Part shown: in pieces, positions 1-64,000 of the stretch
Layout of the letters: each line of letters starts with the position of its first letter
How positions within the stretch are numbered: the first letter of the stretch is position 1
From: Akkermansia muciniphila
GTDB taxonomy: Bacteria; Verrucomicrobiota; Verrucomicrobiia; Limisphaerales; F1-80-MAGS106
DNA: 64,000 nucleotides
NCBI GenBank assembly: GCA_945865375.1
Contig: CAMBEJ010000002.1
Span: 13,739-77,738 of the forward strand
Direction of reading: 5' to 3'
The notes under the pieces: generated by a model
What the model was told of the DNA's origin: nothing
The model's database searches: none
The model's input: the letters and a program-made list of their open reading frames with translations, nothing else
Program-made: the position numbers and the translations under genes

Positions 1-44
1 TCTATCGCAAGAATTACTGACATCGAACGTATCTCTATTTATCT

Positions 45-2033
45 ATGAGTGACCGACATTTTTCCCGTCGCCGAGGAGGACCTCAGCGATTCCGACCGTC
101 CGGCGGCTTGGCTGCGCGCACGGCGAAACCCGATCGCGACGCCCTCGAAGCCCGTGCTGAAGCCGTTGGTGACAAAACCGATTCCGACTCGGTTTTCGAT
201 AAATCCCGCCACGAGCGTGAGATATTGCGAGCAGAGAACCTTGCCGCAGGGCTGCCCGAGGATGCCGTGGACCGGGACCGCGATGAAGTGGAGGCGGAGG
301 AGGCGGAGGCGGTCGAGGATAAGCTCGCTCCGATTGTTCCCATCCCCGTTGCGATCGCCGCGCCCAAAAAGAAGTTCGAGCCGGTTCGGGTGCCTGACCC
401 AAAACCGCAGGGCCTTGTGGAAGCGATCTACAACGCTGCCAACAAGATGATCGACAAGGTGAAGAGGTTGATAAAACCGATTGAGCGGAGCCACAAGGAA
501 TTGATCATCAATTCGGAATCCTTGGAGATCCGGGTCGCGGTGCTGGAGGATGGACGGCTTGAGGACTTCGGGATTGAGCGGACTAGCGAGGAGCGTCTGG
601 TTGGCAGCGTCTTTAAGGGCAAAATCAAAAATCTCGAAGACGGACTCAAGGCGGCGTTTGTGGACATCGGCTTCGAGAAAAATGCATTTCTTCATTACTG
701 GGATATTGTGCCGAATAACTTCGACAGCGGCGTGGAGGTTGTGGAGCGAGACAATAAGCGGCGGGAACGACCCCGCGTGACGCAAAAGGACATCCCCCGG
801 GTCTATCCTCCGGGGAGTGAGATCATTGTCCAGGTGACGAAAGGCCCGATTGGGACCAAAGGCCCTCGGATCACGACGAATCTAGCCCTTCCGGGGCGTT
901 ATCTGGTGCTGCTGCCGAACTCGGATCAGAGCGGGATTTCCCGCAAGATTGAGAACCCCGACGAGCGGCATCGGCTCAAAAACATCCTGCGCGGCCTCAC
1001 CATTCCAGAAGGCATGGGAGTGATCATTCGCACGGTCGGAGAAGGGCAGCAGGCGCGATATTTCGTCCGTGATCTTGCGCTGTTGGTTGAGGAATGGAAC
1101 TTGATCCAGGGCCGCATCAATTCCCAGGGGGCAGCGACGTGTGTGTTTCAGGAGCCGGATCTGATAGAACGCACTGTGCGCGATTTTCTTACGGAGGATG
1201 TGGAGCGAATTGTGGTCGACAATAATCAGCAGTTTGAGCGGATTCGCACAATGATCGGGAAGATTTCAAAACGTTCGGTGGCGAAGGTCAAGTATTACAA
1301 CGAGTCACAGGCCTTGTTTGACCGGTTCACCATCACGAGGCAGCTTGAGAATGCTTTCTCCCGCCAGGTTCACCTGAAGAGCGGGGGCTATATTGTCATC
1401 GACGAAACGGAAGCCTTGGTGGCCATCGATGTGAACACCGGTCGGCACAAGAGCAGCAAGGACCAGGAAAGCACGATTTTGAAAGTGAACCTCGAGGCTG
1501 CCGAAGAAATTTGCCGTCAGCTCCGGCTTCGCAACATGGGGGGGCTGATCGTGCTGGATTTCATCGACATGAAATCGCGCCGTGACCAGTTGAGCGTTTA
1601 TCAGCGGGTGCGTGACGGGATGCGGCGGGATCGAGCCAAGACGCATGTGTTACCGATCTCCCAATTGGGATTGATGGAGATGACCCGGCAGCGGCATACG
1701 GAGAGCGTACGTTCGGCGGTGTATGACGATTGTCCGGACTGCAAGGGACGTGGAAAAGTGAAGAGCTCACTCACGATGAGCGTGGAGATCCAGCGCAAGT
1801 TGGGCGAGATCCTGAAGCGGCGCCAGCGTGATGAATCCGATTTTCAACTTCGTATCGTGGTGAACCCGACCGTCTTAGAGCGGTTGCGCACCGAGGACGA
1901 GCGACTGCTCATCGCGATGGAGAAAAAATACTTTGGCAAGCTGTCCTTCCGCGCCGACCCATCGTTTCACGCCGAACAATTCAAGATCGTGAACGTCACC
2001 ACAAACGAAGAGATGGCGAGCGTCGGCGGGTGA
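45..2033 (+). CDS. rng: Rne/Rng-family endoribonuclease (RNase G/E-like)
   Basis: 662-aa ORF. S1 domain LVGSVFKGKIKNLEDGLKAAFVDIGFEKNAFLH; core motifs GGYIVIDETEALVAIDVNTG and GGLIVLDFIDM; Zn-link CPDCKGRG. Has a ~140-aa charged N-terminal extension. Confidence 0.9.
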   Translation: MSDRHFSRRRGGPQRFRPSGGLAARTAKPDRDALEARAEAVGDKTDSDSVFDKSRHEREILRAENLAAGLPEDAVDRDRDEVEAEEAEAVEDKLAPIVPIPVAIAAPKKKFEPVRVPDPKPQGLVEAIYNAANKMIDKVKRLIKPIERSHKELIINSESLEIRVAVLEDGRLEDFGIERTSEERLVGSVFKGKIKNLEDGLKAAFVDIGFEKNAFLHYWDIVPNNFDSGVEVVERDNKRRERPRVTQKDIPRVYPPGSEIIVQVTKGPIGTKGPRITTNLALPGRYLVLLPNSDQSGISRKIENPDERHRLKNILRGLTIPEGMGVIIRTVGEGQQARYFVRDLALLVEEWNLIQGRINSQGAATCVFQEPDLIERTVRDFLTEDVERIVVDNNQQFERIRTMIGKISKRSVAKVKYYNESQALFDRFTITRQLENAFSRQVHLKSGGYIVIDETEALVAIDVNTGRHKSSKDQESTILKVNLEAAEEICRQLRLRNMGGLIVLDFIDMKSRRDQLSVYQRVRDGMRRDRAKTHVLPISQLGLMEMTRQRHTESVRSAVYDDCPDCKGRGKVKSSLTMSVEIQRKLGEILKRRQRDESDFQLRIVVNPTVLERLRTEDERLLIAMEKKYFGKLSFRADPSFHAEQFKIVNVTTNEEMASVGG

Positions 2034-2138
2034 CGTTTGGACCTCAAATCTTCGCTAATTGACACGAATTTGGAACAAGCCGATATCGATGCCTGTCTTC
2101 GATTCGCTTGCGCCCTCGCAAACGATGAAGCGGCGTGA
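2034..2138 (+). pseudogene. DUF433-type antitoxin-like gene, C-terminal remnant only
   Basis: Lies in frame directly after the rng stop. Translates to ..SSLIDTNLEQADIDACLRFACALANDEAA*, which resembles the conserved C-terminus of DUF433 proteins. There is no N-terminal half and no start codon. Its TGA overlaps the GTG of the next gene (GTGA). Confidence 0.5.
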
Positions 2139-2402
2139 AGATTGTCATCGACATGAACCTCAGCCTGGAATGGTTGAGCCTTCTTGAGAAGCGCGGATGG
2201 GACATCTGCCATTGGGCAAATATCGGCAAAATCAACGCGACGGACATCGAGATTTTTTCCTGAGCGCGTTCGAACCAGAACGTCATTTTCACAAGAGATC
2301 TCGATTTCACCAGAATCTGAACTCAGTAAAACGACCCTGTTTAGCCTGATGCTCGAGCAACTCCAACTCCCCGCTCCTAATCCTAGCCAAACAGATTTGA
2401 AA

Positions 2403-2506
2403 TTTGAACCACAGAGGCACAGAGGCACAGAGGGTGAAAAGAGAGGGGGAAAAGTTTGGTTTCATTGTTTGTTCTTCTCTGTGCCTCTGTGCCTCTGTGG
2501 TTCAAA
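2403..2506. repeat. 30-bp perfect inverted repeat (44-nt spacer) inside the MITE
   Basis: TTTGAACCACAGAGGCACAGAGGCACAGAG (2403-2432) is the exact reverse complement of 2477-2506. The arms contain tandem CACAGAGG units. Confidence 0.95.
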
Positions 2507-2546
2507 ATCTGAGAGATAATTCACCGAGATTTAGGATTTAAGAATC

Positions 2547-2570
2547 TAATCGTAATCGTAATCGTAATCC
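2547..2570 (+). repeat. Hexamer microsatellite (TAATCG)x3 + TAATCC
   Basis: Read directly from the sequence, inside the MITE. Confidence 0.9.
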
Positions 2571-2972
2571 ACCCCTCTATTCCAAGGGCAACACCCGAGG
2601 ATGAGGATTGCGACTAGGAAAAATGGAGGAATTGGGGTTGCGCATTCCGGTCACGAGGTCAACCGATTTTACTGAGTTCTGAGAATCTTGTTCCTGACTC
2701 ATGCGACTGGACCAAGCGTGATCCTGCTCCGTGTCGAAAATGACCTGGATGCCAGCGCTCAGCTCAGAATCTGTGACTACATCGAGACTGCGAGCCCAAG
2801 ACTAACGGCGGGAGCCATTCTTGTGATTGATGAGGCGTCCGCCCGGGTTGTCGAGGGTGAAGCCTGTCACATGGGCGGCTTCGCCAGCGAGCGGCACGGG
2901 GCTGGTCACGACGGATTCGGTGGGGGAACGAGCCAACAACTTGTTGTGGGCATAGTGGAGCCCCTCACATGC

Positions 2973-3446
2973 TTATTTGCTGGTCGACGGTTTCGGTTTG
3001 GTTTTGTTGAGCAGGCTGACGTCCGCCAGGTCCTTTTCGCGTCCGGAGGCTTGCTTGTTGCGAATGAGTAGATCCCGGCTCAAGAACGACACGCGTTCTT
3101 CATTGAGGATACCTTGGCTTGGCTGGCGCCAAGCTTCTTCGAATGACACACCACTGATTCCCGTGAGCAAATCAATTCTGTTTGGTTCCACGCCCAGTTG
3201 AACCACGAAGTCCGGACGCAGGAAATCTTCCCGGGCCAGGCCGGTGTTTCCAAAACCGAAGGCTTCGATCACCCGCATCATACGGTCGGCGTTGGAGGAT
3301 TCTGGCCGGATAAAGATGTCGATATCCCCGGTGTAGCGAGGGCGGCCATGGAAGGCCAGAGCCCAAGCTCCGACGATCAAGTACTCAACTTTCTCCTGAT
3401 TGAGCAAGTGGATAAACTCTTGCAGATCTTTGGATAACGGCCTCAT
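2973..3446 (-). CDS. Nucleotidyltransferase-fold protein (DUF6036/MNT-like)
   Basis: 157-aa ORF with the NTase signature YLIVGAWALAFHGRPRYTGDIDIFI (G-x-x-A...hG...T-G-D-I-D). Confidence 0.6.
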   Translation of the reverse strand: MRPLSKDLQEFIHLLNQEKVEYLIVGAWALAFHGRPRYTGDIDIFIRPESSNADRMMRVIEAFGFGNTGLAREDFLRPDFVVQLGVEPNRIDLLTGISGVSFEEAWRQPSQGILNEERVSFLSRDLLIRNKQASGREKDLADVSLLNKTKPKPSTSK

Positions 3447-3576
3447 CTGGGTTCCTCGCTGCGATCAATTCCAGCAATATCCGTAACTTTTCGTTCCCAC
3501 TCATCTCCCGATAGCGGGCCTCGTCCGCCTCGTCGGCGGCCTGATGGGTCTCAAAGGTTCTGACGACACGTTCCAT
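3385..3576 (-). CDS. Small acidic partner protein upstream of the nucleotidyltransferase (antitoxin-like)
   Basis: MERVVRTFETHQAADEADEARYREMSGNEKLRILLELI... lies immediately upstream of and overlapping the NTase ORF. The start at 3576 was chosen over 3627 by eye. No family assigned. Confidence 0.4.
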   Translation of the reverse strand: MERVVRTFETHQAADEADEARYREMSGNEKLRILLELIAARNPDEAVIQRSARVYPLAQSGES

Positions 3577-3759
3577 GAAAGTTTGTTTCGATGGCCGATT
3601 ATGGCATTTCCTTGGTGTGCTTGCCAACAGGAAGTCAGAGCCGAAGGCCGCACGTCTTCTGCCTTCGCTCGATGAAGGCGATGATCTTCACTTCCTCTCA
3701 AAGCCCTCTTTGCCTCGATTGCGTCTTTCCTCGTCGTCTGCTTCCTGGCCGCCGTCCCG

Positions 3760-4896
3760 TTGCGGTCCCAAGCGCAGACTGTCAAACCGGAACTCAAAAA
3801 CGTAAAAGCCGCCCAACGACCGGATTCCTTCTACGTGGACATCACCTATGACTTGGTCGCGCCGGACGGCGTGCAGGCCGTCGTGATCGTGGAAGCTTCG
3901 GCCGATAACGGCGCGAAATACGACGTGCCCATCAGCACCCTTACCGGAGATTTCGGCATCGTCAAAACGGGCCTGGGCAAACGCATCGTTTGGAATGCCT
4001 GGAACGATTGGCCGGGGAAGCAGACCTCTGCTGCTCGCGTGCGACTGTCCGCGGACGGCCAGATCGTTCCGACCACGCCCGCGCCGCGCGCGAATCTTGT
4101 TTGGATCCCGCCCGGCGCCTTCACCATGGGCAGCCCGGCGAATGAGAAGAATCGCGGTGGCGACGAAGGCCCGCAAACACAAGTCTGGATTAGTCGCGGC
4201 TTCTGGATGAATCAATACGAGGTGACCCAGGGTGAGTACCGCGAGATCATGGGTGCCAATCCGAGCTCCTTCACGGGCAACGATCGGCTGCCGGTGGAGA
4301 ACGTGACATGGACTCAAGCAGTGGATTATTGCGCCAAATTCACGACTCGTGAGCAAAATGCGGGCCGTCTGCCCACCGGCTCCGTGTATCGGCTGCCCAC
4401 GGAGGCGGAGTGGGAGTATGCCTGTCGCGCGGGCACGACGACCCGCTTTGGTTTTGGCGATGATTCGGAAAACGACCTCTTCAACCTGCTTCGAGCATTT
4501 GCGTGGTTCGATCTCAACGCAGGAGGCAAAACTCATTTGGTGGGCGAAAAAGCGCCCAACCGCTGGGGCCTGTTCGATATGCACGGCAATGTCTGGGAAT
4601 GGTGCGGGGATTGGCATGGTGAGTATCAGGGAGGAAGTGTGTCCGACCCCAAAGGTGCCAGCTCGGGCTCGTTCCGCGTGATCCGGGGCGGCGGTTGGTC
4701 CGACACCGGCGGCAACAGCCGTTCGGCGAAACGCAACAACAACTCGCCGTCCAACCAGAACAACAACCTCGGTTTCCGCGCCTTGCTGGCCCCAGCTCAA
4801 CCGGGAGCGGAATCGAACTTCCGGCTGACCCGGCATCCATCCTGCCCAGCAGCCTCTCCGACTGCCTGGCAAAGGCGGAAAGTCCGCACGGTGTGA
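3760..4896 (+). CDS. Formylglycine-generating-enzyme (FGE-sulfatase/SUMF1) family protein, secreted
   Basis: Motifs WIPPGAFTMGSP, YEVTQGEY, RLPTEAEWEYACRAG, HGNVWEWCGDW, RVIRGGGW. The track start (TTG 3760) falls inside an in-frame signal peptide (LKALFASIASFLVVCFLAAVPLRSQA, from 3685), so the true 5' end lies upstream (see findings). Confidence 0.85.
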   Translation: MRSQAQTVKPELKNVKAAQRPDSFYVDITYDLVAPDGVQAVVIVEASADNGAKYDVPISTLTGDFGIVKTGLGKRIVWNAWNDWPGKQTSAARVRLSADGQIVPTTPAPRANLVWIPPGAFTMGSPANEKNRGGDEGPQTQVWISRGFWMNQYEVTQGEYREIMGANPSSFTGNDRLPVENVTWTQAVDYCAKFTTREQNAGRLPTGSVYRLPTEAEWEYACRAGTTTRFGFGDDSENDLFNLLRAFAWFDLNAGGKTHLVGEKAPNRWGLFDMHGNVWEWCGDWHGEYQGGSVSDPKGASSGSFRVIRGGGWSDTGGNSRSAKRNNNSPSNQNNNLGFRALLAPAQPGAESNFRLTRHPSCPAASPTAWQRRKVRTV

Positions 4897-5029
4897 GTAG
4901 CCCGCTGGATGGCGGTGCCGAAAGCTCCGTGCGGACGCTGCCATCGATAAGCAACACACACACAGCCGTCACCTTTTCTTTCCCGATCCCGCCAGCAATC
5001 GCCGGTGCAGAACAGAGGGCTCCAACCGC

Positions 5030-8000
5030 ATGAACTTGCCCGTCCAGAATTGGAGAGCCTGCGCGAGGGGGATGTGGGCAACACTGTGGTCTTTGGTCAC
5101 CCTGGGGTTTGCGTTCACCACTTCCATTTTCGCCGCCGAAGACACGTTCCATTTGACCTCCGAATCGCCCGCATTCCCGTTGGACACGCGCCCAATCACT
5201 CCCGATGCCACACCAAAATCCACTCTGCTGATCGCCGAGTCTGATCCGTTTCCTTTGGACACACGCCCGATTGTGGGTGAGCAAGCAGGTCCAACGCGCC
5301 TTGTGGCCGAATCGCCGGCTTTTCCTCTGAACACACGACCGATCAACCCCGATGCGACGCCTCAGACCACTCGCCTTGTCGCGGAGTCGGACCCGTTCTC
5401 GTTGGACACGCGCGAGCGCCACGCCGATCTCAGCCAAAGTTTCCAAATCATTGCTGAAACGCCACCATTTGCCTTGGACACACGCACCAAGGGGGATGAT
5501 TCAAGTTTGTTGCGGTCGATTTTGGAGTCGGCGCCCTTTGCCCTGGATACACGCGGAACTCCCGCAACCCAAATTGAACAATCGCGCGACCTTCTGGAGT
5601 CCGCCTCGTTCACCTTGAACACACTTCCGATTCCGCCGCCCAAAGTGGACGGCTTTCCATTGACGGCGGTCTCCCCGCCTTTCGCGCTGGACACGAAAAG
5701 CGGGTATCCCACCACGCCCTTCCGCTTGACCGCCAACGCGGTGGGCGATGGGGTTAACGCGACTGTGGGTGCACTCCGGTTTTCCCCGGACGGTTTGCGT
5801 CTGGCGGCGGCTCAGAGCGGTCGGGTGCGGCTCTGGGACCTGCGCAGCACACGCGGCCCAACGACACTGGGCACCGGGGGAGCGGAAATTACATCCATGG
5901 ACTTTGCTCCAACGGGCGATCAACTCCTCACTGGAACCGCCGATGGCTTACTGCGCTGGTGGGACCCGGCCACACGACTGGAACTGGGACGCAAGTCCGC
6001 TGGGAACGGCGAGGCCCACGCGGTCTATTCCAAGGACGGCGCGCGTGTAGTGGCCGGTGCTGGTTCCAGCCTGGCTGTGTGGCGACGCCCCAGTTTCGAC
6101 GTGCTCGCCGCCTTGCGAGGCAGCGAAGGCGCGGTGACAGCAGTGGCGCTTTCCCCGGACAACCGATTTGTGTTGGCCGGGAATTCCGCACGCACCGCCT
6201 TGCTCTGGAACGCGGAGACCGGCGCATTGCTTGCGCGGTTTACGAACCACACGCACGCGATCACCGCGGTGGCGTTTTCTCCCAACTCGGATCGTGTGTT
6301 GACCGCATCGCTCGATGGGTCAATTCGAATATGGGACCTGCGCACACTGCGCGAAGTCGCCGTGATTCAGCAAGGGTCGCCCGTGATTGCGGCTTCCTGG
6401 TCACTTGACGGGCGCTTGGTTGTGTCCGGGAACAACGCGTCGCCGGGACAGGTGTTTCTCTGGAACGACCATGATGGATCGCTTCGCCGGGTCGCCACCG
6501 ACTTGAGCACGGAAGCGTCCAGAATCCAAGACATCGCCTTGTCCCCGGATCAAACGTTGCTCGCCACCAGTCATTCGGATGGCCGCGTCCGGCTCTGGGA
6601 CGCCGGAATGGAAGCATTGCCCGCCGATCCACCAATCTTGCTAACGCCGGGGCCGGAAACTCCGCTCACGCTGAGGTCGCACGGGCGATATTACTTCCAG
6701 GTGGAGGTTCCGTCGGGCCGGAGCTTGATCGTGCGAATGGAAACGGCCACCCTCGGCGTGAAGCCTCAGAGTCTGAATCGACGAGCCCACGGCTCATCGG
6801 ACGGAGTGCGCTTCGGGAATCGCGATTTGGGGGCGCGCGATGGGGCGGCCGCGCCCTTGGCGGTGACGAAAATCGAGAACCTGGACATCACCGCGCTTCA
6901 ACTGTTCATCGCCAAGGATCGGCTGCCAAATGTCCACGATTTCGACACCGTGATCCAAGCAACGGTGGCGAACATGCGGGCCGAAGCGCCGATCTCCTCG
7001 GTGACGGGTGGAACCTATTACGTGCTTGCGCTTTCGCCCTACCTGTCCGATGGCGCTATCCAAACGCGCCTTTCCGCCGCGTTCGAGGACTTCCACTTGA
7101 GCGCAATGGCACCGTTGAGTGGCGGTAACGTGGGCACGGTGACCGCGGAAATCCAAGGCACCGGTTTGAATCCAAGCGTGGGCTATCGATTGGTTGGCGC
7201 GGGTGGGACGATTGTGGCTGGCCGAGTCGCCTTGGGGGTGGATAGTACGAGAGTATTTGTCACCTTCGATCTGCGTGGCATCCCTCCAGGAGGCTTCGAA
7301 CTCATCGCGGAAAAATCGGGACAGGCAGGATCGATAGCGCTGGCGCAGAATTTCCAGGTCATCGTCGGCACCGGGCCCAAACTTGAAGTCCGTCTCGACA
7401 CGCCGCTGGCGATTCGAGCAGGGAGGGATTATGTAGCCTATCTCGAACTTTCCAACGTCGGCGACAATGACTCCGAGGTTCCGCTTTTGATGGTTGAATT
7501 CCAAGGACTCGGTGCTCTACGCTTGAAAGCGAACGGGCCGAATTATACTCAACGGTTGTCCCTGTTCCTTCCGCCTCAGTCAGACATTCTTCCCGTTTAC
7601 CCACCTGGCCGTTCCACACGAATTCCGCTCTATTTTACCTCAGGCTCTGCCGATATCCATTTTAAGTTGTCCCAAAGCAGCATTGGATCAACGGCTTTCG
7701 GGCCGCTGCAGCTTGATTACTCCCAGCTAACTCGACCTACCGATTTCTCCGAGACAGAGTGGGCTGACCACACAATTGCAATCCAACAGCGATACGGCGT
7801 CAGCTTGGGACAGTTCCTCAGAAATTCGGTCGCGACTGGTTTGAATGTCTTTTCAACTCACGAACCTTCGCGTTCATTCGTTGCTTTGGTGAATGGATCG
7901 TGGCTGATTCTCCGAAAACCATCAATCGGCGATCACCCCAACCTTCCGGTCCCTGAACTGCCAGAGCGCAAACGCCTCTCCCTGGTTGGCACATCTGAGT

Positions 8001-9961
8001 CACGAACGGGAGCCACCCCCCCAATGGGAGGACGCGATACCTACGTCGTGGTCATAACGGACGAAGACTATTCTCGACGGCCCGGAACCAGCGACTTGCC
8101 AGTTCGCCCCGATGGACAAGGTGTGGTCGACTATTTCCGGGTCAAGGTCGGCTTGCCTGAAAGTCACATCATCTGGCATCACGACGGGCTGGGAAGTGCC
8201 GACGATTTACGTGCAAACACAGTGAGTGAAAAAATAGCATCTGTTTCCTCGCGCGGGTTCGACGGAAACGACGACCTCGTCATCGTCTATTCGGGGCACG
8301 GGCATGAGAGCGGAAATTGGGCTCTCAACGCAGGGAGCTTTTCCCCAGACGATTTAGCTAGCGCGATTGACGGCCTGGGGCCTAGAAGTGCTTTCGTCAT
8401 TAGTGATTCATGCTTCAGTGGCGCATTCCTAGCGTCGCTCGACGCGAAACTAAAAACGCCTTTGGTGGGATTCGCAGCCACTGATTCGGACTCCATCTCT
8501 TATGCTGGAAGCGACGCTACAATGAGTCGATTTCTCGGGGCGTTGCTTGATCGACTGAACGATGGAGAGAATCTAAACGATGCAATGACCGATGCCCAAC
8601 GTGACGCGTCCGGCTGCGGCGCTACCACTGCCTGCAGCCCCGATGCATTTCAACAACCGCAACTTTTCGACAATGATGGAGTGGATATCTCAAGAGTGCC
8701 TTGGGATCCGTCCATTGTCGATCAGTTCATTCATCTGCTTGGGACGGCCTGGAACTCCGCTGGGCAGAATTTGCAGGAGCTCATCGCACACTTGGTCCGC
8801 CCCATCGACCCCAACGACAAGCTCGCTCCCGTCGGCATCGGCCCGACGCACGCAATCGCCGCGAGCGACATGCTGGACTACATGATTCGATTCGAGAACG
8901 ACCCCAAGATCGGGGCTACCGCGCCAGTCCAGGAACTCGTGGTGGTGGATTATCTCAGCGCTGATCTCGATTGGACCAGCGTTCGATTTGGAACCCTGAG
9001 CTACGGCGATCGCATGATCGCCATCCCGCCCGAGACGATGACCTTTTCAACGAGCGATGTACCGCCGACTAATTCGGTTTCCATCGCAGGACGAACGCAA
9101 GGCGAGTTGGCGGTGGATGTCGCCGTCGGCCTTAACCCACAGACGGGCCGAATGGAGTGGCGGGCGCGGGCGGTGGATACCAAGACCGGCCAGTTCCCGG
9201 AGGATGCTCTCGCCGGATTCCTACCGCATACCAGCGAACTCGGACGCAACGGCTATGTGACTTTCTCGGTGAAGCCCAAAGCCAATACGCCCCTCGGCAC
9301 CGTTATCACCAACATCGCGAGCATCGTCTTCGACTCGAACGACCCCATCGCGACACCGCCGGTTTGGAACACCATTGCCGACATCGCCCCAAAGCTGGTG
9401 GTGACCCTCGACTACGCTGCGGCTGAAATCCTCCCCGGCGTGCCGTTCACTTACACCCTCTCGTTCACCAATACGAGCTTGAGCGACCTCTCGGGAATTT
9501 CGATTACCAACACGCTGCCCGCGAGACTTGCCGTCAGCACGACCGCGACCCCCATTGGTCAGGCTCGAATCGCCAACGGCATGGTAGTGTGGAATGTGGA
9601 TTCGCTGGCACCCGGGGGTTCCGCCACTTTATCGGTCACCGCCACGGCGGGAGCGGAAGGCGAATTCGAGCTTCCCGTCTCCGGCGTCGCCAACGGTGGC
9701 ACCGTCGTCATCGATCAACCGGGGAGATTGATTGTCAGAACCCAAGCGAAGCCCGAGCTCTCGGTTTCGTTGATCGGCAATCAGCTCGAATTGACCTGGC
9801 CCATTTCCGTGGTGGGGTACGATCTCCAGACAACTTCAACTTTGTCTGATTCCGCGGACTGGCAACCCGTCGGGGTAAATCCAAGTGTGAACGGCAATCG
9901 TTGGAGGATTGTTCTCAGCTCGTCGCAGGCGGCACAGTATTTCCGTCTCGTCCATCCGTGA
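5030..9961 (+). CDS. Giant exported multidomain protein: signal peptide, short tandem repeats, WD40 propeller, PPC/Ig-like region, clan-CD cysteine peptidase domain, DUF11-like repeat, C-terminal FYRL module
   Basis: 1,643-aa ORF. WD40 blades such as HTHAITAVAFSPNSDRVLTASLDGSIRIWDL. His/Cys dyad blocks VIVYSGHGHESG and FVISDSCFSGAFLASL. DUF11-like PGVPFTYTLSFTNTSLSDLSGISITNTLPARL..WNVDSLAPGGSATLSVTA. Ends in QYFRLVHP. Confidence 0.85.
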   Translation: MNLPVQNWRACARGMWATLWSLVTLGFAFTTSIFAAEDTFHLTSESPAFPLDTRPITPDATPKSTLLIAESDPFPLDTRPIVGEQAGPTRLVAESPAFPLNTRPINPDATPQTTRLVAESDPFSLDTRERHADLSQSFQIIAETPPFALDTRTKGDDSSLLRSILESAPFALDTRGTPATQIEQSRDLLESASFTLNTLPIPPPKVDGFPLTAVSPPFALDTKSGYPTTPFRLTANAVGDGVNATVGALRFSPDGLRLAAAQSGRVRLWDLRSTRGPTTLGTGGAEITSMDFAPTGDQLLTGTADGLLRWWDPATRLELGRKSAGNGEAHAVYSKDGARVVAGAGSSLAVWRRPSFDVLAALRGSEGAVTAVALSPDNRFVLAGNSARTALLWNAETGALLARFTNHTHAITAVAFSPNSDRVLTASLDGSIRIWDLRTLREVAVIQQGSPVIAASWSLDGRLVVSGNNASPGQVFLWNDHDGSLRRVATDLSTEASRIQDIALSPDQTLLATSHSDGRVRLWDAGMEALPADPPILLTPGPETPLTLRSHGRYYFQVEVPSGRSLIVRMETATLGVKPQSLNRRAHGSSDGVRFGNRDLGARDGAAAPLAVTKIENLDITALQLFIAKDRLPNVHDFDTVIQATVANMRAEAPISSVTGGTYYVLALSPYLSDGAIQTRLSAAFEDFHLSAMAPLSGGNVGTVTAEIQGTGLNPSVGYRLVGAGGTIVAGRVALGVDSTRVFVTFDLRGIPPGGFELIAEKSGQAGSIALAQNFQVIVGTGPKLEVRLDTPLAIRAGRDYVAYLELSNVGDNDSEVPLLMVEFQGLGALRLKANGPNYTQRLSLFLPPQSDILPVYPPGRSTRIPLYFTSGSADIHFKLSQSSIGSTAFGPLQLDYSQLTRPTDFSETEWADHTIAIQQRYGVSLGQFLRNSVATGLNVFSTHEPSRSFVALVNGSWLILRKPSIGDHPNLPVPELPERKRLSLVGTSESRTGATPPMGGRDTYVVVITDEDYSRRPGTSDLPVRPDGQGVVDYFRVKVGLPESHIIWHHDGLGSADDLRANTVSEKIASVSSRGFDGNDDLVIVYSGHGHESGNWALNAGSFSPDDLASAIDGLGPRSAFVISDSCFSGAFLASLDAKLKTPLVGFAATDSDSISYAGSDATMSRFLGALLDRLNDGENLNDAMTDAQRDASGCGATTACSPDAFQQPQLFDNDGVDISRVPWDPSIVDQFIHLLGTAWNSAGQNLQELIAHLVRPIDPNDKLAPVGIGPTHAIAASDMLDYMIRFENDPKIGATAPVQELVVVDYLSADLDWTSVRFGTLSYGDRMIAIPPETMTFSTSDVPPTNSVSIAGRTQGELAVDVAVGLNPQTGRMEWRARAVDTKTGQFPEDALAGFLPHTSELGRNGYVTFSVKPKANTPLGTVITNIASIVFDSNDPIATPPVWNTIADIAPKLVVTLDYAAAEILPGVPFTYTLSFTNTSLSDLSGISITNTLPARLAVSTTATPIGQARIANGMVVWNVDSLAPGGSATLSVTATAGAEGEFELPVSGVANGGTVVIDQPGRLIVRTQAKPELSVSLIGNQLELTWPISVVGYDLQTTSTLSDSADWQPVGVNPSVNGNRWRIVLSSSQAAQYFRLVHP
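5162..5698 (+). repeat. Coding tandem repeat, 8-9 units of 24-25 aa (E-S-x-P-F-x-L-D-T-R core)
   Basis: Units ESPAFPLDTR, ESDPFPLDTR, ESPAFPLNTR, ESDPFSLDTR, ETPPFALDTR, ESAPFALDTR, ESASFTLNTL and VSPPFALDTK at regular spacing. Confidence 0.9.
8035..8640 (+). other. Clan-CD cysteine peptidase domain (legumain C13 / caspase C14-like) within the giant ORF
   Basis: His codon at 8297-8299 (YSGHG) and Cys codon at 8411-8413 (SDSCFSG), 38 residues apart. The C-x-S-G-x-F pattern and the following ATDSDSISYAG resemble bacterial C13 peptidases. Confidence 0.6.
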
Positions 9962-9964
9962 CGC

Positions 9965-10111
9965 GGTAATCATCCGGTGGTGGGCCATCCAGGCTTGCAG
10001 GAGCGCATCCGTCTCGATGGCGTCTTTTCCTTTGGCTTGCTGGACTTCAATCTTCGAAATCGCGTCCAGAATGTCTTGAAGGCTATCCCTCAGGCGTCTC
10101 ATAGGAGTCTT
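9965..10111 (-). pseudogene. HEPN/DUF86 (HepT-like) N-terminal remnant
   Basis: MRRLRDSLQDILDAISKIEVQQAKGKDAIETDALLQAWMAHHRMIT resembles DUF86 N-termini (L-x-D-I-L-x-A-I-x-x-I-E). The R-x4-6-H region is missing. The rest of the 95-aa ORF runs antisense into the giant gene. Confidence 0.4.
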
Positions 10112-10282
10112 GAACAGTGACAATTATTATTCACGAAGCCGAGCCGAGGATGGCCACGATTCCGGGCCATGGGCGCTTATTCTAGTTCGCTTTAAACATG
10201 ATCCTAACATGGTTTCAAAACCACTTGTGAAACAGGCTTCATCAAGGATGATTAGTCTCATCTTGAAAAGCGCCTTGGAATT

Positions 10283-10425
10283 AGCAGTTCTCAATTTGAT
10301 AAATGTGGGGCAGGGTCTCCGACCTGCCGGTTCGCGGAGTGTTGCGCTCCGAGCGGGGCCAGAGGCCTCCGTAACCGGCAGACCGGGAGGTCTACCCCAC
10401 CCTGCCGATCAAATTGAGAACTGCT
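10283..10425. repeat. Structured palindromic repeat, copy 1 (complete)
   Basis: Outer 18-bp perfect inverted repeat AGCAGTTCTCAATTTGAT (10283-10300) / ATCAAATTGAGAACTGCT (10408-10425). Inner hairpins GGCAGG..CCTGCC and AGACC..GGTCT. The core is shared with 26056-26172. Confidence 0.85.
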
Positions 10426-10468
10426 GATGGGTGCTAGCCTTCGTGCGGCGTGCGCGTAGGCTCAGGTC

Positions 10469-10683
10469 ATGCTCAATTGGAGCCAATGTCCGGCGGTGGA
10501 ACGCGTCCCCGGCGAGGTCAGCGGCGAGTGGCTCTTTTACGGCACGAGGGTTCCGGTCGAGGCGTTCTTCGAGAATGTCGTTCGATAGAAAGTCTACCAG
10601 TTCAACCCAACTCGACCCCCGTCCTTTTTGACTGGATTCTGGTTCAGTTTGATTACGGGCCAACGCCTCCATTTTGGCCCTGA
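10469..10683 (+). pseudogene. DUF433-like gene, interrupted (premature stop/frameshift)
   Basis: MLNWSQCPAVERVPGEVSGEWLFYGTRVPVEAFFENVVR then TAG (10586-10588). The G-T-R-V-P-V motif is typical of DUF433. A weak continuation (SIESL..VLFDWIL) appears in another frame. Confidence 0.5.
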
Positions 10684-12068
10684 ACTTTGCCAGAATTCTT
10701 GGTTTGCGTCTCGGATCTTGCCGATGGACCTGCGGCACTTGTGGCTGGATGGATCCAGTTTGGAAACCGTTTGTTCAGGGACTTGACGCCGTCGCTTCCG
10801 AGCGTTGAGAGGATCGCTTTTTCGGTCTCCTCCCGCATCATCAGAAGCGTGCGCTCTCTATCTTCGGCGTTCAGAAATGGGTCCGAGTAAATCCTATCGG
10901 TTTCCTCCTCGACGGCCTGACGGATTTCGAAAAGTTTTGGCGCTGTGTCCGCTTCCGCTTCGATCGACTGGGTGAACTCCAGGAGTTCTCGAAACTGTGG
11001 GTTCTGGGCTCGCTCGAACTGCTCAAACCGTTCAGGCCCGAGGACATTGGCTAACTGCAATTCGTAATCCTTTTTTGCTTTCTCACGCGCCGGAGTGTGC
11101 GTGTCATCAGGGTTCCCTCTGAGGGCTCTTCCAGGAACAGTCGAGAGTTTGTCGAGGGCCTCTTCTAAGGATTTCTTCATCGCGTAGAGCGCGAGGAATT
11201 CCTTCTCATTCGGCTGGAATGCGGACAGCTCCTTGCGGAGGGTTTCGGAGGTTTCAGAGAACCAGAGATCGTATTGAGTTCGTTCCTTCGGCGACAGGAC
11301 TGCGGCAAGCTCTTTCTCCTGTTCAGACAGCAGGTATTTCCATTTTCTTTTCTCTTCTTCTGTCCAGTCCCTGTTTGCCGTCGAGTCGCGAAAGCGGTCC
11401 ATCGCCGCGCGATGTTTCTCACGAATGTCCGCGACTTCAGAGGCTTTAGCTTCGGGTAAAAATTGGCGCAGTTCGGCTTCGCCGGTGTCGTGCCATTCGA
11501 GGTGGGTGCGCGCGCGCTCCTGCGCGAGGTCAACCCCCAAGAGGTCCCGAACCAGGTCGCGCTGCTCCTTGAACAGTTGGCTTCGCAGCGAGTCGATAGA
11601 AATCTCGTTTTTTTGGCCATCGGGCCCCGGTAGTTTCCAGAAATGCCTCGGACGCTGAAGATTGAGCAGCGAGGCTTGTTCGCGGAATTTCTTAGCAAAC
11701 AACTTCGTGAGGTCCGCGATGAGGATGTCCTTTATCGTTTCATCAGGGCACTGGACCTCGCGGAGGTTTTTGATGAAGACGCGGTAGTCATCCGACTCAA
11801 GCGAATGCCAGTCGAGCGAAATTGGGGGTGAGGGCTCAGATACGGTCAATGTGCGCGCGGCTACTTTGACCACCGTGTTGGTCCGAATGAGCCGTACCGG
11901 CAGAGGGCGGGGCGGATCAGGACGAAGGAAATAGTAGGCCGTGGTGAGTAACAGGCCCACGTTCAAACCGGCCGAGACTGCGAGTGCCGCGCGGGAATTC
12001 ATAGGAACTCGAGCAATCCGCAGACCGTAGAGGATGGTTTCGCACTTTGCAATGATTCCTGAATGCAA
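10653..12068 (-). CDS. Hypothetical membrane-anchored helical protein
   Basis: 471-aa ORF. N-terminal anchor MNSRAALAVSAGLNVGLLLTTAYYFL (alternative start at 12002). Charged helical remainder. Last gene of a tightly spaced minus-strand cluster. No family recognised. Confidence 0.6.
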   Translation of the reverse strand: MHSGIIAKCETILYGLRIARVPMNSRAALAVSAGLNVGLLLTTAYYFLRPDPPRPLPVRLIRTNTVVKVAARTLTVSEPSPPISLDWHSLESDDYRVFIKNLREVQCPDETIKDILIADLTKLFAKKFREQASLLNLQRPRHFWKLPGPDGQKNEISIDSLRSQLFKEQRDLVRDLLGVDLAQERARTHLEWHDTGEAELRQFLPEAKASEVADIREKHRAAMDRFRDSTANRDWTEEEKRKWKYLLSEQEKELAAVLSPKERTQYDLWFSETSETLRKELSAFQPNEKEFLALYAMKKSLEEALDKLSTVPGRALRGNPDDTHTPAREKAKKDYELQLANVLGPERFEQFERAQNPQFRELLEFTQSIEAEADTAPKLFEIRQAVEEETDRIYSDPFLNAEDRERTLLMMREETEKAILSTLGSDGVKSLNKRFPNWIHPATSAAGPSARSETQTKNSGKVQGQNGGVGP

Positions 12069-12071
12069 CTT

Positions 12072-12497
12072 TCAGGCCGCAAAATGGGGGTTCTCCGAGA
12101 GCGTGAATTCCAGAACCGGCACCCCACCGATGAGGTGTTCCTGGATTATTCGCTCCAAAATCTCGGGAGTACAGGAGTGATACCAAATGGCCTCTGGATA
12201 GACCACCGCGATGGGGCCCGCAACGCAGACACGAAGGCAGTTTGCCTTTGTTCGAAAGACCAGAGGCTCAGGTCCCGCGAGGCCGAGTTGCTTTAGGCGC
12301 GATTTGAGAAACTCCCATGATTCCAAACCCTTCTCCCTGACGCAGCATTTGGCATCGGTTTGGTCGGCGCAAAGAAACAGATGCCTTCGGTAGGTTGCAA
12401 GGCCGACCCTTTCCGCGATCTCGCGGAGTGCTTGTGCCTCGGTTGGAGTCGTCATGCGATCAAGAGCCTTTTGCTGGATAGAATGGTGGCGGGTCAA
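12072..12497 (-). CDS. Thioredoxin-like [2Fe-2S] ferredoxin domain protein
   Basis: [15 protein letters not shown] ... [20 protein letters not shown] cysteine pattern. Confidence 0.75.
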
Positions 12498-12874
12498 CGG
12501 CTCTCTCGAGGTTCATCCATCCATTCGTCCGAGGGATCGAACGCCGGCACGGGGATGTTTAGGAGGCGCAGTTTCCCGATCGCTCGGTGGCGGCACCCTG
12601 GGCGAATATAAATCGCAGTCATGGGTTTCACGGGAAATTTTATTCCATCGAGTTCGATTTCACCAGTGCCTTCAAGGACTACATAGATTTCGGTCATCCC
12701 TTTGTGGTAGTGGCTTGCTGAATCAATTTCGATGTCCACCAGGTGAACGCTGGCTGCCTGACGCGGGTCCCTTCCCCCGAACGCGCGCCGTGCCCAGCCG
12801 CACGGGCACCGTTGGGGATCGATCTCCGTGAGCTGAGCGATTTCGAAATTCAGGGTGTCTTTCGTTTGTGGCAT
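12494..12874 (-). CDS. Cupin domain protein
   Basis: [36 protein letters not shown] (cupin motifs 1 and 2). Overlaps its neighbours by 4 nt and 25 nt. Confidence 0.8.
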
Positions 12875-13614
12875 GCTGGGCTTGGAGTTGGAGGGTGGGC
12901 GGCTAATGTCGCCGCTGCCAAACGGGCGATGCGTGTGGAATTGGGCGAATCGGAGTGGATGGAAAGTGTCCGAGGGCGGAGACGAAGAAGCGTGCCCTCT
13001 CGAGCAGTCAATTCGCCACTGTTCCTGAGGCTCAGAAGCCTGGCTTTGAGTTCGCTAAAGCGGGTCAGGAGAGCTCCGGGTTCAGCGCGGGGAACTAGGG
13101 TCGCGTCGGGTAAGTAAGCTCGATCAAGAAACGCTTCGCCCCATGCGGCGAGTCCCCGTTGTTTTGCGAGATTCAGCACTTTTCCTTTTGCGAGAGAAAA
13201 GATAATGAGCCTGGGCCACCAACATTGGATCGTTTCGAGGTAAGCAGCAGCCAGCTCGGGATTGCGCTCCGTGATGTGATAGAGGGCGCCGTGCAGTTTG
13301 ACGTGGCGCAGCCGCGTGTTCAAAGCGTGCGCGATCGTCTCCAACCCGCTGATCTGCTGGACCAGGAGTGCTGAAAGCTCAGAGGGTAGCAGCCGAACCT
13401 CGACACGACCAAACTTTGCGCGGTCTGGCGATCCGGGATGCGCACCGATCCCCACGCCATACCGCAGAGCGAGTCCGATCGCGTTTTCCATGGAGGTGAT
13501 ATCGCCCGCGTGGCCGCCACAGGCGATGTTTGCTGAGCTTACGCATCGCATCAGCGCTTCGGTTTTTGCTGGCGACTCGCCTTCGCCTAAATCGCAGTTG
13601 AGATCCAAGGGCAT
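12850..13614 (-). CDS. pxpA: 5-oxoprolinase subunit A (LamB/YcsF family)
   Basis: MPLDLNCDLGEGES...ANIACGGHAGD..IGAHPG, family-typical motifs. Confidence 0.9.
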   Translation of the reverse strand: MPLDLNCDLGEGESPAKTEALMRCVSSANIACGGHAGDITSMENAIGLALRYGVGIGAHPGSPDRAKFGRVEVRLLPSELSALLVQQISGLETIAHALNTRLRHVKLHGALYHITERNPELAAAYLETIQCWWPRLIIFSLAKGKVLNLAKQRGLAAWGEAFLDRAYLPDATLVPRAEPGALLTRFSELKARLLSLRNSGELTAREGTLLRLRPRTLSIHSDSPNSTRIARLAAATLAAHPPTPSPACHKRKTP

Positions 13615-13617
13615 CGC

Positions 13618-14517
13618 TCAGTTCGACGGCGTAAACCTCACCTTAGTTCCCGGTCGAGCCTGGGCCAGCCAGCCGAGATCGGCAGGGTCCACCAGTCCGA
13701 GCTTGGGGTAGCCACCTACGGTTGGGCCATCATTCATTGTCACGATAGGCTGGCCGTTCCCAGGGATCTGGACGGAGCCTGGAAGGACGGCTTCACTGAT
13801 AATTTGCGATTCCCGGGATTTGATGGAGGGCCCAGCGAGCCTAAAACCAGTGCGGTCGCTTCTTGATGTGGTTGTCCAATCATTCCCAAAAAATCGCGAA
13901 CGATCTTGTTCCGTAAAAAAATCCCATTGCGGCCCTGGCCACACTCGGAGTGGAGGTGGGAAACGGTAGTCTCTGTGCTCATCCCACGGGACCAGCCTGG
14001 AAGCAACGCCTGGCGGCAGCACGAGCCGATGTTCAGTCTTGTCGAGCCTCTGCAGGAGATCTCCTGGCTCGAACTTTTTCCCGAGGCCCGCATCGGCGTA
14101 TGTGCTCTGGCTGCCAAAATATTCTGCGGCCTCACTGCCGAATCCCCCTTCGACTGCCAGGTAGGCCCAGATCCCTGATTTGTTCCGCGTAAACTCGACG
14201 TGGGTCCCGCTTGTTACTCGAACGGTCCGCCATCGTGAGACAGAACATTCGAGATCTGCTCCACACACCGCGATCCATGTGTCTGTTAGAAACTCCAACG
14301 CCGCGCCCTGGAGGAGGATTTCAAGCGCCCCCGCGTTTGGAGCATTATTCAGGAGTCGGTTGGCCCACGAGAACGCGTGTGGGTCCATGGCTCCGGATCG
14401 TGGCACACCGAATCGACCAAACCCGTGCCGACCCGTATCCTGAAGCGTCAGACCGAGGCCCGGTGAGAGCACTCTCAGCACAGGTTGGAGGGAGTGGAGC
14501 ATGGTGGTTGCAGGCAA
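13618..14517 (-). CDS. pxpC: 5-oxoprolinase subunit C (biotin-dependent carboxyltransferase family / KipA-like)
   Basis: GLTLQDTGRHGFGRFGVPRSGAMD..., GSVQIPGNGQPIVTMNDGPTVGGYPKLG. Confidence 0.85.
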   Translation of the reverse strand: MPATTMLHSLQPVLRVLSPGLGLTLQDTGRHGFGRFGVPRSGAMDPHAFSWANRLLNNAPNAGALEILLQGAALEFLTDTWIAVCGADLECSVSRWRTVRVTSGTHVEFTRNKSGIWAYLAVEGGFGSEAAEYFGSQSTYADAGLGKKFEPGDLLQRLDKTEHRLVLPPGVASRLVPWDEHRDYRFPPPLRVWPGPQWDFFTEQDRSRFFGNDWTTTSRSDRTGFRLAGPSIKSRESQIISEAVLPGSVQIPGNGQPIVTMNDGPTVGGYPKLGLVDPADLGWLAQARPGTKVRFTPSN

Positions 14518-14535
14518 ACTGGCGTCGGATAAGCC

Positions 14536-15213
14536 TCAGGAAGTGGGCACAAAACGGATCAGATCACCCGGGCGAAGCAGAAAAGCACGCTCAGGATCGC
14601 TTCCTCCGGCACGGTCTGGGTGGAACAGCTTTTCGTTTGTATGCCCGATGATATTCCAACCCCCAGGGCGGTTGACTGGATAGATGCCGGTGTGTTCTCC
14701 TCCTATCGCCACAGCTCCGGCAGCGACCCCTGGGCGCGGGGTGTCCAACCGGGGCGTGTGCAACCGTGGATCAAGTCCGTGCAGGTAGGGAAAACCGGGG
14801 CAGAAGCCCAGCATGTGCACTCGGTAGTGCGCCGACTGATGACGAAAACACACCTCCTCGGTGGACATTCCGGTGTGATCAGCGACTCGCTGGAGATCGG
14901 GGCCATCATACACAACTGGAATCTCCACGCGCCTCGGCGTCCCCTCGTAAGGAGGCGTGACGTTCCACGCTCTGGCGAGGTTATCCGCCAAGGCTTCGAG
15001 ACTCCCGGCATGGGCTGCCTCGAACTCCAGGGTGATAGTGGTGAATCCACGAAAATAGTCGACCAAACCCACAGGCGGTGAAACCTCGAGGCTGTGGGAA
15101 ATGCTCTGAAGCCGTTCGAATACGGAGTCCCCGGGGTGATCAGCCAGCCTGAAGATCAATCCATGCGGCCCGTAACGGCGCCAAGTGATGAGCAGGCTGA
15201 GAGCGGTGTTCAT
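14536..15213 (-). CDS. pxpB: 5-oxoprolinase subunit B (KipI-like)
   Basis: YRVHMLGFCPGFPYLHGLDPRLHTPRLDTPRPGVAAGAVAIGGEHTGIYPVNRPGGWNIIG. Start set at the internal Met (15213); the 45-codon upstream extension looks spurious. Confidence 0.85.
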   Translation of the reverse strand: MNTALSLLITWRRYGPHGLIFRLADHPGDSVFERLQSISHSLEVSPPVGLVDYFRGFTTITLEFEAAHAGSLEALADNLARAWNVTPPYEGTPRRVEIPVVYDGPDLQRVADHTGMSTEEVCFRHQSAHYRVHMLGFCPGFPYLHGLDPRLHTPRLDTPRPGVAAGAVAIGGEHTGIYPVNRPGGWNIIGHTNEKLFHPDRAGGSDPERAFLLRPGDLIRFVPTS

Positions 15214-15387
15214 GGGGTCTGCACTAGTCGGCTCCCGTTTCGCATTGGGACCATGGACCTGAGGCCGTGGGGCGTTGCTGCTTCGCTCATTAATTTTGAT
15301 GTGCGTGGCACAAGTGCGATGGGATGCCAGGGATGCGCAGAACGGCAACTCTAGCGGTTACCGGTTCACGAGAAGCGCGGTGTGGGT

Positions 15388-16206
15388 TCATTGTTTTTGA
15401 CTCAGGAAACGGGACAGATCCTGAAGGTGATCCGTGTTGATCAAATCAACTCCGGCCTTGAGGAATTCACGCCAAGCCTGCGCATTATCGGGCCCGCCCC
15501 AGAACCGCAGCCGACGTCCTTGATCATGGGCTCTCACGGCCAGCAGACGCAACTTTTCTCGTTCTCCTTCCGGGAATTCGCCAATGCCTCTCCAGTTGAA
15601 ATGGTTGAGCCAGTTGTCACTGACCAACGTCATGAAGTGTGGGGAAAGCTTGCCGTCTAGGTCGGCCAGGCGCCCGTCGAAAGCCGCCCATCGGACCTTT
15701 TGTGCGAGCATCTGGTCTTTTGGTCGATCCCCTGACAGCGTGATGGTGATGGCATTGGTGAGGGTCCGGTTTTCCTCGAATTGAGTGAGCATCGCGCGGT
15801 AGTTTTCCAGGAGAACTCCGAGGGTTTCATACACCTTTTCAGCGTCTTGTTTGATGTCGATCAAGAGGTGGAACTCGGGACCTCCTGGATACACTTTTCC
15901 GCCGTGAGTTTGCACGCGTTCGCGCAAAGGATTCAGATAGAGCGATTGGAGTGTCCTTTCGGGACGGACCTGGGACTTATCGTGGGCAACTAGCAGTTGA
16001 CCTTGCACGAGGAAAACATCCGCTTCGACGCTGCAAAACCCTTGTTCCAGGGCGTCGAGCAGAGGGCGCTTTTGCAGGTAATCATTATGAGAATGCGCAT
16101 GGATGTTTGGCGAGGGCATCTGCCCCGTGAGGGTGGCTGCGCTGAGTGTTGCGGCAAGTGCCACTAAGTGGACGAACTTTGATCTGCCAAATTTAAAGGC
16201 CTTCAT
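15388..16206 (-). CDS. Secreted PI-PLC-like / GDPD-superfamily phosphodiesterase
   Basis: Signal peptide, then HAHSHNDYLQKRPLLDALEQGFCSVEADVFLVQGQLLVAHD. Confidence 0.65.
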   Translation of the reverse strand: MKAFKFGRSKFVHLVALAATLSAATLTGQMPSPNIHAHSHNDYLQKRPLLDALEQGFCSVEADVFLVQGQLLVAHDKSQVRPERTLQSLYLNPLRERVQTHGGKVYPGGPEFHLLIDIKQDAEKVYETLGVLLENYRAMLTQFEENRTLTNAITITLSGDRPKDQMLAQKVRWAAFDGRLADLDGKLSPHFMTLVSDNWLNHFNWRGIGEFPEGEREKLRLLAVRAHDQGRRLRFWGGPDNAQAWREFLKAGVDLINTDHLQDLSRFLSQKQ

Positions 16207-16227
16207 AGGGATCAGGGACCCTCAAGA

Positions 16228-18492
16228 TCAGTCCTGGTACGATTCAGATAGGATATCGCGGTAAGTTTCGCGTGCGTGGGCATACGCTGATTTCGCGTCC
16301 TCTTTTTCGTCGGCTTTGATGAAACGTTCCTTGTTGCTCCAACAGCGGTCCACCGCGGCTAGGCACCATTCCGCGCTCCTCCGCGAAGAGCGGATCGGTT
16401 TGTCCTCCACAAGCACGAAGATCGGGTTGGTGTGGGATGATGGCAGGACGCGGAGTGCCACCCAACTGCTCTTGGGGATATTCACATTAAACGAAACGTC
16501 GTTCGGTTTACCATCCGCCACGATCTTTTTGCGCGCCGCGAGGTTCCCGTTGACCACAAGTTCGACCGCGACCTCACGCGAGTCCTCAATGCGCGCGCGT
16601 TCGATGTCCCAGTAGGGCTTCTCAGAGTAGTGTTTCTTGCTGATCACTTTGTTTGGGATCTGGTCGAGGCGGGCTGCGACACGGGCTGAGATTTTTACAT
16701 CCTTGGGTTTGCTCAGGCGCAGTTCGCTGCCTCGCTCCCCCATCGCGACCCCGTCGATCTTGAAATCCATCAGGTGGCTCTTTCCGTCACCGACGTAATT
16801 TCTGCCTTTCCGGATTCCCTCGCACCACTGGTCATAATCCAATTTGCCATCCAGTTTGACATAGGACCGTCCGAGGCCGACTTTTTCTCCATAGATGCAG
16901 GGGAAATCGGTTTCGCCGCTGATCCGGGTCCTGAAACCACAATTCAGGGTGTGATACCAAATGTTCAACTCCCAAACATAAGGCGTATCCACTGTGGAGA
17001 TGAAATCAACAGCCGGCACCATCTTCCCGTCGGGTCCGGGCACATGATGGGTGACATCAACGATGTATTCATTGGCACCTATTCCGTTAAACGGAGCGGG
17101 TTCATAATTTGGGAGCTCGGTGGATTTGACCTCGAGCCCCCACCCGGAATGTGCGGGGCCGACCACCGCACCTTGTTTTTTGGCCCACCGGAGGGAGTTC
17201 AAGCAGAGGGTCGGCCAGTGGTGTTTCGAATCGCCCCCGGGAAACATTTGGTCCTTGAGCCGGAGCAGTACCAGATGCCCCGACTGGTGGGATCCAAACC
17301 CCGAGATTTCAACGTCGTAGCGGAGCAGGTAGGGATAGTTGGACACCTTATCGTCTTTGCCGGTGAAAAACTGTTTCTGATAATCAAAACAAGGCCCCCA
17401 TGTGAGGTTGGCACCCACCTTGACGTCCTCGCCAAGGCAGTGGCGCATCATGTCGGGTGCATGAACTCCCTCGGTCGGCTTCTCGTAATGCGCACATCCC
17501 GCAGCGTGAATGTGGTGGTCGCCGGACCACCAGCCGGTTTTGGAAGGGTCGATCCAACGTTCCACTTTGAACGCGAGCTCGCGGTGCAGATCATCAATAG
17601 TCACTTTTTGAATTTTCGTGATCGATTCGGGTCCTCGAGAAAACTCGATCGTATAGGTGCCGTCCGGCAGCGCCACCGATTCCCCATCGGCACGGTAGAC
17701 CTGTGGGTGAAAAGAAAAGTCGGGGGCCAGGCGTTTTCCGGGCGAGGGATAAAGATGGCTTTGAGGGTCGCGGATAATGAATGAAGCAGTGGTGGGCTGG
17801 TTGTTCTCATCCTTCACACGAAAGACGACGTCGCGGGAATCGTCGGCTTCGAAAAGAATGTCCACATCGTTGCGGAATCCGATGTCCTGAGTTCCTTGGC
17901 CCACGTTGAATGAGAGCTTGGCCTCCCTTTTTCCTGCGTCGCGGCTGTAAAGCTGGATCACTCGGTACTCCAGGCCCAGTCCTCCGAGAGTTTTGGCCAG
18001 GGGCTGTTTGTTTGGAAGATCGATGTCCAGCCAACGATTGGCGACTTCGTCCTCCGGAGATCCGTGAAGGCGTTTCGCATGGGGGCTTTCCACCCGGAGC
18101 TCGGCCGTCACACCCGCTTCGTTGTGGACTTTTACCAGAAAAGTCCGCCAGCCATTGCGGACCAATTTCGGCGGGGCTGACCCTTGAGCAACCTTGACCC
18201 TGGACTCAGGGTTGATGTGGACACCGACGAGGCAGTGGGGGTCAAGGATCTCCTGGATCGTTTGGACGCCGGTCTGAGGGTTGGAGAATGCCGCGGACAA
18301 CTTGGACTGCTCCGCCGAGCTCAAGGGTGCTCCGAGAAATCCGACCATCTCCACAACGCGTTTGACTTGTGCGGCGAGCGGTTGGAGTTCCGTTTCGACT
18401 TTTGCGGGAAATTCTGCGGCGAAACTGCAGTGTGCGTGGAGGCAAGACACCACCACCACAGAGAGCAAGAGTGACTGAAAATGTTTTTTCAT
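16228..18492 (-). CDS. CehA/McbA-family (PHP-like) metallohydrolase, secreted
   Basis: WWSGDHHIHAAGCAHY...GFGSHQSGHLVLL. Signal peptide MKKHFQSLLLSVVVVSCLHA; start set at that Met. Confidence 0.65.
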   Translation of the reverse strand: MKKHFQSLLLSVVVVSCLHAHCSFAAEFPAKVETELQPLAAQVKRVVEMVGFLGAPLSSAEQSKLSAAFSNPQTGVQTIQEILDPHCLVGVHINPESRVKVAQGSAPPKLVRNGWRTFLVKVHNEAGVTAELRVESPHAKRLHGSPEDEVANRWLDIDLPNKQPLAKTLGGLGLEYRVIQLYSRDAGKREAKLSFNVGQGTQDIGFRNDVDILFEADDSRDVVFRVKDENNQPTTASFIIRDPQSHLYPSPGKRLAPDFSFHPQVYRADGESVALPDGTYTIEFSRGPESITKIQKVTIDDLHRELAFKVERWIDPSKTGWWSGDHHIHAAGCAHYEKPTEGVHAPDMMRHCLGEDVKVGANLTWGPCFDYQKQFFTGKDDKVSNYPYLLRYDVEISGFGSHQSGHLVLLRLKDQMFPGGDSKHHWPTLCLNSLRWAKKQGAVVGPAHSGWGLEVKSTELPNYEPAPFNGIGANEYIVDVTHHVPGPDGKMVPAVDFISTVDTPYVWELNIWYHTLNCGFRTRISGETDFPCIYGEKVGLGRSYVKLDGKLDYDQWCEGIRKGRNYVGDGKSHLMDFKIDGVAMGERGSELRLSKPKDVKISARVAARLDQIPNKVISKKHYSEKPYWDIERARIEDSREVAVELVVNGNLAARKKIVADGKPNDVSFNVNIPKSSWVALRVLPSSHTNPIFVLVEDKPIRSSRRSAEWCLAAVDRCWSNKERFIKADEKEDAKSAYAHARETYRDILSESYQD

Positions 18493-18650
18493 AGCGGTTT
18501 GGGTACGCTGCCAACATAGGCCAAGCGGGCTGCGAGGCAAACTCTAAAAGGGAAACTCCACTGGGCCCTCCATGAAGGTGTCCGCCGACAACCGCCAGTG
18601 GCACTCGCTGGATGTGGGATGTCGTCAGCGCCTTGGGACGTCGCTCACGT

Positions 18651-19205
18651 TCAGACCGGTTTTGCCAAGAGTCGCTGCATGGTGATCACGTCAAGCCATC
18701 GGTCGAACTTGAACCCGACTTCCTTGAACAGGCCGACACGGACAAAGTCGAACCTCGTGTGCAGACGAATGCTAGCTTGGTTTGAGGAGTCGATGAGCGC
18801 GATGATGCTATGAAGACCTCGATTGAGGGCGGCCTGTATCAACGGTTCCATGAGCGAGGTTCCGATTCCATGGCCGCGCCGAGGCGCGGCGATGTAGATG
18901 GAGTTTTCAGCGGTGAAGCGGTATCCCATTCGATCATGAAAACGGCTTAACGAACTCCACCCTGCGATTTCTCCCGAGGGGATGACAGCCACGAAGATGG
19001 CGTAGTTGTTTGCGACGTGGTCTTCGTACCAGGCAAGCCGATGATCGAGTGTGCGAGGTTCGTAATCGTAGCTGGCGGTGGTGGTGGCGACGGCTTCGTT
19101 GTAGATCGCAAGAATCTCGGGCAGGTCCTCGCGTGTCGCGGGTCTGATCAAGCAGGGCTCGACGGGGGTCTCGCCCCACTTCGGCGTCATTATTTCAACC
19201 CTCAC
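18651..19205 (-). CDS. GNAT N-acetyltransferase, phosphinothricin/methionine-sulfoximine acetyltransferase-like
   Basis: IRPATREDLPEILAIYNEAVATTTASYDYEPRT..; RRGHGIGTSLMEPLIQAA. GTGA overlap with the araB stop. Confidence 0.8.
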   Translation of the reverse strand: MRVEIMTPKWGETPVEPCLIRPATREDLPEILAIYNEAVATTTASYDYEPRTLDHRLAWYEDHVANNYAIFVAVIPSGEIAGWSSLSRFHDRMGYRFTAENSIYIAAPRRGHGIGTSLMEPLIQAALNRGLHSIIALIDSSNQASIRLHTRFDFVRVGLFKEVGFKFDRWLDVITMQRLLAKPV

Positions 19206-20905
19206 GCAAGGGCCTGTCTTCGGAGCCGTTTCAGGACCTTCATGGTTCCGTCTTGGTTTCTTCCGAAGAAGTCGTACAAACGGCAGTACTCCCCATAAAG
19301 ATGTTCGTAAACGTCATGGTTGGCCGGGTTTGGTTTGTAGATGCGGCGCTCGAGCTTTGCCATTTTTTCGGCCGCTTCAGCCATGTTGGCATAGGCTCCC
19401 GAGGCGACGGCGGCATGCATGGCGGCACCGAGCGCGGACGCCTGATCCGATGAGGCCACCTGGATGGGGCGGCCGGTGACATCGGCGTAAATCTGCATCA
19501 GCAGCGGGTTCTTCTTCGCGAGGCCACCGCAGGCATACACCTCGTCGATTCGGATGTCTTTGTCTGTGAAAGCCTCGATGATTCGTCGGGTCCCAAAGGC
19601 GGTGGCTTCGATCAACGCCCGGTAGATTTCATGGGGCCGGGTCCCTAGGGAGACTCCGACGATGAGTCCTGTGAGGTCGGCGTCCACGAGCACGGAGCGA
19701 TTGCCGTTCCACCAATCGAGGGCGATGAGGCCTGATTCACCAGGCTTGAGTGCGGTGGCCTCTTTGGCGAGGTAAGCGTAGAGATCGGTTCCAGCCTTGC
19801 GCGCCTGGCTGGCTATGGAGGCGGGAGCAGCCTGTTCCATGAACCAGGCAAACAGGTCTCCCACTCCTGCCTGGCCCGCCTCGTAACCCCAGAGCCCGTT
19901 GACGACGCCATCCTGCACGACACCGCACATGCCTTCGACTTCTTGACGTGTCTTGCTGAGGAGTAGATGGCACGTGGAGGTGCCCAAAATCATGACCAAC
20001 TTACCGGGGGTTGTCACCGTGCATGCTGGCACTGCTGCGTGAGCGTCGATATTTGCGACGGCAACGGGTGTGCCTTCCAACAGGCCGGTCGCCTTCGCCA
20101 TAGCGGGCGTCAGGCCCCCGGCGATTGAGCTCAAAGGGAAATATTGAGCAGGCAGTTTTTCGGCAACCACGTTCCGCAACTTCGGATGCAGACTTCCAAA
20201 AAAGTCCGGGCTCGGAAATCCCCATCCGCCTTCGCCGTCGGGATGCACCCACATGGCTTTGAAACCAGCGAGCGAAAGGCTCCGTCGTTCCTGCCCGCAC
20301 AATTGCCACACAATCCAATCACCGGCCTCGATGAAGCGTGACGCCGCGTGGTAGAGGTCGGGGGAAGCCTCGAGGGTTTCGAGGACTTTCGAAAAGAACC
20401 ATTCGCAAGAATACTTGCCGCCATAAGTCTTGATGAAAGTCTCACCACGCCCGACGCCTGAAGCATTGATCTTGTCCGCTTGGGTCTGAGCCGAATGGTG
20501 TTTCCACAGCTTGACCCAGGCATGTGGGTTGTGGCGCCAGCGGGGTTGCAGGCACAAAGGGCCACCATCGGCGTCGGTGGGGAGGATGGTGCAGCAGGTG
20601 AAATCGATGCCAATGCCCCCGATCTGTTGCGCAGGAATACCGGATTCGCGGAGAAGTTTCTTAACACTCACCTTGAAGGCCGTCATATAATCCGCTGGAT
20701 TTTGGAGCGCGGCGTCTGCGGACAGGCGACGGGTCTGCCCAGGCAGGCGTTCCTCAATCACTCCGTCCCCGTAAGCGGCTACGGAGGTGGCGACTTCCTT
20801 TCCCGAGGCAATTTCGACCAGGAGTGCGCGCGCGGAAAGAGTGCCGAAGTCAATGCCGAGGGTATATTGCGCGGGGTGTTGGGCTGGTTCTGGACGGGTC
20901 TTCAT
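19202..20905 (-). CDS. araB: Ribulokinase (FGGY family)
   Basis: YTLGIDFGTLSARALLVE...; length from Met 20905 is 567 aa. The 103-codon upstream extension in the track is Arg/Pro-rich and was judged spurious. Confidence 0.85.
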   Translation of the reverse strand: MKTRPEPAQHPAQYTLGIDFGTLSARALLVEIASGKEVATSVAAYGDGVIEERLPGQTRRLSADAALQNPADYMTAFKVSVKKLLRESGIPAQQIGGIGIDFTCCTILPTDADGGPLCLQPRWRHNPHAWVKLWKHHSAQTQADKINASGVGRGETFIKTYGGKYSCEWFFSKVLETLEASPDLYHAASRFIEAGDWIVWQLCGQERRSLSLAGFKAMWVHPDGEGGWGFPSPDFFGSLHPKLRNVVAEKLPAQYFPLSSIAGGLTPAMAKATGLLEGTPVAVANIDAHAAVPACTVTTPGKLVMILGTSTCHLLLSKTRQEVEGMCGVVQDGVVNGLWGYEAGQAGVGDLFAWFMEQAAPASIASQARKAGTDLYAYLAKEATALKPGESGLIALDWWNGNRSVLVDADLTGLIVGVSLGTRPHEIYRALIEATAFGTRRIIEAFTDKDIRIDEVYACGGLAKKNPLLMQIYADVTGRPIQVASSDQASALGAAMHAAVASGAYANMAEAAEKMAKLERRIYKPNPANHDVYEHLYGEYCRLYDFFGRNQDGTMKVLKRLRRQALA

Positions 20906-20946
20906 GAGGCTATTTTGACAAAATCCTGGATGCACGGCAAGGACGG

Positions 20947-21474
20947 CTATTCGGCACTCAATTGGTCGAGCCGCAAAAAGCTCGCAGTGAGGGTTTCGTG
21001 GGTGCAATCCAGAATGGCGAGATGGCGCTCTTGGCCTTGCCTGGGGCGGCCTGCGTAGCCGGGGTTGACGAACAAGATCCCGCGGTGTCTCAAGGAGTAG
21101 ATCTGGTGGGTGTGGCCGAAGATCACCGCGTGCGGTTGAAGCTGACTCAGCCGCTGCGCTAGGTCTGGGAGAGGGCGGTCTGGATCCACGATGTGCTGGA
21201 TCAAGATTCGCCACTCACCCACCTGCACGACCTCCACCTCTCGAATGTCGGGCTCAGAATCTGTGTTTCCAAGGACCGCGGTGACTGGCGCGATGCGGTT
21301 CAACACTTCAAGTATCCGGCGGGAACCAATGTCCCCCGCATGAAAGATCTGATCCACCCCCCTGAGCAGGGTGGGCACGTGGGGATCAAAATAACCGTGG
21401 GTGTCGGAGATGAGCCCGATGCGAGACGGCGATTTCGGCTTTGGAGGATCGGGGTTCAATGGGACTTGGTACAC
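20947..21474 (-). CDS. Metallophosphoesterase (YfcE/MJ0936-like)
   Basis: IGLISDTHGYFD, FHAGDIGS, VLGNTD, IFGHTHQ. Confidence 0.85.
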   Translation of the reverse strand: MYQVPLNPDPPKPKSPSRIGLISDTHGYFDPHVPTLLRGVDQIFHAGDIGSRRILEVLNRIAPVTAVLGNTDSEPDIREVEVVQVGEWRILIQHIVDPDRPLPDLAQRLSQLQPHAVIFGHTHQIYSLRHRGILFVNPGYAGRPRQGQERHLAILDCTHETLTASFLRLDQLSAE

Positions 21475-22079
21475 GACGCCTCTTGTTCCGGCTTTTGCTC
21501 GCCTTCAGTCACGGGCGATTCGTCCTCCCGCTGTTCCGTCTCGCTCGCAGGCTGCTGTTCCGTGATCTTTAGGAGCCCTGCCAGGATCGTGGTGAACAAT
21601 CCGCCGCTCAAGAGCGTGTTCCTGAAAAATTCCCAGGTTTGGGGCCAGCCAGTCGTGCCGGTGGTCAGGGCCTGAAACCATCCCATGACAGTCTTGGCGT
21701 ACTCGGGATTCTGGATCCAGGCACCTGTGTTGGTCACCCAGTAAAAAAGCAAGGCCCCTAGCAGCCCACCCCCGGCGAGGTGGAGGGTGGAATGTTTTTT
21801 GGAGAATCCCCGGCCGAGTCCGTAAATAATGCCAAAAGCGGCATAGTTAAGGACGCTGAAGACATTCATGGCTGGCGCGTTATAATACAGGACGTTCTTG
21901 GCAACATCCGTGAGGACCAAGACGGCGAACGCCCACGACCAAGGAAGGCGATTGCGGAAAGCTCCGCAGCAGAAAGCAATCGCGTAAGCAGCGCTAAAAT
22001 TAAGCGGCATCAAGCCCGGCCAACGCGACACCGCGAAGGTCAGCAGCACCAAAACCGGAATGAAGTGAGGATTCTTCAC
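21456..22079 (-). CDS. Polytopic membrane protein (DUF6580-like)
   Basis: Multiple hydrophobic helices with an N-F-S-A-A-Y-A-I-A motif. Acidic C-terminal tail. Confidence 0.5.
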   Translation of the reverse strand: MKNPHFIPVLVLLTFAVSRWPGLMPLNFSAAYAIAFCCGAFRNRLPWSWAFAVLVLTDVAKNVLYYNAPAMNVFSVLNYAAFGIIYGLGRGFSKKHSTLHLAGGGLLGALLFYWVTNTGAWIQNPEYAKTVMGWFQALTTGTTGWPQTWEFFRNTLLSGGLFTTILAGLLKITEQQPASETEQREDESPVTEGEQKPEQEASCTKSH

Positions 22080-22309
22080 AGAATGGGCATCATAACGAAG
22101 AATCGCGCCATGACAAGGCGCGCGAATTTTATGGTCACGTCAGTCCAATCCTTCGACCGATGCATGAAACGGCTTGCTGCTTCCAAGTGTCAAGCGGGAA
22201 GAGGGTGATTCCCAGCAGATTTCCGGAGAATTTAAAGTTTGTTTGCCTGGGTGAGCTCGTTTAAAAGACTTCCCTGCGCCCACATCCGAAGCCCGCTGGC
22301 GGCACAAGT

Positions 22310-22849
22310 ATGACCCGGCAAGCGAAACTGTTGATCGTCTGTCCACGATGCGGGTTCGGGAACTCGCTGCGCGTGATGGTGTCCGCTATCCCCGCGGCAT
22401 CGGAGCGCGGGCTCCAGTTGGCTCATCTGTGGCGACGAGACTCCCCGGTCGGCAACCCGTTTCTCTATGAGGACGAACGGACCGGCTCCCGGTCTTGCGA
22501 CTTTGAGTCGCTCTTTGAGCCAGTGCCTTTCTTTCCACCGTTTGTGGTGAGCGAACTGGCGGTGCGCTTTCTTTATGGAGAGCAGAATCCGTTTTTTCAT
22601 CGCGACCTCAACATCGTCGATGAAGTGCCCTATGCGTTTGCGAAGTTCCAATATCATGGCCCGATCACCGGCGTTCACCTAGCCGGCGTCGATGCCTTGC
22701 TGGTGCTGACGAGTCTTAGTTTCCCCATCAGCCCGGCCCAAAAGGTGGAGCTTTACCACCGGCACTTCACGCCGCGGAAGCACTACATGGCAGCGTTGAA
22801 AACTCGGGCGGAACTCTTGGAAGGAAAGTGGATGGCCGTGCATCTTTGA
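22310..22849 (+). CDS. Hypothetical protein, possibly a 3'-truncated GT-B-like (fucosyltransferase-like) fragment
   Basis: KLLIVCPRCGFGNSLRVMVSA N-terminus. The ORF stops right after ..GKWMAVHL, where such families continue with an H-x-R-R-x-D block. Weak call. Confidence 0.35.
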   Translation: MTRQAKLLIVCPRCGFGNSLRVMVSAIPAASERGLQLAHLWRRDSPVGNPFLYEDERTGSRSCDFESLFEPVPFFPPFVVSELAVRFLYGEQNPFFHRDLNIVDEVPYAFAKFQYHGPITGVHLAGVDALLVLTSLSFPISPAQKVELYHRHFTPRKHYMAALKTRAELLEGKWMAVHL

Positions 22850-22892
22850 ACCGAAGTTCGGTCGGCCTTTGGTATCCCTGAGTGGAATCTAA

Positions 22893-24071
22893 AGGACGTG
22901 GTCCGCGAGTCACGGCGTATTCTGCAACACGTGGACTTTGACCGGATCGCCGGCGTTCACGCTAGCGACCTTGCTTTCCATCGACACACCGAAGACGTGC
23001 GTGGTGCTGGACGCGATGACGGGGCACCGCACCGATGCGAATCGAGAGCTCATGGCTCAGGGGACCGGCAATCTCCTCTCCGCGATTTTCGGGGGCACGC
23101 CCGGAGCGGGAACAATGGGGCCAACTCTGCTGAATCTCAACAGCGGGGGGCAGACCCGGCGGGCGGGCATGATCAGCGGCAGCCTGATCCTGGCCGCTTT
23201 CCTGTTCGGGCGGCCGTTGATCGCGCTCATTCCCACGGCGGCATTGCCTGGCATATTGATCGTTCTGGGCAGCCGGATGGTGGATCGGGAGAGTTTTCAG
23301 TTGCTGCGCCATCGGGCGACCATTCTGGACTTTACGGTGGTGCTGGTGGTCGTGGTGGTGGCGCTGGTGTACGACCTCATCACCGCCGCTGGCGTCGGCA
23401 TCGCGCTGGCGCTGGCGCTCTTCATGCGGAACATGATCAACGGGTCGGTGATTCGCCGGAAACTTTATGGCGATCAGATTTCTTCATCCCGACAGCGCCA
23501 TGCCGGGGAAAAGGCGATTCTCATCCGGCAAGGACGCCAGGCCGTCCTCTGTGAGTTGCAGGGCAGCTTGTTCTTCGGCACCAGGGATCAGTTGCTCACG
23601 GAACTCGATGCGGATATCCGGAATTGCCGGTTCATCCTGCTCGATCTGCAACGTGTACAGTCGTTCGATTTCACGGCGGGTCACGTCCTCCATGTCATCT
23701 GCAAACAGGTGCAGTCCCACCAGGGTTACCTTCTCCTTTGCAGCCTGCCCGCCAGCCTGCCGACCGGTTGCAGCCTCGCCGATTACCTCAAACAGATCGG
23801 CATCTTGCGGAGCGGCCCCCACCTCCAGATCTTCGACAGCCACGACGAGGCGATCGAGTGGGTTGAAAACCAGATCCTTGCTGAGGCAACTCTGGGCTCC
23901 GCACCCAACCCCATCTTGCTGAGCCTTGACCAGGTGTCCCTGTTCAGCTCGATCAAATCCCAGGAGGTGCTAAACAAGGCAAAAGGATTTGAAAAAATCC
24001 CTCCCGCATGGTTCCGGTTTTTCACAAGGTCACGACCCGTGTGGTCACAGAGCTGGTTCGGTGACTTTTAA
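22893..24071 (+). pseudogene. SulP-family anion transporter, 5'-truncated fragment (C-terminal TM half + STAS domain)
   Basis: The open frame begins mid-protein: ..LDAMTGHRTDANRELMAQGTGNLLSAIFGGTPGAGTMGPTLLNLNSGGQTRRAG..ALPGILIVLGSRM, followed by a STAS-like region. The first ~250 aa of a normal SulP are absent. The 3' end overlaps the convergent gene. Confidence 0.7.
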
Positions 24072-25972
24072 CACCCTGTTTGCTGCGGGTGCTTGGACGG
24101 TCTGTTTCGCGCCGGAAGGCCAGAGGACCTCTACGAACTCGATCTTGTCTGCCTCGCCCAGGCCGAAGTAGAGCGGCATCGAACTTTGACCGAGATAGCC
24201 CGATTTGCCATCGTGAAACTGAGTCCAGGTTCGGTTCCCGGCACGCAGTTTCACTGTCGCGCCGAGACCATCGCGATTAGACTGCCGTCCGGTCAATTGA
24301 ACTTTGAGGTAGTCAACCCGCCGGCGCTCCGTGAGGTTGCTCAGGAGCACCTGCGGACGGTCGTTGAATTCGTGCTTCACGATGTCCAAGTCGCCATCGT
24401 TATCGAGATCGAAAATCACCGACGAACGGCTCGAAAGGCTGCCTGGCACCGAGACAATCCCACTTTTCCCAGAGCAAAGACTGTTGGTTTTGTCGGCGCC
24501 GGAGCAGTCGAGCGTGAAGAATTCCTTGCCGAGCCGCCCGTTGGCGCGGGGTTCCATCCCGACCAGAAATTCGCCGTCGAAAAAGCGTTTCCCGGCTTCG
24601 TTGAGCAGCACCGAGTTGATCGCATACCGGAACGGATAACCCATTCCCGCAGTGATCACGATATCCGGGAATCCGTCCGCGTTCAGATCGCCGGTGCTGA
24701 TTCCCCATGGCCAGTAGGTTTCCACGCCCAGGGAATCGGACATTTCGGCGAAGTTCCCCCCGCCCAGGTTCTGATAGAATGCATTGCCGAAAATGTTGTT
24801 TGTCGAACCCTGCAAATAGGCCTCGGTCCATTGCAAAGAACAGTAGGCTTCACTCTTCTTTGTCTCAGTGTCCGGACGGAAGCTCAACGCCTCTTCGGTC
24901 TGCTGCCGGGTCATGTCCGAGTGCATGTCCGTGACAAACAAATCGATCAGGCGGTCCTGGTTGGAGTCGAAGAATTTTGCACCCGTCGAGCCCCAGGGTG
25001 TTTTCGGAAAGTATCTCGCCGTGTTTTCGACAAAGCCTTTTCCTTTTCGATTCTCATAAAAATGGTCGTCACCCTGCATGTTAACGAGATACAAGTCGGG
25101 AAAACCATCCCCATTGACGTCTCCTACTGCGGCATCGCCCACCCATGCACCGTCCCGCGGAAGCATCTCCTGGGATACGTCCTTGAAACGGCCGCCACCC
25201 AGGTTCTTATAAAGCTTGCTGTGCTCGGTTCTTTCGGGAAAAAGATGGCCGCTGAACGCGTCGGCGAAAGCGATGTGATAGCCGCCGCGCCCCTTTTCGG
25301 ACGTGGTATAAACGCCCACGTTGGCCACGAACAAGTCCAGGAGCCCATCCTTGTCAAAATCCAGAAAAACAGCGCCGGAAGAGTGGCCTGAATAACTCAG
25401 CCCCGCTTCCTGCGTCATGTCTTTGAACCGGCCTTGTCCAAGATTCCTGAACAGATGGTTTCCGTGCCTGACGGTGGTGACGAATAAATCGGATAAACCG
25501 TCGTTGTCGATGTCCGCGAAAGAGGCACCGACAGAGATTTGATCCACGAGTCCGACGCTCGCCTTTTGTGTGATCTCTTCAAACTTTCCAGCGCCCACAT
25601 TTCGCCAGAGCTGATTCGAGCCGAGTTGCGTGGTGAAGTCGAGGTCGAGCAATCCGTCGCCATCCACGTCGGCCACAGCGAGACCGTTGCCGTGATCGTA
25701 AGCGCGGCTTTGTAGTGTTTTCCTGCGTCATCGACGATGTAATGTTCGAAATGGATCCCAGATTCGCGAACTCGGTTGGTGAACTGGAAACCTGAGAAAG
25801 CCTGCTGGTTTTTCGTGGCCAGTTTTTGCGCCTGCTGACGACGCTCAAGAAACTGCAATGTCACCGGGGACCGCAGTGGCGTGTCCTCCACCTGCGCGCA
25901 GGCGCTTCCCGCTCCAGACAGCACCCAGCACAACACCCATGTTTGGCAGAACGCATTCTGAGAGCTCAGCAT
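24045..25972 (-). pseudogene. CRTAC1/ASPIC-UnbV family FG-GAP repeat protein, interrupted by a 1-nt frameshift
   Basis: N-terminal part (25972..~25703: signal peptide ... FEHYIVDDAGKHYKAA) continues in another frame as AYDHGNGLAVADVDGDGLLDL... through to an ASPIC/UnbV C-terminus (DGLGATVKL..GYLGQSSMPLYFGLG). Confidence 0.75.
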
Positions 25973-26055
25973 AAGTATCTTTCACGCCAGTATTGTCGAT
26001 CACAGGTCACGGTTTATCTTGGGAACAGGTTTTGGAACAGTCATCAATAATCGTG

Positions 26056-26172
26056 CAGCAGTTCTCATTTTGAAAAATGTGGAGCAGGGTCTCCGACCCG
26101 CCGGTTCGCGGAATGTCCCACTCCGTGCCGGGTCGGCGGCCTCCGCGACCGGCAGACCTGGAGGTCCGCCCC
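26056..26172. repeat. Structured palindromic repeat, copy 2 (lacks the right outer arm)
   Basis: GCAGCAGTTCTCATTTTGAAAAATGTGGAGCAGGGTCTCCGACCCGCCGGTTCGCGGA...CCGGCAGACCTGGAGGTCCGCCCC is collinear with 10283-10400 in the same orientation. Confidence 0.8.
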
Positions 26173-26382
26173 AGTGCTTCGGCCCTAAGAAGAGCTCCTG
26201 AAATCCTGAAATCGCATCTCAAACTTTTGCTTGAATGGAAGAGGGTCTTTTCGTAAGAGTGAACAAACCTCAGTTACAACCCAACTCAAATGCTTAGCCC
26301 TGACCTTGTTTTGACTCTTTCCGGGAACGTGGTTCCCCGGGGTTGGCATTGCCACCAAATTGGAAACTTAAGAAACCACCCT

Positions 26383-29300
26383 ATGAGATCAAAACAATTC
26401 CACTCGGGAGAAGAAGGCTCATCAGCCGACTCCGCAGCTTGCGGTTGGCGGAGTGCCGCCTCGCGCGTCCTGGCGACGGCCAGGAAACTCAGTCTTGCGC
26501 TCGCGGCCACGCTCCTCCTGTGCTCGGGCCCTGGGGTGTCTGCCCAGATCCGCACCGTCGTATTTCAGGATGACTTTTCATCCGCCACGATCGATCCTGC
26601 CAAATACACCCCTGACGCCCCATTCTTTGAGGGTGGCAAAGGCGATATTCATGCCGAGGCCAAGGATGGCGTGATTGAATTCCTGGGCACCACCACGACG
26701 CAATGGTGGTCCGGTGGCACCCTTCAACTCGCCCCCACTTTCGTCGCTTCGGAATCCGCCCCGATCACCCTCACAATCGATCGCGTTGCGGAAGTCGGGG
26801 TGGGAAGCGCGTCTCGCAGCGCCCTCTGGATTCTAGATGAGACCAAGACCAAATACGTGCTGTTCGCCGATGTTCGCGGAGAAGGCGGTTGGCGGTTCAA
26901 CCGCAAAATAGGCCAGAATGGCGACGTGCCCACGGGCAGCGGCACTGACATTGCCCTGTTTAACGGGGGAACTTACGACGATGGGGGAATGCACAAGATG
27001 AGCCTGATCGCCAACGGCAAGACCGTGAAACTTGTCCTCGATGGTCAGGTCGGCACCGAAGTGACGTTTCCGTTCGCGAAAATTATTTTCGAATTCGGCA
27101 GCTACGCGCGGGCGAATAACGACACCGCGTCCACCCAGTGGGACAATCTGAAGGTTGAAGTCGCCAAACCCACGGCCGTGGTTTTCTCCGATGATTTCTC
27201 GTCGGGCACGATCAATCCCGCCAAATTCCAGCCTGACGCCCCGTTTTTTGAAGGTGGCAAGGGCGACATCCACGCCGAAGCCAAAGACGGCATCGTCGAG
27301 TTTTTGGGCGCCACCACCACGCAATGGTGGTCCGGCGGCACGCTGCGAATCGTGCCCACTTTCACAGCCACGGAAGACACGCCTGTCTTGCTGACAATCG
27401 ACCGCGTGGCCGAGGCGGGCGTGGGAAGCGCGTCTCGCAGCGCTCTCTGGGTTCTCGATGAAACGCAGACAAAATACGTTCTCTTCGCGGATGTGCGCGG
27501 CGAGGGCGGTTGGCGTTTCAATCGCAAGATAGGTGAAAACGGCGATGTCCCCACGGGGAGCGGTACCGATATCGCCGCTTTCAATAGTGCGAGCTTCGAC
27601 GACGGGTCCAACCGCAAGATGAGCCTTCTCGCCAACGGCAAGACCGTCAAACTGATCCTCGGCGATCAGGTGGGCGCGGAAGTGAAGTTTCCTTTTTCAA
27701 AACTCGTTTTCCACTTCGGCAGCTACGCCCGGGCCAACAACGACACCGCCTCGACAAAGTGGGACAACGTCAAGGTTGAGACTGTCGTCCGCCAAAGCAC
27801 TGTCGTGTTCCAGGATGACTTTGCGGGGGCGACGATTGATCCCGCCAAATACGTGGCCGACGCGCCCTTTTTCGAGGGCGGCAAAGGGGATATTCATGCC
27901 GTTGCAGGCGGGGGAGTGATCGAGTTTGTGGGCACCACCACGACGCAATGGTGGTCTGGCGGCACGCTGAGCCTTGTGCCCACGTTCGAAGCCTCCGACG
28001 CCGCGACCGTGACTTTGTCCATCGACCGCGTGGCCGAAACAGGGCAGGGGTCCGCCTCGCGCAGCGCCCTTTGGATCCTCGACGAGAGCAAAACCAAATA
28101 CGTCCTTTTTGCGGATGTTCGCGGTGAGGGCGGTTGGCGTTACAATCGGAAGATCGGGGAAAACGGCGATGTGCCCACGGGCAGCGGCACGGATATCGCC
28201 GCGTTCAACGGAGCGAGCTTCGATGACGGTGGGTTGCACAAAATGACCCTGATCGCGGATGGTAAGACCGTGAAGTTGCTGCTCGATGGACAGCAGGGCA
28301 CCGAGGTCAAGTTCCCGTTTTCGCCTGTGGTGTTCCAATTCGGGAGTTACGCCCGAGCCAACAATGATACGGCGGCAACGAAATGGGACAATCTGAAGAT
28401 CGAAACGGCGGGCGGTTCGACGTTTGTGCCCGGGTCCATGAGTGTGCGCGTCGGGGGCACTAGTCCGGCGGTCACAGTGCGCATCCCTGCGGGATTGAAC
28501 GCCCAGAGCACCGTCCGGGTAACGGTTTCCAGCGGCGACACCAAGATCGCCGTGCCCGAAGGAAGCACCGATGGCACTCTCAGTCTGATGTTCCCGGCAG
28601 GCGGCGCCAACACCGTCACCTTCAGGGTCAAGGGTGTTTCAATTGGAGGAACCCAATTCACCCTCGGCGGCGACATCGCGGGCGGCAATGAGCTCTCCGT
28701 GGCCTCTATTTCAGGCCCCGGATTGCAACTCGAGGAGAACTTTGCCTCCAACACGCTCGATGGCGCGAAATGGCAGACTTCACCCCGCAGCTTTGAAGCG
28801 GGCACGGGCACATTCAGCGTGACTGCCGCAGGGGGCGCGCTCAACATCACCGGCACTGCGGATACCGATTATTGGGCCGGCGCTTCGCTCAAAACAGCCA
28901 AAACATTCGTGGCAACCAAAGATCTCAACCTGAGCTTCGAAGTCGATCGGAAATCCATCGAACAAGCCGGCACAGCGGGACGGACGGGCGTGTTCATCAC
29001 CACCGCCGACCGTTCAAAATATGTATTCTTCGCTCACAACCTCGGGGAAAATGGATGGCAAGTGAACGTCAATCCTGGAAGCCCAACGGGCGGCGGAGCA
29101 AACGTCGCGGCCTTCGATGCCATCGATGCGGATCTTGGTAATCATCGGATGAAATTGGTCGCGGACGGTTCGACGGTCGAGGTCTTTCTCGACGGCGTCT
29201 CCGGCGGGAAGTTCCAGTTCGAGGTCAGCTCGGGCATTTTCTTTGAGTTGGGTGCCTACGCTCGCGCCACGGGCGACACCGTCACCGGTCTCTTTGACAA

Positions 29301-30489
29301 TGTGCGAATCGAAAACGCCCTGCCTTGTGTGAGCGTCCTGCCTTCGGGCGTGAGCGCCACCTTGGTGGATGATGGCAGGAAGGTCACCGTGACGATACCG
29401 CAACTGCTCAATGACGCCAGCCCCGTGGACGTCACCATCAAAAGCCGCAACCCGGCCGTGGCCGTTCCTTCCGGGGCCACAGGCGGCACCCTGACACTCA
29501 ACTTCGCCGCAGGTGCCGCGAACACTCAGACTTTCACAGTCTCGCCCGTCGCGCTCGGCTCGACCACGTTCGATATCACAAGCAATCCGAACTCCTGTGT
29601 CACCGGAGCTTTGTCCGTTGAAATCGTTGCCGTCCCACAGGTGCTCCTTGCCGATGACTTTACGGCCGCCGCCATCGACACCAAGAAGTGGAAAGAGGAC
29701 AACGCGGCGTTCGAGACCGGAACGGCAACCCCGGATTCGGCTGTCGCGGTCGTCGGAGGTCAGGCAAAATTCACGGTCACGGTGGAATCATCCCTGTGGC
29801 CTGGCCTGGCTCTTCTAACCACCCAAACTTACTCAGCCAGTGCCACGACGCCGGTGACTTTCGAGATCGATCGTTCGTTGCTCGACTTCGATCTGGTGAC
29901 GGGCACGGGTTCGGAACAGCGCTCGGGTGTCTGGGTCAAGGATGCCGTCGCCAATTTTGTGCTCTTTGCGGAGCACACGGCGCACGACGGTCGGAACTTC
30001 GGATGGGGCTACAACAAAATGACCGGCCAGGCGGATGATAATCCCACAGGCAATGGTCTGAACATCCGCGCCTTCGACGCCGGTTCATTCGATAACCAAA
30101 AGACGCATCGAATCAAAATTGTGGCGAATGGTTCCACCGTCAAGATGTTCCTGGACGGCGTGTTCGGTGCCGAAATCCCGTTCGCGTTCTCGCAGGGGCT
30201 GACCTTTGGGTTCGGCGCTTACGTCGACGAAACAGGGAACGTGGTTCGGGCAACCTTTGACAACGCGCTCATCACGGGCGGTTCGGCACCTACGGCTGGA
30301 CGGTTCTCCAGCGCATCTGTGCAGAACGGCAACGTGTCGATCTCATGGACCGGTGCCGGTGTTCTTCAATCGGCCGATTCGCTCACGCCAGCAGATTGGA
30401 AGGATGTGACCCCATCGCCAGCAGGGAACAGTCTGACCGTGGCTCCCTCGGCGACGGCACCCGCCCGGTTCTACCGACTCCGTCCTTAG
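26383..30489 (+). CDS. Giant secreted protein with five ~205-aa lectin/LamG-like jelly-roll modules, two Ig-like spacers and a C-terminal FYRL module
   Basis: Signal peptide RKLSLALAATLLLCSGPGVSAQ. Modules start VVFQDDFSSATIDPAKY / VVFSDDFSSGTINPAKF / VVFQDDFAGATIDPAKY / LEENFASNTLDGAKW / LLADDFTAAAIDTKKW and each ends ..FDN(L/V).(I/V). Ends in ARFYRLRP. The fold assignment is a guess. Confidence 0.8.
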   Translation: MRSKQFHSGEEGSSADSAACGWRSAASRVLATARKLSLALAATLLLCSGPGVSAQIRTVVFQDDFSSATIDPAKYTPDAPFFEGGKGDIHAEAKDGVIEFLGTTTTQWWSGGTLQLAPTFVASESAPITLTIDRVAEVGVGSASRSALWILDETKTKYVLFADVRGEGGWRFNRKIGQNGDVPTGSGTDIALFNGGTYDDGGMHKMSLIANGKTVKLVLDGQVGTEVTFPFAKIIFEFGSYARANNDTASTQWDNLKVEVAKPTAVVFSDDFSSGTINPAKFQPDAPFFEGGKGDIHAEAKDGIVEFLGATTTQWWSGGTLRIVPTFTATEDTPVLLTIDRVAEAGVGSASRSALWVLDETQTKYVLFADVRGEGGWRFNRKIGENGDVPTGSGTDIAAFNSASFDDGSNRKMSLLANGKTVKLILGDQVGAEVKFPFSKLVFHFGSYARANNDTASTKWDNVKVETVVRQSTVVFQDDFAGATIDPAKYVADAPFFEGGKGDIHAVAGGGVIEFVGTTTTQWWSGGTLSLVPTFEASDAATVTLSIDRVAETGQGSASRSALWILDESKTKYVLFADVRGEGGWRYNRKIGENGDVPTGSGTDIAAFNGASFDDGGLHKMTLIADGKTVKLLLDGQQGTEVKFPFSPVVFQFGSYARANNDTAATKWDNLKIETAGGSTFVPGSMSVRVGGTSPAVTVRIPAGLNAQSTVRVTVSSGDTKIAVPEGSTDGTLSLMFPAGGANTVTFRVKGVSIGGTQFTLGGDIAGGNELSVASISGPGLQLEENFASNTLDGAKWQTSPRSFEAGTGTFSVTAAGGALNITGTADTDYWAGASLKTAKTFVATKDLNLSFEVDRKSIEQAGTAGRTGVFITTADRSKYVFFAHNLGENGWQVNVNPGSPTGGGANVAAFDAIDADLGNHRMKLVADGSTVEVFLDGVSGGKFQFEVSSGIFFELGAYARATGDTVTGLFDNVRIENALPCVSVLPSGVSATLVDDGRKVTVTIPQLLNDASPVDVTIKSRNPAVAVPSGATGGTLTLNFAAGAANTQTFTVSPVALGSTTFDITSNPNSCVTGALSVEIVAVPQVLLADDFTAAAIDTKKWKEDNAAFETGTATPDSAVAVVGGQAKFTVTVESSLWPGLALLTTQTYSASATTPVTFEIDRSLLDFDLVTGTGSEQRSGVWVKDAVANFVLFAEHTAHDGRNFGWGYNKMTGQADDNPTGNGLNIRAFDAGSFDNQKTHRIKIVANGSTVKMFLDGVFGAEIPFAFSQGLTFGFGAYVDETGNVVRATFDNALITGGSAPTAGRFSSASVQNGNVSISWTGAGVLQSADSLTPADWKDVTPSPAGNSLTVAPSATAPARFYRLRP
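26557..28405 (+). repeat. Three tandem coding repeats of 621-624 bp (modules 1-3)
   Basis: Unit starts at 26557, 27178 and 27802. Differences between units are concentrated at third codon positions. Confidence 0.9.
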
Positions 30490-30734
30490 TTGTGCCGCAG
30501 GGGCCTCTGGCCCACTGCATCTCGTTCGCCAAAGCGGGCGCCGATAGCGGCGTCCGCTTTGATGTTTTGGTGGACATCGTCGCTCATCCCCGCTTCCATC
30601 TTGGTGTGCTCGAACCTCAGACCTCAACCAATCAGAGGAGTTGGGATAGGGAAGGTCGCCAGTTCAATTCCCGTTCTTCTCCCTTTCACTGGCTCCTTTC
30701 TGTGAGAGAAACAGGGGGGGACGAAGCAAACCAA

Positions 30735-33700
30735 GTGTCGGATCGGAGGATTTTTCATCGTTTCTCACAACTCGATTCCTGGCGTCTTTTGCCGAGGGTT
30801 GTGTCTATTGCCTGCCTGGCCTGGTTTCTCACGCTCGCGATCGCCGCGTCTTTCGTGCGCCAAGCCTTTGCAGTGGATTGGCAACCTCATACCCACTATC
30901 GAGCCGCCGCACTCACTCCTCCCGCCTCAGGAAAAACCGGTTTCACTGAAATGGCTCCTGCGGTCACAGGTATTCTTTTCACCAACCTCCTCGCGGAGAG
31001 CCGATCCCTCACGAATCAGATCTTCCTTAATGGTTCCGGGGTGGCTGCGGGAGACGTCGATGGCGACGGCCTGTGTGATCTTTATTTCTGTGGTCTCGAT
31101 TCGCCGAACGTTCTTTACCGGAACCTCGGCGGCTGGCGATTTGAAAATGTGACCGCCACGGCGGGGGTCGCCTTCGCAAGCCAGCCATCGACCGGAGCAG
31201 CCTTCGCCGACGTGGACGGCGACGGCGACCTCGACCTGCTGCTGAATGGAGTCGGCAGCGGCACCCGCCTGCTCCTCAACAATGGCAGGGGTCAATTCCG
31301 GGACGTCACTGCCGAATCCGGTTTGCACGGCACTGCGGGGAGTGCTTCGATGGCCCTCGCGGATGTGGATGGGGACGGATTCCTCGACCTCTACATCGTC
31401 AACTACCGGAACGATACCATGCGCGACATGCCGGACATCCGCTTCCGGCTCGGCGTCACCAACGGGTTGTCCCAGCTCCTGAGCGTGAATGGACGGCCCG
31501 CCACCGACCCGGAGTTAGCAGGTCGTTTTTCTTTCGACCGCGCTTCCGGAGTGTTGGAAAACGGGCAGGCTGATACTCTCTTTCATAACGATGGACGAGG
31601 ACACTTCACCGCCTTGAGCTGGACAAACGGCACCTTCCTCGACGAGGTGGGCATGCCGATATCGACGCCTTACGACTGGGGTTTGTCCGCTATGTTTCGG
31701 GACATGAACGGCGATGGAGCCCCGGATCTGTATGTCTGCAACGACTTCCAATCGCCCGATCGGATGTGGATCAACGATGGCCATGGGAAGTTTCGTGCGG
31801 CGGCTCCCGAAGCCATTCGGCAGACGAGCCTGTTCTCCATGGGTGTGGACTTCGCCGACATCGACCGCGACGGACATGATGACTTTTTTGTGGCGGACAT
31901 GCTCAGCCGTGAACACGTCCGTCGGCAGGTGCAGGTCATGGACGCCACCGCGTTTGCCCAAGTGCGCGGCAGCCAGGATTCTCGACCTCAATTCTCCCGC
32001 AACACACTCTTCCTCAACCGCGGCGACAACACTTATGCCGAACTGGCGCAACTCAGCGGAATCGAAGCCTCCGACTGGTCCTGGTGCCCCGCGTTTTTGG
32101 ATGTGGATCTCGACGGCTTCGAGGACCTGCTCGTCACTACGGGGCACTGGCGCGATGCGCAACACGCCGATGTCGCGAGAGAACTCGATGACGAGAAACG
32201 CAGGCGCTCCCTGTCTCCGTTGGAACAGCTCCGTGCTCGTCGCCGATTCCCCCGACTTGACACCCCCAATGCCGCCTTCCGCAATCGCGGTGATTTGACC
32301 TTTGACGAGCAGGGCCCGGAGTGGGGATTCGATTCGCGACGCATTTCGCACGGCATGGCACTCGCGGACCTCGACAACGACGGGGACCTCGACGTGATCA
32401 TCAACTGCCTGAACGCCCCGCCCCTGCTTTTGCGGAATGATTCCTCGCGTCCACGCGTCTCGGTCAGGCTTCGCGGACTTGCGCCCAACACGCGTGGGGT
32501 CGGCGCAAAGATCCGGGTTGTGGCACCCGGCCTCCCCGCGCAGAGCCAGGAGATGGTCTGCGCGGGACGTTACCTTTCTAGCGACGACTTTGTCCGCACC
32601 TTCGCAGCCGGCACCGCGACGAACCTGTTGACCCTCTCCGTGACATGGCGCAACGGCCGAGAGAGCCTGCTCACAAATGTCCTCGCGAACCACGTTTACG
32701 AAATCGATGAGAGCGCCACCGCCACCGCCCGAACTCAATCCACGTCGCTGACGCCGCCTGGCCAGAAACCACACGATCTTTTGTTCAGCAGCAGAATTCC
32801 GGTGCCCCCGAAGCCGTTCTTTCAAGACCTCAGCCAGCGGCTCAACCACGAACATGTCGACGAGCCGTTTGACGATTTCGCGCTTCAACCGCTTCTGCTT
32901 CGCAAGCTCAGCGAGCTCGGTCCCGGTGTCACGTGGTTCGATTTCAATGGAGACGGATGGGATGACCTCTTCGTGGGCACCGGCCGCGGAGGGCGGCTCG
33001 CCGTATTCCGGAACGATGCTCAGGGAGGGTTTGTCCGACAGCGCGCGAAATTATTCGAAGTCCCGTCGGACACCGACCTCACGTCCGTGCTGGCATGGCG
33101 CCCAAATCCGACGAACTCCCTGCTGCTCATGGGCCTCGCGAACGATCAGTCGGCAGTCACAAATGCCCCGGCGGTGCGCCAGTTCTCCTTGGTCACCGGT
33201 GAAGTGTTGGGAAATCTTTTGCGCGCTCCCAGCAGCACCGGACCGCTCGCGCTCGCGGACTTCGACGGCGACGGCGATCTCGATTTGTTTGTCGGCGGAC
33301 GCATGGTCCCCGGTCGGTATCCCGAGGCCGCGTCTTCGGCTTTGCTGCGGAACGAACGCGGGGCGTTGCGTTTCGACGAGGAGGCCAGCCGCATGTTCGT
33401 CGGCATCGGGCTCGTGAGCGGCGCTCTTTTCACGGACCTCGACGGGGACGGATGGCCCGAATTGGTTCTTGCCTGCGACTGGGGTCCCATCCGGATCCTG
33501 CGAAATGAGCACGGCCGATTCACCGCGTGGGACCCGCCTCTGACACGGAAAGACGGGATGCCGCCAAATCCGGGCTTTGCAACACTCAACGCGCTCTCAG
33601 GTTGGTGGACCTCGATCGCGGCGGGTGATTTCGATAACGACGGGCGACTCGATCTCATCGCGGGCAACTGGGGTCGCAACAACGCCCGCCAGCGCTTTCT

Positions 33701-34586
33701 AAGCGAATCGATTCGGGCTTATTTCGGCGATCCCGATGGATCAGGTCATCTCGCCATACTCGAGGCGCACCGCGATCCCGGCCTTGGCCAGTGGATGCCA
33801 ACGAGGGATCTCTCGGCTCTAGGTGCCGTCTTCCCCACGCTGCGCGAGCGGTTCACGAACTTCACGGCGTTCAGCACAGCAACCATTCCTCAAGTGCTCG
33901 CGGCGGGACTCCCGTCAATGCGCGAGGTGTCCATCACGACCTCAGACTCGATGTTGCTGCTCAATCGCGGAGATCACTTCGCGGCACAACCGCTTCCGAT
34001 TGAAGCCCAGTTCTCGCCGGCTTTCGGCCTCGCAATCGGGGACCTTGATGGCGATGGCAATGAAGACGTATTCCTCGCGCAGAATGTGTTCAGCGTCTCA
34101 TCCGCTGAAAGTCGGCAGGACGCGGGAGTGGGACTTTGGTTGAGGGGCGATGGAAATGGCCGGTTGACGGCGGTGCCCGCGTCGGAGAGTGGGATCGCGG
34201 TCTTCGGAGAAGGCCGTGGGACAGCGGTGTGCGACTTTGACCATGACGGACGTCTAGATCTCGTTGTGGCTCAGAATCGAGGCCTTACAAAACTGTATCA
34301 CAACGAGAGGGCTCGACCGGGTTTGCGGGTTCATCTGACTGGCACGGCGGACAACCCGCAGGCTGTCGGAGCCCGGTTGCGACTGCTCTTTCGAGGAGGC
34401 GGATCTGGGCCTGTCAGTGAACTGCGAATCGGTGGCGGCTATTGGTCGCAAGACTCCCTCGACCTCGTTCTTGGAACCGCGAGGGACCCCGAAGCCTTGG
34501 AAATCCGCTGGCCTGGTGGAATCGTCGAGCGTGTTCCCTTGTCATCCAAAACAGGCCTCATCTCCCGGAGCATTCCCGTGAACTGA
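30735..34586 (+). CDS. CRTAC1/ASPIC-UnbV family protein with many FG-GAP/VCBS repeats
   Basis: Repeated GDVDGDGLCDLYF / ADVDGDGDLDLL / GDFDNDGRLDLIAGN motifs. C-terminal ASPIC/UnbV (AVGARLRLLFRGG..IGGGYWSQDS). Start uncertain: GTG 30735 lies before the signal-like VVSIACLAWFLTLAIAASFVRQAFA. The track ORF from 30345 overlaps the previous gene. Confidence 0.85.
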   Translation: MSDRRIFHRFSQLDSWRLLPRVVSIACLAWFLTLAIAASFVRQAFAVDWQPHTHYRAAALTPPASGKTGFTEMAPAVTGILFTNLLAESRSLTNQIFLNGSGVAAGDVDGDGLCDLYFCGLDSPNVLYRNLGGWRFENVTATAGVAFASQPSTGAAFADVDGDGDLDLLLNGVGSGTRLLLNNGRGQFRDVTAESGLHGTAGSASMALADVDGDGFLDLYIVNYRNDTMRDMPDIRFRLGVTNGLSQLLSVNGRPATDPELAGRFSFDRASGVLENGQADTLFHNDGRGHFTALSWTNGTFLDEVGMPISTPYDWGLSAMFRDMNGDGAPDLYVCNDFQSPDRMWINDGHGKFRAAAPEAIRQTSLFSMGVDFADIDRDGHDDFFVADMLSREHVRRQVQVMDATAFAQVRGSQDSRPQFSRNTLFLNRGDNTYAELAQLSGIEASDWSWCPAFLDVDLDGFEDLLVTTGHWRDAQHADVARELDDEKRRRSLSPLEQLRARRRFPRLDTPNAAFRNRGDLTFDEQGPEWGFDSRRISHGMALADLDNDGDLDVIINCLNAPPLLLRNDSSRPRVSVRLRGLAPNTRGVGAKIRVVAPGLPAQSQEMVCAGRYLSSDDFVRTFAAGTATNLLTLSVTWRNGRESLLTNVLANHVYEIDESATATARTQSTSLTPPGQKPHDLLFSSRIPVPPKPFFQDLSQRLNHEHVDEPFDDFALQPLLLRKLSELGPGVTWFDFNGDGWDDLFVGTGRGGRLAVFRNDAQGGFVRQRAKLFEVPSDTDLTSVLAWRPNPTNSLLLMGLANDQSAVTNAPAVRQFSLVTGEVLGNLLRAPSSTGPLALADFDGDGDLDLFVGGRMVPGRYPEAASSALLRNERGALRFDEEASRMFVGIGLVSGALFTDLDGDGWPELVLACDWGPIRILRNEHGRFTAWDPPLTRKDGMPPNPGFATLNALSGWWTSIAAGDFDNDGRLDLIAGNWGRNNARQRFLSESIRAYFGDPDGSGHLAILEAHRDPGLGQWMPTRDLSALGAVFPTLRERFTNFTAFSTATIPQVLAAGLPSMREVSITTSDSMLLLNRGDHFAAQPLPIEAQFSPAFGLAIGDLDGDGNEDVFLAQNVFSVSSAESRQDAGVGLWLRGDGNGRLTAVPASESGIAVFGEGRGTAVCDFDHDGRLDLVVAQNRGLTKLYHNERARPGLRVHLTGTADNPQAVGARLRLLFRGGGSGPVSELRIGGGYWSQDSLDLVLGTARDPEALEIRWPGGIVERVPLSSKTGLISRSIPVN

Positions 34587-34689
34587 AATGGATAGGGACT
34601 TGGTTTCTTATGGTTCACAGCACTTAATCATTGAGAATGGATTGGACCAAGAAAGCACACTGCCAACACGATGAGAAACGGCGATTTCC

Positions 34690-34723
34690 CCCCTTGGTGG
34701 GCCGTCGACGGCGCACCAAGGGG
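34690..34723. repeat. 34-bp near-perfect palindrome
   Basis: CCCCTTGGTG-G-GCCGTCGACGGC-G-CACCAAGGGG, with one mismatched pair. Lies ~100 nt downstream of the CRTAC1 stop. No U-tract. Confidence 0.9.
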
Positions 34724-34770
34724 CTCGGTTCTCCTGCGTCTGCAAAGAAGTTTGGAAAGGGCTCCCTTAG

Positions 34771-35225
34771 GTCCAAGGAGTCACCCATCTTAACATTTAA
34801 CAATTGATTTTGAAATTGGGCACATCACGGTCGTGTTCGTGTCCAGACCCCTGCGCATCGAGCGGGCGGGCGGTTGGTATCATGTCACCGCGCGCGGCAA
34901 TGAACGACGACCGATTTATCGCGGCGCTTGACGCTAGCGCGACCCAGTCTGGCGGCGGTGATTCAGGCTGTGCAGAAGGTGAAGTGTGAACCGTGGGAGA
35001 CATTTTGAAACCGCCACGGGGATCGTGGGCGGGACTTGGTGCTCTTTCTGGGACGCAGAATCTGCGGGCTAGAGTTGAAAGAACTGGCGCGGTAATCAGG
35101 CTTGGCGGCATACGCCGGAGTGGCGATGGCTGTAAAGCGATATGAAGCCCTTCGCCACCGGGACCCCGTCGAACAGGCGTGCTTCAGACAAGTGGTTGAA
35201 TTGTTGAATGTTAAGATATGACCCC
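34771..35225 (+). mobile_element. Decayed Y1 (RAYT/IS200-like) transposase unit bounded by inverted REP-like ends
   Basis: Left end GTCCAAGGAGTCACCCATCTTAACATTTAACAATTG (34771-34806). Right end GAATTGTTGAATGTTAAGATATGACCCC (35198-35225). The two are reverse-complementary over ATCTTAACATT(Y)AACAATT plus GTCA. Confidence 0.6.
34839..35221 (+). pseudogene. Y1 transposase (COG1943/RAYT-like) with DnaA_C-like HTH tail, internally deleted and carrying nonsense codons
   Basis: N-terminus (GTG) SRPLRIERAGGWYHVTARGNERRPIYR then TGA. A C-terminal part in another frame reads AVIQAVQKVKCEPWETF*NRHGDRGRDLVLFLGRRICGLELKELAR*SGLAAYAGVAMAVKRYEALRHRDPVEQACFRQVVELLNVKI*. The catalytic HUH/Tyr core is absent. 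Confidence 0.65.
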
Positions 35226-35242
35226 TAAAGAACATGAAGCTG

Positions 35243-35920
35243 TCAAAGGCCGCGGGCGGCGTCGCGCAGTTCCTGTTTGTAATCTCGGGTGGGTTCGCCG
35301 TAGCCGCGGCGCCGCTCGGCCAGGGCGGGAGCGATGATTTCGGTGCGCGGATCGATTTCGCGTCCAAAAAGCAGGGGCCACAGGCGAATGCAATTGTTCG
35401 CCAGATCGTGCCATTGCTCTTCATCGAAGCTGGGCCGGAACAAGTCGACCGCCAGTTGCAGCTCGCGAATCAATTCCGCTTCCGTAGGATGGCCCGTCTT
35501 TGCGACAACCACCCGGAAGGCCAACAGATCCTTTTCTTCCAGCCGATGCAGCTTGGCGATGAGGATGTCGATGGGATGCGGGAAGTAAAAGGTGCAGTGA
35601 CTGATCTGTGCCGATGTCGTGCGTTCGCGCCAGCGAGGAGAGGTTCGGAAATTCAATTCCGAGCAAACCTGAATGTAAAAAGCACTGTGTTCCCGGTCCA
35701 ACCCGGCGCGCTCGACCACACCGGCAAGTTCCTCGGCATCCGAAAACAGATCGACATCCGCGCTGGTCAACGTTTCGTCGACGCACACCTGAATGGAAGC
35801 CGAGCCGAAAACGGTAATTCGGAGAGCCCGGTCCGCGGGCAGGGCGGCAACCAACTTGCGCAGCAGTTCACCGGCCGGCGTGTCGAGTCGCGCGGAACCA
35901 CCCCATGAGTCCAATCCCAT
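35243..35920 (-). CDS. Nucleotidyltransferase-fold protein (DUF6036-like)
   Basis: RITVFGSASIQVCVDETLTSADVDLFSD (G-S ... D-x-D NTase signature); helical C-terminal half. Confidence 0.6.
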   Translation of the reverse strand: MGLDSWGGSARLDTPAGELLRKLVAALPADRALRITVFGSASIQVCVDETLTSADVDLFSDAEELAGVVERAGLDREHSAFYIQVCSELNFRTSPRWRERTTSAQISHCTFYFPHPIDILIAKLHRLEEKDLLAFRVVVAKTGHPTEAELIRELQLAVDLFRPSFDEEQWHDLANNCIRLWPLLFGREIDPRTEIIAPALAERRRGYGEPTRDYKQELRDAARGL

Positions 35921-36161
35921 ATTTATTCCTTGCTGTAATCGAGGATACGGCTTGGTCCACCAACCGGTTCGTTACGCCCGGATCCTGGGCAAGTCGCGCA
36001 GCGAGGCGGCGGTCGCGTTCGCCCAACGGACCGCGCTCGCGCCGCAACAAGATGCGGGCCGCAATGCGGGCCTTGCGCCAATACGGGTCCATCAGAAAAG
36101 GCCGCAAGGGAGGTTGGCCGGTCGAGTTCATTCTTTCGCTCCCGACACTATGACGTGCCAA
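35868..36161 (-). CDS. Hypothetical small basic protein upstream of the nucleotidyltransferase
   Basis: 97-aa ORF overlapping the NTase start by 53 nt. No recognisable family. Could be a partner/antitoxin or a spurious ORF. Confidence 0.3.
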   Translation of the reverse strand: MARHSVGSERMNSTGQPPLRPFLMDPYWRKARIAARILLRRERGPLGERDRRLAARLAQDPGVTNRLVDQAVSSITARNKYGIGLMGWFRATRHAGR

Positions 36162-36258
36162 GCCTCACCGTGGCAACGGGTCTTTTTTAATGACGAATGA
36201 CGAATCCGGGCTGCGCGGCTCGCCCTATTGGAAATCGCAAATCTGAAATCAAAAATCC

Positions 36259-36489
36259 ATGAACGATTTTCGCTTCGCCCTGCGCCAATTGCTGAAGAAC
36301 CCCGGCTTCACCGCCGTGGCCGTGCTCACGCTCGCGCTTGGCACGGGGGCGTGCGTTTCCATCTTCAGCGTGGCGCAGGCGATGTTCCTGCGGGACCGGC
36401 CTTATCGCGATCCCGCGCGACTCCTCTGGGTCTGGCAACGGGACTTCACCAAGCCTGGAAATGTCCAAGGGTCACATGTTAACATTTAA
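36259..36489 (+). pseudogene. ADOP/MacB-like ABC permease, N-terminal fragment only
   Basis: MNDFRFALRQLLKNPGFTAVAVLTLALGTGACVSIFSVAQAMFLRDRPYRDPARLLWVW is the canonical N-terminus of an ~800-aa permease family. The reading frame runs into the repeat at ~36464 and stops. Confidence 0.8.
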
Positions 36490-36534
36490 CACTTCAGGCA
36501 AGTGGTTGAATTGTTGAATGTTAAGATGTGACCC
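36464..36534. repeat. REPIN-like doublet: left and right REP-like ends back to back
   Basis: GGGTCACATGTTAACATTTAACA (36469-36491) versus the reverse complement of TGTTGAATGTTAAGATGTGACCC (36512-36534): 21 of 23 positions match. The right half (36492-34) is 41/43 identical to 35183-35225. Confidence 0.85.
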
Positions 36535-36869
36535 GTAAAGACACAGTTGTATTCACCATCGGGCAGGAATCCGCTGCGAATGAGTTCGCGGGAAAACTCC
36601 GCCGCGTAGCCGTGTTGAACGGGTTTGATGTTGAACAAGGTGACGCCCCATTTGGGCAGCATCGGAATGGCTTTCTTGGCGAAAGGCGTGCCGGGTTCGT
36701 GACCTTCGGCGAGGAGTTCCAATTCGATGAAGGCGGTCGGGGAAAGAAACAGCGCGCAGAAGCAGTCCCTCACGACACCGAAGAAATCACGGGCGAAGGG
36801 TTTTCCTTCGGCGAGATCAAGCAGGACATTAACGTCCAGCGAGCACTGTTTCCTTGGGGAGCTTGCCAT
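36486..36869 (-). pseudogene. PIN-domain (VapC-like) toxin-like gene, 3' end replaced by the repeat
   Basis: SLDVNVLLDLAEG...SPTAFIELE...GFLPDGEYN, then the frame reads through the antisense of the REP-like element (CVFTGHILTFNNSTTCLKC). The C-terminal acidic residue block is missing. Confidence 0.5.
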
Positions 36870-37011
36870 AGAGCCGGGCCAGTCCCTTTTGAAACAGGGC
36901 CGCGCGCTGTTCGTCGCTGAGTTGGTTCGCCTTCTTCCGATTCGCGGCAGCCCACTTCTTCCCGTTGGAAGATTTCGGGTAATCGGCGGCGGTCTGTTGG
37001 TTCGATTTCAT
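36829..37011 (-). CDS. Small basic protein upstream of the PIN gene (antitoxin candidate)
   Basis: 60-aa ORF overlapping the PIN start. Called on position only. Confidence 0.35.
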   Translation of the reverse strand: MKSNQQTAADYPKSSNGKKWAAANRKKANQLSDEQRAALFQKGLARLYGKLPKETVLAGR

Positions 37012-37244
37012 CGGCTCTCAGCTAAAAGGATATGGTGTCATGCCCGGTGCGGACGGTCAACGCTGATTGTGTCCCTTCATCGGTTGACATGCGCCGAGGG
37101 AAGTGGTGGGATCCGCAACTGAAACCGGCGATCGCGCTTTTGGAAACAACCCGCGTTATTCCACAACGGCGGCCCGGGAATCCTGCCCCTCGTGCGGAAA
37201 CGCGTTTGCGGATTCTTACACGGATGCTACCAGTATCCTCATAA

Positions 37245-37436
37245 ATGAAGAACCGAAATTATCTCATCGGGTGGGAGCTTTTACTCCTGTTTGCCTCAGT
37301 TTTGGTTTTCCGCAGCGTCTGGCTCCTCTTGGACGATATGAAATGGGCCCGGGAGACCACCGGCCTTTGGGTCCTCCTCCTTCCCGGGGTTGGACTGTGC
37401 TTTGTCGCCCTGCGGGCGATTCACGCCGACAAGTAA
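37245..37436 (+). CDS. Small two-helix membrane protein
   Basis: 63 aa with two hydrophobic segments (LIGWELLLLFASVLVFRSVWLLL; GLWVLLLPGVGLCFVAL). Ends 30 nt upstream of blc. Confidence 0.45.
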   Translation: MKNRNYLIGWELLLLFASVLVFRSVWLLLDDMKWARETTGLWVLLLPGVGLCFVALRAIHADK

Positions 37437-37466
37437 GTCGGATCCTGCCCTAACTCCCCCACGACT

Positions 37467-38006
37467 ATGATTGTGAAAACACTGTCCCTGCTTTCCGGTC
37501 TGCTCCTACTCACCGGCTGTGCCACCTCGCGGCCACCCTTAAAGACTGTCGAAAAGGTCGACCTCACTCGCTTCATGGGCCCCTGGTATGTTATCGCCTG
37601 CATCCCGACCTTCATCGAAACCGAGGCTTACAATGCGATTGAAGATTACCGGCTCGAACCCGACGGCACCATCAAGACGACCTTCACCTTCAACCAGGGA
37701 GGTTTCGATGGTCCGCCCAAGCGCTACAATCCGCGCGGCTTCGTGGTCGACCGGGTCAACCATTCCACTTGGGGGATGCAGTTCATCTGGCCCTTCAAAT
37801 CCGAATTCCTGATCACGTATTTGACGCCCGACTACAGCCAGACGGTCATCGGCCGCAACAAGCGGGATTACGTCTGGATCATGGCGCGCACGCCGCAGAT
37901 CCCGGAGGCCGATTACCAGCGGATGCTCCGGGAACTGGCGGACCAAGGCTATGACTTGGCCAAGCTGCGCAAGGTGCCCCAGCGCTGGCCCGAACGATCC
38001 TATTGA
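37467..38006 (+). CDS. blc: Outer-membrane lipocalin lipoprotein Blc
   Basis: Lipobox LLLTGC; FMGPWYVIA, NHSTWGMQFIWPF, DYSQTVIGRNKRDYVWIMARTP. Confidence 0.9.
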   Translation: MIVKTLSLLSGLLLLTGCATSRPPLKTVEKVDLTRFMGPWYVIACIPTFIETEAYNAIEDYRLEPDGTIKTTFTFNQGGFDGPPKRYNPRGFVVDRVNHSTWGMQFIWPFKSEFLITYLTPDYSQTVIGRNKRDYVWIMARTPQIPEADYQRMLRELADQGYDLAKLRKVPQRWPERSY

Positions 38007-38109
38007 GTCTCGCCTGATAGCCTGGCTGATTGGGTGGAGGGTCCGTCTCCCGACGGACCGCGGCCCAAAAAAAGACCCGAAGCATTTAGCTCCGGGTCTC
38101 GAAAGTGTC

Positions 38110-38602
38110 GCTGTAGTGGTAGAACGATTTCAGGAGCGCTGCAGCCACAACCTAGATCAGGTATTCACGCCCGCTCGGCATCTGTCCCACAGATCAGTCG
38201 AGGCGGGACTGGTCCTGATTCCGATGAAAGCAGACACCTATTCCGATCGATAACGGACAACGTTGCGGCGTTAGTCGGACAGAAGTCTGAGCGAGGCGAC
38301 GCTCGCGTTTCGTGGTAAATGGGTGTCCCAATAGAGTCAAGAAATAGGTGCTGCTTTTCAGCAGTTCTCATCGTCGGAGGATTTGGACTTGAATGCGGCG
38401 TGGGTGGACAGGTTCGGAGTGGGTGGTGAGGGAAGTTCGGTTGAGGAAAAGGATTGAGCGGTCTGGCGGGTGCGGCGTGAATGACGGACTACAGCTACTG
38501 CATCGATTGCCGTCAGACGGTCTGAGACGCGACTGCGGAAGTGCCATGTCGCAACAAGAGCGGTTCAAACGAGCCACTCAATTGTTGAATATCGGGATGT
38601 GA
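38110..38602 (+). pseudogene. Third, heavily decayed remnant of the Y1 transposase/DnaA_C-like gene
   Basis: ERFQERCSHNLDQVFTPARHLSHRSVEAGLVLIPMKADTYSD resembles the RF..(R)YIHLNPVRAGLV..Y.WSS region of COG1943 transposases. The tail ..QERFKRATQLLNIGM* with following GACC parallels FRQVVELLNVK(I/M)* GACCC of the other two copies. Confidence 0.45.
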
Positions 38603-38709
38603 CCTCAGTTGGCGATCCACACAGAAAAAGAACCCGCCACGATCTCTTTGCGCCTCGGCACCTTGGCGTCGCTGCGTTGGAACCGTCCCTGCTTATTGAA
38701 GCATGACGG

Positions 38710-40686
38710 CTAAGGGCCACTGCTATGTATTGTGTCACGGCCCTTCAGGGCGGTGCTCTTCTTCAGCCGTCCAAGCGCTCTCTGAAGTTCCAAATCCTCC
38801 GAAACATTGAGCGTGTGGCCGCCATAACGAGTTTCGCAAAACGATTTTGTGACGGGTGCCGTGTCCACGGTCCAGTGAGGAAAGATCGAGTCAATTGCTG
38901 CCTGAAGTTCCTTGGGTGTTTGCGAGGGCATTCGTGAGAGGCCGGACTTCTTAAGGATTTGGATCATCTGCCCGTAATAATGAGTGGCGCGAACTTCGCT
39001 GTCCCTATGAGTTATTAATTTGCGACGACGCAGGATTCCGCGGCTGAAGAAAACGAGCCAGCCGGCACCCATCGCGCCGACAACGCTCAGGAACACCATG
39101 GTCGAGCCGGCCTGATGTCGGGAAATCCAAGCACCTGTTCGCTCAGCCAGTTGAGCCGCTCCAGAAAACAAATCCCGCTGCATCGCGCCATCAAAGCTGA
39201 CGACGTTCATGAACCAGGCCAAGTCAAGGGCGTCCACAAAGTCGCGGACTTCAATGCCCGTGGTGAGTTCGCGCGAGCGTGGGGTGGCATCGAGTTGGAT
39301 CCAACCTTGCTCCGGGAAATAGGCTTCGGTCCAAGCGTGCGCATCCTTGAACCGGATGTTGTGCCATCCTGAAAACCAGCTTTGACTGTTGGCGATGTAG
39401 CCGATCACGATCCGTGTTGGGATTCCCTGCATTCGAAGCAGGAGCGCGAGGGCGGAGGCGTAGCGTTCGCAGTGGCCGCGGCGTTGTTCGAAGAGAAACT
39501 CCTCCAGGGCGTTGAGGCGTTTGAGGACAGGAGCGCCGAGATCGTATGTGAATTGGTCGCGGAGGTAGGCTTCGATCTTCGCGGCTTGTTCCCGAGGCGC
39601 GCTGGCTCCGCCGGTTCTGGCGTCCAGCCAGGCCCGCAAACGGGGGGAAACCTCCGGGTGCTGCGTGAGGCGGGCTCTCAAACCCGCTGAAATGAGGTCT
39701 GAGCGGGGCTGAGGATTCAGCCAGTAATCGTAAACGTTGTTGGCGGTGTTCCACATCGATTCGCACTCGATAATTTCGTGGAAGTTTTGGAGAGGCCGCC
39801 GGAAAAACTTTCCCGTCAGATACGACACCGGCCCGTCTGTCGGGAGCACGCGTCCCAGAAATGCGACCTCTTTCACACGGACGCGGCGGTGCTCGAGTGT
39901 GGGAAGATCGTTCGTTTTAACGAAACGAATCCCTTTCAATGATGCACGGGAGTCAGGGAACCAACGGGTTCCGTCAAAGTCCACCATGGCGAACGATCGC
40001 AGCAATCCAATATTCTTTCCTTCAATTTGAAAGATGGTTTTTCCCGACTGCGCGAGACCGCTCCGGGTTGGATCCAGGATGGAGTCCACGAGACTTCCCT
40101 CGGAATTGGGGTTGCGCCGGTTTTGGAGCGGGGATCCTATCGCAGCGCGCGGGAAGCCGATGAAGACCACGATCATGGTGATGAAGATGATGGCATAGTT
40201 GCGCCATGAGATGGGTGGGCAAAGGGATGGAACCGTGTCGGATGGCGTTATTGGAAGACGCTCACGTTGCAGTTCCATGAGCGCTCGTGGGATAAGAAAA
40301 ACTGCTGCCAGAAGGATGAACACGAAACGGAAGTCCAGGATGACGGTGCATCCCACCCCGAGTTGGATGCAAGCGGCGACGATGGAGAAGAGTTTCTCGC
40401 GACCCGTCAGGGGTCGCACGGTGCGCACTGTCTGGAGCCACGAGATGCCTTGGCCGATGAAAAAGTGGGAGGTTTGCCCAGGCAGCGTCCCCAGCCAGTA
40501 GCCTGCCACGCAACCGCCAATCAAAGCTATCGGCTCGAGTGTCTGGGAGATTCGAAGCCCCCTCTTCGCGAGCCACACGCTCAGGATCCATAGACCCACG
40601 GAGATCGCGGGCATGGCATATCCATCCCACGTCAGTGCCTGGCAGATGATGCCCAGGAGGATGAATTGATTGCGTGCGCTTTTCAT
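38710..40686 (-). CDS. Transglutaminase-like membrane protein (DUF3488/TgpA-like)
   Basis: N-terminal multi-TM region. Core RRGHCERYASALALLLRMQGIPTRIVIGY..WHNIRFKDAHAWTEAYF. ATGA overlap with the upstream DUF58 gene; start set at 40686. Confidence 0.85.
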   Translation of the reverse strand: MKSARNQFILLGIICQALTWDGYAMPAISVGLWILSVWLAKRGLRISQTLEPIALIGGCVAGYWLGTLPGQTSHFFIGQGISWLQTVRTVRPLTGREKLFSIVAACIQLGVGCTVILDFRFVFILLAAVFLIPRALMELQRERLPITPSDTVPSLCPPISWRNYAIIFITMIVVFIGFPRAAIGSPLQNRRNPNSEGSLVDSILDPTRSGLAQSGKTIFQIEGKNIGLLRSFAMVDFDGTRWFPDSRASLKGIRFVKTNDLPTLEHRRVRVKEVAFLGRVLPTDGPVSYLTGKFFRRPLQNFHEIIECESMWNTANNVYDYWLNPQPRSDLISAGLRARLTQHPEVSPRLRAWLDARTGGASAPREQAAKIEAYLRDQFTYDLGAPVLKRLNALEEFLFEQRRGHCERYASALALLLRMQGIPTRIVIGYIANSQSWFSGWHNIRFKDAHAWTEAYFPEQGWIQLDATPRSRELTTGIEVRDFVDALDLAWFMNVVSFDGAMQRDLFSGAAQLAERTGAWISRHQAGSTMVFLSVVGAMGAGWLVFFSRGILRRRKLITHRDSEVRATHYYGQMIQILKKSGLSRMPSQTPKELQAAIDSIFPHWTVDTAPVTKSFCETRYGGHTLNVSEDLELQRALGRLKKSTALKGRDTIHSSGP

Positions 40687-41816
40687 GAGTAGCTTGTGAT
40701 CTCCGTCTTTCCAAAGCACGCGGTCTTGATCTCCTGCGGCAGGCCGCTCATGTTGGTATTGAGAGGCCCATAAACAGAAACACGCCGACGCCTCCCGCTC
40801 CATCCGGTCAACACATCGATGGTCTCGGGCGTCAGCCTGGTGAGCACCACACAAATGGAGGATTTTTTCGAGAGTTTTGAGCACGCTACTTCCAGACGTT
40901 CTCGTGTCATCGAACCCCCTCCGGCCTGGAGTCGGGCCAGGAGGCGCAGGATTTCCTCCCCATCCGCAAACGGAGGAGTGATCGAGACCGTTTCAGGATC
41001 GCATAGCCGGACCAACTCGACGTGGTGACCCTTGTCCAACGCGGCGAAGATGAGAGAACCCGTCGCTCGGACGGCGTCGTCAAAAACGTTTCGATCAACA
41101 AGAGAATCACAATCCAGAATAAAGCTGATGCGCCCGGAGAGCTCTTCATTGAACGTTTTCACCATGAGCCCGGTTCCTTTGGAGCTCGATTTCCAGTGGA
41201 TTTGTCTCACGGGATCGCCCGGTCGGAATGGCCGAATGCCAGCGAACTCCGCGCCGGATTCAGACCGGCGTTGCCCCTTGAATTTGCCCCCTAGCATCGG
41301 TTCGAATCCTGATGCTGGCGGACACTCTGCGGGGTATACGGCTGGGACAACCACGACTTCGCCGGCCAGGGTGAGAGGCACGGAGGAGCGGATGAGACCA
41401 AAAGGAAATGAGGAGGCAACCTCCATCTGATCGTGGGGATAGACCCCGCGGAGATGGAACGAGAGCGTCGGAACGGCTGCGAAGCTCGTGCCTGCCGTCA
41501 TGTGCGGGATCTGGAAGACTGGCTCAACAGCGCCCTTTCGATTGAGTTCGACGAACCCCGCGGCGCTTTTCGGGGGAGCTGTCACGCGCCAGGATTGGGC
41601 AAGACGTCCTCGTTCGGGGACACATTCCGACAACGGCGCGTCAATTCGAACCTCTCTCGCGATGCGGCGGGCCGCGACAAAGTTGACCCCGACGCACCCA
41701 GCGAAGATTCCTATCAACAAGATCAACAGGCTGGATTGAGACGTAAGCGACGCGAGATAGAGAAGCACCGCACCCCAGAGGAACAGCCATCCGGTTTTTG
41801 TCAGCCGCGTTCTCAT
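40683..41816 (-). CDS. DUF58 domain protein
   Basis: GAEFAGIRPFRPGDPVRQIHWKSSSKGTGLMVKTFNEE; two N-terminal TM helices. Confidence 0.85.
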   Translation of the reverse strand: MRTRLTKTGWLFLWGAVLLYLASLTSQSSLLILLIGIFAGCVGVNFVAARRIAREVRIDAPLSECVPERGRLAQSWRVTAPPKSAAGFVELNRKGAVEPVFQIPHMTAGTSFAAVPTLSFHLRGVYPHDQMEVASSFPFGLIRSSVPLTLAGEVVVVPAVYPAECPPASGFEPMLGGKFKGQRRSESGAEFAGIRPFRPGDPVRQIHWKSSSKGTGLMVKTFNEELSGRISFILDCDSLVDRNVFDDAVRATGSLIFAALDKGHHVELVRLCDPETVSITPPFADGEEILRLLARLQAGGGSMTRERLEVACSKLSKKSSICVVLTRLTPETIDVLTGWSGRRRRVSVYGPLNTNMSGLPQEIKTACFGKTEITSYS

Positions 41817-41939
41817 TTGGAGAGTGTGCGTGGCGGATCTCTGAACTGCCGGTCCCCGGAGCGCCTCATTCAGTGCTGGGCCACGGGACCAGCAACTGGA
41901 GGTGGAACACTATGGAGACATCTCTAGCCCTCCTTGATT

Positions 41940-42407
41940 TCAGGAGGCACGAGAGGTGGGCGGTTTTGCAGGACGCCGACGCGTCGATGCCGCAACTTTA
42001 GTCTTTGGTTTTGAAATTCGCGGCGTTTTGGGTTTGATGGGTGGCATGGAGGCCGGTTCGACGGCACCGGGCTCGATCCTCGGGGCGTCGCGCCAGAGAC
42101 CTTCCAGGTCGAAGCGATCCCTGACATCCCCGCGCATCACGTGAACGATGACATCGAAGTAGTCCAGGACAATCCAGCTTTCACCGACCCGGCCATCGCG
42201 CGTCTGCGGGCGCAGGGCGGCATCGCGTTTCAGGCCATCCTCGATCTCGTCCACGACCGCGCGCAGGTGAGGCGCGCTGGTTCCCGTGGCGATGACAAAA
42301 AAGTCTGTCACCGACGACAGTTTGTGAACATCCAAAATAACGATGTTTTCAGCTTTTTTGTGGTCTGCCAATTCGCGGCATTTAAGCGCTAGTTCTTTGG
42401 AATCCAT
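41940..42407 (-). CDS. rsfS: Ribosome silencing factor RsfS with a Lys/Pro/Arg-rich C-terminal tail
   Basis: AENIVILDVHKLSSVTDFFVIATGTSAPHLRAV...WIVLDYFDVIVHVM; ~45-aa basic tail. Confidence 0.9.
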   Translation of the reverse strand: MDSKELALKCRELADHKKAENIVILDVHKLSSVTDFFVIATGTSAPHLRAVVDEIEDGLKRDAALRPQTRDGRVGESWIVLDYFDVIVHVMRGDVRDRFDLEGLWRDAPRIEPGAVEPASMPPIKPKTPRISKPKTKVAASTRRRPAKPPTSRAS

Positions 42408-42422
42408 GCGGTGTACAATCGA

Positions 42423-43046
42423 TCAGTTGGTGTAAGTCTGCTCCCTTTCGATCGCTTCCGCAACTACGGAAGGGACCAATAGGCCGATGGCGAGCCCGGA
42501 TCGCAGACGGCGGCGCACTTCAATGGAGGACAAAGAGGTTGGGATCCCGCAGATCGTTCTGACGCGAAATGAGGGTGGAGCGGGCTCTGATTCCGGATGG
42601 CCGGGGCGGGGGACCACCGCAAATTCGGTCAATCTGGCCAGGTCCGCGGCGTCGCGCCATTTGGGCAGTTGAGCGACATGATCAGCCCCTATGAGGTAGA
42701 ACAGGGCGGCGAGTGGAAACCGGGCGACATAGTCTCGAACGGTGTCGATAGTGTAGGAGGGGCTTTCGCGGCGCAGCTCTTGGTCGTCGATGTGGAAAGT
42801 GGGACGACCTGCGAGCGCGAGTCGCAAAAAGCGGAGCCGACTGGCTGCGGGGGCGGGGCGGCTGCCGGGTTTGAACGGAGATTGAGCGGCTGGGATGAAG
42901 ACGATTCGGTCGAGTTCCAGTTCCTCCTGGGCGGCTTGAGCCACGAGCAGGTGGCCGTTGTGAACCGGATCAAAGGACCCGCCGAACAGTCCGATCCGAC
43001 GCGGATCATGCCTCGGGACGGCTGTGGCTTGAGGGCTGGGTGGCAT
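42423..43046 (-). CDS. nadD: Nicotinate-nucleotide adenylyltransferase
   Basis: IGLFGGSFDPVHNGHLLVAQAA...IVFIPAAQSPFK...ISSIEVRRRL. Confidence 0.9.
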   Translation of the reverse strand: MPPSPQATAVPRHDPRRIGLFGGSFDPVHNGHLLVAQAAQEELELDRIVFIPAAQSPFKPGSRPAPAASRLRFLRLALAGRPTFHIDDQELRRESPSYTIDTVRDYVARFPLAALFYLIGADHVAQLPKWRDAADLARLTEFAVVPRPGHPESEPAPPSFRVRTICGIPTSLSSIEVRRRLRSGLAIGLLVPSVVAEAIEREQTYTN

Positions 43047-43124
43047 GCGCGGTGGAACGGAAAAACAGTTTGGCGGAGGAGCGTGAGAACAGGGGTCTTT
43101 CAGGGGGTGTTTCCGCGAGTTGAG

Positions 43125-45485
43125 TTAGCAGCAGCGACGCACGCTGTTAAAGCGCTTTTCCTGAGTGTCCGCGTATAAACGACCCTTGTCAGGCACGGAG
43201 TTTTCACAGCTGCCGGAGGGTTTTGAAGGGCATCCCGTTTCGTGGCTGCGGTGCGCGGCCTCGGCTCGTGCGAACTCGGTTTCACCGGATAATTCGCGCA
43301 CCAAACCGATTGCGAGCGTGAACAGCCCGAGCAGTCGGAGAGGCTTTTCTTCAACCAATGCATAGTCCGGCAGCCAGACAGGCGGTGTTTCGTGGAGGGT
43401 AGCCAGACGCTTTCGGGCGATTAGCAGGATCCATTCCCTCAGGCACGAAAGGACGATCAAACTGACTGAGATCAAAAACAAAGCAGCGATGGCGGCGTCG
43501 AGTTTTTGGTTGAAGCGCAAGCTCCGGTTGTCGCGCACGGCTTGAGTGGCCTCTTTGGCCGCCACGGCGTTTCCCAAATTTTGGAGGCCGGCAACCTTCT
43601 GTTCGAGGGCGGGCAGCGCCTTGTCGAGAGCGTCGGCTTGTGCTAGGAAGCCGATTCGAGGGTCGGTGTGAAAGATCTTTTGCGCGCCGGAGGTCATGGT
43701 CACGACTAGCAGCCAGCAAAGAGGCACGAGAGTGACGAGAGCGAGGGCGGGACGGCCAGGGATGCCCTCGGAGGGCGGGAAGGTGGGACGGAGCTGTGAC
43801 TTCAGGATTACGGTGGTCGCCAGACACAGCGCGATGGAGGCGAGCAATTGGTTGGCGATGCCGAACAGCGGCCAGAGCGAGTTGATGCCGCCCAAGGGAT
43901 CTCGGACTCCCTGGATCAGGAAATATCCCCAGCCTGCGACCACCAGCAAACTCGCGAGCCAACCCGACCACGCATTGCGGGCGAGTCCCAACGGTTTCCA
44001 CAAGTACCCAAGGAAATCTTGCAGGAGGTAGCGTCCGACCCGTGTGCCGGCGTCGAGCGTGGTGAGAATGAACAACGCTTCAAACATGATGGCGAAGTGA
44101 TACCACAGATCGAGCCACCTGCCGCGGGTGACATTGGAAAAAATGTGGGCCATGCCCACAGCGAGAGTGGACGCGCCTCCGGTCCTGCCGAACAGCGATT
44201 TTTCACCGATCGCCTGGGCGAGCGCGTCCATCTGTTCTACGCGGACAGGATATCCGGCAGCCGTCACTTTTTGCACCACGGCGTCGGGCGTGCCCTTGGT
44301 GTTGATGCTGAAATACACGCCGGGCTCCAGGGTGCAAGCGGCGATCAGGGCCATGATGGCCACGAGCGATTCAAGCAGCATGGCTCCGTAGGCGGTTGGC
44401 CGGGCAAACTTTTCGCGTGTGATGATTTTTGGAGTTGTGCCACTGGAGATGAGGGTGTGGAAGCCCGAGATAGCACCACAGGCGATGGTGATGAAACAGA
44501 AGGGGAACAATTTTCCCGCGACCACAAAGCCTTCTCCATTTTGGGCGAAAGGGGTGACTGCGGGCATCTTGAGATCTGGCAGCACTAGAAAGATACCCAG
44601 CGCGAGGGCAAAGATCGTCCCCAGCTTCATGAACGTGCTCAGATAATCTCTTGGGGCCAGCAGCAACCAAACGGGGAGAACGCTGGCGGCGAAACCGTAA
44701 GCGATCACCACCCAGGCCACGGGTTCGGGTTGCATGGTAAAGAACGCGGACCACACTGCGTGCTCGTGAACCAGTTTCCCACCCCACACAGCGAGCAGCA
44801 GCAGCACGATGCCTATTGCCGACGCTTCGAGCACCTTCCCGACCCGCCAATAACGGAGATAACTCCCCATGAACATTGCGATGGGGATGGTGGTTCCGAC
44901 TGTAAAAATTCCCCAGGGACTCTCAGCGAGCGCGCGCACCACCACTAGGCCGAGCACGGCGAGCAGAATGATCATGATCGACAGAATGGCAGCCATCGCC
45001 ATCCAGCCAGTCACCGAGTTGAGCTCCTCCTTGACCATCTGACCGAGCGATTTGCCATCCCGGCGTATGGAAAGAAATAAAATGACAAAATCCTGCACAG
45101 CCCCGCCCAGAACGGCCCCGATGAGGATCCAGAGCGCGCTTGGCAGGTAGCCAAACTGGGCAGCGAGCACCGGGCCAACCAGCGGTCCAGGACCGGAGAT
45201 CGCGGCGAAATGATGGCCGAACACGATCCATTTGTTCGTCTTGACGAAGTCTTTTCCGTCGTCGTGAACTTCGCAAGGCGTGGCTCGACGATCATCCAGC
45301 GACAACACCGTCGCTGCGATCCATTTCGAATAAAATCGATAACCGATGGCGTAGCTGCAAACAGCCGCGATGAGGATGTAAGAAGAGTTCAGGGACTCGC
45401 CACGGCGCAGCGCCAGCGTCCCGTAGCTCCAGGCTCCCAGGACAGCGATACCGCTCCAAAGTAAAAACGGAATAAATTTGTTCAT
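43125..45485 (-). CDS. cstA: Carbon starvation protein A (peptide/pyruvate transporter family)
   Basis: YRFYSKWIA..FGHHFAAISGPGPLVGPVLAAQFGYLP..; start set at MNKFIPF (45485). Confidence 0.9.
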   Translation of the reverse strand: MNKFIPFLLWSGIAVLGAWSYGTLALRRGESLNSSYILIAAVCSYAIGYRFYSKWIAATVLSLDDRRATPCEVHDDGKDFVKTNKWIVFGHHFAAISGPGPLVGPVLAAQFGYLPSALWILIGAVLGGAVQDFVILFLSIRRDGKSLGQMVKEELNSVTGWMAMAAILSIMIILLAVLGLVVVRALAESPWGIFTVGTTIPIAMFMGSYLRYWRVGKVLEASAIGIVLLLLAVWGGKLVHEHAVWSAFFTMQPEPVAWVVIAYGFAASVLPVWLLLAPRDYLSTFMKLGTIFALALGIFLVLPDLKMPAVTPFAQNGEGFVVAGKLFPFCFITIACGAISGFHTLISSGTTPKIITREKFARPTAYGAMLLESLVAIMALIAACTLEPGVYFSINTKGTPDAVVQKVTAAGYPVRVEQMDALAQAIGEKSLFGRTGGASTLAVGMAHIFSNVTRGRWLDLWYHFAIMFEALFILTTLDAGTRVGRYLLQDFLGYLWKPLGLARNAWSGWLASLLVVAGWGYFLIQGVRDPLGGINSLWPLFGIANQLLASIALCLATTVILKSQLRPTFPPSEGIPGRPALALVTLVPLCWLLVVTMTSGAQKIFHTDPRIGFLAQADALDKALPALEQKVAGLQNLGNAVAAKEATQAVRDNRSLRFNQKLDAAIAALFLISVSLIVLSCLREWILLIARKRLATLHETPPVWLPDYALVEEKPLRLLGLFTLAIGLVRELSGETEFARAEAAHRSHETGCPSKPSGSCENSVPDKGRLYADTQEKRFNSVRRCC

Positions 45486-45853
45486 CGTTGTCAGGCCGTT
45501 CACGAAATTTAGAACGAGCCGTCCCGGTTTCCCAGCAAAATGAACCGGGATTGTGCAAGTCCACACTCTGGGAGTGCCTTCTTTCGCTTGTTGCATGCTG
45601 CAGAACAGGGGCTCTTCGCTGCAACATTCCGTATCGACCGCGCAACTAGGCAGCGGTTTGGGACCGTTCGGCCATCGGAGCTTCACTGTATCGGGATCTT
45701 CCAGTAATCGGGATGACGGCTGGCGTGAGCGACAGCGGAGTTGAGCGCACGAGGTTCACTGCACAAGAGCTCGGATACCGAGATCATCGATATCGCTTCT
45801 TCCATTTCGTTTGGGTTGTTTGTATCCTTTGAACACCTCCGAAAAAGAGAACC

Positions 45854-47062
45854 TTGATGAAGACAGATCGAAATTATCTACTCCTGTTGTGGAGCCAGTT
45901 TCTGGGTGCCTTTGGCGACAATGTGATCTTGATGATCATCTTGGGGCAGTTGACCGCGCGGTTCAAGGCAGGTCAGATCACCGAGCAACAGCTCAGCAGT
46001 TCAAACGCATTTTACACAACTCTGTTGTTCATCCCCTATTTCGTCTTCGCACCGCTGGCGGGCTACCTGAATGATCGCTTTTCCAAGACCCGATGGTTGC
46101 TTGGAGGGAACCTCATCAAACTCGCTGGGACCCTCGTGGCTGCGGCGAGTCTTCTTTCGGGTCATGATTGGCAGGGGTTCGGTTATTTTATTGTGGGGAT
46201 CGGGTCCTGCGTGTATTCGCCCGCCAAGTACGGCATATTGCCTGAAATTTTGCCTGGGGAACGGTTGGTCAAAGCGAACGGGACCGTGGAAATGCTGACT
46301 TTGGTTGCGATTTTGATGGGGAACATCGTGGGAGCCAAACTGATTGATGTGATGCCGCCGCTCCCGTGCTATGGGATTCAGATTGGGATCTACGTCGCAT
46401 CGCTAGCCCTGAACCTGACAATGACCCGGACGCCCTGCGATGCTTCCGTGCGTCTGGGAACCAGTCTCCAAGAGTTTTTTGGTCACTTTGGAACGTTGTT
46501 GAAGACGGCTCGTCTTGGGCGCGTGTTGCTGGGAACCACTCTGTTTTGGATTTGTGGAGCGGTGATGAAAATGAACTTCCAACCCTGGGGCCTGAAAACA
46601 CTCGGTCTCCCGGACAACACTTCCATCGCGCTCCTGGGGCTTTGGTTGAGCGTGGGGGTGATGATCGGCAGCGTGCTCGCGGGTCAGCTTCACAAGGTTG
46701 GCGATTTACGTCGCACCCGTGCTTATGGGGTGGGGTTGGCGTTGCTTGTGGCGATTTTGTCCACCCTCACCGCACGTTACCTCATCGTGAGTTTCCTGAT
46801 CCTGACGGGGATCAGCGCCGGCCTGTTTCTGATACCCCTCAATGCGGCATTGCAGGCGGAGAGCACTGCCTCGAAGCTGGGAAAAACTATCGCCGTTCAA
46901 AACTTCCTCGAGAATCTTGCCATGAGCATTGGAGGCCTGGTGGTCGTGCTCTGCACCACTCGTTTGTCGGCCTCCGCTCCCACGGTTTTCATGGGTCTCG
47001 CGGCATTCGTGATCGTCGCCGTACTGTGGCTCCGGTTTCCCGATAGAAAGGACCCGGTGTAA
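45854..47062 (+). CDS. lplT: MFS lysophospholipid transporter
   Basis: 12-TM MFS profile. N-terminus LLLLWSQFLGAFGDNVILMII. Lies immediately upstream of aas. Confidence 0.75.
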   Translation: MMKTDRNYLLLLWSQFLGAFGDNVILMIILGQLTARFKAGQITEQQLSSSNAFYTTLLFIPYFVFAPLAGYLNDRFSKTRWLLGGNLIKLAGTLVAAASLLSGHDWQGFGYFIVGIGSCVYSPAKYGILPEILPGERLVKANGTVEMLTLVAILMGNIVGAKLIDVMPPLPCYGIQIGIYVASLALNLTMTRTPCDASVRLGTSLQEFFGHFGTLLKTARLGRVLLGTTLFWICGAVMKMNFQPWGLKTLGLPDNTSIALLGLWLSVGVMIGSVLAGQLHKVGDLRRTRAYGVGLALLVAILSTLTARYLIVSFLILTGISAGLFLIPLNAALQAESTASKLGKTIAVQNFLENLAMSIGGLVVVLCTTRLSASAPTVFMGLAAFVIVAVLWLRFPDRKDPV

Positions 47063-47090
47063 CCGCAAAGGACCAAGACCCCAGGCTTCC

Positions 47091-49238
47091 ATGAAAACTT
47101 TATTAAGAATTCTGGTGCGTTTATTGTTCCGGTTCGAGGCGTACAACACGCGCGTTCTCGACACGCCGGGCCCGATCCTGCTGCTGCCCAATCATGTCTC
47201 CTGGCTGGACTGGCTGTTTCTCCTAGTCTGTCTGGATGACGATTGGAAATTTGTCACATCAAGCACCACCGCCGAACTCTCATGGATTCACAAACGGATG
47301 ATGGTGAACAAGCGGACTTTTCCCATCGACCCCGCGTCTCCCTACAGTGCCAAACACATGGCTGCATACCTTGGCGGAGGAGGGCGTTTGGTGCTTTTCG
47401 CCGAAGGTCAGATCAGCTTCACGGGGACTTTGATGAAGATCTACGACGGAACGGGGTTCCTGCTCCTCAAAACCAGGGCGAAGGTGATTCCTTGCTATTT
47501 GAGGGGTGCCAACCGCTTCAGGTTATCGAGGCAGCCCGGGTGGCGTCGGTGGTTTCCTAAGGTCACAGCCCATTTCGGAGCCGTGGTCCAAGCCCCTGCC
47601 ATGGGGGAGATGCGCGCGGCCAAAGCGCGTGCCAAGCTCACGGATTGGGTGCGCGATCAGATGGTGCGACAACAGTTCCAGGTCGAATCGGAGCTGGGTC
47701 CACGGAACATGCTGGACGCGATCGACGAGGCCGCTCACCGCCGTCCCGGCGATCTGATCTTGGAGGACGCCACTCACAAGACGTTGACCTATCGACGACT
47801 GATCGCGGCGACCGATGTCGTTTCGACGAAGCTGCTTCCCCTGGTCCGTGGGTCGGATCGCGTGGGCGTGCTGATGCCGAACCTTGCCGCGACGCCGGTC
47901 GTGATCCTGGCGCTCTGGCGGCTGGGCAAGACGCCATCGGTGATCAACTTTTCATCGGGCGCAGCGGTGATGGTTGCGTGCGCGCGCCTTGCGGGGCTGA
48001 AACAAATTGTCAGTTCGCGCGGTTTCCTGGCCAAGGCAAAGCTCGACATCGGCCCTTTTGAGCGGGAAGGAATTCGGGTTATTTATCTCGAAGACCTCGG
48101 GATCAGCTCGACGGACCGTCTTCTGGCGTTGCTGCGGGCGTCGGCGTCCCTGGCCCTTCCCAAAAGCTCCCATTCGAGTGCCGGTCTCCGCCCTGATCAA
48201 ACCGCCGTGGTCTTGTTCACAAGCGGTTCTGAGGGAGTTCCGAAAGGAGTCGAACTGACGCATGGAAACCTCCTGGGGAACATTCGCCAAATACTCGCGG
48301 TGACGGATCTTGAGGATCGCGACCGGTTGTTCAACGCCCTGCCTTTGTTTCATTCCTTTGGGCTGACCATTGGCACGTTCCTTCCCCTGGTTCGAGGACT
48401 CTACGTGTTTCTGTATCCATCGCCTCTGCACTACCGCGTGATTCCTTCGGCGGTTTATGACAGAAACTGCACGATTTTTCTGAGCACCAACACATTTTTG
48501 AACGGCTATGCACGGAAGGCGCAGTCGTATGATTTCCGGAGCATGCGCTATCTTTTTGCGGCGGCCGAAAAGTTGCAAGAAAGCACGGCGTCCACATGGT
48601 CCAGGATGTTTGGGGTCCGAGTTCTGGAAGGGTATGGCGCGACGGAATGCGCGCCTTGCGTGAGCGTGAACACGCCTCTCATGCCGCGGCACGGATCGGT
48701 GGGGAGGTTGCTGCCGGGGATGGAGCATCGGCTGGAACCTGTGGAGGGTGTGGCGGAAGGTGGCCGTTTGCTGTTGCGTGGGCCGAATGTCATGCGGGGT
48801 TATCTGAACGAGGATGCAAACGCGAAGTTCCTTGCGCTCCATGGGTGGTATGACACGGGCGATATTGTGACGGTGGATGAGGATGGTTTTTTGTTCATCC
48901 AAGGCCGACTGAAACGCTTTGCGAAGGTCAGTGGGGAGATGGTGAGCCTGACCGCAGTCGAGGATGCGCTGGCTGGGGCCTTCCCACAGTACGGACTGCA
49001 CTGCCAGACAGCGGTTTTGAGCCAGCCTGACGAAGGCAAAGGGGAGGTGTTGCTGGTGGCCACGAATGAACCTCGGCTGACCCTGGACGAAGTGCGCGCC
49101 GCAGTGAAAGCGAAGGGACTTCCCAACCTCTGCGTGCCCCGGGAGATTTTCGTCGTCCATGAAATCCCCAAGCTCGGGACCGGCAAAGTGAATCACCGCG
49201 AGTTGCTGGCGCAGGTCGAAAAAATGCGTGCCAAATGA
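47091..49238 (+). CDS. aas: Bifunctional 2-acyl-GPE acyltransferase / acyl-ACP synthetase
   Basis: PlsC motif LLLPNHVSWLDW; AMP-binding motifs VVLFTSGSEGVPKGVELTHGNL, GYGATE, YDTGD, GRLKRFAKVSGEMV. Confidence 0.85.
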   Translation: MKTLLRILVRLLFRFEAYNTRVLDTPGPILLLPNHVSWLDWLFLLVCLDDDWKFVTSSTTAELSWIHKRMMVNKRTFPIDPASPYSAKHMAAYLGGGGRLVLFAEGQISFTGTLMKIYDGTGFLLLKTRAKVIPCYLRGANRFRLSRQPGWRRWFPKVTAHFGAVVQAPAMGEMRAAKARAKLTDWVRDQMVRQQFQVESELGPRNMLDAIDEAAHRRPGDLILEDATHKTLTYRRLIAATDVVSTKLLPLVRGSDRVGVLMPNLAATPVVILALWRLGKTPSVINFSSGAAVMVACARLAGLKQIVSSRGFLAKAKLDIGPFEREGIRVIYLEDLGISSTDRLLALLRASASLALPKSSHSSAGLRPDQTAVVLFTSGSEGVPKGVELTHGNLLGNIRQILAVTDLEDRDRLFNALPLFHSFGLTIGTFLPLVRGLYVFLYPSPLHYRVIPSAVYDRNCTIFLSTNTFLNGYARKAQSYDFRSMRYLFAAAEKLQESTASTWSRMFGVRVLEGYGATECAPCVSVNTPLMPRHGSVGRLLPGMEHRLEPVEGVAEGGRLLLRGPNVMRGYLNEDANAKFLALHGWYDTGDIVTVDEDGFLFIQGRLKRFAKVSGEMVSLTAVEDALAGAFPQYGLHCQTAVLSQPDEGKGEVLLVATNEPRLTLDEVRAAVKAKGLPNLCVPREIFVVHEIPKLGTGKVNHRELLAQVEKMRAK

Positions 49239-49337
49239 GCTTGGATCAGTCAGTTTGGAAGCCGCGAATGAACGCCGTGAGTGGGGCAGGCGTCCGGCGC
49301 TGGAAACCCCTTTTTCGAACAACCTGACTGTTTCGGA

Positions 49338-50657
49338 CTAACGCGGTTGCGTCCGCGCCAGCGAAGGCATGACGACCCGGAAGAAACGGCGCGGGTCGTT
49401 ATTGGGGAGTGTCAGGTTCCGCCTTCCCGACTCCAGAATCCAGAGCGGTGAGGTGATCTCGGACCAAGTCTCGAGATCCTGCGATCCTTGCAACTGGATT
49501 TCGTTTGCGAGGTTGGCATCGACTGAAATCGAAACATCCTTCGATGCCTCAGAGTGACGGATCGAAAGCGAGGCGATTTCAAGGCTGCTCAGTATCAGAC
49601 CGTTGTCCCCAACACATAGGAACCTGTCTCTTCCGAAACACACCTTCCTGATGCCAGATGGAACCTGGACCGGGTTCAGTCGCCAGTTTAGACCGTCAAC
49701 GGACCATCGCACCTGGCCTGAGGGCGAAACCAACAGAAACACGCCGTTGCCGTAGGCCAGAGGACCCGGCTTGAATTCGCCCTCATTTCTCTGTTTCGAC
49801 CAATTGATCCCATCCCCAGAAATAAAGATCACCGGATATTCCCAGCGTCGTTTCCATTGGGTAGGCGGATTGCCGACAGGATCCAGAGGCCCTAGTTCGC
49901 GAGCCGCGATCAAGAACTTCCCGGCGCCGAAGCAAAGCCCTTCAATGACCAAGTCCTGATTGCTCAGTGCTCGGACCCATTTGATCCCGTCGATGGAGGA
50001 CACTACCGAACCGTGTGTTGCCGCCACGAATCGTCCGCTGCCGAACCGCATTTCTTGGACAGAGTCAGCGAAAGGGAACGAACCGGACACGAAAACCGAC
50101 ACAGGAAGAACCGTGCCGCGCCAGTCCACACCGTTCGAGGAAACCAAGCTCACGGGCTGCGCGTTGGTAATGTTGCCATAAATCGCATCCGTGTAGCCCC
50201 GCAGACCAACATAAAGGCCGTTTCCCCAAGCGACTTGATCCGCGGAGAACCCTTCTGGGAATTGACTCGAGATGATCCTTCCGTCATCCAGGAAGAGGTG
50301 GCTCTTCTGGATCGAAACAAACAAGGTTCCCTTGGGACTGGCTGTGAAAGCGAGGACTTCGGTTAGAACCGCCTCTCCCATTGGTTTCCAAGAAAGACCA
50401 TCGTCACTTTGGAACGGGCTTCCCGCACCTTCAAGGACCACAAATCCCTTTGGGGTATGATCGCAAGCAAAGAGATTACCTTGCCCTAAGTTCGTTTGTG
50501 TCCACACTAAAGGATACTGAGCCGCTTGGACGCGGGCAGATAGAAAGAGGACCACAGCCAACACAATCGTCCTGAGCCACACCGCAAGGTTGAAGCTCCA
50601 TCCAGGACAGTCTTTAGCTGAGCGCATAATCAGCGGCCGTGCCGACGGATCAACCAT
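49338..50657 (-). CDS. Secreted beta-propeller protein with BNR/Asp-box repeats and C-terminal FFRV module
   Basis: Asp-boxes SDDGLSWKP, SSNGVDWRG, SIDGIKWVR, SGDGINWSK, SVDGLNWRL. Ends in RRFFRVVMP... Confidence 0.6.
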   Translation of the reverse strand: MVDPSARPLIMRSAKDCPGWSFNLAVWLRTIVLAVVLFLSARVQAAQYPLVWTQTNLGQGNLFACDHTPKGFVVLEGAGSPFQSDDGLSWKPMGEAVLTEVLAFTASPKGTLFVSIQKSHLFLDDGRIISSQFPEGFSADQVAWGNGLYVGLRGYTDAIYGNITNAQPVSLVSSNGVDWRGTVLPVSVFVSGSFPFADSVQEMRFGSGRFVAATHGSVVSSIDGIKWVRALSNQDLVIEGLCFGAGKFLIAARELGPLDPVGNPPTQWKRRWEYPVIFISGDGINWSKQRNEGEFKPGPLAYGNGVFLLVSPSGQVRWSVDGLNWRLNPVQVPSGIRKVCFGRDRFLCVGDNGLILSSLEIASLSIRHSEASKDVSISVDANLANEIQLQGSQDLETWSEITSPLWILESGRRNLTLPNNDPRRFFRVVMPSLARTQPR

Positions 50658-50691
50658 CGGTTTGATGACACTTTACCAGGATAAAGGGCTC

Positions 50692-51951
50692 CTACCGAAT
50701 GGCAGACATAAAGGGGAATGAAGCCCCGAGAGCCGCGGCAGCATTTGCTGGTTTCGCCGGATCTGTAGATCCAACCGGAACTCCAAGGTAAGTCACATTT
50801 GGGTTCGAGAAAAGCTGGAGGATGGGGCCGCTTGACCGGCCCGACATCAGGTCAGAAAAGTCGGGATTGTTCGGGGACATATCCAGCGAATAGAACCCGT
50901 TGGCACCGGTCTGCCATTTGGGTGAATCCTCGTAGTTATGGTGCAGGCCGCAGTTGTGGCCAAGTTCGTGCGCAGTTCCAAAACGCGGCGCAAACGCACT
51001 GCCAACTGTGATAACCGAAAACCGTTGCAGGTTGCCAGGTGTTGAAACGTAAGCTGCCCCACCAGTAACTGGCTGTTTAACCCACAACTGCAGCAAATCT
51101 GCTCCAACAGAATCCGCATAACTCAGTGTTCCTTGGAGGCCTGCCTGCTGATTCACGAAGTTTTCCAAGTCGGTAAAATAGTTCCCAGAGTCGTTATAGC
51201 TCCATCTCAGAGCTTGTACCAAATCAAAGGAATACGAACCACTCGGAGTGATTGCGCTGTTGGCAAGCGCGGAGTTTGCCTGAGATACCGCCAAGTATAT
51301 CGCAGAAGCCGCCGCTCCATCGCTTCCATAATAATACGTGACGTTCCAGGAAAAGTAGACCATAAGCTTAACAATGTGGGATCCTCCACCGCCGCTCTTT
51401 CCAATTTGCCGCAACCTTTGAAAGGAGGGCTGCCGCGGCGCTGATGGGGTTTGAGCAGCGCATTCGAACTTAGCTTTGTGAGGTGACTGTTCGACTATCC
51501 TGTAGTCTCCTAAAGCTGTGTGCCTCAAGAAGTATCCTACCTCTCCGGGACCATGCATTTGCGCCGTAATATAGTCTCCGACCTGCGAGATCATGAACCA
51601 TGAGCCCGGATTGCCTTGAACTTCACACGTAATTATCCGGGCAGGACCGACTCTCTCTAAACGAGAAACTAAAAGGTCAAATGTGCGATTGCTAAACGGG
51701 CTGAATGTCCAACGTGCTCCTGGGAGTGAAGCATCGGGGGGTGGTGAGTTTAGCCTCACATGGCGAGCCCGCAATTCGCTTTCGTCTTCCAGTTGGGCAT
51801 CTTCAGGGGAAGTTTCATCGGCTACAAGTTCATACTTGAATACCTGGGCACAGGCCGCCTGATGAAGGTTGCTTGGATATAATAAAAGGCCTCCAATGCC
51901 GACCGCGAGGAGGCGCTGGGTGATGAAACGGGTAATACACATCGTTTTCAT
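50692..51951 (-). CDS. Secreted zinc metalloprotease (metzincin, reprolysin-like)
   Basis: Signal peptide; HELGHNCGLHH (HExxHxxGxxH). Confidence 0.7.
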   Translation of the reverse strand: MKTMCITRFITQRLLAVGIGGLLLYPSNLHQAACAQVFKYELVADETSPEDAQLEDESELRARHVRLNSPPPDASLPGARWTFSPFSNRTFDLLVSRLERVGPARIITCEVQGNPGSWFMISQVGDYITAQMHGPGEVGYFLRHTALGDYRIVEQSPHKAKFECAAQTPSAPRQPSFQRLRQIGKSGGGGSHIVKLMVYFSWNVTYYYGSDGAAASAIYLAVSQANSALANSAITPSGSYSFDLVQALRWSYNDSGNYFTDLENFVNQQAGLQGTLSYADSVGADLLQLWVKQPVTGGAAYVSTPGNLQRFSVITVGSAFAPRFGTAHELGHNCGLHHNYEDSPKWQTGANGFYSLDMSPNNPDFSDLMSGRSSGPILQLFSNPNVTYLGVPVGSTDPAKPANAAAALGASFPFMSAIR

Positions 51952-52271
51952 AGGCTTTTCACTGGTCTCCTATAAATGCAGCTAATATTCGAGTGAATCA
52001 AATGTTAACTCCGACTGATGTCAAGCGGAAATCCATCAGAAAACACCAATTCATTTTGGTCCATTTGGCTGCCGAGGGTGCGTGTCTTGGGTTGGGATGG
52101 GTGTGAACAAGAAGCCGGCGGCTGAGGAGGGGTAGGATTGGACCTTGGTCGGAAGGCTTGGGATGAACGAGTTCGAAGGTTGGCTGAGGATTGAGTTGAG
52201 TTCGTCGGTTCCTCCAGAGGTCTGCCTGGGGTTCGCGCGGTTGAAATGAGCAAACCAAGCGCCAAGGGGGT

Positions 52272-52333
52272 GGGGACGGCTCGTCCCCATGTTCCTCTCC
52301 GATAGACACTCGAACCGGGGACGAGCCGTCCCC
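52272..52333. repeat. Twin 17-bp hairpin motifs in inverted orientation
   Basis: GGGGACGGCTCGTCCCC (52272-52288) and its exact reverse complement GGGGACGAGCCGTCCCC (52317-52333). Each is itself a 7-bp stem/3-nt loop. Confidence 0.9.
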
Positions 52334-52353
52334 GCCCCGAAGTTCATGGAAAG

Positions 52354-53343
52354 ATGTCTGGCCAGAAGGTTCGCGGTTTCGTTACAATGGTTCGTTTCAA
52401 CAAGACAATGAAGACACTCGACAATCATGGGATGGGCCGCCAGCGCGGCGATCGACAGAGCCGGTCTTTCGGACGGGCCACCCCCTTGTGGGGAACGGGA
52501 CCGACCCGTCGCCTCGGGTTCACCTTGATCGAGCTCTTGGTCGTGATCGCGGTGATCGCGATCCTGGCTGGAATGCTTCTGCCCGCCTTGGCCAAGGCAA
52601 AAACCAAGGCGCAGGGGATTCAATGTTTGAACAATCTTCGGCAACTCCAGTTAGGCTGGATTCTCTATGCGGATGATCACGCGGACAACCTCGTCTTCAA
52701 CGCCCTGGATCCGAGCTCTTCTGGTTGGGTGAAGGGCGTCCTGAACTTCGATGGTGCGAACACCGATAACACAAACAAACTTTTTCTGACTGATCCTCGG
52801 CACGCCAAGCTGGCACCCTATTCTGCCTTCAGCGCTGGGATTTACAAGTGTCCCGCGGATCGGAGCACGGTCAAGGTAGGTGGCAGATCCATGGCCCGAG
52901 TGCGAAGCCTTTCGATGAGCCAGGCAATGAATTCGACGGATGACTGGCTCAATGGTTCCCATGGCAAGCCTTACTACAAGGCAGGCACGCGCTTCCGGAT
53001 TTTTCGAAAATCGTCTGATATCGATGTCCTCGGCCACTCGCAGGCCTTTGTGTTTATCGATGAGCATCCAGACGGCATCAACTATGGCGACTTCGCGGTT
53101 ATTTATCGGGATGCGACGGAGCTGGAGAAAACGCGGTTCGTGGATATGCCAGGCAGCCAGCACAACGGAGCTGGCGGGCTTTCATTCGCGGATGGGCATG
53201 CGGAGATTCGGCGTTGGGTTGATTCGCGGACCCGGCCAAAGGTGCTGTACAGCGACAAAGGATGGCAGACCTGGGTGGTGGACTGCCCGGGAAACCGGGA
53301 CATTCTCTGGCTTTCGGAACGGACCACGATTGTCGAACAGTAG
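52354..53343 (+). CDS. Prepilin-type N-terminal cleavage/methylation domain protein with H-X9-DG motif (DUF1559-like)
   Basis: [29 protein letters not shown]...; [15 protein letters not shown]. Start uncertain (Met at 52354, 52408 or 52432). Confidence 0.8.
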
Positions 53344-53358
53344 TCACTCTGAAATTTT

Positions 53359-56300
53359 ATGATCACGTGGAAGGGCTTTACATTTTCTTTTCTAACTCTG
53401 ATTTCAACCGGCCTTGTGGTCGCTGCGGGCCGGCAGTTGACGGGGCAGCATGCTCCTGCGACCACTCCGCCGTTGTCGCCAGCGGACGCTCAAAAAAAGT
53501 TTCGTGTGCCCGACGGGTTCGAGGTCCGTTTGTTCGCGGCTGAGCCGGATGTCGTGAATCCGGTGGCGATGACCTGGGACGGTCGGGGGCGGCTGTGGGT
53601 GGTGGAGTTGTATGAATATCCGCTTGGGGCGGCGTCGGGGGTCAAACCACGGGACCGTGTCAAAATTTTGGAAGATACAGACAACGACGGGCGCGCCGAC
53701 AAAGTCACCGTTTTTGCGGACGGGCTGAACCTGGCTACAGGCATCCTGTTGGGGGACGGCGGCGCCTATGTGGGGCAGGCGCCTGAGCTTTTGTTTTTGC
53801 AGGACACGGATGGAGACGACGTGGCGGACAAGCGGACCGTGGTGATGAACGGGTTTGGGATGGAGGATCGGCACGAGCTCTTGAACGGGTTCACATGGGG
53901 GCCTGACGGATGGCTTTACATGACGCACGGCGTTTTCACGCATTCGAAGGTGAAGCGTGCGGAGGATCCCAACGGGGAGGGCGTGACCGTGAACGCCGCG
54001 GTGGCTCGGTTTCATCCGAGAACCAAACGGTTTGAGGTGTTTGCCGATGGGACGAGCAATCCTTGGGGTGTTGACTTCGACCGCGAGGGCAACGCGTTTG
54101 TGAGCGCCTGCGTCATAGACCATCTTTTTCATACGGCTGCGGGGGGTCTGTACACGCGCCAGGCAGGAAGCCCGGCTTATCCGTATGCGTATGAGCTTTT
54201 ACCATCGATCGTGGATCACAAGCACCTCATGGCGGCTTATGCCGGGGTTCAGGTGTATCAAGGGGATCAATATCCCGAGGCTTATCGGGGTACGATTTTG
54301 ATGGGAAACATCCATGACAACGCGGTGCATCAGGATCGGTTGACACGCCATGGCGCTTCTTTCAAGGCATCGTTCATTCAGGATTTTGTTCGAGCTAACG
54401 ATGGATGGTTTCGACCGGTGAGCACGCAGGTGGGGCCGGACGGTGCGGTGTGGTTGATGGACTGGTACGACAGGTATCCCTGTTACCAAAACGCCAACGC
54501 GGATCCGGAGGGCGTGGACCGGGAACGCGGGAGGATCTGGCGCGTGGTTTATACGGGCAAAGAGCCGGGGAGAAAGGTCGTGCCACATCCGCAGGGCATC
54601 GACCTCGAGAAGGCGGGCACGACCGAGTTGGTGAACGCGCTGGCGCACCCCAATTCCTGGCAGAGGCGGGTGGCGCAACGTTTCCTGAGTGAGCGGCGTG
54701 ACATTGCGGCGCGCGGACCCTTGGTGAAGTTGTTGCGTGACGGGAAGGAGCTTGAGCCGAGGTTGGCCGCGCTGTGGACGTTGCACGGTTCAGAGCATCT
54801 TGAGGAGCCGGTGTTGGACGGATTGGTGGCCGACTCCGACCCCGTGATTCGCGTTTGGGTGGCTCGTTTGACTGGGGAAAGACCACAATGGGCGGACTCG
54901 AGCGTTTCTCGTTTGGAGATCCTGGCCAACGATCCCAACCCGAGCGTTCGTTTTGCGGTGGCGGTGGCGGTTCGGCAATTTGTCTCGGGGAGTTTGACCG
55001 TGAACACCCCACCCAGGACGCGAGGGGTTGATCCGAGCCAGGCCATCGCTAACTTGGTAAAAGCGTCGGCGGACGGCAAGGATCCCCTGGTTTCATTCAT
55101 GATATGGATGGCGGCCGAGCCGATGGTGGTGGAGAACCCGGGCGCAGGGTTCGATTGGCTGGCCGAGAATGGGATGGCGACGCTGCCGCTGTCGAAGACC
55201 TTGACGACCAAGGTCGCGCGGCGTTTGTGCGACACCCGGAAGCCTGAGATGCTCGATCAAGTGATCGATTTTGTAGTGTCGCTCCCTGGGTCCGCCGCAC
55301 CGCTGATCATTGGGGCTCTGGACGGTCTGATCGAGGGACAGAGGGGGAAGGCAATTTTACCTGGCAAACCGGCCGCTGCATTTCTAGAGAAACTTGCGGG
55401 GCATCCGAACAAAGACATTGTGGCGCGGGCAGAGCAGTTGGGATCGATGTGGGGGGATGCCAAGGCGATGGGATCGATGCTCGCGAAGATCAATGATGCC
55501 ACCGCCAGCGATGGAGATCGAGCGAAAGCCCTTGGCACAGCGCGGCAGTTAAAGAACGACGCCGCGCGGGATGCCGTGTTGCAGTTATTGACCTCGAAGA
55601 ATTCAGAGACGCTCAAGATCGAAGCGATCCGGGCATTGGCAGAAATAGGGGGAGATCGCGTGGGGGAGTTTTTGATCGCGAACTGGAAATCGTATCCCCC
55701 AGCGCTGAGGCGGACCGTTTCCGAGACACTGGTCTCTCGTTCGCGGTGGCTCGCGAACTTGCTCTCGGCCATCGAACAGAAAACCATCTCGGCGAGTGAT
55801 ATGCCCGCCACGGTGGTTCGATCGCTCGTGCAGTCGAAGGATGATCAAGTGAGGAACCGGGCGTTGGTGGCGATCGGGCGTGTGCGGGACGCAAACGTGG
55901 ACAAGCTGTCGGTGATCCTCGCCAAGAAAAGGGTGGTTTTGTCTGGGGACATCGATCTGGAGGCGGGCCAGGAGGTTGCGAAAAAGACCTGCTTGGTGTG
56001 TCACAAACTTCATGGCGAGGGGGCTGAAGTGGGGCCTGATCTCACCGGTGTGGGACGGTCTACGTTGGACGCGCTGCTCGCGAACACGATCGATCCGAAC
56101 CAGATCATTGGGAAAGGGTATGAAAACGTCGAGGTCGAAACCAAGGACGGACGTTCGATCATCGGACGCCTTGTGGAAGACACGCAGGTGAGAGTGCGAC
56201 TGCTTGCGGCAGGTCCGAAAGAGGAAGTGGTTGGCCGGTCGGACATTGTTTCCATGCGAGTTTCGGAGTTATCGGTCATGCCAGAAGGGTTGGAGCAGAT

Positions 56301-56850
56301 GCCCGATGCGGACTTTCGGAACTTGATCTGGTATATCCTGAACCCACCGCAGGACGAACGTCCCCTCACGCCAGAGCTGCGGAAGCAGCTTGTTGGAGAT
56401 GAAAAGCCAACGGCGCAGAACCAACCCGGCACGGATGGGGAGTCAGTCGCTTTGTGGAATCCAGGGTGGCGGGTTCAGGCACCCGATTTTGAGGGGACGC
56501 CGAGGAAAATTCCCGAGTTTGCCGGTTTGAAAAACGTGTTGATGACGCACCCGCAAGACCTCCGGCGTCCGGCTTCGCTGGAGCGTGTGGTGGACCTTGT
56601 TACGGGTTCTCGAGTCACACTCAAAGTCATGGTGGCTGCCCATGAAAAAGGGGATTGGGAGCTGCGAATCATCGCGAACGACCGTGTCATGTTGAAGAAG
56701 ATCGTGAGCCATGAAGGGGAACGGTGGAAGCGTTTTGAGGCTGATCTTTCGGAGTTTGCCGGAAAGAAGGTTTCATTACGTCTCGAGAACGCCGCCAACG
56801 ATTGGGCGTATGAGTTTGGCTACTGGGGAACGGTGGAGCTGACTGATTAA
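53359..56850 (+). CDS. PVC-type heme-binding CxxCH protein (membrane-bound dehydrogenase-like propeller + HEAT repeats + cytochrome c domain)
   Basis: FRVPDGFEVRLFAAEPDVVNPVAMTWDGRGRLWVVE; HEAT-like helical repeats; CLVCHKLHGEG; GRSDIVSMRVSELSVMPEGL. Confidence 0.85.
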   Translation: MITWKGFTFSFLTLISTGLVVAAGRQLTGQHAPATTPPLSPADAQKKFRVPDGFEVRLFAAEPDVVNPVAMTWDGRGRLWVVELYEYPLGAASGVKPRDRVKILEDTDNDGRADKVTVFADGLNLATGILLGDGGAYVGQAPELLFLQDTDGDDVADKRTVVMNGFGMEDRHELLNGFTWGPDGWLYMTHGVFTHSKVKRAEDPNGEGVTVNAAVARFHPRTKRFEVFADGTSNPWGVDFDREGNAFVSACVIDHLFHTAAGGLYTRQAGSPAYPYAYELLPSIVDHKHLMAAYAGVQVYQGDQYPEAYRGTILMGNIHDNAVHQDRLTRHGASFKASFIQDFVRANDGWFRPVSTQVGPDGAVWLMDWYDRYPCYQNANADPEGVDRERGRIWRVVYTGKEPGRKVVPHPQGIDLEKAGTTELVNALAHPNSWQRRVAQRFLSERRDIAARGPLVKLLRDGKELEPRLAALWTLHGSEHLEEPVLDGLVADSDPVIRVWVARLTGERPQWADSSVSRLEILANDPNPSVRFAVAVAVRQFVSGSLTVNTPPRTRGVDPSQAIANLVKASADGKDPLVSFMIWMAAEPMVVENPGAGFDWLAENGMATLPLSKTLTTKVARRLCDTRKPEMLDQVIDFVVSLPGSAAPLIIGALDGLIEGQRGKAILPGKPAAAFLEKLAGHPNKDIVARAEQLGSMWGDAKAMGSMLAKINDATASDGDRAKALGTARQLKNDAARDAVLQLLTSKNSETLKIEAIRALAEIGGDRVGEFLIANWKSYPPALRRTVSETLVSRSRWLANLLSAIEQKTISASDMPATVVRSLVQSKDDQVRNRALVAIGRVRDANVDKLSVILAKKRVVLSGDIDLEAGQEVAKKTCLVCHKLHGEGAEVGPDLTGVGRSTLDALLANTIDPNQIIGKGYENVEVETKDGRSIIGRLVEDTQVRVRLLAAGPKEEVVGRSDIVSMRVSELSVMPEGLEQMPDADFRNLIWYILNPPQDERPLTPELRKQLVGDEKPTAQNQPGTDGESVALWNPGWRVQAPDFEGTPRKIPEFAGLKNVLMTHPQDLRRPASLERVVDLVTGSRVTLKVMVAAHEKGDWELRIIANDRVMLKKIVSHEGERWKRFEADLSEFAGKKVSLRLENAANDWAYEFGYWGTVELTD

Positions 56851-56909
56851 AGAATCAAGTATTTTGGTCTGCGGTGATTAAACTTGGGTGATCCGGCGTC
56901 AACCTCACA

Positions 56910-59447
56910 GTGGCAGTTTCAGATCAAGCTGGTAAACGAGTGACCGTCGACGGCAAGTTTTTTCGCCTCGACGGTCGTAAGTTTTTTGTCAAAGGAGCGA
57001 CGTATGGTCCGTTCCGCAAAAACATATTAGGGGAGCCGTTTCCATCGAAGGAGCGAGCCGGGACGGATCTGGTTATGGCGCGTGGGATGGGGATAAACGT
57101 GTTCCGCTTGTATGACGCGCCAGCGCGCTGGTTTTTGGATCTCGCGTTGGAGCATGACATCCGGCTTCTCGTGGACCTGCCGTGGAACAAGGACACCTGT
57201 TTCCTGGATTCCCCAGGGCAATGGCAGGAGGCGGTGGAGACGGTAAGGCGTCTGGCTGCCGCGTGCGCCACTCATCCGGCGGTGTTTGCGATCAGCGTGG
57301 CGAATGAAATTCGCCCCGACATCGCGCGGTGGAGCGGTGCCGAGCCTGTTGCGGAGTTCATCGATCTGCTCGTCATGGAGGTCAAGCGCATCGATCCGAA
57401 CTGTCTCTGTACTTTTTCAAATTTTCCGCCTACAGAGTATCTTCGTCCTCACTCTCTGGATTTTCATGCGGTGAATGTCTATCTGCATCACCCGCAGCCG
57501 TTCGAGAATTATGTGACTCGATTGCAGAGTCTTGCCGAATCGAAGCCTCTGATATTGGGGGAATTTGGCATTGACTCCCTCCGCGAAGGGGAGGGGGCTC
57601 AGGCTTCGATTCTTGGGTGGCAGATCCGGAAGGCGTTTCAGCAGGGGTTGGCGGGGGTTGTGGTGTTTAGTTTCACGGACGAGTGGCATCGGGACGGGCG
57701 GGATATAGAGGACTGGAAGTTTGGGTTGACTCGAAACGATCGATCTGCGAAGCCTGCGTTTGCGGTGGTGGAATCGGTCTTCGAGGCGGCGCCCTACCTT
57801 CCATTCGATCGGCTTCCGATGGTGTCCGTCGTGGTGGCGAGCTACAATGGGGCGCGCACCTTGAAGAACTGTTTGGAGTCTTTGGTGAGACTGAACTACC
57901 CCTCCTACGAAGTGATCCTTGTGGACGATGGTTCGAGCGATGAGAGTTTTGCAATTGCGAGCGCTTTTCCGACAGTCAGAACCATTCGGCACGCGGAGAA
58001 CCGGGGTTTGTCGGAGGCACGGAACACGGGGATACTGGCTTCGCACGGCGAGGTGGTGGCGTTTACGGACGCAGATTGTCGAGCTGACGAGGACTGGCTC
58101 TTTTATTTGGTGAACGATCTGGTGCGGAGCGGGTATGCGGGGGTGGGTGGGCACAACTTTCTTCCGCCAGACGATTCCTGTATCGCGGCGGCGGTGATGG
58201 TGTCGCCGGGAGGGCCGGCGCATGTCATGCTCACGGACCGTCTTGCGGAGCATATCCCCGGTTGCAACATGGCGTTCTACAAGTGGGCTCTGGTGGAAGT
58301 GGGGTATTTCGACCCGGTTTTCAGGACAGCGGGGGATGATGTGGACATGTGCTGGCGGCTGCAGCAATTGGGGTTAAAGATCGGATTTAGCCACGCGGGG
58401 TTCGTCTGGCATTACCGGCGGTCGGCCGTGCTAGATTATGTGAAGCAACAGCGCGGGTATGGCGAGGCGGAGGCGATGCTGGTGCGGAAGCATCCGGAGT
58501 ATTTCAACTGGTTTGGGGGTAGCACATGGCAGGGGCGAATTTATTCGGCGGCCAAACCAGGGATCACCATGGGTGGGTCCATGATCTATCACGGACGGTT
58601 CGCGACGGGGATGTTCCAGACGCTCTACTCGCCCCAGCCCGCATTCATGCTGATGCTGGTGACGAGCCTGGAGTATCATGTGTTGATCACGCTTCCGCTG
58701 CTCGTGGTCGGCACGGTGCTGCGTCCCCTGTTGTGGTTTGGGGCGGCCAGCCTTGCATCGTCAATAGGGTTGTGCGTGGCGGCGGCCATGCAGGCTGAAC
58801 TTCCTCGAAAGCAGCTCAAGATCTGGTCGCGACCGCTGGTTGCCATCCTGTATTGCATGCAGCCGGTAGTTCGCGGGTGGGCGCGTTACCGGGGCCGGTT
58901 GCGTGTGAACTGGGTGCCCTTGGCGTCTTTTGAGAGTTTGAATTCCGTGGGCCTGAAATACAAAGGGCAGGAGTTTGGCGGGATCGATTTTTGGGATGAA
59001 GGGAAGGTGGATCGCAGCGACCTGCTGGCGTGTTTGCTGGCCGAATTGGAGAAACATGGTTGGCAGCATCGGGCGGATGGGGGTTGGAACAACTATGATG
59101 TCGAGATTTTTGGAACACGTTGGAGCCGGTTGCAACTGACGACGGTGGCGGAGTATCACGGGGGTGGGAGGCAGATGTTGCGATGCCGGTTAAGACCGGC
59201 GTGGACTTTTTTAGCGCGCGTGGTGTTTTGTATTCTGACGGCGCTGAATCTGATCGTGCTGGGTTTATTCGGCAGCACGTTGCCATGGCTGAACCTTGTG
59301 TGGATGAGCTTGCCTGGGTTCGTGTGGTGGTTGCACGTCGAGCAACGCACTTTGCAAAGGTTGGTTGCTTTGTTCGTGGAGCAGGCCGCGCGACCGCTTA
59401 AACTTCTCAAGGTGGATGGGCCGGGGAAGCAGGGGGGGAGAACCTAG
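56910..59447 (+). CDS. Fusion protein: clan GH-A TIM-barrel glycosidase-like domain + family 2 glycosyltransferase + C-terminal multi-TM region
   Basis: GH-A catalytic pair motifs SVANEI and ILGEFG. GT2 motifs VSVVVASYNGARTL..VILVDDGSSD, FTDADC, GCNMAF, QQRGYGEAE. Then several hydrophobic helices. GTG start. Confidence 0.75.
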   Translation: MAVSDQAGKRVTVDGKFFRLDGRKFFVKGATYGPFRKNILGEPFPSKERAGTDLVMARGMGINVFRLYDAPARWFLDLALEHDIRLLVDLPWNKDTCFLDSPGQWQEAVETVRRLAAACATHPAVFAISVANEIRPDIARWSGAEPVAEFIDLLVMEVKRIDPNCLCTFSNFPPTEYLRPHSLDFHAVNVYLHHPQPFENYVTRLQSLAESKPLILGEFGIDSLREGEGAQASILGWQIRKAFQQGLAGVVVFSFTDEWHRDGRDIEDWKFGLTRNDRSAKPAFAVVESVFEAAPYLPFDRLPMVSVVVASYNGARTLKNCLESLVRLNYPSYEVILVDDGSSDESFAIASAFPTVRTIRHAENRGLSEARNTGILASHGEVVAFTDADCRADEDWLFYLVNDLVRSGYAGVGGHNFLPPDDSCIAAAVMVSPGGPAHVMLTDRLAEHIPGCNMAFYKWALVEVGYFDPVFRTAGDDVDMCWRLQQLGLKIGFSHAGFVWHYRRSAVLDYVKQQRGYGEAEAMLVRKHPEYFNWFGGSTWQGRIYSAAKPGITMGGSMIYHGRFATGMFQTLYSPQPAFMLMLVTSLEYHVLITLPLLVVGTVLRPLLWFGAASLASSIGLCVAAAMQAELPRKQLKIWSRPLVAILYCMQPVVRGWARYRGRLRVNWVPLASFESLNSVGLKYKGQEFGGIDFWDEGKVDRSDLLACLLAELEKHGWQHRADGGWNNYDVEIFGTRWSRLQLTTVAEYHGGGRQMLRCRLRPAWTFLARVVFCILTALNLIVLGLFGSTLPWLNLVWMSLPGFVWWLHVEQRTLQRLVALFVEQAARPLKLLKVDGPGKQGGRT

Positions 59448-59521
59448 GGCTTTTGACGAGGCTTGATCGGAGGCTGGGGTGCTGGTAGGTTCCGCGTTCC
59501 CTTGAACAGGGGGACGACACA

Positions 59522-62359
59522 ATGGATTACAAGAACACGTTAAACCTGCCTCGGACCGATTTCTCAATGAAAGCGGATCTGGTGGCGCGCGAACCCGAGC
59601 GACTGGAGAAGTGGCAGACCGGGCGTCTTTATGAACAGATTCAGACCCGGCGTGCGGGCGCGCCGAGGTTTGTCTTGCACGATGGTCCGCCTTTCGCGAA
59701 CGGTGATGTTCACATTGGCACGGCGTTGAACAAGATACTGAAGGATTTTGTGGTCAAGTATCATACTCTTCGAGGGAAGCGTGCGCCCTATGTGCCTGGG
59801 TGGGATTGCCACGGGTTGCCCATTGAATTCAAAGTTTCTCAGGAGCTTCGCAAGGCGAGTGAGACGCAAGCCGACGCCCTGACTGTGCGGAACGCATGCG
59901 AGGCGTACGCACGGAAATACATCGACTTACAGCGGACACAATTCAAGAGACTGGGTGTTTTCGGAGATTGGGAGAATCCGTATTTGACCCTGGACAAGCA
60001 TTACGAAGCTCAGGAGTTGCGGCTGTTTGCGGACATTGTGGAAAAGGGGTTTGTTTATCGGGGTAAGAAGCCGGTGTACTGGAGCATCCCTTGCCGCACG
60101 GCCCTAGCGGAGGCAGAGGTGGAGTACCAAGACCATGTCAGCCAGAGTGTGACCGTCAAATTCCCTGTTGTAGGGCATCCGGGAACGTTCCTGTTGATCT
60201 GGACGACGACTCCCTGGACGCTCCCCGCAAACTTGGCCGTGGCGTTCAACACCACCTTCAATTATTCCATGGTCCGGGTGGGGGAAGAAACGTATCTCAT
60301 TTCAACCCTGATGCTGCCCGGGTTGGCTCAGAAATGCGGATGGGAGAGCTATGAAGTGGTGCGCACGCTGTTCGGGGAACAGTTGCTCCAGATCGAGTAT
60401 CGCCACCCGTTCTGTGACAGGCAGGGTCGTTTGTTCGCGGGCGACTCATTTGTGGAGAGCTCCACGGGGACGGGGTTGGTGCATATCGCACCGGGTCATG
60501 GCCTCGAGGATTATGGTTTGGGCCTGCAACAGGGTTTGGCGGTTTATTCTCCGGTGGATGACGCCGGTTGCCTGATGCACACGACGGATTTTCCGGCGGC
60601 GCAGCAGATGCCTTTGGAGCTGGTTGGAAAATCCATTCTTGCGAAGCACGGAGTGAGCGAAGCAAACACGGCGGTGTTGCACGAGTTGCGGGTTCGCGGT
60701 GTGCTTTTGCATCAGGAAAACCTGCATCACAGCTATCCGCACTGCTGGCGGAGCAAGACCCCCGTCATTTATAGGGCGATGGATCAGTGGTTCATCCGCA
60801 TTGATCACGAAGGGTTTCGCGCCAAAGCCCTCGATCAGATCCGGAACCGGGTCGACTGGGTGCCCGGGTGGGGGAGGAACCGGATTGAGGCCGCCGTGAA
60901 ATCGAGGCCGGACTGGTGCATTTCGAGGCAGCGTGCTTGGGGGGTCCCGATCCCGGCCTTTTACGATGCTGCTGGGACGCCAATTTTAGAGGCGCAAGTC
61001 ATCCGTCGCTTTGCAGCTTTGGTCGAGCAATACGGGTCCAACCTGTGGTTTGAGAAATCGGCCGATGAGCTTTGGGGTCTTTTGCGACCCGACGGGTGGA
61101 CTGGAAGGGAGCCTGGGACAAAATCGCAGGATACGCTCGATGTCTGGATCGATTCCGGCTCCTCGTCCCGCGCGGTGTTAATGTGTCGTTCCGAGCTCCG
61201 CGAAGGCGATGTGTGGGGTGCGGACATGTATCTGGAGGGGAGCGACCAGCACCGAGGGTGGTTCCAGTCCTCCTTGTTGCTTTCCCTAGCGGGCAATGAA
61301 GCGCCTCCTTTTAAGACAGTGTTGACCCATGGGTTCATGGTGGACGCGGATCGTGAGAAAATCTCGAAGAGCAAACAAGGCCAGGGCGGCTATGAAAAAC
61401 CTCAGACAGCGGATGCGTATGTGAAACGGTATGGGGCCGACGTCGTGCGTTTGTGGGTGGCATCGCAGGATTACAGAAACGACCTGGTGGTGAGCGAGGA
61501 ACGTCTCACAAAGGTCACCGAAATCTATCGACTTTTGCGGAACAGCCTGCGGTATCAGTTGTCCAATCTTTATGACTTCGATCCCGCGTTGCATGCCGTC
61601 CCATTCGAGGCGATGACACGGTTGGACCGGTGGGTGATGGATGCATTCCGCTCGGTGGAACTGAAAGTGGACGAGGCTTACTCGCGCTATGAGTTTCACT
61701 CGGTGTACCAGATTTTGAGCCAGTTCGCGGCTGTGGAATTATCGGCAGTGTACCACGATGTCGTGAAGGACCGTCTGTACACCGATGCTGCCTGCTCGGC
61801 GCGGCGGCGCTCGACCCAGACGGCGTTGCACATTCTTGCGAAGGGACTCTGCCAGATGCTGGCTCCTATCTTGTCCTTCACGACTGACGAGGTATGGGAA
61901 TTCCTCCCTGGGTCGGGCTTTGCCAGTTCGGTGCATTTGACCGATTGGGCTCCCGTTGGGCCGAGCGCTCCTGAGGCTTGTTTATTGAGCGACGAGGAGG
62001 CGGAGCAGTGGCGGTTAAATTTTGCGTGGCGCGAACGCGCCATGGCTGAGCTGGAAAAGCAGCGGCAGTCGAAGGTGATCGGGAAGGGGTTAGAGGCGGA
62101 GTTGATTTTGAGCGGTTCCGGGCCCGGGGTTGCACGGTTGGCTGAGGATCCTTTGTGGCGTGAGGATTTGCGGGAACTGCTGAATGTTTCGTCCTTAGCC
62201 GTGCGATGGCTCGATGGAGCGGGGGGGGAGGCTGTTGAGTTTGAAGTGCGGCACGCGGGAGGTCAGAAATGCGAACGCTGCTGGCATTGGGAACTCAGTG
62301 TTGGAACGTGCCCTGGTCACGTCACCCTGTGCTCCCGGTGCGCGTTAGCGGTGGGTTAA
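59522..62359 (+). CDS. ileS: Isoleucine--tRNA ligase
   Basis: MDYKNTLNLPRTDFSMKA; PPFANGDVHIGT (HIGH); KISKSK (KMSKS); C-terminal Zn finger CERCWHW..CSRC. Confidence 0.97.
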   Translation: MDYKNTLNLPRTDFSMKADLVAREPERLEKWQTGRLYEQIQTRRAGAPRFVLHDGPPFANGDVHIGTALNKILKDFVVKYHTLRGKRAPYVPGWDCHGLPIEFKVSQELRKASETQADALTVRNACEAYARKYIDLQRTQFKRLGVFGDWENPYLTLDKHYEAQELRLFADIVEKGFVYRGKKPVYWSIPCRTALAEAEVEYQDHVSQSVTVKFPVVGHPGTFLLIWTTTPWTLPANLAVAFNTTFNYSMVRVGEETYLISTLMLPGLAQKCGWESYEVVRTLFGEQLLQIEYRHPFCDRQGRLFAGDSFVESSTGTGLVHIAPGHGLEDYGLGLQQGLAVYSPVDDAGCLMHTTDFPAAQQMPLELVGKSILAKHGVSEANTAVLHELRVRGVLLHQENLHHSYPHCWRSKTPVIYRAMDQWFIRIDHEGFRAKALDQIRNRVDWVPGWGRNRIEAAVKSRPDWCISRQRAWGVPIPAFYDAAGTPILEAQVIRRFAALVEQYGSNLWFEKSADELWGLLRPDGWTGREPGTKSQDTLDVWIDSGSSSRAVLMCRSELREGDVWGADMYLEGSDQHRGWFQSSLLLSLAGNEAPPFKTVLTHGFMVDADREKISKSKQGQGGYEKPQTADAYVKRYGADVVRLWVASQDYRNDLVVSEERLTKVTEIYRLLRNSLRYQLSNLYDFDPALHAVPFEAMTRLDRWVMDAFRSVELKVDEAYSRYEFHSVYQILSQFAAVELSAVYHDVVKDRLYTDAACSARRRSTQTALHILAKGLCQMLAPILSFTTDEVWEFLPGSGFASSVHLTDWAPVGPSAPEACLLSDEEAEQWRLNFAWRERAMAELEKQRQSKVIGKGLEAELILSGSGPGVARLAEDPLWREDLRELLNVSSLAVRWLDGAGGEAVEFEVRHAGGQKCERCWHWELSVGTCPGHVTLCSRCALAVG

Positions 62360-62445
62360 AATCTCACCGCACCGACCCTCTTTTCCTCTTCCTGATCCCT
62401 GCGTCTGTCCCTGTGTCTGTCCCTCTGGCAGGCCTCTTTAATCAC

Positions 62446-64000
62446 TCAGGTCAGGTAGGGCATGTATTCGGGCACCGCCTTTTTGAGACGCATCTTGAGC
62501 TGGTTTGGTTCGATGCTGTGGAGATCTTCTGTAACTTCCGCAAATTGCTTTTCGACTTGAGCCAGGTCGGACGGTTGAGAAACAAACCGCATAATCTTGG
62601 GGTGGCTGGTGGGAGTGATATTTTCGCCTACGTGGCTTAATTCTTCGAACAGTTTTTCACCGGGACGAAGGCCGGTGAATTCGATTTCTATATCTTCATC
62701 GGGTTTGAGTCCGCTGAGCTCGATGAGTTGTCTGGCCAGGTCGACAATTTTGACAGGTTTTCCCATGTCGAGCACAAAGATCTCCCCGCCGCTTCCTTGG
62801 GTCCCACTTTGCAAGACCAGGCCGACAGCCTCTGGGATGGTCATGAAGTAACGGGTGACATCGGGGTGGGTTACTTTAACCGGTCCACCCGCGGCGATTT
62901 GCTTATTAAAGATGGGGATCACACTCCCCGATGATCCTAGCACGTTGCCGAAGCGGACGGCGATGAACTTGGTGGTGTGAGGGAGAGAGGTGTTCTGGCT
63001 CGCGTGCAACGCTTGCAGGAAGATCTCAGCCAGACGTTTCGTGGCCCCCATCACATTGGTGGGATTGATTGCCTTGTCCGTGGAGATCATGACAAACCGA
63101 TCCACGCCGTGAGCCATGGCGAGCCGGGCCATTTGAGCGGTCCCCAGGGTGTTGTTCTTAATCGCTTCCGCAGGCTGGCTTTCCATCATGGGGACGTGTT
63201 TGTGAGCGGCGGCGTGGAACACGACTTCGGGTTTGAATTTTGCGAAGATCTGCCTCATGCGTGGCTCGTCGCAGATGTCGGCAACAGCAGGGAGAATGTG
63301 GCCTCCCGAACCCGATTCCTTCAGCTCCTGCTCAATCTGGAAGAGGAGGAACTCAGATTGTTCGACGAGCACGAGGCGCCGCGGGTTGTAGGACGTGATT
63401 TGGCGACACAGTTCGGTGCCGATGCTGCCGCCCGCGCCTGTCACCATGACGATCTTGTCGCTGAGAATCTGGCGAATGCTTTCTGTTTCAAGGCTTACAG
63501 GCTCACGGCCCAGGAGATCCTGAATTTCGACGGAGCGCAACTGGCTCACCTTGACTTTACCTGTGGCGAGCTGGTCCATTGAGGGCACGGTCTCGAAACG
63601 CAACCGGGTTTGTTGCAGGATCTTAACAATTTCGCCAATCCGTTTGGCGGGGGCCGAAGGCATGGCGATGATGATTTCCTCGAGTTGGAGGTTGAGCTTC
63701 GGATTGAGCAAGAACTCTGCATTGCCAACGACTGGAATGTTATGGACTCGGGATTGCCATTTTCCCTCGTCGTCATCGAAGAAAGCCACGGGATTGAGGC
63801 CCAGTCCGCGCTTGCTACCGAGCTCGCGTGCGAGGCTGGCGCCCACATCGCCGGCACCGATGATGCCCACCCTGCGTGCGTGCCGTGAGGAGCGGCCCTG
63901 GGGTGCGAGGAATCGTTCACGAATCAACCGAAACGACAGGCGGATGCCCGTGAGCGCGACGAAGGAAAGGAGAAAATCCAGGAGAAGGACGCCCCGTGGA
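62446..64000 (-). CDS. CapD/PglF/WbpM-family NDP-sugar 4,6-dehydratase (polysaccharide biosynthesis), 5' end beyond the window
   Basis: VMVTGAGGSIGTELCRQI, FHAAAHKHVPMME, RFVMISTDKAINP. The frame stays open upstream of the track start (..GVLLLDFLLSFVALTGIRLSFRLIRERF) to position 64000, so the gene is partial. Confidence 0.85.
   Translation of the reverse strand, partial: PRGVLLLDFLLSFVALTGIRLSFRLIRERFLAPQGRSSRHARRVGIIGAGDVGASLARELGSKRGLGLNPVAFFDDDEGKWQSRVHNIPVVGNAEFLLNPKLNLQLEEIIIAMPSAPAKRIGEIVKILQQTRLRFETVPSMDQLATGKVKVSQLRSVEIQDLLGREPVSLETESIRQILSDKIVMVTGAGGSIGTELCRQITSYNPRRLVLVEQSEFLLFQIEQELKESGSGGHILPAVADICDEPRMRQIFAKFKPEVVFHAAAHKHVPMMESQPAEAIKNNTLGTAQMARLAMAHGVDRFVMISTDKAINPTNVMGATKRLAEIFLQALHASQNTSLPHTTKFIAVRFGNVLGSSGSVIPIFNKQIAAGGPVKVTHPDVTRYFMTIPEAVGLVLQSGTQGSGGEIFVLDMGKPVKIVDLARQLIELSGLKPDEDIEIEFTGLRPGEKLFEELSHVGENITPTSHPKIMRFVSQPSDLAQVEKQFAEVTEDLHSIEPNQLKMRLKKAVPEYMPYLT

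Follow-up and report, generated by a model that had tools for sequence, protein, structure and literature searches.

The window analyzed here, a stretch of 64,000 nt, contains two short units with related ends, designated units A and B. The two arms of unit A, located at positions 34777–34805 and 35199–35225, are inverted with respect to each other and enclose a gene remnant of 455 nt. The end sequences quoted in a previous, sequence-only reading of this DNA, which had described them as reverse-complementary, are present in the window sequence at the coordinates that it gave. An inverted-repeat search returned the arms 34787–34805 and 35199–35217 (19 nt, 95% complementary), with the pairing reaching outward to GGAGTCAC and GGGGTCAT once a 2-nt indel is allowed. 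The 20-mer core of the arms (CATCTTAACATTTAACAATT) occurs, with up to three mismatches, four times in the 64-kb window, compared to 0.00 copies expected from 100 shuffles. Unit A accounts for two of them with its ends, and the remaining pair, inverted and closely spaced (36469–36534), belongs to unit B; the end motif is thus repeated elsewhere in the genome.

All features of the two units are described on the forward (+) strand. On its left side, unit A is preceded by an outer extension, GGTCCAA (34770–34776), common to three independent copies of this lineage. The sequence (G)GTCCAAG is found immediately outside GGGTCA in unit A, in unit B (36463–36469), and in the related contig L147, with unrelated DNA beyond it, and since the extension is common to three independent copies, unit A probably starts at 34770/34771. 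The left terminal inverted repeat, GGAGTCACCCATCTTAACATTTAACAATT (34777–34805), is degenerate, with a 2-nt insertion and a G>A substitution in its G-run, and includes two tandem heptamers, TTAACAT and TTAACAA. The spacer that leads from the left repeat to the start codon (34804–34838) carries TTGATT at 34804, 35 nt before the GTG at 34839, in the position taken by TTGAC(A) in intact relatives. The N-terminal remnant, VSRPLRIERAGGWYHVTARGNERRPIYR (34839–34927), corresponds to residues 1–28 of a 349-residue protein and ends at the junction CGCG (34924–34927). The C-terminal remnant (34928–35221), which is in another frame, corresponds to residues ~250–349, comprising a helix–turn–helix (HTH) domain similar to domain IV of DnaA, and ends with the native stop codon TGA (35219–35221). 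This codon lies inside the right terminal inverted repeat, AATTGTTGAATGTTAAGATATGACCCC (35199–35225), which codes for ELLNVKI and the stop, as had been noticed before, and is the reverse complement of TCA in GGGGTCA. Both arms are one base off the motif GGGGWSAS (GGAGTCAC and GGGGTCAT). The outer right extension, TAAA followed by GAACA (35226–35234), is defined by comparison with the locus L149 and among the copies in unit A, unit B, L148, and L001; the right terminus of unit A predicted in this way is 35229, at the latest 35234. Outside of the unit, a palindrome at 34690–34723, considered as a candidate REP (repetitive extragenic palindrome) and rejected, is single-copy in the window.

The remnant is interrupted by three stop codons, in accord with the sequence-only reading. 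In frame 3, VSRPLRIERAGGWYHVTARGNERRPIYR is followed by an out-of-frame TGA (34929–34931) past the junction, and in frame 2, the chain LARPSLAAV...ELLNVKI* contains internal stops TGA (35006–35008) and TAA (35093–35095). With the intact homologue P0098 as the tblastn query, residues 1–28 were placed at 34839–34922 and residues 250–349, in a different frame, at 34919–35218. It follows from this placement that ~220 residues, including the whole catalytic core with its HUH motif and tyrosine, are missing, and the deletion of the core that had been proposed is therefore real. Searches of the remnant pieces in Pfam and NCBIfam gave no match, and their identification rests on homologues: many PF01797 proteins are 80–94% identical to the unit across its N-terminal 28 residues, and a number of short ORFs are 89–92% identical to its C-terminal part. 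The N-terminal remnant is 94% identical to P0010 of contig L147, which has the same N terminus and continues through the HUH motif, as NHYHLLL, to SRYVHLN, where the catalytic Tyr is found; the C-terminal remnant is 89% identical to P0001.

The contigs L147 and L148, which originate from a related sample and not from the same genome, contain a copy ~90–94% identical to the remnant in unit A. In that copy, residues 1–165 are intact and are followed without a gap by the C-terminal domain, the join being ...GAGGGGCGCG/GCGCTTGACGCTAGCGCGACCC; the corresponding junction in the window reads TTTATCGCG/GCGCTTGACGCTAGCGCGACCC. Comparison of the two junctions indicates that unit A derives from a progenitor of the L147/L148 type via a further deletion of 422 nt between two CGCG sequences. 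The progenitor would already have been devoid of residues ~166–249; the deletion between the two tetranucleotides would then have taken residues ~29–165, including HUH and Tyr, and the two in-frame stops of unit A would be due to point mutations. Different internal deletions are found in other copies of this lineage, namely in L036 (residues 56–129, as well as 56–129 together with 168–245) and in L001. The sequences themselves show the decay of unit A, as well as its anatomy and homology and, in the relatives described below, the architecture of the whole family.

One could imagine that the remnant is still functional, yielding a small HTH protein (for example, from the 39-residue ORF at 35102–35221) or a transposase-derived regulator, or that the units serve as regulatory or terminator hairpins. 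In-frame fusions of N- and C-terminal parts are indeed found among ORFs in public data (P0004, P0008, P0011, and P0095), P0001 is an uninterrupted C-terminal ORF of 97 residues in L148, and unit B, located between convergent ORFs, folds strongly. However, the HTH domain of unit A is broken by two in-frame stops, in addition to the frameshift at the junction, a consensus scan detected no promoter- or terminator-like site in the region 34560–35300, and ORFs of this kind are expected by chance in decaying elements, which makes a retained function highly improbable. Unit A itself is inert, an ordinary relic with no special importance.

The intact homologues of the remnant form a family of proteins of ~349 residues; a composite-query search at E<1e-10 retrieved more than 7000 of their clusters, defined at 90% identity. 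Their source labels are RayT or transposase, and most of them originate from Verrucomicrobiota/Limisphaerales. In an alignment of 38 members, H60, H62, Y119, and W165-S-S-Y168 are invariant, as are the motifs NHYH (59–62) and SRYVHLNP, with LFQGRF found at positions 97–102, YVHLNP at 119–124, and WSSY at 165–168. The intact homologues match the Pfam family Y1_Tnp (3e-14). Among solved folds, that of the RAYT from E. coli (4er8) is closest to the AlphaFold model of a family member (pLDDT 79.8), with a TM score of 0.71 to the target, and those of the TnpA proteins of IS608, ISDra2, and IS200 come next. A sequence profile compared with the PDB did not recover the Y1 structures that the fold search did. 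With both the HUH and the catalytic Tyr motifs present in the intact homologues, the description of unit A as a RAYT-like Y1 transposase pseudogene is confirmed. The DnaA_C-type C-terminal tail that had been suspected is also supported, since positions 251–336 of the family profile match domain IV of DnaA (2hcb/1l8q, residues 220–310, E=1.6e-5), although single sequences remain below threshold (0.0038 to 0.028 for Bac_DnaA_C and 1.6e-4 for TIGR00362). The match to the NCBIfam model REP_Tyr_transpos (NF047646), at 66.6 and 62.9 bits, is under its cutoff of 80 bits. As unit A keeps only residues 1–28 and 250–349, it is a member of this family by descent and not by function.

The ends of unit A have well-preserved counterparts in intact relatives. 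In the locus L023, which encodes P0098, the left repeat GGGTCACATCTTAACATTTAACAATT begins 59 nt upstream of the ATG, and the right repeat AATTGTTAAATGTTAAGATGTGACCC, which codes for ELLNVKM*, is a perfect 26-nt inverted copy of it; the same is found in L024. In L019, where the protein ends with LNCEM*, GGGTCACATCTCAC is present on the left and GTGAGATGTGAC runs across the stop codon. We gathered 80 metagenome loci at 32–75% identity and analyzed all intact loci jointly. In 62 of the 67 non-redundant loci located away from contig edges, the sequence upstream of the gene and that around its stop codon share an inverted repeat that scores above every shuffle, with a median self score of 22 compared to 9 for cross-locus pairs. 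Most of the elements are 1030–1130 nt long and are bounded by GGGGTC...GACCCC. It could be argued that the arms of unit A represent only a chance inverted similarity beside an unrelated ORF fragment, and their short length (19 nt in exact register) is the one feature in favor of that view. Its probability is negligible, as it is refuted by the shuffles (the 20-mer in none of 100 against four copies observed), by the perfect repeats in the intact relatives, and by the 62 loci counted above; in many phyla, homologous genes are bracketed by this same 26-mer.

The arms of the intact elements share a common form, GGGG-TCA[CG]ATCT followed by two tandem heptamers, with the consensus GGGG-TCA[CG]ATCT-[TA]AACATT-T[GA]ACATT. 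The autocorrelation of the arms at an offset of 7 is 0.56–0.59, compared to 0.28 in shuffles, and GGGGTCAC or GGGGTCAG, which conform to the GGGGWSAS motif, are found at the outer end in most intact loci. The left repeat is located 50–80 nt upstream of the start codon, whereas the right repeat coincides with the last ~7 codons and the stop, so that it is the repeat that determines the C-terminal peptide (LLNVKM*). The heptamers vary by sublineage and the peptide varies along with them: NCEM is found with GTCACATCTCAC, IQNPEI with CTGGATTCTGGAT, and LQNAKM with TTTGCATTTTGCA. Identity at third codon positions is 0.79 in the last eight codons vs. 0.31 in codons 9–30 from the end, the latter figure being only a rough control in this ungapped comparison. 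In most cases, the stop codon TGA corresponds to TCA of GGGGTCA read on the opposite strand. The analysis of the intact loci thus indicates that the constraint lies on the DNA, and that a right arm overlapping the stop codon is the rule for the family. The sequence-only reading, which had proposed testing whether intact copies always carry this overlap, had regarded it as unusual. This view has to be abandoned, as the right arm extends across the stop codon in 50 of the 62 intact loci and the label “3'ov” is already present in a figure legend of an earlier survey (PMC3733652).

The two arms differ in one further respect. Of 53 elements, 38 carry the pentanucleotide TTGAC in the left arm, mostly at a distance of 33–41 nt from the start codon, and only 11 carry it in the right arm; this placement suggests that it is a −35 box. 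Scans with the sigma-70 consensus were negative both for the region of unit A and for L023 on its forward strand. A crude test gave no support for coevolution between the heptamers and the HTH domain (partial Mantel rho of the left repeat of 0.003 given the catalytic domain, a value reached by 238 of 500 permutations).

Unit B (36463–36543) is a MITE-like dimer of the terminal inverted repeats, 81 nt long and without coding capacity, in which a 14-nt spacer separates the left repeat (36469–36494) from the right repeat (36509–36534). What it retains of an A-type element is the left end together with no more than the final ~45 nt of the right end, and its interior matches the right-end interior of unit A (CTTCAG[AG]CAAGTGGTTG). 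When folded as single-stranded DNA, it forms a hairpin of −22.4 kcal/mol (z = −8.8). Unit B is an extreme form of the same decay as that seen in unit A, with the two repeats left alone and able to form one long hairpin. The window contains a single copy, with no flanking direct repeat, and repeat dimers with other spacers were found once each in other metagenome-assembled genomes (MAGs). The unit is placed between convergent ORFs. Both units sit at a truncated permease gene and give the neighboring ORFs spurious C termini. Miniature inverted-repeat elements (MITEs) arise from insertion sequences by deletions that spare nothing but the terminal repeats, and are found as multiple dispersed copies with target-site duplications. 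Unit B resembles bacterial MITEs in its small size, in its lack of coding sequence, and in having as its limits the repeats of a parent element whose interior has been lost. It differs from them in that no target-site duplication was seen and no amplification is apparent from its one copy in the window, as well as in its presumed mobilizing enzyme, which would be a Y1 HUH protein rather than a DDE transposase.

The ends had been described as REP-like, with reference to the inverted REP sequences that flank RAYT genes. A REP is an imperfect palindrome of 20–40 nt that folds into a stem-loop, in most cases tagged with GTAG, and is typically present in more than 100 copies per genome (PMC2817692, PMC3116915). 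Four single arms have folding energies, as single-stranded DNA, of −0.1, −1.7, −1.0, and 0 kcal/mol (z = +1.5, −0.05, −0.7, and +0.35), and none of them shows an internal palindrome, a significant fold, GTAG at its foot, or a CGTC tag. An exact scan for CAYATSTTAACATTYAACA in one genome per species, covering 185,579 species, found 36 stretches, mostly in Verrucomicrobiota MAGs, with a few in MAGs of Lentisphaerae, Victivallales, Terriglobales, Leptolinea, and Eubacteriales; approximately ten of these have no GGGTCA context and are probably chance matches. Matches were found on at most six contigs per MAG, and the spacings of paired arms in other genomes are 35, 65, 70, 110, 280, ~1100, and 1563 nt. 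These counts are lower bounds, as MAG assemblies break at such units and only exact matches were considered, and nothing suggests that the arms reach hundreds of copies per genome.

Comparison with the RAYT/REP/REPIN systems (PMC2817692, PMC3116915; 4ER8, PMC3479197) thus reveals a common protein superfamily, with the closest solved fold, inverted copies of a repeat around the gene, and hairpin-folding inverted doublets away from it. In the family described here, however, the arms are not self-complementary and lack the GTAG tag, their copies appear to number tens at most rather than hundreds, the protein is ~200 residues longer, including the HTH domain, and the repeat overlaps the coding sequence. 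A classical REPtron, in which a domesticated single-copy RAYT would maintain flanking REPs dispersed as singlets and REPIN doublets, would agree with the RAYT-like fold (4er8 as the best match), with the 66.6-bit match to REP_Tyr_transpos, with the hairpin-folding inverted doublet 1.3 kb away, and with the low number of gene copies per genome, 1.9 according to the TnpA-Y1 classification (PMC6006769, Table 1). We nevertheless consider it unlikely. Its REPs would have to be arms that are neither palindromic nor folded and that carry neither a GTAG nor a CGTC tag, represented by 36 exact-motif stretches among 185,579 species genomes on no more than six contigs per MAG; the NCBIfam score does not reach the cutoff of 80 bits; the same classification found no REPs near the genes of subclass 2.1 (PMC6006769); and the presence of multiple decayed family copies per genome is an IS-like behavior. 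The ends of unit A are better described as terminal inverted repeats of the TIRYT/TIRtron class (PMC3733652).

The boundaries of the units provide a further basis for comparison. Beyond the left G-run, GGTCCAAG is common to three independent copies, which also have TAAA or TGAA beyond the right C-run, so that the conserved GGGGTCA is subterminal, with 4–8 nt of lineage-specific sequence outside it. The pentanucleotide GA[AC]CA follows the C-run by 3–4 nt in units A and B, L148, and L001 (four of the five lineage copies), at one end only, on the gene-distal side of the right end, and not duplicated; it could be either a fixed target, as in IS608, or an outer, imperfect part of the repeat (GTTC vs. 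GTCC). The locus L149, which contains a DUF6036 gene and is devoid of the element, is homologous to the window flank up to ...GAACATGAAGC, with the homology ending at TAAA, although, with only one flank in common (that of the right boundary), this limit could also mark a rearrangement. The search for a true empty site was negative, the orthologues P0219 and P0220 of the DUF6036 gene that flanks unit A being found in other contexts, and all 18 contigs with an identical DUF6036 protein carry the unit A element. No consistent target-site duplication was found across 56 intact elements.

In elements of the IS200/IS605 family, TnpA recognizes subterminal hairpins at both ends, and insertion takes place 3' of a fixed tetra- or pentanucleotide without target duplication. 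The family described here has in common with IS608 and ISDra2 the HUH/Y1 fold, the lack of an evident target-site duplication, a subterminal end motif, and possibly a fixed pentanucleotide at one end. It differs in having no subterminal hairpins, in ends that are inverted repeats, in the motif YVHLNP in place of Y---Q, in a large multidomain protein, and in the absence of tnpB. A canonical IS200/IS605-type remnant, moved by “peel and paste” via subterminal hairpins and inserted 3' of a fixed tetra- or pentanucleotide, would account for the shared fold, for GGGGTCA lying inside 4–8 nt of lineage-specific sequence, for the unduplicated GA[AC]CA at one end of four of the five lineage copies, and for the missing target-site duplication. 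Yet neither end forms a hairpin, and the two ends match each other as inverted copies, not as direct ones; tnpB is absent, GA[AC]CA may belong to the repeat itself (GTTC vs. GTCC), and the protein has 349 residues, extra domains, and a Tyr motif of the RAYT type, YVHLNP, instead of Y---Q (PMC6006769). We therefore regard such an origin of unit A as very unlikely.

A class of elements with this architecture has been described before. Di Nocera, De Gregorio & Rocco (2013), in their survey (PMC3733652), gave the names TIRYTs and TIRtrons to RAYT-like genes with long terminal inverted repeats that share the motif GGGGWSAS. The repeat families are described there as moderately abundant and as occurring singly, as dimers, or in groups, and the legend of Figure 9 marks overlaps of the repeats with the 5' or 3' end of the gene. 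Quentin et al. (2018) placed 20 of 26 TIRYTs in subclass 2.1 of TnpA-Y1, equivalent to Group 1 of Bertels. This subclass has the motifs NH[YF]H, FQ, and Y[IV]HLNP, with SS after the Tyr, its C terminus carries a domain of the Bac_DnaA_C, HTH_23, or HTH_28 type, and its genes number 1.9 per genome on average (PMC6006769, Table 1); REPs were not found near them. For Bertels et al. (2017), Group 1 was one of the RAYT groups that are more IS-like, and the 16-mers flanking its genes occurred ~12 times per replicon (PMC5581495).

The family represented in the window is TIRYT/TIRtron, RAYT Group 1, and TnpA-Y1 subclass 2.1 (group 2.1.2), since every feature listed in those papers is found in it. In common with TIRYTs, it has a Y1 gene in long inverted repeats instead of REPs, a GGGGWSAS start (GGGGTCAC in relatives), a Bac_DnaA_C-like HTH domain, the motifs NHYH, FQ, YVHLNP, and SS, an apparently low copy number with single and dimeric repeats, and overlap of the repeat with the 3' end of the gene. 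The copy in the window is different in being a pseudogene without a catalytic core and in belonging to a Verrucomicrobiota MAG lineage outside those surveys. The stop codon supplied by GGGGTCA, the tandem heptamers, the covariation of the protein tail with the left repeat, and the TTGAC of the left arm go beyond what is stated in the accessible text of the TIRYT papers.

The region 34770–35229 is thus very probably a dead, non-autonomous copy of a TIRtron, and unit B a decayed form of one, in which case an intact TIRYT would act on the ends and units A and B would move in trans. A TIRtron is a compact element of ~1.1 kb, with one gene for a RAYT-like HUH/Y1 tyrosine transposase carrying a C-terminal HTH domain similar to domain IV of DnaA, enclosed by terminal inverted repeats of ~26 bp. 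The intact TIRYT would use HUH/Y1 chemistry to cleave single-stranded DNA, and to join it again, at the GGGGTCA ends or close to them. Unit A, in which TIRtron ends enclose a gutted gene, cannot act on itself, and both units would be mobile only in trans. We infer the mobility and the role of the repeats; the literature searched yielded no experimental study of the TIRYT mechanism. Y1 enzymes normally recognize hairpins, and for this reason the single arms, which do not fold, count against such an action of the enzyme on the ends.

This discrepancy bears on a more speculative extension of the TIRtron assignment, in which TIRtrons would constitute a mechanistically distinct class of HUH/Y1 elements. 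Here the enzyme would read, instead of a hairpin within one arm, either a duplex repeat or the long stem formed by the paired arms in single-stranded DNA, the ends would be wired into expression, and GA[AC]CA would be a target or cleavage signal, as in IS608. A dimer such as unit B would then be a “giant REP”, and the complete element would form a hairpin whose loop contains the gene. The left arm would provide a TTGAC box ~35 nt from the start codon, and the right arm the last seven codons and the TGA; with the box, the last codons, and the stop all supplied by the arms, end recognition, autoregulation, and the C terminus of the protein would be constrained together. Based on the sequence comparisons presented above, we consider this extension possible rather than probable, and offer it as a tentative proposal.

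For genome annotation, these results mean that units such as A and B are to be described as decayed TIRtrons and repeat dimers, and not as REPs or hypothetical ORFs. The class is widespread (more than 7000 clusters), yet only two works in the literature searched were found to employ the name TIRYT. The regularities measured here provide substrates for a first biochemical test of a Y1 enzyme on inverted ends that do not form hairpins.

Two repeat-derived features lie close together in the window, and the second of them, dimer B (36463-36543), a non-coding, MITE-like pair of the terminal repeats that bound the decayed element A (34770-35229), marks a site of rearrangement or deletion. The plus-strand ORF of 76 residues at 36259-36489 encodes only the N-terminal part of a MacB-like permease (MacB_PCD match, 1.3e-3), and its 3' end lies inside the dimer. 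Since the permease gene is truncated at this element, B is the point of rearrangement or deletion, and it provides artificial ends to both ORFs that run into it. The convergent 127-residue ORF on the minus strand (36486-36869), for which a Pfam search returned no match, takes from B its approximately 14 final codons (...GHILTFNNSTTCLKC*).

Contigs L001 and L002, which come from two assemblies and were compared over positions 9600-10260, are identical from the interior of the element to the right, whereas differences are scattered within its left ~150 nt and the DNA left of the left repeat is unrelated; this flank looks as if it had been rearranged via homologous recombination between two copies of the element. 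In contig L036 (CAMAWP010000325.1), decayed copies closely related to the element of the window are present at both contig ends, and therefore the assembly was broken at the repeat. An odd local duplication, TTAACACACCTTAACATTC, replaces GGGTCACATCTTAACATTC in the copy found at 463-488 of this contig. The record is labeled 'MAG: Akkermansia muciniphila'; outside it, the window-type element is found in Limisphaerales/Pedosphaerales-type MAGs, and the label looks doubtful for the lineage bearing this element.

Reduced forms of the element are found as well. Four proteins from public metagenomes (P0004, P0008, P0011, and P0095) are encoded by uninterrupted ORFs of 89-118 residues, in which 30-55 residues from the N-terminus of the transposase run straight into its C-terminal HTH tail, with P0008 ending in ELLNCKI. 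These fusions show that internal deletions of the kind seen in the window are recurrent, with the reading frame sometimes preserved. Shorter still are solo units of ~42 nt, GCC[GA]ACA-GGGTCACATCTTAACATTTAACATTT-CGTCTT[TC]C, located in L039 (2136-2161), L045 (55-80), and L054 (1341-1366), all contigs of one MAG, SPRUCE_113, as well as in L038 (3776-3801). The DNA on either side of them is unrelated; they are single arms at dispersed sites, each extended by a short conserved stretch on both sides.

In four of five copies belonging to the lineage of the window element, the motif GA[AC]CA lies 3-4 nt outside the right C-run, the outer end of the right terminal repeat. The right flanks considered are those of element A (35226-35234), dimer B (36535-36543), and the copies in L148 (~478-489) and L001 (~10166-10180), together with an element-free DUF6036 locus (L149, 5678-5692), where the flank is in common exactly as far as GAACATGAAGC. 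GA[AC]CA may be a one-sided target motif. On the other side, 50 nt ahead of element A and ~100 nt past the stop codon of a gene encoding a 1413-residue FG-GAP/ASPIC protein, is a near-perfect palindrome of 17+17 nt, CCCCTTGGTGGGCCGTC/GACGGCGCACCAAGGGG (34690-34723), present in one copy within the 64-kb window; it has no T-run, and the call for a terminator-like structure was negative.

Element A adjoins a DUF6036 nucleotidyltransferase-like gene on the minus strand (35243-35920), and a weaker DUF6036 match is found in L001 (7582-8130), 2 kb from the related element. Another copy, in L009, is flanked by Uma2, PIN, and PhdYeFM genes. Elements of the window type seem to be located in accessory regions rich in toxin-antitoxin genes.
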